Shown here: positions 1-20,154 of the stretch, in pieces
How positions within the stretch are numbered: the first letter of the stretch is position 1
Layout: each line of letters starts with the position of its first letter
Virus record (IMG/VR): IMGVR_UViG_2061766007_000169
Length of the DNA stretch: 20,154 nucleotides
Reading direction: 5' to 3' (one strand)
DNA from: an uncultured virus (IMG/VR IMGVR_UViG_2061766007_000169)
Taxonomy: Duplodnaviria; Heunggongvirae; Uroviricota; Caudoviricetes
Program-made: the position numbers and the translations under genes
The notes under the pieces: generated by a model
What the model was told of the DNA's origin: nothing
The model's input: the letters and a program-made list of their open reading frames with translations, nothing else
Database searches by the model: none

Positions 1-876
1 ATTGAGTTAACGGCATACTTTTCAACATTCGATGAATTGACAATATCTCACGGAAAAGGTTCTCATATGGGTGGATATATAAAAATAACATCGACAAAAA
101 TTCAAATATATTCTAATGAAACATTTATAGAAGAATTTGAACATGGTTTAACTCTATCAGATTTTATTAACGTAATTATTTACACAAAGAATAATTCAGA
201 TTGCAGGTCATCAATTACCATCATGACAGCAGGTGGCGATTATACAGCAGAAACAACACGGTATTATGGCATTAGGGGTGCTGTTCTGTGCAATGCAAAT
301 TTCGCAATGACAAACGTAAAGATTAAATATACCGTAAACGATGCAAAAGAAGATGTTTGGGTATTTGGTGATTCGTATATTTCTCTTGGTGATCCTAACA
401 GATGGGCAACGCAATTGGTTTCATCGGGTCATAAGAAACTACTGTTGGATGGATGGGGTGGCGCAATGTCAGAAAATGTGTACCCTGTTGTAGAATATTT
501 TGGCAATATTACAAAACCTAAATACATTGTATGGTGTTTGGGAATGAATGATGGCGATAATAATGCTATAAATTCTGCATGGAAATCGTGCGTTGATAAT
601 CTACTTGAATATTGCGAAACAAAAGGAATTATACCTATTCTTGCTACAATACCAAATGTTCCTAACATTGATAACACTTATAAAAACGCTTATGTAAAAT
701 CTTTGAGCGTTCGATACGTAGATTTTGCTAAGGCTGTCAACGCAGAAAATGCAGGAGCAACGTGGTACGCAGGTATGCTTTCTAGTGATAACACACATCC
801 AACTGCACTTGGGGCAAAAGCATTGATGAGACAGTTTCTGCTTGATGTTCCCGAAGTGCTTTTCGCTGAAGAGTAA
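1..876 (+). CDS. SGNH/GDSL-type esterase domain protein, 5'-truncated; probably the variable C-terminal part of a tail/receptor-binding protein
   Basis: Frame 1 is open from base 1 to TAA at 874-876. It has the SGNH blocks FGDSY, GWGG, LGMND and DNTHP, preceded by a beta-rich region. Confidence 0.8.
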   Translation: MELTAYFSTFDELTISHGKGSHMGGYIKITSTKIQIYSNETFIEEFEHGLTLSDFINVIIYTKNNSDCRSSITIMTAGGDYTAETTRYYGIRGAVLCNANFAMTNVKIKYTVNDAKEDVWVFGDSYISLGDPNRWATQLVSSGHKKLLLDGWGGAMSENVYPVVEYFGNITKPKYIVWCLGMNDGDNNAINSAWKSCVDNLLEYCETKGIIPILATIPNVPNIDNTYKNAYVKSLSVRYVDFAKAVNAENAGATWYAGMLSSDNTHPTALGAKALMRQFLLDVPEVLFAEE

Positions 877-882
877 GCTAAA

Positions 883-899
883 GGAAACCTTAAATAACT
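883..899. repeat. Degenerate 17-bp repeat, copy 1 (GGAAACCTTAAATAACT); candidate recombination site
   Basis: Matches copy 3 (1418-1434) at 14/17. Starts 6 nt after the SGNH stop codon. Confidence 0.55.
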
Positions 900-916
900 A
901 CCAATAACCACTAGTG

Positions 917-933
917 GGCAACTTTGATTCACT
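917..933. repeat. Degenerate 17-bp repeat, copy 2 (GGCAACTTTGATTCACT); candidate recombination site
   Basis: Matches copy 3 at 13/17, same orientation. Confidence 0.45.
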
Positions 934-936
934 TTC

Positions 937-1094
937 GGACAGAGCCGTTCAAGCCTCTCGACGATGCTGATATACGAACGGACTTTTAAGAGTCTTGCAG
1001 AGGACTATAAACCGCTGTATAGGGGTAAGACACCCCGGCACAAACTGCATCGGCTCAGTTCCAAATGACAGATGCCTGCATCAGTCGTAGTTTT
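937..1094 (+). ncRNA. Candidate structured RNA (multi-stem), unclassified
   Basis: Outer stem 937-947/1051-1061. Inner stems CCTCT 954-958/AGAGG 999-1003, hairpin 980-995, CTATA/TATAG 1005-1022 and GGGT/ACCC ~1023-1035. Then hairpin 1066-1087 followed by TAGTTTT. Confidence 0.3.
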
Positions 1095-1112
1095 ACAACC
1101 GATATTTAAAGG

Positions 1113-1137
1113 AAAAAAAAGAAGAGGGGTTACCCTC
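1113..1137 (-). terminator. Intrinsic terminator of the RHH gene
   Basis: Minus strand reads GAGGG-TAAC-CCCTC followed by TTCTTTTTTTT, directly at the stop codon. Confidence 0.75.
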
Positions 1138-1321
1138 AATAACCTCTCTTCTTGAGATACTCATCGAGTGCTTTTTGGATAGTCCATGATCTATTGCGTT
1201 CTTCCTCTTTCATGTACTTTTCCAATCTCTCAATGAGTGACGGTGGCAATGTGATGTTGTATTTGGTATAACCACCTGTTTCCTCGATCCCACGGAGAGA
1301 TCGTCCTCCGTTGATACCCAT
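1136..1321 (-). CDS. Ribbon-helix-helix (CopG-like) DNA-binding protein, 61 aa
   Basis: Pattern YNITLPPSLIERLEKYMKEEERNRSWTIQKALDEYL (strand-helix-helix). RBS GGAGGTG upstream of the ATG. Confidence 0.85.
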   Translation of the reverse strand: MGINGGRSLRGIEETGGYTKYNITLPPSLIERLEKYMKEEERNRSWTIQKALDEYLKKRGY

Positions 1322-1342
1322 GTAGCATCACCTCCACCTACT

Positions 1343-1392
1343 AGTGTACCACAATCTGTCAATGTAGGACAGAAGAGGACAGTATAGGACAG
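1343..1392 (-). promoter_or_regulatory. Putative RHH promoter (extended -10 TG-g-TACACT) with three phased AGGACAG boxes over the -35 region
   Basis: AGTGTA at 1343-1348 (TACACT on the minus strand). AGGACAG at 1366-1372, 1376-1382 and 1386-1392, an exact 10-bp period. Confidence 0.55.
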
Positions 1393-1417
1393 TAATTAGA
1401 CATACCTAACTTTGTCC

Positions 1418-1434
1418 GGAAACTTTAAGTTACT
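1418..1434. repeat. Degenerate 17-bp repeat, copy 3 (GGAAACTTTAAGTTACT); candidate recombination site
   Basis: Matches copy 1 at 14/17 and copy 2 at 13/17. Lies between the RHH unit and the HTH gene. Confidence 0.55.
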
Positions 1435-1458
1435 AAAAGCATAATAAAATCAGGAGGA

Positions 1459-1680
1459 TTATTCCTCCTGATTATTCGGAATCCAAGATAAGAGATCCCC
1501 TGGTTGGCATTGGCATAGTTCACATATTTTATCGATTGTATCTGTCGTGATTGGGTCTCCGTGACGGAGCCGATCTATTGTGCTGCTTGCAATTATTTTT
1601 TCTTTTGTGAGTCGATAGGCAGACCATCCGCAATCAGATAACTTACCGAGGATGTTATTAAAAGCAATCAGTAATACCAC
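1459..1680 (-). CDS. Cro/C1-type (XRE/YozG-like) helix-turn-helix transcriptional regulator, 73 aa
   Basis: SAYRL...IASSTIDRLRHG...ITTDTIDKICELCQCQPGDLL is typical of small XRE/HTH_26 regulators. RBS AAGGAG; divergent from the recombinase. Confidence 0.85.
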   Translation of the reverse strand: MVLLIAFNNILGKLSDCGWSAYRLTKEKIIASSTIDRLRHGDPITTDTIDKICELCQCQPGDLLSWIPNNQEE

Positions 1681-1693
1681 CTCCTTCTCCTTT

Positions 1694-1721
1694 ATTATAT
1701 CAAAAATTTTTTCTTAGTCAA
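1694..1721 (-). promoter_or_regulatory. Sigma-A promoter for the HTH gene
   Basis: Minus strand: TTGACT (1721-1716), 16-nt spacer ending in TG-a, then TATAAT (1699-1694). Confidence 0.7.
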
Positions 1722-1788
1722 CCCCCAAAAAGGACTTGACACATAGTCCTATAAAGGATTATAATGCTTTTTAGAAAGGGGTTGACTA
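1715..1788. repeat. Perfect 11-bp inverted repeat flanking the recombinase promoter
   Basis: TAGTCAACCCC at 1715-1725 and GGGGTTGACTA at 1778-1788. Confidence 0.7.
1736..1765 (+). promoter_or_regulatory. Consensus sigma-A promoter for the recombinase with an overlapping operator-like palindrome
   Basis: TTGACA (1736-1741), 18 nt, TATAAT (1760-1765). TCCT-ATAA-AGGA lies in the spacer, with a related CCCC-AAAA-AGGA just upstream of the -35. Confidence 0.8.
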
Positions 1789-1791
1789 TGA

Positions 1792-2778
1792 ATGTCTATT
1801 GTAGATAAACAGACGTTTGCAACAGAATTGCGTGAGAGATTGAGCGATAAACTGACATTAAAAGACATAGAATCTGTTGTCGGTGAACTCACGGATCAAA
1901 TGGCGTACTATGAAATGGAGCGCAGAGGGGATGATGCATTTCAAAAGGATTTTAACGAAATGCTAAATATCTTCTGCGACACGAAACGGATTGAGGGAAG
2001 ATCAGAGAAAACGCTCGATAGGTATCAATATATTTTAGGCAGATTCCGTGATCGGGATAATACTCCGATTAGGGATATTACTGTTTACAATATTAGGCGG
2101 TTTTTATCCTATGAAAAGAATCGCGGTATATCCGATAGAACACTCACCGGATATAGGGATGTCTTTTCCTCGTTCTTCGGCTGGTTACATAGAGAAGGTC
2201 TAATCCCAAATAATCCCTGTGCAAACTTGATGCCTATTAAGTTTAAGAAAGAAATTAGAAAACCATATTCCAATACAGACCTAGAGAGGATTCGTGAAGC
2301 AACTAGGACGCCAAGAGATAAAGCACTTGTTTCTTTTCTTTTATCTACTGGATGTCGTATAAGCGAAGTGTGTGCACTCAACCGGGATGATGTCGATTTA
2401 TCGAACATGGAGTGTGTTGTTCTTGGCAAGGGTAATAAAGAGAGAACTGTTTATTTATCGGAAATATGTGTGATGCATTTAAAGTATTATCTGCGATTAA
2501 GGAAAGATGATAGTAAGGCTTTGTTTATTGGGAAGGGAACGGAGAGACTGCATCCCGGTGGTGTTAGGAAACGGCTTAACGAAATAGCTGAAGCTGCCGG
2601 GGTTGAGAATGTTCATCCGCATCGTTTCCGGAGAACTCTAGCTACAAATCTTATTAATCACGGAATGGCTATTCAAGAAGTTGCTTCTATCCTCGGTCAT
2701 GATAGGATCGATACTACAATGACTTATGTTTACATAGATAAAATAAATGTGAAAAACTCATATAGGAAATATGTATAG
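1792..2778 (+). CDS. Tyrosine recombinase/integrase (XerC/D-like, N-terminal SAM-like core-binding domain), 328 aa
   Basis: Catalytic motifs TGCRISE (R), GKGNKER (K), HPHRFRR (HxxR), LGH and TTMTY (Y). N-terminal EGRSEKTLDRY. Confidence 0.95.
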   Translation: MSIVDKQTFATELRERLSDKLTLKDIESVVGELTDQMAYYEMERRGDDAFQKDFNEMLNIFCDTKRIEGRSEKTLDRYQYILGRFRDRDNTPIRDITVYNIRRFLSYEKNRGISDRTLTGYRDVFSSFFGWLHREGLIPNNPCANLMPIKFKKEIRKPYSNTDLERIREATRTPRDKALVSFLLSTGCRISEVCALNRDDVDLSNMECVVLGKGNKERTVYLSEICVMHLKYYLRLRKDDSKALFIGKGTERLHPGGVRKRLNEIAEAAGVENVHPHRFRRTLATNLINHGMAIQEVASILGHDRIDTTMTYVYIDKINVKNSYRKYV

Positions 2779-2798
2779 TTTTAATAAGATTCCTAATT

Positions 2799-2830
2799 AA
2801 AGTGCGACAAATTGCCGCACTTTTCTATTT
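2799..2830 (+). terminator. Intrinsic terminator after the recombinase
   Basis: AAAGTGCG...CGCACTTT stem followed by TCTATTT. Confidence 0.7.
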
Positions 2831-2854
2831 ACTCCATAGTGGAGGAAGAATTAT

Positions 2855-4033
2855 ATGATTATAAATCTATGCCAGGGCGGAGAGTCTACGATTACAGTTT
2901 ATGGCCCTGGTACTTCAAGTATCTCGGTAACCGGTGGTGGTGAAACTGTAACAGGGACTATTGCATCCGGTTCGACTAGTGTTTCATTAAAAGTTCATAC
3001 GATATCCACTTATACGGTAACTTGTACTTATAGCAATTCCACAAAATCGGGTACTGTTTCTATAACCACTTTCGGAGAATCAAAATCGATTTCCTTCTCT
3101 TACGCGGTTATTAATGTATATACTCATCCGGGTGCTTCTGTTAGAGCATTTAAGAGCGGCGTAAGCGATCTTACTGGGACCGCGGATAGTAATGGCTATT
3201 GCCTGCTTCCTGTTCCTGCCGGGTCTTTGAACTCCACAGCTTGGACTGTTAGAGCTACGGATGCTAATAGCACAGGCGTGTACGAGGATAAGACTGCTAC
3301 AACGAACTCCCTTACAGCCGACCCGACTGTTTATCCGCTATATCGCATACCGATCATCAAAGTATCTTGGTCAGGCGGTTCTGCTACTTCTTACGGTAAC
3401 GGAATGGATAATGGATATGCGAAGATCTCCGGTACGAACTCATGGAAGATGTGGGTCAAAGCATCCTGTACGGTTACATTCCTTTGGATAAAGACCAAGG
3501 TTCACTTCTGGGGAATCGGCAAAGGCGGCGACGGAAGCGCCGCTTTCTATGATACAGATTCCGCAAGCCCGTATGGCGGCGGCTCCGGCGGTGGCGGTGG
3601 TCAGGTAAAGACCGGGTCTAATGTCACCGTTAGTGTTAATTCCGGATATACTGTAACGATTGGGTCTGCTACTTCTTTTGGCAGCATAATGTCTTGCAAC
3701 GCCGGTGGGAACGGCGGTCGGATGTCAGGTGGTTCATCCGGTGGCAATTCCGGAAACGGAAGTTCCGGTGAATGGGTTAACGACCACAGCTATCCTCCAT
3801 CAAGCGGTGGCGGCGGGTCTGGCGGAGAAGGAGTCTATGCCTTTGGCGATTCTTCCTTTGATGGCGTTCGATATGGTCACGGTGGTGGTGGTGGCGCACA
3901 TTCATCGTCAACTCCGGGGTATCATTCTACCACAGCCGGGTCCGGTGGTGGTGGCGCAGGTCATAGCGGCAATGCCGGCCGCACGAATGGTAATAATGGT
4001 ATCTTCTGTCTGAAACCCGGTGACAATATATAA
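2855..4033 (+). CDS. Tail-fibre-like protein: Ser/Thr-rich beta (Ig-like) N-terminal region plus glycine-rich C-terminal domain, 392 aa
   Basis: RBS GGAGG. C-terminal GKGGDG...GGGSGGGGG...GHGGGGG...GSGGGGAG...GNNGI pattern as in phage glycine-rich tail domains; located next to the lysis genes. Confidence 0.7.
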   Translation: MIINLCQGGESTITVYGPGTSSISVTGGGETVTGTIASGSTSVSLKVHTISTYTVTCTYSNSTKSGTVSITTFGESKSISFSYAVINVYTHPGASVRAFKSGVSDLTGTADSNGYCLLPVPAGSLNSTAWTVRATDANSTGVYEDKTATTNSLTADPTVYPLYRIPIIKVSWSGGSATSYGNGMDNGYAKISGTNSWKMWVKASCTVTFLWIKTKVHFWGIGKGGDGSAAFYDTDSASPYGGGSGGGGGQVKTGSNVTVSVNSGYTVTIGSATSFGSIMSCNAGGNGGRMSGGSSGGNSGNGSSGEWVNDHSYPPSSGGGGSGGEGVYAFGDSSFDGVRYGHGGGGGAHSSSTPGYHSTTAGSGGGGAGHSGNAGRTNGNNGIFCLKPGDNI

Positions 4034-4137
4034 TGGAAATTTCTTCTATGATGATCATGGCCGGTATAGCTTTACATATAGTAGAGCTTGCCGGTCTGAT
4101 AACTTTATACATTATGATGGTATGCAAAGATGAGTGA
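4033..4137 (+). CDS. Small hydrophobic peptide, 34 aa (MEISSMMIMAGIALHIVELAGLITLYIMMVCKDE)
   Basis: ATG overlaps the fibre gene stop (TAATG). One long hydrophobic stretch. Confidence 0.45.
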   Translation: MEISSMMIMAGIALHIVELAGLITLYIMMVCKDE

Positions 4138-4204
4138 ACGAGAAGAACTTGAGATGTTCATCAACGATCTGTTGGATGGACAGAAAGGGGAAGACGATGA
4201 GTGA
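4130..4204 (+). CDS. Small acidic peptide, 24 aa (MSEREELEMFINDLLDGQKGEDDE)
   Basis: ATGAGTGA start/stop overlaps at both ends couple it to the upstream peptide and to the endolysin. Confidence 0.4.
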   Translation: MSEREELEMFINDLLDGQKGEDDE

Positions 4205-5048
4205 GTCTTCTATCTGGAAAAAGCTGAGAGCAAAAGGCTTTTCCGAAACAGCGACGGCAGCGATCATGGGCAATATGCAGGGTGAGAGCGGTCTGATCCC
4301 TTATAGGATTCAGGGTGATTTCAGTTCTGACTATGCCAGATCGAAAGAGTACACCAGGCAGGTAGACAATGGTCAGCTTAGTAAGAATGACTTTCTGTAC
4401 TACGGACCGGGTGGTGGCGGATATGGACTTTGCCAGTGGACATTCTGGTCGAGGAAAGCCGGATTGTATGATCTTGCCAAATCGTATGGCTTGTCTGTTG
4501 GTGATGAGCAGGTGCAGGTAGACTGGCTTTATCAGGAGATTCAGAAACCGGAGTACGTTTATCAGAAGAACGATTTTGAAAAGTACACCGTGTTTGATTT
4601 TCTCCACAGGGATGAGTCGCTTCTTGAAATGACCAAGGCTGTTATGCGCGGTTACGAGAAGCCGTGGGATCAGTCAGATATTGTGGCATTGCAGAGGGCA
4701 TCCTGGGGAAAGAACATCCTCGACAGAAACACAGGGAGTTCACCGGATGCAGATCCGACTCCTACTCCAGAGCCAACTCCAAAACCGAAACCGATTTCTT
4801 CCTGTGCTATCACAGTACCGGAATTGAAGTACGGAGATAAGGACTGGTACAAGGGCGGAGACAAAGGCGTGGCTGTTGCTATGCTCCAGATGGGTCTCAA
4901 GAAAAATGATATTGGGATAGGCATCTGGGGATGTGACGGACATTTTGGCAAAGATACCGAGAAAGCCGTTAAGGAATTTCAGAGGAACAGCAATCTTCCT
5001 GCTGACGGCATTGTCGGTCAGGATACCTGGCAGGTATTGTTTCAGTAG
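4197..5048 (+). CDS. Endolysin: phage tail lysozyme (Phage_lysozyme2-like) domain, Pro/Thr linker and C-terminal peptidoglycan-binding (PG_binding_1-like) domain
   Basis: AAIMGNMQGESG, GYGLCQWT and YEKP motifs; linker PTPTPEPTPKPKP; DGHFGKDTEKAVKEFQ...ADGIVGQDTW. ATG at 4197 follows RBS AGAAAGGGG and is preferred over the ORF-track GTG at 4134. Confidence 0.9.
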   Translation: MSESSIWKKLRAKGFSETATAAIMGNMQGESGLIPYRIQGDFSSDYARSKEYTRQVDNGQLSKNDFLYYGPGGGGYGLCQWTFWSRKAGLYDLAKSYGLSVGDEQVQVDWLYQEIQKPEYVYQKNDFEKYTVFDFLHRDESLLEMTKAVMRGYEKPWDQSDIVALQRASWGKNILDRNTGSSPDADPTPTPEPTPKPKPISSCAITVPELKYGDKDWYKGGDKGVAVAMLQMGLKKNDIGIGIWGCDGHFGKDTEKAVKEFQRNSNLPADGIVGQDTWQVLFQ

Positions 5049-5058
5049 GTGATGCTGT

Positions 5059-5220
5059 ATGAGTGCAGCGGATAACGATTTACCGAGGTGTAAGAAATGC
5101 GGTAGTACCGTACCAAATGGGAAAGAACTCTGCTGGTGTTGCGAACATGAACCGAAACTCCATAAGGATTCGGATAAATGCAAGGACAGCTGCGAGATAG
5201 CTTTCGATAAGAGGAAGTGA
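5059..5220 (+). CDS. Small Cys-rich zinc-ribbon-like protein, 53 aa
   Basis: MSAADNDLPRCKKCGSTVPNGKELCWCCEHEPKLHKDSDKCKDSCEIAFDKRK has CxxC-x10-CxxC. RBS AGGTGA; stop overlaps the next start (GTGA). Absent from the ORF track. Confidence 0.65.
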   Translation: MSAADNDLPRCKKCGSTVPNGKELCWCCEHEPKLHKDSDKCKDSCEIAFDKRK

Positions 5221-5540
5221 GACTGTTGGAGAATTCAGCAACATTAAATATTATTCTGGCGATTATAGGAAGCGGAGTTTTAACTACGATTATTAATCGC
5301 ATCTTTTCTATTGTTGATAAGAGGAAAGAAAAAGACAACACAACCGTGACCGGCCTCCGGACATTATTGATGATTGAGATACGGAAACTCGGCGAAGGTT
5401 ACTTGTCGCAAGGATCAATAAGTAAAGACGATCTGGAAGATATTATAAATCTGTGGCGTGTGTACCACGATAAGATGGGCGGTAACGGCTATCTTGACAA
5501 CATAATGGGCAGAGTAAAGCTTCTGCCGATAAAGGCATGA
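5217..5540 (+). CDS. Single-TM phage membrane protein of the lysis region (holin-like)
   Basis: N-terminal TM helix, then a soluble part ending YHDKMGGNG...LPI, a pattern common in Firmicutes phage lysis-module proteins. The start could be GTG 5217 or TTG 5226. Confidence 0.7.
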   Translation: MRLLENSATLNIILAIIGSGVLTTIINRIFSIVDKRKEKDNTTVTGLRTLLMIEIRKLGEGYLSQGSISKDDLEDIINLWRVYHDKMGGNGYLDNIMGRVKLLPIKA

Positions 5541-5617
5541 TGGAGACAATACTAGTAGCGATTCTGCTGATACTTTGCTTCTCACTCATGAATAACAATA
5601 AACCTAAATATCCATAA
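5537..5617 (+). CDS. Small hydrophobic peptide, 26 aa (MMETILVAILLILCFSLMNNNKPKYP)
   Basis: ATGA overlap with the upstream stop. TM-like core with a basic tail. Confidence 0.4.
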   Translation: MMETILVAILLILCFSLMNNNKPKYP

Positions 5618-5638
5618 ACTGTTTGGAGGATAAAGCTT

Positions 5639-5857
5639 ATGTATAAGATTACTTGGGATGACATTGTAAGAAAACTCACTTCCAGAAAGTTCTGGCTGGC
5701 TATTGCTTCCTTTGTAACCAATCTTATGGTGTTTAATGGAGCAACCGGAGAAACTGTAGAGAAAGTCACGGCTCTGATTCTAGCCGGTGCTACGGTCATT
5801 GCCTACATTATCGGCGAAGGTCTGGCTGATGCTTCTCCGAATACCACTACAGAATAA
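5639..5857 (+). CDS. Putative holin, two TM helices, 72 aa
   Basis: RKLTSRKFW...AYIIGEGLADA pattern typical of small clostridial phage holins. RBS GGGAGG. Confidence 0.8.
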   Translation: MYKITWDDIVRKLTSRKFWLAIASFVTNLMVFNGATGETVEKVTALILAGATVIAYIIGEGLADASPNTTTE

Positions 5858-5876
5858 TATACCGAATCAGTATTTC

Positions 5877-5910
5877 ACCCCTTTCACCCTAAAAAGTGAA
5901 AGGGGTTATT
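5877..5910 (+). terminator. 11-bp hairpin between the lysis genes and the virion-protein genes (weak terminator or processing site)
   Basis: ACCCCTTTCAC (5877-5887), 8-nt loop, GTGAAAGGGGT (5896-5906). Only a short T tail. Confidence 0.5.
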
Positions 5911-5935
5911 CGCTATATAAGGAGATGATAGCAGA

Positions 5936-7102
5936 ATGGCAACTAGACTAGCCGGGGTCAATACGGCCTCTCAGGCTGTGCCTACTATAAGCATTCAATC
6001 ACCGGTTAAGATTACGAATCCGACGGCTGCTCAGGCGGTAAGTGATCCTGCCATTAACAAGATAGATTCTGTAGCAACGCCGTCGAATGGTGCTGCCGTA
6101 GAAAAGATTCAAGGCAATAGAGTTTCACCGATAAAACCTGCTACTACAACGCAGTCAACAGATAATAGCGGAGCGGGTAAATATGGTGGCTACGGCGGAT
6201 ATGGCGGCGGATCGTCTGAAGCTGAACCACAGAAGAAAGACTGGAGCGGATCGATAGGGTCTGATCCGGATGCGATCAATAGGCTTCTTAATACGGATCA
6301 GTGGGCGCAGAATAACAAGGATCTTATGGCTGGTGCCGGTATTGACGGCGATGTGAATATCGGAAGAATCAACCACATCGATACTGTCCAGGAAGAAGCT
6401 ATGCTGAAGCAGATAACGGATGCTCAGAAAGAGCAGGCTGAGTTGAATGCGCAGCATACTGTAGAGACCGGAGTTAAAGATCTTCAGCGTAACATGGAAG
6501 ATATGCAGCCGGAGTTCCAGACAATGCGTGATCAGGTCGATACTGATGAGCAGAGAGCGCTTGACAATCAGGTTCTCTACTCGGAAGCAAGAGGTGATCG
6601 TGGCGGTATCGGTGCGGCGCAGTACGGAGCCATACAGAATAACGCCGCTACTAACCGACTTACTGTGCAGAAACAGCAGAATAAGTTAGCGAGTGATACC
6701 GCAAGACAGATAGCTGATTTACGTTCTCAGGGTGATTTTGAGAAAGCCAATCAGCTTTTAAGCATTACACAGAATTATTTAAGCCAGTTGATGGATCTGT
6801 TTACCTGGGCGAAGGAGACGAACCTTGGTATTGATGAGTTCAACTCTCAGATCGATCAGTGGGAAGAGAACTATAAGTTAAGTCTGCTTGGTGCAGAGAT
6901 TGATGTGGCGAATGCTACAGGAGCGTTCAGCAACGGAACTCCGACATACGCTGCGTGGATGAAAGCGAGAGACGATCTGGCGGCATCCGGTCAGGCATTA
7001 TTGCAGTCCGGTGTAGCACCCACGGCTGAACAGCTTGAAGCGATGGGTTGGACGAAAGACCAGGCTATAGCGTATCTCAGCAGGTATTTCCCCTATGTTT
7101 AA
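5936..7102 (+). CDS. Hypothetical Gln/Ala-rich coiled-coil protein, likely internal virion/ejection protein, 388 aa
   Basis: RBS AAGGAG. Disordered N-terminus, long Q/A/D/E-rich helical core with an ARGDRGG turn. Directly upstream of the giant gene. Confidence 0.6.
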   Translation: MATRLAGVNTASQAVPTISIQSPVKITNPTAAQAVSDPAINKIDSVATPSNGAAVEKIQGNRVSPIKPATTTQSTDNSGAGKYGGYGGYGGGSSEAEPQKKDWSGSIGSDPDAINRLLNTDQWAQNNKDLMAGAGIDGDVNIGRINHIDTVQEEAMLKQITDAQKEQAELNAQHTVETGVKDLQRNMEDMQPEFQTMRDQVDTDEQRALDNQVLYSEARGDRGGIGAAQYGAIQNNAATNRLTVQKQQNKLASDTARQIADLRSQGDFEKANQLLSITQNYLSQLMDLFTWAKETNLGIDEFNSQIDQWEENYKLSLLGAEIDVANATGAFSNGTPTYAAWMKARDDLAASGQALLQSGVAPTAEQLEAMGWTKDQAIAYLSRYFPYV

Positions 7103-7125
7103 TTCTCTTTGAGGAGATGTAAAGA

Positions 7126-10100
7126 ATGGCGAAATTGTTCGATATTAACAGTATAAGGCAGAATATTTCCGGCAGCACACCGGAACCGGCAAGTGTACCG
7201 ACCCCTGCCCCAGCACCGCCGAAGTTAACTATTCCGAAGAATACACAGGAGCAGCCCCCTGCTCCTACCACACCCTCTGCTCCAAAGTTTACTATTCCTA
7301 AAAATAATGGAATGTCGGTTGACAGATCGAGGGTAAGTATTACTCCGGAAGAACTTACCTCTCGGTTAAAAGGCGCGAATATCCAGACTCCGTTCAAGTC
7401 TCCGGAGCAGAAAGCAGAATCTGCAAAGCCGGTTAATCCGTTCAGGCCATATGTGAATCCGGATACCAAGGCTTCTATGAGAGAGATCCCTGCGTTTCAG
7501 AGGAACACAGCAAGCTGGCTGAATATTGAGGGAACTACCGGAACATCACGTAATCGTCCTAATGGGAAGATGTACGACTGGATTGACTATACCGATGAGA
7601 ATGGTAACCAGGTTTCCGGTATGTGGAGTTGGTGGGATGACAACGGCAAGAGATTCAATGCCGTATCTTCCTTTGCCCAGGATGGTCAGTGGCATGACAG
7701 ATCTTCCATGCGTGGTTATATGCAGGAAGCCGCAAACCTCTACTATGACTATGACGAGATGGCTGACTACATGACCGGAATTATCCGTGACATGGAGAAC
7801 ACTATCAAGACAACGAAGTATGAGACAGAAGCTGCGAAGAAAGCTGACGAAGCTTACCTTGCTTCCATGCGGACTAACCTTGATGGTGCAAAGGCTCTGC
7901 GTGATTCTTCCAGAAAACTCTATGACTATATGTCCACGCAGAACGAATACATGGATGCCTACGATGACTACCATGTGAAAGACGCTTCTGACTCAAAGAA
8001 CTATTCTGAGACATATACCTCCGCTGAGTATGGAGAAATCCCCGGCGGTCGTACACCGGAAGATTGGGATATCGTTATTGAGTCACTGAACGATGAACTC
8101 GACAGAATGCCGGAAGACAGTCCGAATGGCGTTTTAACACGCGCTCGTGAGGAGAAGAAGAGACAGCTTGTAATAGCTGAGTATGCAAGGGGCAAGGCAG
8201 CCGAAGAGAAGGAACAGATAGAGAAAGACAACCTCGGTCTGATGCTTGGTCGTGAGTACTATAATGTGAGTGACGCTAAAGGCTGGCGTAACATCGAGAC
8301 AGATTTGCAGACACAGCTTGACGCTATTCCGGAGACGGAGACAGAAGAGCGGAAGTCTGTTCAGGATCGCCTTGACTATGTGCATGACTTCGTTAAAGCC
8401 GGTGAGTACAAGGACTTCTATGATAAATGGAAAGATGTTTCAGACGATGAACTCATCCGCCGTATCATGGAGCTTGGGGCAGATCCGGAAAAAACCGAAG
8501 CAGATATTAAGCCTGTTGAGACAAACTCCGGGTCAGTTGATGCTCAGATCGAGGAACTTCAGAGCAAGCTTGAAAGACTTGACAGCACTTCACAGGAGTA
8601 TCTTGATACAGCGAAACAGCTTAAGGAACTTCGCGCTACAAGTGAAGCGGATAAAGCGAAAGCTGAAGAAGAGAAAGCAAAGGCGGAAACTCCGGCAGAG
8701 AAGACTCCGGCTGAACTTCGTGCGGAGAAAGAGGAAGCAGAGCGTAAACAGCTTGAACTCGACGCCATCTCCTACATCCGTGACATCCGTCTGATGACCG
8801 GATCGTCTAAAGCATTTGAGGATTATAAGAAAGCTAACCCCGGTGCTACAGCAGCTGATTGGGTTGAGAGCGTAAAGGCAAATGCCGACGAGAAAGAAGC
8901 CTTGCTGGTTAAAGCGGAAGATGCCGCAGCGGATGCCGAAGAGGATATGCACAAGCTTCGCTCCCGTCTTGACGAAGCTATCCGAGTTGCCATGGCAGAG
9001 GGAAGAGAAGTAACTCTTGACGATATTAAGACCGACGATCTTAATCTGCATGGTGTTGAGATCGATATCACGGATCTCGATAAGACGGAGCAGGAACTTG
9101 ACGCTCTTCTGAATAAGGATATAGAAGCCGCACGTATGGCTCTGTCCTACGCAAGACAGCAGAAAGCCTGGGCGGATGCCTATTCCGAGTTCGATATGAC
9201 ACAGCAGCCTGACTATAAGGATAAGGTTAAGGAAGGCTGGAAGATAATGGGGTCTGCGGAAGATCTTAAGAATCTTCTTCAGGATGTACGTGATCTGGTT
9301 ACTTCAATTGGTACTGATACCTATGAAGAAGTAGAACTTACTCCGGAGCAGGAAGAGAGAGCGAGAGAACTTATTCTGTCGATCAATCCGAATGTGACAG
9401 AGAAACAGATGGGGCCGCTCATTGCCGACTATGCGAAGAAGACATATGGTCGTGTTACTAATGATGTAAGGGCGATGAGGCTTCTTACGGACTATGGGTT
9501 TAGCGAGGAAGACGCCCAGTCGATGATTGATAAGCTGAAGGTCGGTGGCAATGACGAGAAGATTCTCGATGCTCTGACGCCGTTTGTCGTTGACGATGGT
9601 AAGATGTCTTTCTCTGAAATGATGGACTCTGTCTGGAAACCAATAGCCGCTACCGGAATTGAGAAAGGCGAGTTCTCTCCCGAACAGCTTAGTAACTACT
9701 ATTATATATTAGCGACAGAGGGTTTGTCTGCTGCAACAGACTACGCTCTTAAAGTAAATAACCAGCTTACTTCTGGCTATCGTGATGAGATGCGGAAGAA
9801 GATGGCGCTTCTTAATGACTACCGGGCAGATCATTCTACCGGATTTGAAAAGGGTCTTCAGTACGTAGCTACTCCTTGGGTAACAGGACTGATGAATCTT
9901 ACCGGAATAGCTGATACGTTTAAGTACATGGGTCAGGTCGGTCATCTTGGAAATACCATACTGTCCGAAGCACCTTCTTTGTCAGAAGCCGCCGATTGGA
10001 TTACACAGGATGTTAACCGCCAGCTTGTAAGAGACGGAGCATCCCAGTTTGTTTTGCTTATTAATAACGCTTACGGAAGTGCCGTACAGAGCTATGAAGC

Positions 10101-13100
10101 TATGACGGCTGGCGGGTATCTCGCAAAGTTCCTTGGCATTAACGAAAGTGTCGTTCTGAACCTCGGTGGTAAATACGGAAAGAGCGCTCACGAACTTATA
10201 ACCACCGCTTTTACTGATGCGGCATTCTTTGGTTCTGCCGCTGCAAGCCGATACAGAGAACTCACAGATCGTGGAGTTGCTCCGGAAAAGGCAATGAATT
10301 CTGCTATATCGGCCGGCCTGTGCGAAGCTATTTTCGAACATCTGTCCATTGAGACCTTGTACCACGCTAAAGATGTTGCGGACTTTACCGGAATAGGTGA
10401 TGTTGTTCTGTCAACGATTATCGGCTCAGGCATTGAGGGTTCTGAAGAAGTATGTACAGAACTGGCTAACTTCATCTGCGACAAGATTATACTTGGCATA
10501 GAGGGCGATTTCTTCCAGTCTATCGAAGCCTATAAAGATATGGGTATGTCCGAGGACGAAGCGTGGGGGAAAGCAGTTAAAGACTTTGCCAGCCAAGTCG
10601 GTGAAGCCGGTCTTTCCGGTTTCATATCCGGCGGTATGTCCATTAGTCTGCGTACTACCGGTGCATACGCACGGGAGATGTTGAGCGTAAAGGACTACAA
10701 TAGGGCGCGTGGTGACACGTATCTGAAGCATCAGTATGCCGATGGTAAGAACGGCGGACAGGCTCTTGGCGAGTTTCTTTCCTCTTATAAGTTCTTTGAT
10801 GAAATAGACAGCGGGAACTATACCGAGACACAGCACGAGGTATTCGACACAATTAAGAATCTCGCTGATAAAGCTTCAAGAGGAATCGCTTCTGCTGAAG
10901 AGGTTGGCCGTCTAGTTTCCCTCGCAGACAGTATTGATCAGAAGATCATAGATGACTTTATCCAGGCTAACAAAGACTACGCTTGGCAGACAGATCCGGT
11001 TAGAGCATCTCGGGTTGCAAAGAATGATCTGGACGCTTTGCTTGGTGTGGATAAGGCTAACGCTTATCTCCAGGCTGTCGGTAATAATCCGGACGCATTC
11101 GTTGTAGATGATTTCTACAAAGGAATGATCGACGCCGGAACTACCATGACTAAGGATGGCATTAATACTACTGAATCGTTCTTACAGCAGGTGCTTACCG
11201 GAAACGGACAGTTAAGTGCGGAAGCTATTGCAGATGAAGTAAAGAACCTTACAGATCCGAAAGCACAGCTTTACATCCTTGAGTTCTTAAGAAGTCATCA
11301 GCAACAGGGCGCTGCTCAGGCAGCTGCACAGGCAGAGGATGTCAATCAGCCGTTTGACTTCGTTATAGATGAGAGTCTTACCCAAGAGGATATTCAGTCA
11401 AAAGAAGGATCGGAAAACCTCGCAGAGGTTCTTACCAGAACCCTGACAGCTACATGGGATCGTGCGGTAAAAGCCGCTTCGGATTTCATGGTAATGAATC
11501 AGTCCTTTGCCAAACTGCAGGAGATGGCTCAGGAGACTTTGAAGCAGGATGCGAGGACGGAAGGGACAGCAGCTTTTGCGGAGTCAGAATCAGATGAGAC
11601 CACACCTGCGTTGTCAGATTTTAGGGATGACGGAGACAGCGTAACATTCCGTGGTAAGAAGTTTAATCGTAAAGAGTATGTGGCTTCTGTTATGGAAGGT
11701 AAAGATCCGTTCTCCGGTGAGACGGTAGAAAATACTACTGAGGAGTGGGCTAACAAATCCTTCGATGCTCTGCTTGAGAGGGCATCTGACGAGAGTTTCG
11801 GCAAGAGCGATGAGATGTCTGCCGAGATGGTAAACTTCGATCTGGCAAAGCATACGCCCAAGGAAAAGGCAACTGCGACAACAGCTAGTGCTACGGCTGA
11901 AACGAATGCGGATAAAGCTGCTGGCGGTGAGTCGAAGAAGACTACTTCAAAGACCAAGCCGAAGAATATTCCGGCTAAGAAGAACACTCCTAAAGGCAGG
12001 AACAAAGCGGAGTTGAAAGCGGATAAGGCTGCTGGTGGAGAGTCGAAGAAGACTACTCCAAAGAAGACAGAGCCGAAGAATATTCCGGCTAAGAAGAACC
12101 TTCCTAAAGGAAAGAACAAGGCGGAAGAAAAAGCTGATACCGCCGCCGGAAGTACGGAAGAGACTACAACTCCGGTAGAAACCGCACCGAAGACTGACGA
12201 AGCTACAGAACTCACCGGAGAGGAACTCGCCCTTGCACAGAAAGAAGATCTGGACCGTATTGAGCGTGAGTTCAGAGACGAGATGGGCGAGACTTCTGAA
12301 GAAGTTCCTACCGTTGAAGAACTCAGAGATCAGGAGATCGAGTCGGAAACAGACGAGGGGGAAACCTCTTTCGGAACTACAGAGGGAAGCACGACCAGGA
12401 CATGGGATGATACATTCCAGCTTGACGGCGAGAGTATTACGAGAGCGGAGTTTGTTCAGTCATATATGTCCGGTACAGATCCTCTTACCGGAGAAGACAC
12501 ATATCCCCTGACTCAGGCACAGGCGAATGCGGCATTCGACAGAACCTATGCCTATGCTATGCAGCAGGGCGGATCTATCGATGGTGACGGAAGTTACTCC
12601 ACAGACGCAAATGTTAAGACGGGTGTTGTATCTGATGTCCGTCAGCTTGCTCTTGAGAACGAACTCAATGCTCTGGAATCCATTCTTAAGAATAAGAAAG
12701 AAGCCGGAGACACTATCGGAAGAGGTCTGCTTCAGAAGATTGACTATGCCAGAAAGAGAATTCAGGACGCACTTGGCAGACAGATCACGAGACTTGGCTC
12801 TGATGTAGAGTCCAGGCGGAAAGAACTTAATGACCAGCTTAAGGCTATCGACAGCCGTATGAACCAGATCCGACAGTACATTAAGAACAAAGCTGTTGGG
12901 TCTCTTATTTTCAATAAGGAACTCGACGGTCTCAAAGCCAAGAGACGGGATGTTAAGGCAAAGCTGACCAGCCTGAATAACGCTGTAGCGGCTTACAACA
13001 CCGCAGTAGACAAACTTGAAGACTGGCGTAACAGAATGTACGCTACTGACTATTACACAATTCTCGGAGGGTTAACGTATGACGGGAGATCGAGTACAGA

Positions 13101-15290
13101 TAGAAACACCGAGCGGACAGGTGATGTGGGTGACGCCGGAAGCAGCAGAACGGATGTCAACACTTCCGCCGACAGAACAGGCACAACTGAGGGAGCAGGC
13201 GTCAAAACGGAAAGACGCACTGCTAGAAGCGTTGAACAAGTACTATCCGAAGCAGGATTAAAGCTTAAAGGTACTGTTGCCCTCGACACCGCAACGGTTA
13301 CAGCGAGGGATATATACAATGACAAGTCGCTTCCAAGAAGTGTAAAGACCGCAATACTCCATGCTTTGCGTAACGGCGTAAGCCGGGTGCTTATTACAGA
13401 CGGAACACTTCAGAACGAGTCCGGTCAGAACATCGGTGGTTATACACACGCTACAAAAGAGAACGGCATTGACCGTTCTATTTTTATAATAAACAAGCAG
13501 TCGAAGATACCGATGCAGCAGAACATTCTGCACGAGTATGTTCACCATATGCTGGGCAAACTCGCTCCTCAGAACAGAGCGTCATTCCTTCGCAACGCTA
13601 TGAACGTGCTGTTCCGCGGTCGGCAGGATCTGTTTGAAGCGGTATATAATACCTACCTTGACGATTATGTAAAAGCCTATAACCTGACGCTTGATGCTGA
13701 CGGCAAACTCTCTCCGGAGCAGGCTCTTGATATCTACGAAGAAATCGTTGCGGATATGCATGGCATGATCCCAAGGTTTACTGCCGCCCAGGATGAGAAG
13801 CTTAATGCGGCTATGGCCCCATTCCTGGTTGATATGCGTGGCAGACTTCTTCGCTACATGGAACTCTCCGGTCTTGAGGATTACTCAAGAGAGAAATGGA
13901 TAGGCGAGGATCATCAGGGATTGACTCACTATGATGTCGAGGACTTTGTCGGAACACGTTCTGCTATGGGCGGAGTTGTAGAGGGTAAAGCTGTTTCGCC
14001 GCAGGTAGCTACAGAAACCGGAATGCTGGTGGATGCGATTGAAGTGCCGAATGGCGATACCGGAACACCTGAAATCATGAACGTGTCCGGTGATAGGAAT
14101 TTGAGCGGTAAGGCATCAATCGCGCCGGAGTATGAAGCCACTCCGAAGCAGAGCATTAAGGTCAACAACAGTTCTGTAACGAAGAAGACTCTTACGGATA
14201 AGAAAGGTAATCTTGTTAATCGGACTGTCCGTGAAGTACGTGATGAAGCTTTCCATAAGAACAGAGAGTTTATGGCGGAGCAGGGAGAAGCCGGAATAAG
14301 GAAGTTCAATTCCTTCCTTGATAAGGTAGCTGACTGGCTTACCAATACGGCTGCTCAGAAATTCCGTTATCTGAACTTCGAAGACATTAACAATGCCACT
14401 CTTAAAGTTGATCCGGTAAGCAACCAGTTAATCCTTACTTCTATGGTTAAGAATGGTGACTATGCCGTCAACATAGACTTCGGTACTATATGCGAACGCA
14501 GACAGGCGCTCCAGACAATCATGAACGAATTGCTTGAGGGTGCAAGTTATGACGAGAACGGTATTAAAACCGTTCAGCTTAATGCGAAGTCCATCCACAA
14601 AATCAATGAAGCACTCCGTGATGCCGGAATTAATACCCAGTGTCTGATCTGCTTCGTGGAGACAAAACGCTACAATCAGACAAAGCAGTTTGCGGAATTC
14701 ACAGAACTGTGGAACAACGAAGTAAAGAAGTACACGGATTCCAATGAGTTCTTTAAATTCAGAAAAGGCGCTAAAGAATTAACGGAAGAGCATATCGAAG
14801 CAAGACGGAAAGCTCTTGACGGATACAGCGGATACGGCAAGGGCGTTAACACCGAGAAAGCTGTAGCTGATATGGTTAAGCGTCTGGCTAAATACTCTCC
14901 GGAGGATCTGAAGCTGCTTGATATAAACGATATCGCTTCTTCTAAAGGTCGCACAAGCATCAGTCAGTCCTTCCCGGATCTCGATGGCCTTATTAAGAAG
15001 AAGGGCGGGAGTGCCGCTCCGAAGCCGGTATATGGATACATTCCGTATAACGGCGAGATCGAGGGTATGTACAAGCAGAAGAGGAAAGACGAAAAAGAAG
15101 AACAGGCCCATCAGAGACTTAGAGATTACATGAAGTCTATCGCCGGAGTTCGTTCGCAGTCCTTCTCCGACTTCATTATTACCCATGTGTTCGACCATCT
15201 CCAGAAGACCGGCGGTATGGCGGCTATGGGTTTTCCGGGGCATACCTACACCAAGGTTCTTGCACGAGCAGAACTGTTTGGGTTAACAGG
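7126..15290 (+). CDS. Giant polyvalent virion-type protein, part 1 (coiled coils, Gly/Ala-rich membrane-like segment, Lys-rich repeats, HExxH zincin, GP88-like region); continues across the gap
   Basis: RBS GAGGAG; the frame is unbroken up to the N run. HEYVHH at 13531-13548 with EEIVAD at 13738-13755; CxxC at 14641-14652. The ORF-track end at 15411 is an artefact of the gap. Confidence 0.85.
11908..12150 (+). repeat. In-frame tandem repeat of 111/114 nt (about 2.2 copies) encoding Lys/Pro-rich units
   Basis: ADKAAGGESKKTT...PKNIPAKKN.PKG.NKAE starts at 11908 and 12019; a partial third copy (ADTAAG) starts at 12133. Confidence 0.9.
13079..13261 (+). CDS. Nested out-of-frame 60-aa gene inside the giant CDS
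   Basis: GGAGGG at 13066-13071, 7 nt before the ATG. Upstream TTGAAG-17-TACGCT (13016-13044). The host frame becomes a G/R/T/D-rich linker over this span. Confidence 0.6.
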   Translation: MTGDRVQIETPSGQVMWVTPEAAERMSTLPPTEQAQLREQASKRKDALLEALNKYYPKQD

Positions 15291-15300
15291 NNNNNNNNNN
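15291..15300. other. Scaffold gap with duplicated flanks
   Basis: 15241-15290 is identical to 15332-15381 (50 bp, offset 91). Confidence 0.95.
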
Positions 15301-15307
15301 AGGTGCT

Positions 15308-18300
15308 ATGGCAGCGAAAGGCTTTGTTGCTCATACCTACACCAAGGTTCTTGCACGAGCAGAACTGTTTGGGTTAACAGGCGAGAAGATCAATATGTCC
15401 TTACTGTTTGATATCGATCCGAACGTGAACTCCTGGTATGCAGGACTCAGCGAGGAGACACAGGATATCGACTTTAGCGAGGGCAGCGGAAGACTTGGTG
15501 TAGAGAACGCAAGGAATCGTCCGTACAACTTCTCCGACTATCAGGCAAGGATGGAAGAGAAAACGGAATGGGTGCAGTCCTTCCCCTATAAAGACGCTGT
15601 CAGAATTCAGAACACTCCTGTATACAGCAAGAACACCGGAACGATTGGCGTAAGCCATTCCTACTGGCATACGATGTGGATGCTGGCTGACCCGGAGATT
15701 CGTCAGGTGATTGGCTACCACTCCTCAAGTTACCCAGGAGAGATCAAGAATCTTACGCATCTTAATCTGTCTGCTGACTATACCGATGTGCAGAACAATG
15801 TGAAGATAGTTGGTATAGCAAGACCTAATTACGAGATTCCGGATGGAACTCCGAGCTATGCTACAGAACCGGGCAACGCCAAGAAGCTGTCCGGAGATGC
15901 CAAGAGGATTGCTCTTGCAGAGGATGAAGTACGGAAGATCTTCGGTGAATATGCGAATGGTGCTACGGTTGATATCAGCAAAATGCTGAAGAATGCTGTG
16001 GCTGATAAGAATAACAGAGGTAAGAGCAAAGGACAGATTGCTTCTGAAGTAATGCAGAACTTCCTCAATACTCTTAATGACAACGGCTTAACCCTGATCA
16101 CTACAAAAGCCGAAGCCGGCCACGGCTCCTTTAAACTCTATGATGATGTAGAGCAGACGCAGAATCCTTATGAGACTATGGACAACTATATTGCCTATAA
16201 TCTCACAAAAGGCAATCTCCCTGCGTTCTACGAGTTCTCTACCGATCCTAACTACTACAAGCTGATCTTTGACTTCAATATGTTCGACCGTCTGTCCTAC
16301 AATCCGGAAACAGGACTCTATGAAACCTACGCTCCACAGGAGGCTGTTAAGGTTCTGGACGAGAATGGTGAACTGTTGTTCCCCAATAAGGGCGATATCA
16401 TTGATATGCTTGACCACTATGCCACACAGTACGATATCGAGCAACATAAGGTGTACGATTTCATTAATGCGGAAAGCACAATGGACTACGTAAGACAGGT
16501 TACCGGAGTAAAGGCGAGTGTTGACTCTGATGGAATCGAGTTGTCTAGACAGCAACAGAACTACTTCGCAGACTCTAAGGTAAGAGACTCTCACGGAAGG
16601 CTTATTCCTATGTATCATGGCGGATCGACTCTCGGCTATACAGTAATAGACTTCTCTAAAACAGACGATGGCATATCCTACTTCATGACCGATAGTCCTT
16701 ATGTAGCTGCGTCCTATAGCGGGTCTGACGAAGTTCGTTCTCTGATGAGGGATAAAGAGGAGAATAGCCAGTCTGTCTATGATGGATACGAACTCCTTCA
16801 AAAGCATCCGATCAGTATGACAGACGAGGAACTTGCCAGGGGTTACGAACTAGCATCTAAAGTGCTGGATGGGAAAGATATTACCGGAGAAGTTTCGGTA
16901 GTGCCGTTTGAGAAAGCACTGAATGATATTGACACGGATTTACGTAAACGCTTTAAGGCCGCTACCGATTATTACAACGACGATATAGACCATGAGCAAC
17001 TTAAAAACGCAATCTACGCTGGTTATTATGAAGAAATAGAGAAGAATCTTGCCGACATTGGCGACATCATAAACAGCGGTCGGGAACTCTCTAGCAAGGA
17101 TCTAGCTACCATACGAAGTAAATTAAGGCTTGCCCTCGGTGCGATGTTCAACGCAAGGACGGAAGATAAGTTAATATATCTCCAGCTATCTCAATTGTAC
17201 GATCTATCCGACGATCTGTATCACACCGCCGGGGATCTGTTAAACATTAAGGAAGATGACTCAAAGAGAAGCGTTTTTATAACTCCGGATGGAGATATGG
17301 TTACCTACACGCAGTTTGAACTTACTGCTGGTGGTCGTATTTTACAGGCGAATTCTCGTCTTGATGTTGAGATGCTAGACAAAACTTCCGGTGTTTTAAA
17401 GGTCTATGCCAACCTTACTAATCCTTATGTGATAGATGCAGAGGGCGAATCGTGGAGACATATCAGCGCACCGGAAGAAGTCGTAAATTATCTTAAGTCT
17501 ATAAATGAACCGCAGCTTCACTTCTTCTCAGGAAGAGGTGACCTTCTGAAGACCAGAGGTGTAGCGAGATACGCAAAAGACCACGGATATGACGGCGTTA
17601 TTTTCGAAAACCTTGTGGATATGGGCGGCGATCCGGATTTTGATGAAGATACTGAATCAACAGTTGTGATCGCTTTCGAACAGAACCAGGTTAAAGACGC
17701 TGACAATCTGAATCCGACCAATGATGTCGATATGCGGTACAGCATCGACAATCTTCCCGACGGAACACAGTACGTGTGGATCGACAGCAACATCGTTGCT
17801 GAAGCCAAGAAGAATAATCAGAACGTACCGAATTACGTGCAGAGTTATATCGAGCAGGTATTTGAGAAGACAGGCGTTCCGATTGCTACTACTCCGGATG
17901 GACACATGGTCTATGCAGAGGAAGCAAAAAGAACTCCCAAATCCAGATACGGACTTGGGAAAGAATTCACTCACTCTACAGCGAACAAGCGGCTTGGCAA
18001 GAACTTAGCCGAGAAAAAACTCAGATCTGCTACCAACCTTGCAGAACTGGTCGCTATAGCACAGAACGCCACAACAGAATCTACACGGCACACAGACAAT
18101 AAGGACGCTGTCAGTACGGTACGCTACACATCTACCTTTGCTTTCCCTGTGTGGAATCCGGGCAGAACAAAGCTGGAGAACGTAAGGGCGTATGACTGCG
18201 AACTCATTATGAACCTCGGTTCAGACGGCAAGTACTATCTGTATGATGTTCCGGTAATAAAAGAAAACACCGCATCAGCGATTGCTATTCTTAACGAAAA

Positions 18301-19920
18301 GCAAGGGGCTGCGACGAACGCAGCAGGCCAATACGGTGTTTCTGCGGATAGTATAGCAAACACCGAGCAGAAAGTCAATACGCAAAATTCTGCACAGGGC
18401 AGAGCGAGTGTCGAGACAGCAGCGGCTGGCGGCTTCTCTGCATGGGTAAATAGTCTGAAGACAACTCCAACCGCAGAAGATTTCAGAAGCTACTTTGAAT
18501 CTCATCCATCCGATATTAACTTCCTGCGTGAGTATGCTGTTAATAGCGTCCGTGACAAGCGGACCGGCAACAAGAGTAAGACAGCATTTAAGAAATTCGT
18601 AAAGGCTCTTGATCCCAAAGCGATGGCAACTCTGTCTAGCTTTGGTGTATGGAAGAATTACGTTGAGGGCTCTGCTGTTAATCTTCCGTGGTATATTTCA
18701 GACCACAATGACACATGGTACAAGAGTTGTGCAAGGGAATTTAACGATATCCTGGATGAAGCTATTAAGTCCTACCTTAATAAAGACTCCGCAACAGAGG
18801 ACACGGCTCTTACGGATCAGGAGATCGAGAAGCTGAGACCAGATCTTGTTAATGCCATCAGTGCTATTCAGGACAGAGACAGCAATGGGAAGCTTCTTGA
18901 TGAGAAGCTGTTCGATAAGACTCTTGAGTCTCTTCAGTGGCTTTATAAAAATAGTCCGCAGCTGAACTATTTGACCAGACTTGCAAACGCTACATCTGAT
19001 GCTCAGAAGAAAACAATACGTACAGAACTTGAAAAGATGCTGTCCGGTATTGATGACAGGCAGGCTCTGCGGTATATGAGTGCGTACAGTAAGTATGCTA
19101 CTCCGGCTTTTGTCGGGAGAGACTATAAGCAAATCCAGAAAGAGAAGTCTGCACAGAGACTGTTCGCCAATACGATTGAAGCCAGACGGGATGCTATAAA
19201 CAAAGAGGCCGGTCTGAGTACAAATGTAGGTCTTGAAGTGCGCGAGTACAGCATCAATGAAATGAGAGATCTGTTTGATCAGCTTAACACAGAGCCGGAT
19301 CTTACCGCTCTCGCAGATAAAGTATTCCCAGTTGTCGAGAAACTCGGTCTTACTATCCGTGGCGCACAGGCGAAAAATTTCGGTTCCGGTGCGATTGGTC
19401 AGGCTTATGGATCAGTTGTAGAATACAACACCGCTAAGTTTAACGGCCTTGGGGATACAGATCAGTATAAGGCAACCGCCATTCTGCATGAACTTATTCA
19501 TGGCGCTACATCCTACGCTCTGTATGCGGATGAATATCCGGGATGGGGTATTAAGCTTTCTCAAAATATGAGAGACGCAATCAGAGAAATCCGCGCTGTA
19601 CATAGAGAAGTGAGATACGATGAGAAGCTTTCCAATATGTATGGTGCTACGGATGAGCATGAGATGCTGGCAGAACTTTCCAATCCTAAGTTCAGAGACG
19701 CCTTGGAAAAGAAATCTCTGTGGGATAAGATCGTTGATGCTTTCAAGAAATTCTTCGGCATTGAAACGAAGAACGCTCTTGATGCGGCTTCAGCCGGACT
19801 TGATTATCTCCTTGACAACTTCGACTACGATGCCTACCTGAGATATGCGGATGTCCAGAACACTGCACATGGCGAGTCCTATCGTCTGACGGACAGAGCG
19901 AGAGACGCTGTCCATGAAGC
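15308..19920 (+). CDS. Giant polyvalent protein, part 2 (rest of the GP88-like region, ART-PolyVal-like domain, LPD3/BECR-like domain, second HExxH zincin)
   Basis: Begins by repeating HTYTKVLARAELFGLT of part 1. FADSKVRD...MYHG...YFMT...VYANLTNP...GYDGVI...FEQNQVK spans ~16510-17743; DGKYYLYDV lies near 18225-18250; HELIH at 19487-19501 with HEMLAE at 19658. Confidence 0.85.
18255..18343 (-). ncRNA. Putative ~90-nt antisense small RNA forming a three-way junction
   Basis: 16-bp closing stem (18342-18327 with 18279-18264) containing four G-U pairs that form only on the minus strand. Two internal hairpins and a U-rich 3' tail. Starts about 6 nt after a -10 box. Confidence 0.7.
18350..18378 (-). 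promoter_or_regulatory. Internal antisense sigma-A promoter
   Basis: Minus strand: TTGACT (18378-18373), 17 nt ending in TG-c, then TATACT (18355-18350). Confidence 0.75.
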
Positions 19921-19930
19921 NNNNNNNNNN
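19921..19930. other. Scaffold gap with duplicated flanks
   Basis: 19801-19920 is repeated as 19931-20050 (offset 130). The last 50 bp are identical; the rest differs at a few positions. Confidence 0.95.
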
Positions 19931-19931
19931 C

Positions 19932-20154
19932 GACTATCTCCTTGACAACTTTGACTACGATGCCTACTTGAGATATGCTGATGTCCAGAACACCGCACAC
20001 GGCGAGTCCTATCGTCTGACGGACAGAGCGAGAGACGCTGTCCATGAAGCGCGTTATCCCAATATGGTAAAACTGTGGGATGGCTCGTGGATTGACAGAG
20101 ACTACGCTACCTGGAATGAAGAAGACCAGATATGGGAAGAGAAAGAACAGAAGA
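19932..20154 (+). CDS. Giant polyvalent protein, part 3; open at the window end
   Basis: DYLLDNFDYDAYLRY...HEARYPNMVKLWDGSWIDRDYATWNEEDQIWEEKEQK, with no stop before base 20154. Confidence 0.8.

Follow-up and report, generated by a model that had tools for sequence, protein, structure and literature searches.

A probable small gene embedded out of frame in the linker of a giant polyvalent-protein gene

The question raised by this locus is whether one stretch of DNA encodes two proteins in two frames. The window, which is the whole stretch of 20,154 nt analysed from an uncultured virus of the Caudoviricetes (IMG/VR record IMGVR_UViG_2061766007_000169), carries a giant gene on the + strand. A first-pass annotation proposed that a 60-aa ORF is nested within this gene and is separately expressed from its own promoter and ribosome-binding site. 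The ORF is present with the sequence quoted there. It occupies 13079-13261 of the + strand, with 60 codons and a TAA stop, and its frame is +1 with respect to that of the giant gene. With a probability of about 0.72, 13079-13261 is a genuine embedded gene that is older than the linker read over it.

The host gene spans 7126-19945 (+) and is composed of ~4,200 codons. It appears as two ORFs because of a 10-N assembly gap with duplicated flanks at 15292-15301; the relative P0003 (4143 aa) runs uninterrupted across the position of this gap. The giant protein carries an ART-PolyVal domain (PF18760; E 3.5e-12, 47.7 bits against a Pfam cut-off of 31.2). Giant and multidomain, with a signature PolyVal domain and a phage or conjugative element as its setting, it is a polyvalent protein. 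Embedded metallopeptidase domains have been proposed to cut the polyvalent proteins of phages and conjugative elements into units (excerpts of Iyer et al. 2017, PMC5512222), and the host gene resembles the proteins described in those excerpts in its ART-PolyVal domain, giant size, and many modules.

Genes for an integrase and a phage-type lysozyme lie upstream of the giant gene; the lysin gene of the window is at 4134-5048. The C-terminal domain of the giant protein is 26-29% identical to phage proteins. The N-terminal 2720 aa have no match among phages and one match among plasmids, which is 38.6% identical over 5% of the query and belongs to a Subdoligranulum plasmid; as a whole, this plasmid is without a match in a whole-genome search. 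The polyvalent protein would belong to an integrated mobile element or prophage. Compared with P0003, it is a mosaic, with 53-100% identity per 100 residues, and this pattern suggests frequent module exchange.

The small ORF is located wholly inside the giant gene, on the same strand and in another frame, as expected of an embedded gene. It is preceded by a Shine-Dalgarno (SD) sequence, GGAGGG at 13066-13071 (+), 7 nt upstream of the ATG at 13079 (7-8 nt for GGAGG), just as the first-pass annotation described. In the giant frame these bases encode Gly-Gly. A +1-frame TAA at 13073-13075 (+) lies two codons 5' of the ATG. The ATG is therefore the second codon of the open stretch, and the small ORF fills this stretch entirely. 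GGAGG occurs six times on the + strand of the window and three times in the giant gene, where only the 13066 copy precedes a start codon. By sequence evidence, the small ORF has initiation signals of its own.

These signals are also compatible with an ORF opened by accident in a purine-rich linker. GGAGG-N4-9-ATG is found four times in the window against 3.86 expected, which is chance frequency. In favor of a working start, the other three sites all fall at the first codons of ORFs, 1321(-), 2855(+), and 5639(+), and the ORF starting at 1321(-) encodes an RHH protein. Also in its favor, local RNA around the small-ORF start has a folding energy of -9.9 kcal/mol, which compares with -13.9 +/- 3.8 at other places in the giant gene; seven annotated starts range from -6.8 to -19.7 kcal/mol. 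Against it, the SD is partly paired in the minimum-energy RNA fold, and the fold of 13030-13130 shows no unusual structure (z +0.74).

The promoter claimed for the small gene fared less well. TTGAAG-17-TACGCT is present at 13016-13044 (+), but it matches the consensus at only 7/12 positions (4/6 and 3/6, the second hexamer being poor) and was judged to be no signal. It is absent from the 19 promoter-like sites found in a scan of 7000-20154, a number that is itself not above chance (15.8 +/- 4.5 in shuffles), and the scan finds no + strand site between 8439 and 17001. A weak hairpin followed by a T-run at 13460-13479, 3' of the small ORF, would suit a separate transcript; a working terminator at 13460 would also cut the giant mRNA. 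Separate transcription of the small gene from 13016-13044 is improbable. Translation initiated internally, at the SD and ATG of the small gene on the giant mRNA, is likelier. Such initiation would entail co-expression with the giant protein, and no separate promoter would be needed.

Codon usage sets this stretch apart. Codon scores were compared across the giant gene in 4142 windows, each 183 nt long. In the small-ORF window, the main frame scores 2.97 (mean 23.4, sd 7.3), which is the 0.9th percentile, and the +1 frame scores 1.36 (mean -35.5, sd 11.3), which is the 99.9th percentile. The +1 score exceeds that of the main frame in 1/4142 windows, and this window starts at 13075, inside the small-ORF locus. 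As the + strand of the giant gene has no other out-of-frame island that looks coding, the broader proposal that modules carry embedded elements in general finds no support. Rfam likewise gave no match anywhere in the window, the putative sRNA region at 18255-18378 included.

Length alone does not distinguish the small ORF, since the + strand of the giant gene holds 28 out-of-frame open stretches of at least 45 codons, a count that favors an accidental opening. The small ORF is the only one of the 28 to outscore the main frame (0.109 vs 0.066 per codon), and the next-best own-frame score is 0.005 per codon. For comparison, genuine small genes in the window have per-codon scores of 0.087, 0.109, and 0.37. 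The ~0.11 per codon of the small ORF is modest, and one antisense ORF, probably a product of chance, scores 0.178.

Synonymous resampling was used to ask what each frame predicts of the other. When the giant frame was resampled 20,000 times, the +1 frame stayed open in 2535 cases (12.7%), so openness by itself could be accidental. Only 0.43% of these open resamples match the observed +1 score, leaving ~11/20,000 that are both open and as coding-like. In the opposite direction, the giant frame is open in only 55/20,000 resamples of the small ORF. Third positions of the small ORF are 86% purine (A.38, G.48) compared with 46% gene-wide. In both directions the observed frame exceeds what its partner predicts, and this single-sequence result supports dual constraint. 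In the overlap, P0003 has two giant-frame replacements, K to Q and E to Q, both at first positions and silent in the small ORF; gene-wide, 77/218 single-base replacements are +1-silent, so that two of two being silent is not significant (p ~0.13). A further difference, D46Y in the small-protein relative P0004, alters both frames.

Homologues were sought by phmmer with the 60-aa peptide (P0002) against 1,835,955,588 representative proteins at E <= 0.001. Two matches, in two clusters, were returned. P0004 (60 aa) is 98% identical to the peptide, D46Y being the difference, and P0005 (58 aa) is 44% identical with E 4.4e-6. Each was predicted as a gene on another contig, the contigs being 36,457 and 1,037 nt long. 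The alignment of P0002 and P0005 covers 55 gap-free columns, 25 of them invariant, including WVTPE.AER. Their Met starts lie at most two residues apart, and both proteins finish three residues past a common KYYP. The Smith-Waterman score of the pair is 126, whereas 5000 shuffles give 24.8 +/- 4.9 with a maximum of 50 (z 20.7); aligned with P0005, the giant-frame reading reaches 28. The embedded-frame protein is conserved in these two relatives.

An accidental ORF is not expected to have a homologue of this significance among 1.84 billion proteins, nor to be a unique codon-usage island or to fold confidently in prediction, and a chance origin is highly improbable. Two things lie beyond chance expectation: how coding-like the +1 frame is, and the significant homologue.

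The same homologues bear on a programmed +1 frameshift. Ribosomes would shift after 13075, read 60 codons, and stop at 13259, giving a giant protein cut short and ending in a different C-terminal domain. GGAGGG would then act as a stimulator, as an SD-like sequence does in the prfB frameshift. The position of GGAGGG fits, as does the coding-like +1 frame that opens at that very point. Inspection of 13072-13084 reveals no slippery or stop-hungry codon. P0004 and P0005 are called as free-standing proteins of 58-60 aa beginning with Met at the equivalent position, and none of the 1.84 billion representatives is a long protein ending in this peptide. Frameshifting is accordingly given a very low probability, on a par with chance. 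The peptide might also be a domain once in frame with the giant protein and later displaced by a frameshift; this was rejected because the homologues are called as free-standing and Met-initiated and because no longer chain among the representatives contains the peptide.

Further relatives were scarce. A profile search of a 5.8-billion collection found no further homologues of the peptide. With the peptide and P0005 as queries, tblastn across phages and plasmids gave a sole match at E 10. The blastn search of phages with 12400-14200 found no usable relative, and neither did a tblastn search of plasmids with 500 aa of the main frame. Viral, metagenome, and genome contigs yielded no usable related locus to the main-frame stretch, and contig searches with the peptide alignment (A1), P0005, or the C-terminal part of the giant protein were equally without a usable locus. 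The sole genome-contig locus for A1 among the matches listed, from a Bryobacteraceae MAG, was rejected as spurious: it encodes the N-terminal part of a protein of 1499 aa in which only an EQAER...TEQAELREQAS stretch is shared. A degenerate DNA pattern for WVTPE.AER hit two loci in viral contigs, both unrelated. The main-frame 600 aa had no match among proteins of 30-329 aa, a range that a 330-345-aa partial protein filling the contig of P0005 would escape. The 60-aa protein appears to be a member of a very rare family.

AlphaFold2, run with a three-sequence alignment, predicts defined secondary structure for the peptide with a mean pLDDT of 77.9. The predicted fold is a beta-hairpin (residues 6-9 and 15-18), a short helix (20-27), and a long helix (31-55). 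The product would be soluble, with no cysteine and no signal-like hydrophobic stretch. Pfam, PHROGs, and NCBIfam gave no significant match to it. A PDB profile search gave a best E of 0.074, and Foldseek of the model a best E of 1.7. In VIA-align the best Z is 4.4, and antitoxin chains at Z 3.1-3.6 are within noise. Language-model 'recognition' values of 1892 and 1844, against 2300 typical of known families, are not decisive; the two Atlas look-ups suggested no function either.

In the giant frame, the same bases (13078-13260, +) read GGLTYDGRSSTDRNTERTGDVGDAGSSRT...; this linker is rich in T, R, G, D, and S, is predicted to be coil, and separates a long helix upstream from the HExxH module. 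The atypical linker that the first-pass annotation took to be consistent with dual coding is borne out by this composition and by the low main-frame codon score. The linker has no predicted secondary structure (pLDDT 25-35). Disorder is weakly supported by this model, since the single-sequence structure of the giant frame is poor throughout (mean pLDDT 41). Where genes overlap, one of the two frames tends to specify disorder (excerpts of PMC11230408, 10.1101/229690, and PMC8227390). On the preferred reading, the +1 frame of 13079-13261 would specify a small protein and the main frame a disordered linker of a ~4,200-residue polyvalent protein. The DNA probably encodes two proteins, because an SD-equipped gene of 60 codons lies out of frame in the linker of the giant gene.

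A small gene may also have been trapped by the fusion of two module genes and no longer be needed, its ORF intact only through recency and translated or not. P0005 suggests that the family exists as a free-standing small protein, and the mosaic of the giant protein points to module exchange. The only close giant-protein relative, P0003, is 98% identical at this locus, so a recent history is possible. Such a scar is not expected to show the giant frame open in so few resamples of the small ORF or wobble positions so rich in purines. These two values imply that many substitutions were fixed in the era of the overlap while the small protein and its SD, ATG, and stop stayed unharmed; were the small protein unimportant, protein-altering changes would have served equally. 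A relic of this kind is unlikely, but less so than an internal promoter. Under the favored reading of a working gene, the small gene would be the older reading, and the giant gene would later have been read across it, fusing two modules. Its wobble positions would then have been pushed to purines, keeping the giant frame open.

The module that follows the nested ORF contains HEYVHH, an HExxH motif, at 13531-13548 (+), 90 codons past the stop of the small gene. The motif is as first annotated; the name zincin given to the module derives from HExxH and from nothing else. The module (13261-14115) has no significant Pfam or PDB sequence match and no Pfam peptidase family at E <= 1. It differs in this from the embedded peptidases described in the excerpts of PMC5512222, as it matches no Pfam peptidase model. 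The first-pass annotation saw in the 60-aa product a putative partner, inhibitor, or immunity protein of this neighboring module; family and fold searches gave no match that points to a function. The product may act on the giant protein itself, perhaps by chaperoning or regulating the HExxH module next to it, a tentative idea with the odds against it.

Known systems offer partial parallels. comS is a small gene in a distinct frame within srfAB of Bacillus subtilis, where it is expressed together with srfAB from the promoter of the operon, and its knockout was made with changes silent in the host frame (PMC12915044, in excerpt). Both loci, as far as that excerpt describes comS, have a small protein gene in another frame inside a huge multi-modular gene. 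ComS differs in being a competence regulator in a chromosomal NRPS operon, whereas the host here is the polyvalent protein of a mobile element. The present overlap also falls in a linker, and its small gene seems to predate the reading of the host. No sequence relation between the two small genes is expected.

Rz1 uses the +1 frame and a start of its own, and its product binds that of the host gene. It is an outer-membrane lipoprotein with a lipobox cysteine. Rz1 is embedded in Rz, on the same strand and out of frame, in the two-component spanin of phage lambda (PMC5295617 and PMC6139136, in excerpt). On that partial description, the likeness is that one phage gene wholly contains another on the same strand in a different frame. 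The 60-aa protein is not an Rz1-like spanin o-subunit, because it lacks both the cysteine and a signal-like hydrophobic stretch. The lysin gene of the window lies apart from the small gene.

GndA inside gnd of E. coli and viral overprinting, in the partial accounts available, share the out-of-frame small ORF inside an annotated gene. In the usual model of overprinting, the nested ORF is the newcomer. In contrast, the nested ORF here has the better codon usage, a predicted fold, and an apparently free-standing homologue, and the host reading looks newer. The text of PMC5512222 contains neither 'overlap' nor 'frameshift', and its excerpts on 'nested', 'embedded', or 'processed' describe no gene-within-gene.

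A wider proposal can be made from this locus. Giant polyvalent proteins may grow by reading across small resident genes, so that some 'linkers' would overprint genes that still work, and the 60-aa protein may be a dedicated partner, made from the same mRNA, that controls the neighboring HExxH module. One conceivable role is to restrain self-cleavage until delivery. This proposal is speculative and somewhat less likely than an action on the giant protein in general.

To our knowledge, standard gene callers omit same-strand ORFs that lie wholly inside longer ones, so proteins of this kind stay unannotated. If the small gene is real, a new protein family is added. The linker of a giant anti-host protein could then be a second reading of an older gene, reversing the usual direction of overprinting. 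For the processing of polyvalent proteins, the 2017 survey offers, in its available portions, only the embedded-peptidase hypothesis (PMC5512222); a real small gene would hint at a co-expressed factor that may regulate this processing.

The small ORF at 13079-13261, a 60-aa reading nested out of frame in a giant gene, is considered a genuine embedded gene with a probability of about 70%. The ORF is present on the plus strand in the +1 frame, as proposed in the first-pass annotation, and so is its ribosome-binding site, GGAGGG at 13066-13071, 7 nt upstream of the ATG. Because of a +1-frame TAA at 13073-13075, the open stretch has only one codon ahead of this ATG.

The window covers the left-hand portion of an integrated mobile element or prophage. 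It contains a GDSL lipase fragment (1-876), a CopG-type RHH gene of 61 aa on the minus strand (1136-1321; PF01402, E 2.4e-6) with a GGAGG-ATG start, a tyrosine integrase (1792-2778), and a phage-type lysozyme with a peptidoglycan-binding domain (4134-5048). The RHH gene is transcribed in the direction leading away from the integrase gene and is a likely control gene of the element, acting as a regulator or in excision.

The host of the small ORF is a single giant gene on the plus strand (7126-19945), which the ORF list splits into 7126-15411 and 15308-19945. The sole break is a run of ten N (15292-15301) with an identical repeat of ~45 bases on each side (15246-15380), and P0003, a relative of 4143 aa encoded on a 48,015-nt contig, is unbroken across this position. 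The ten N are an assembly gap with duplicated ends, by which one gene appears as two ORFs. An ART-PolyVal domain in the C-terminal part of the product exceeds the Pfam cut-off and thus places it among the polyvalent proteins as PMC5512222 defines them. Within the giant protein, matches to phage records are confined to the stretch at 19091-19831 (residues 1262-1508 of 15308-19942), at 26-29% identity to proteins of Helicobacter-associated phage records and to one metagenomic phage "structural protein". Over 7126-15285, identity to P0003, the only relative, ranges from 53% to 100% per 100 residues. This mosaic, with diverging blocks at ~9226-9525, 10426-10725, 11326-11625, and 11926-12225 and 95-100% identity across 12226-15285, suggests module exchange or fast-evolving segments.

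Neither the length of the small ORF nor its start signal is unusual alone. The giant gene holds 28 comparable out-of-frame open stretches, and the window has 4 SD-ATG pairs against 3.86 expected, so the case for the ORF rests on other evidence. GGAGG is scarce on the plus strand, with six occurrences in the window and three in the giant gene; among these three, just the 13066 site stands before a start codon. The remaining three GGAGG-N4-9-ATG sites in the window each lie at the first codon of an ORF, one being the RHH gene. The start region of the small ORF has lower structure than 85% of giant-gene windows; its RNA fold is not significant (z +0.74). In the structure of minimum energy, part of the SD is base-paired.

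Codon usage was scored as a log-likelihood trained on the rest of the window's coding sequence. Among 4142 windows, the overlap stretch falls at the 0.9th percentile by its giant-frame score and at the 99.9th by its +1 score. The +1 frame exceeds the giant frame in a single window of the 12.8 kb, starting at 13075. Per codon, the small ORF scores 0.109 in its own frame vs 0.066 in the giant frame. The own-frame value is inside the range spanned by real small genes of the window (0.087-0.37), and the small ORF is the only one of the 28 open stretches to score higher in its own frame.

Synonymous resampling was run in both directions. With the giant protein fixed and its codons redrawn, the +1 frame stayed open in 2535 of 20,000 draws, 0.43% of which were as coding-like as observed. 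With the small protein fixed, the giant frame stayed open in just 55 of 20,000. Each frame therefore outdoes the prediction from the other alone, the pattern expected under dual coding, and the annotation's suggestion of dual coding is supported by these draws together with the codon scores. Purines occupy 86% of the small ORF's wobble positions vs 46% gene-wide. These are the first positions of giant-frame codons, and the bias yields a linker rich in G, D, E, A, T, S, R, and N while avoiding stops. P0003 is 98% identical at the overlap, and its two giant-frame replacements there are both silent in the small ORF (p ~0.13, given that 77 of the gene's 218 single-base replacements are +1-silent).

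When the 60-aa peptide was searched with HMMER against 1.84 billion representative proteins, two matched, P0004 and P0005, both called as genes on other contigs; the peptide was found within no long protein of that set. P0004 (60 aa, 36-kb contig) has 98% identity to the peptide. P0005 (58 aa, 1-kb contig) has 44% identity (E 4.4e-6) and aligns without gaps over 55 columns, sharing DR..IE.P.G...WVTPE.AER, EQ, and KYYP. The ends agree as well: the Met starts are at most two residues apart, and both termini lie three residues past KYYP. The Smith-Waterman score for this pair is 126 vs 24.8 +/- 4.9 for 5000 shuffles, and the same DNA translated in the giant frame scores just 28 against P0005. The family is extremely small. 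Nucleotide and protein searches of phage, plasmid, and contig collections gave no usable DNA of relatives among the matches listed, and no protein of 30-329 aa related to the giant-frame flanks turned up.

An AlphaFold2 model of the small ORF product, built on a three-sequence alignment (pLDDT 77.9), predicts a beta-hairpin followed by two helices, one short and one of 25 residues. Family-profile, PDB-profile, and structure searches gave no match to a known family or fold. A spanin is ruled out, as the protein has no cysteine. The giant-frame reading was modeled within a 316-residue piece from a single sequence; it appears as coil at the piece's lowest confidence (25-35) in a model that is poor throughout (mean 41), a weak hint that the linker may be coil.

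The promoter that the first-pass annotation had assigned to the small ORF is not credible. We count agreement with the consensus at 7 of 12 positions, and the site is missing from the 19 sites of a promoter scan, a number itself at chance level. The top site of that scan, TTGACT-17-TATACT with a TG, lies on the minus strand at 18378-18350 (region 18269-18414); terminator-like hairpins come after it, at 18324-18308 and 18282-18268. Site and hairpins all run antisense to the giant gene and together are the annotation's "sRNA", which has no Rfam match. The hairpin AGCCGGAATATTCTTCGGCT occurs twice, identically, on the minus strand (12090-12071 and 11976-11957, within 11957-12114), both copies inside a tandem lysine-rich repeat of the giant protein, KAAGGESKKTT...KNIPAKKN.PKG.NKAE. 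A palindromic hairpin at 13460-13489 (AGAACGG...CCGTTCT, then T-runs) is terminator-like on both strands and lies within HExxH-module coding sequence, 200 nt past the small gene's stop. Terminator-like sites number 22 across 7000-20154 against 9.8 +/- 3.1 expected, 21 of them on the minus strand; the excess probably stems from the purine richness of the coding strand and not from real terminators.

Near the overlap, the giant frame contains neither a stop nor a restart, and its next in-frame Met lies deep in the HExxH module, so production of the downstream modules requires translation through the linker. Since the small ORF has a strong SD-ATG and lacks a credible promoter, its product would most simply arise by internal initiation on the giant mRNA. 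Rz1 in Rz is expressed together with its host gene. The small ORF, in its proposed expression alongside the giant gene, would likewise resemble comS in srfAB, which the available text of PMC12915044 describes as co-expressed with its host operon.

Embedded same-strand genes as such are already known. The words "overlap" and "frameshift" are absent from the available text of the polyvalent-protein survey (PMC5512222), and the literature search returned no paper linking polyvalent proteins with nested or overprinted genes; the one paper naming both "polyvalent protein" and "overlapping gene" uses the terms on unrelated matters.

Its better codon usage, its fold, and its free-standing homologue suggest that the small gene is the older of the two readings, in which case the giant-frame linker would be the overprint. 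This order would reverse the usual picture of overprinting, as the available parts of PMC8227390 and 10.1101/229690 present it. The HExxH module downstream (HEYVHH, 13531-13548) has no recognizable peptidase family beyond the motif in Pfam and PDB sequence searches. The available text of PMC5512222 proposes that polyvalent proteins are cleaved by peptidases embedded in them. The small protein is an attractive candidate for a partner of this adjacent module.

Follow-up and report, generated by a model that had tools for sequence, protein, structure and literature searches.

A candidate small RNA gene lies antisense within the LPD3-like tail codons of a giant phage polyvalent protein

We found strong support for an independent small RNA (sRNA) gene, predicted from the sequence to consist of a promoter, a structured RNA, and a terminator, that lies antisense within the open reading frame (ORF) of a giant polyvalent protein of an uncultured tailed phage. 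The window, that is, the whole stretch of DNA analyzed, has 20,154 nucleotides (IMG/VR record IMGVR_UViG_2061766007_000169), and the features discussed below are collected in Table 1. Nucleotide-level selection acts on the promoter, helices, and U tract of this element, the minus strand is preferred, and the element is tightly linked to an LPD3-like domain. We infer from these patterns that the RNA is made, as well as its exact ends and its function; its start and end were placed by promoter geometry and the U tract. A sequence-only reading of the window had proposed a promoter-driven structured antisense RNA gene at this position, and the promoter, helices, U tract, and G-U bias now lend comparative support to that proposal.

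Table 1. Features of the candidate sRNA gene and of its host gene in the window
Feature	Position	Strand	Basis or remark
Giant polyvalent-protein gene	7126..20154	+	Apparently split only by two N10 scaffold joins; runs off the window
ART-PolyVal	aa 693-804 of P0001		Domain match in the giant polyvalent-protein gene
LPD3-like alpha+beta domain of the giant protein, ending ..DGKYYLYDVPVIKE	17741..18259	+	phmmer, AF2 model, sub-cut-off Pfam LPD3
Tail/linker codons (IKENTASAIAIL...SIANTEQKVN) overlapping the whole RNA gene	18257..18382	+	
-35 box TTGACT	18373..18378	-	Reverse complement of K-V-N codons
Extended -10 box TGcTATACT	18350..18358	-	TG 18358-18357, TATACT 18355-18350; reverse complement of S-I codons
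Predicted ~87-nt sRNA	18257..18343	-	Placed from ~7 nt past the -10 box to where the U tract ends
Closing stem, 5' arm, antisense to G-Q-Y-G-V-S codons	18327..18342	-	Folding; covariation
Hairpin 1, GC-rich 6-bp stem, 5-nt loop	18308..18324	-	Folding
Hairpin 2	18282..18304	-	Folding; covariation
Closing stem, 3' arm, antisense to E-N-T-A-S-A codons	18264..18279	-	Folding; covariation
U-rich tail, terminator-like	18255..18267	-	Reverse complement of I-K-E-N codons

The minus-strand promoter described by the sequence-only reading is present, with a 17-nt spacer between its -35 and -10 boxes both in the window and in homologues. It scores 10/12 matches plus the TG and is the best of 19 promoter-like sites in 7000-20154, a region without overall enrichment of such sites (19 versus 15.8 ± 4.5 in shuffles). 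Over 46 distinct homologous upstream sequences, the -35 box (T41 T42 G39 A34 C35 A29) and the -10 box (T41 A41 T36 A37 C30 T41) were conserved, that is, a sigma-70/sigma-A promoter lies at the right distance for an independent sRNA gene. Synonymous codons were frozen at the -35 box (V=GTC in 33 of 34) and at the -10 box (S=AGT in 28 of 28 and I=ATA in 35 of 36), these sequence counts being phylogenetically nonindependent, so that binomial P values for codon freezing are overstated. Besides, the -35 box survives in three reading frames, the other two of which encode K-S-Q and L-S-R, and the -10 box is kept in another reading frame too (Q-Y-T). Because synonymous codons are frozen and the -35 box is kept in three frames, the peptide pattern SI-x6-VN is explained as the footprint of the reverse promoter, as had been suggested.

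Next to this promoter, the minus strand (18345-18250) folds with a minimum free energy (MFE) of -38.4 kcal/mol (z -5.68; 0 of 200 shuffles as good), and the plus strand of the same region folds more weakly (-28.2 kcal/mol; z -2.43; 5 of 200 shuffles as good). Its GC-corrected stability (residual Z -3.84) ranked second of 4964 96-nt segments on both strands, nearly tied with that of 17897-17992(-) (-3.86). The latter minus-strand structure (z -5.32) was rejected as part of the element, since it was not conserved in 29 homologous loci. The anticipated three-way junction was recovered with its 16-bp closing stem (18342-18327 paired with 18279-18264), two hairpins, and U tail, and the four G-U pairs claimed for the closing stem can be read off the predicted structure. 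Behind the stem, the T's of the UUUUCUUUUAU tract were nearly invariant in homologues, giving the stem-then-U-tract order of an sRNA gene, and the tail codons were frozen in A-rich form (I=ATA in 42 of 44, K=AAA in 42 of 43, and E=GAA in 34 of 34, against backgrounds of 0.26, 0.51, and 0.41, respectively). In the AF2 model of the domain, residues 197-222 had a pLDDT below 50, which agrees with the low-complexity linker originally described, whereas the first ~19 residues of the overlapped segment (177-195) are predicted to be helical with good confidence and do not fit that description.

The element was found at the equivalent place in 46 homologous loci in addition to the window. Relatives were obtained by alignment-based locus scans, and exact 8-residue pattern scans with the single protein gave none. 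A covariance model, R1, matched the window at 18255-18349(-) (51.9 bits; E 6.8e-9) and gave 47 strong matches (E 2e-19 to 9e-6), all antisense to an ORF and one per locus; whole records or genomes contained exactly one match each (5 of 5). Minus-strand z values were -2.5 or lower in all 44 homologous regions and -4 or lower in 34 of them, and in 29 of 29 loci the element was the sole stability peak within -800 to +500 nt. The same architecture was seen in 39 of 39 distinct sequences, with hairpin 1 present in every one of them when folded singly. Chance is thus excluded as the origin of the element, because the same architecture occupies the homologous place in every relative examined. A promoter-plus-arm pattern had 30 matches in viral contigs, including 12 R1 matches, all in known contigs; the other 18 had no R1 match and were taken as chance.

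Furthermore, the sequence-only reading had suggested checking whether homologues conserve the reverse promoter and a covarying stem. The promoter is conserved in the 46 sequences mentioned above, and the covariation score in an alignment made from sequence only was 0.394, versus 0.219 in shuffles (0 of 500 reached 0.394) and only 0.16-0.21 with slid partners. The model-fitted alignment, which leans towards the structure to which it was fitted, gave 0.437 versus 0.209, and the controls spanned 0.13-0.22 overall. Double changes occurred in 30-31 of 33 pairs, as compensatory changes in an sRNA gene should. The proportion of paired cells was 87.7% in the outer helix of the closing stem (double changes in 12 of 13 pairs), 82.9% in its inner part (5 of 5), and 79.2% in hairpin 2 (7 of 8). 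G-U occupied 173 pair cells versus 55 for A-C and was commoner in 41 of 44 sequences. A G-U pair would be an A-C mismatch on the plus strand, and this excess therefore indicates the minus strand, so that the strand argument drawn earlier from the closing stem of the window is borne out by the homologues.

The host gene encodes a protein of more than 4000 amino acids that is probably virion-borne and injected, and its carriers, in which an integrase and a repressor are present, are temperate Clostridia phages. DNA BLAST of 17700-18700 against phage and plasmid collections returned no match, an exact 45-mer from the window had 0 matches in the metagenome contigs searched, and a tRNA/tmRNA scan found none. 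X20, the only RNA run with sequence from part of the window, gave a single contig at 17924-18162, outside the sRNA; such contigs carry neither strand nor ends and are no evidence for the absence of a transcript. The domain upstream of the element had 200 phmmer relatives at E<=1e-3 (111 at E<=1e-10), and its AF2 model had a pLDDT of 76.9. The Pfam LPD3 profile (PF18798) matched relatives only, and weakly (best scores 18.5, 14.7, and 13.5 bits; E 0.002-0.08), and the domain of the window itself had no match to it. Because the scores stay under the gathering cut-off of 27 bits, we use the label "LPD3-like" only. In an ESM Atlas neighbor cluster, LPD3 was found in 47% of members (score 0.89), and no PBECR Pfam match was obtained over the domain. 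Searches with two models gave no clear fold and did not establish the BECR (Barnase-EndoU-ColicinE5/D-RelE) nuclease fold suggested by the sequence-only reading: the best VIA-align matches were weak (Z 4.4 and 4.2, to CdiA-CT 6cp9_A), as were those to BrnT, RelE, and ParE (Z 3.3-4.0), and the top Foldseek match was the NTF2-like 3hx8 (E 3.6e-4) with a low TM score (0.26-0.38). LPD3 has been described as a domain of phage polyvalent proteins (Iyer et al. 2017, PMC5512222); the passages of that paper searched give no function for it, and the words "linker," "noncoding," and "RNA gene" are absent from its main text.

A search that started from the element placed 26 of 27 elements directly behind the LPD3-like domain. 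Besides, 52 distinct stand-alone genes carried a shorter form of the element, and their product is a 183-aa soluble alpha+beta protein. In 46 of the 52 sequences, the non-coding DNA past the stop codon held a promoter with at least 10/12 matches, leading into a stem and U7 that overlap the last ~12 codons. The earlier claim that the module carries its own RNA partner holds to the extent of this association. For the chromosomal stand-alone versions, a phage context is not obvious. A tblastn search with the stand-alone protein gave no match against plasmids and one uncultured phage record, MT835967.1, which was not scored by R1 and in which the short form (TTGACT-17-TATTAT) was recognized by eye. 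Cultured carriers of the short form include Butyrivibrio hungatei DSM 14810, Pseudobutyrivibrio ruminis DSM 9787, and Acetatifactor aquisgranensis DSM 110981.

Since the RNA would be perfectly complementary to the mRNA that it overlaps, at the 3' end in stand-alone genes or at an internal site in giant genes, cis-antisense silencing is its most likely role, and on balance we favor, by somewhat better than even chances, a cis-antisense silencer inside the LPD3-like tail codons of the giant injected phage protein. The near-consensus housekeeping-sigma promoter (TTGACA-17-TATACT) would start transcription ~7 nt upstream of the closing stem, the ~87-nt RNA would fold into the three-way junction, and an intrinsic terminator would be formed by the closing stem together with the UUUUCUUUU tract behind it. 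Two features speak against such a terminator: it would be multibranched, which is uncommon, and the closing stem is rich in A-U and G-U pairs at its base. The RNA may then act like the antitoxin of a type I toxin-antitoxin system, pairing through its hairpin loops; pairing would trigger duplex cleavage, and/or the RNA would interfere with oncoming RNA polymerase. The module mRNA would thereby be kept off, for example in lysogens, unless late transcription outruns silencing. It is solely the overlap that suggests action in cis. A wider proposal, which we regard as possible and hold tentatively, is that a portable cassette, recombinable as a unit, is made up of the LPD3-like domain plus the antisense RNA, and that the RNA gene doubles as an interdomain linker of injected polyvalent proteins; the RNA of a resident prophage may silence, or immunize against, an effector mRNA, its own or that of a superinfecting relative, as a type-I-like system for a large enzymatic effector.

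Among known systems, bsrG/SR4 and txpA/RatA are convergent type I toxin-antitoxin loci on Bacillus subtilis prophages. In par of pAD1 (fst/RNA II), convergent promoters share a terminator (PMC7472228), and SR6, of 100 nt, is described as overlapping yonT at its 3' end in prophage SPbeta (PMC5848175). These Firmicutes loci share with our element a short RNA with its own promoter, antisense into the 3' end of a mobile-element protein gene, and a stem-loop and U tract common to, or facing, the mRNA, although they have no sequence or Rfam relationship to it, and here the promoter, RNA, and terminator all lie within the ORF. A type I toxin is usually a small hydrophobic peptide (PMC6563280), whereas the overlapped product here is a soluble protein of 183 aa, or an LPD3-like domain of ~180 aa internal to a protein of >4000 aa, which is evidence against a type-I-like reading; complementarity of the RNA to the mRNA is given by construction, as the predicted RNA gene overlaps the ORF tail. 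RalR/RalA is reported as a prophage nuclease-type toxin controlled by an RNA antitoxin, with RalA encoded in trans and having 16 nt of complementarity (PMC4041452). Unlike that pair, the LPD3-like domain has only a putative nuclease activity, and no homology of our element to RalA was detected. Another type I pair with an enzymatic toxin is SymE/SymR. Lambda OOP, P22 sar, and P1 c4 are likewise small cis-antisense RNAs of temperate phages with a promoter and a terminator, but they act on lysis-lysogeny regulators, whereas the present element is housed in a giant gene of structural/effector type and accompanies a single protein domain.

Alternatively, the RNA might act through protein binding, whether as an antitoxin resembling those of type III or as a cofactor or cargo for the LPD3-like domain or the virion, its antisense position then reflecting compact linkage. 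Strict linkage to one domain in both architectures would suit this, as would the weak fold matches to RelE, ParE, BrnT, and CdiA-CT toxins (Z 3.2-4.4) and a covarying three-way junction with near-invariant unpaired A's between hairpin 2 and the closing stem, which is more shape conservation than plain antisense needs. We nevertheless consider it unlikely: the hairpin sequences and loops vary freely among homologues, and the overlap with the ORF persists in stand-alone genes too, although these offered an intergenic position. The type III antitoxin ToxI consists of tandem repeats that lie on the same strand as the toxin gene, upstream of it, and that the toxin processes. ToxIN has in common with our element a structured RNA linked to a putative RNase-like protein, yet the type III analogy drawn by the sequence-only reading fits poorly, as each locus has one three-way-junction unit without tandem repeats, on the opposite strand and on the 3' side of the domain.

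It is also improbable, to a similar degree, that a prophage expresses the RNA to act in trans, either conferring immunity by pairing with the giant-gene mRNA tail of superinfecting relatives or regulating, or acting as a decoy for, host targets. That a late structural gene of temperate phages contains a strong housekeeping-type promoter would be in keeping with such action, together with a closing-stem sequence similar in many relatives and a YUNR word in the hairpin-2 loops of 23 of 39 sequences (11.1 expected from shuffled loops); however, the conserved arm is buried in a stem of 16-18 bp, and the chromosomal stand-alone versions lack an obvious phage context. Far less probable is a DNA-level element, a portable linker or recombination module that shuffles polyvalent-protein domains and whose RNA is incidental. 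In contigs from other studies, the match is confined to 18262-18392/18396 (0-5 differences), the flanks being unlike the window on both sides, and the downstream modules of close relatives diverge directly after the -35 box, but this leaves unexplained the bias for G-U over A-C, the canonical -35 and -10 boxes at 17-nt spacing, the A-rich codon freezing at the U tract, and the helix-keeping compensatory changes. A promoter for single-stranded DNA or a single-strand origin was rejected, since the hexamers are not part of the stems and the element is carried by tailed phages rather than by conjugative elements. We give the least credence to a structure serving the plus-strand mRNA as an interdomain ribosome pause or processing site, with the reverse promoter look-alike as a by-product: plus-strand folds do beat shuffles in most homologues (z -1.1 to -7.5), with 69% of loci below a residual Z of -2, but the MFE of the minus strand is lower in 42 of 44 homologous regions, G-U pairs become A-C mismatches on the plus strand, and selection on the promoter and U tract follows the minus orientation and extends to the untranslated DNA after the stop codons of stand-alone genes.

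No prior description of the element was found in the open-access literature searched. Rfam 15 gave 0 matches in the window at the gathering score, only a chance lncRNA match on the other strand in the element region at E<=10, and only a chance snoRNA match in 20 homologous loci at E<=1. The ~100 distinct variants examined define a candidate RNA family, carried by Clostridia phages and mobile elements from gut and rumen and without an Rfam match, and, as far as the literature was searched, this would be the first link of a regulatory RNA to phage-injected polyvalent effector proteins. Since cultured carriers of the short form exist, the prediction can be checked by standard RNA mapping. The element indicates that a whole sRNA gene can be concealed within an ORF and dictate a conserved "protein motif," and domain annotators could mistake such a footprint for a functional peptide. 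Cis-antisense silencing by the predicted RNA would, furthermore, provide a testable model of how potentially harmful giant genes are silenced.

The minus-strand promoter named in the sequence-only reading, TTGACT-17-TGcTATACT, was found at 18378-18350 and was the best among 19 promoter-like sites in 7000-20154, an interval in which such sites as a class were not enriched (19, versus 15.8 +/- 4.5 in shuffled sequences). Downstream of it, the minus strand of 18345-18250 folded as had been proposed, into a three-way junction with four predicted G-U pairs in its closing stem. The MFE was -38.4 kcal/mol (z = -5.68), which was matched by 0 of 200 shuffled sequences; the plus strand of the same region gave -28.2 kcal/mol (z = -2.43). 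The RNA region ranked second for GC-corrected stability among 4964 96-nt windows on both strands.

Features of the minus-strand element located within the giant gene
Feature	Position	Strand	Basis
-35 box, TTGACT	18378-18373	minus	read from sequence
Extended -10, TG-c-TATACT	18358-18350	minus	hexamer 17 nt behind -35 box
Closing stem, 16 bp	18342-18327 with 18279-18264	minus	fold of 18345-18250
Hairpin 1	18324-18308	minus	fold of 18345-18250
Hairpin 2	18304-18282	minus	fold of 18345-18250
U-rich tail	3' of closing stem	minus	fold of 18345-18250

A phmmer search with ORF residues 812-1041 against 1.84 billion representatives retrieved 200 proteins at E<=1e-3, of which 111 reached E<=1e-10. Most alignments extended through the tail ("linker") behind the LPD3-like domain, indicating that the tail is conserved as protein, with the family consensus ..SDGKKYLYDIVNIKENTA..DL....AA..AA.Q.GVS..SI......VN; behind VN, the sequences diverged into different modules. 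Alignment-based scans yielded 27 IMG/VR loci and 80 loci in GTDB genomes (the best 80 of 149 relatives), mostly in Oscillospiraceae and Lachnospiraceae MAGs and isolates. Two architectures were observed: giant ORFs with an internal domain, which read on through the tail (class a), and stand-alone genes of ~183 aa, which stop a few codons past IKKET (class b).

We folded 120 nt at the homologous position in 43 class-a loci and the window. Minus-strand z values ranged from -2.5 to -8.5 in all 44 regions (<= -4 in 34), and the MFE was lower on the minus than on the plus strand in 42 of them. The 39 distinct sequences, folded one by one, all formed a closing stem around exactly two hairpins, and the hairpin sequences were unrelated from homolog to homolog. 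In 29 loci, over an interval of -800 to +500 nt, the element position was the sole stability peak, with residual Z below -2 on the minus strand in 29/29 loci and on the plus strand in 69%. Besides, a U-turn-like YUNR word occurred in the hairpin-2 loops of 23 of the 39 homologs in the RNA alignment (A3), versus 11.1 expected from shuffled loops, and in 4 hairpin-1 loops versus 5.2 expected, i.e., no excess; these counts ignore relatedness among the homologs.

A MAFFT-only alignment of the 39 distinct RNAs gave a three-helix covariation score of 0.394, versus 0.219 for shuffles (0/500 reached 0.394) and 0.16-0.21 for slid-partner controls, with changes on both sides in 30 of 33 pairs. A covariance model found 47 strong matches among the window and 99 loci, one per locus and all antisense to the ORF; the window itself scored 51.9 bits (E = 6.8e-9), and 42 of the 43 folded class-a loci were recovered, the exception being locus L026. 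The model-fitted alignment, which is biased towards the fitted structure, scored 0.437 versus 0.209, and in it, owing to a variable register, hairpin 1 was badly aligned, with 59.5% of its cells paired. Paired cells held 173 G-U/U-G versus 55 A-C/C-A combinations, and G-U outnumbered A-C in 41 of 44 sequences. This indicates that the helices are built for the minus strand, as had been argued from the G-U pairs of the window. The check suggested in the sequence-only reading, for a reverse promoter and a covarying stem in homologs, found both conserved (46 upstream sequences and 39 RNAs, respectively).

The composition across 46 distinct upstream sequences (spacer, 17 nt) was T41 T42 G39 A34 C35 A29 at -35 and T41 A41 T36 A37 C30 T41 at -10; the window has the canonical extended -10 TG, which only a minority of homologs share. 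Both hexamers are reverse complements of V-N/K and S-I codons, at which the synonymous choice was frozen. Besides, the -35 box was translated in another frame as K-S-Q in L039, L021, and L031 and as L-S-R in L044, and the -10 box as Q-Y-T in L039. Thus, selection acts on the DNA words and not on the peptide, and "SI-x6-VN" is, as first suspected, the footprint of a reverse promoter. The terminator tract UUUUCUUUUAU was nearly invariant across homologs and is the reverse complement of I-K-E/K-N codons, frozen to A-rich forms.

Codon use beneath the promoter and terminator (the counts come from related sequences, and the binomial P values overstate their significance)
Codon	Observed	Background
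V = GTC (promoter)	33/34	0.21
I = ATA (promoter)	35/36	0.255
S = AGT (promoter)	28/28	0.134
I = ATA (terminator tract)	42/44	0.26
K = AAA (terminator tract)	42/43	0.51
E = GAA (terminator tract)	34/34	0.41

In class b, 46 of 52 distinct sequences had, past the stop codon, a promoter matching at least 10 of 12 positions, mostly TTGACA-17-TATTAT, with 65-80 nt from the end of the -10 box to the end of a U7 tract. The predicted RNA consists of a closing stem with a single inner hairpin and overlaps the last ~12 codons; variation was small, with double changes in only 4 of 13 predicted pairs. This layout is the same as that of convergent type I toxin-antitoxin loci. Cultured strains with this short form include Butyrivibrio hungatei DSM 14810 (L097), Pseudobutyrivibrio ruminis DSM 9787 (L088), Acetatifactor aquisgranensis DSM 110981 (L058), and Lachnospiraceae bacterium A4 (L086). 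Intermediate forms were also observed: in MT835967.1 (L183, about 1099-1290), the ORF spans the whole short RNA with its stop codon within the -10 box, and in L040 and L042 it ends within the promoter spacer (SIP*).

Metagenome contigs scanned element-first with a sequence pattern yielded 37 matches. The covariance model recognized 27 of them, and 26 of these 27 lay directly behind ..DGKKYLYD... The remaining one (L180:690-830; 27.9 bits), with a perfect TTGACA-17-TATACT, lay behind a divergent domain ending ..VYNVGAIKK, suggesting that the range of LPD3-like domains accompanied by the RNA may be wider; this element precedes an ART-like module. Exactly one model match per record was found in 5/5 whole records or genomes. 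Near-identical cassettes of domain and RNA (L002-L023 and L147-L182) were followed by differing modules (KYSLEP.., KFSREP.., QFSVS.., and PQFSLKA..), which places a module boundary right behind the -35 box. DNA contigs of two other runs matched the window only over 18262-18392/18396 (0-5 differences) and those of a third only over 18350-18396, all being unlike the window on both flanks; the cassette is therefore also present in another protein context. A similar ~12-nt word on both cassette flanks in these contigs might reflect a recurring junction motif or a duplication produced by insertion.

Other structures were also detected in the window. A second very stable one, at 17897-17992 on the minus strand (z = -5.32; terminator-like hairpin at 17961-17934), was not conserved across the 29 homologous loci scanned and was dropped as part of the element; the one contig from the single RNA run (a metatranscriptome, coded X20; ~94% identical) spans 17924-18162, outside the predicted sRNA. 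Strong intergenic hairpins at 5833-5928 (minus), 4025-4120 (plus), and 1697-1808 (both strands) are probably ordinary terminators between integrase, lysozyme-like, and structural genes.

As for the domain, Pfam LPD3 gave only sub-threshold matches, in relatives, and the ESM Atlas neighbors were "large polyvalent protein-associated domain" clusters, one with LPD3 in 47% of members. The model of the stand-alone protein was confident (pLDDT 92), and neither VIA-align nor Foldseek found a clear structural relative of it: the best VIA-align Z was 4.2, with rows for CdiA-CT, BrnT, RelE, and ParE and also VirB8/NTF2-like folds, and the top Foldseek match was an NTF2-like protein (E = 3.6e-4; TM 0.26-0.38). 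In the window domain model, tail residues 177-195 are predicted to be helical and 197-222 disordered.

The window derives from bovine gut metagenome data and includes an integrase, a tail-lysozyme-like gene, and the giant gene. A related genome, G001, is a temperate tailed phage (42.8 kb; CheckV 99%) with terminase, portal, internal virion protein (phrog_511), tail protein, a 2371-aa giant gene, and endolysin on one strand and integrase and repressor on the other. N10 scaffold joins at 15291-15300 and 19921-19930 have duplicated flanks (unmerged overlaps); the apparent ORF split 7126-15411/15308-19945 and the stop near 19945 were produced by the assembly, and a single frame of >4300 codons, extending past the window end, makes up the giant gene. 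Zincin-like peptidase modules are common in polyvalent proteins, and a HELIH (HExxH) word at 19400-19600 (aa ~1390-1400 of window protein P0001) suggests such a module downstream, although Pfam at E<=0.01 reported none around it. The giant protein carries ART-PolyVal; on the reasoning of Iyer et al. 2017 (PMC5512222), its packaging and injection are probable.

Promoter, folded product, and terminator are each under minus-orientation, nucleotide-level selection, in translated and untranslated DNA alike, and a selected minus-strand sRNA gene very probably exists. Because the RNA gene invariably overlaps the mRNA of its own module and stand-alone genes show the convergent layout, our best guess, held at somewhat better than even confidence for the statement as a whole, is that the RNA would act as a cis-antisense, type-I-like silencer. 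We rank below this silencer the readings of an RNA-protein partnership, of a role in trans or in immunity, of an element working at the DNA level, and of a plus-strand function. The element matched no Rfam family, no tRNA or tmRNA was found, and no prior description turned up in the open-access literature searched; the main text of the polyvalent-protein paper (Iyer et al. 2017, PMC5512222) mentions neither linkers nor RNA genes. Cis-antisense sRNAs are already known as a kind, and what appears to be new is a whole RNA gene set into polyvalent phage proteins as their linker, together with the "peptide motif" that results from it.
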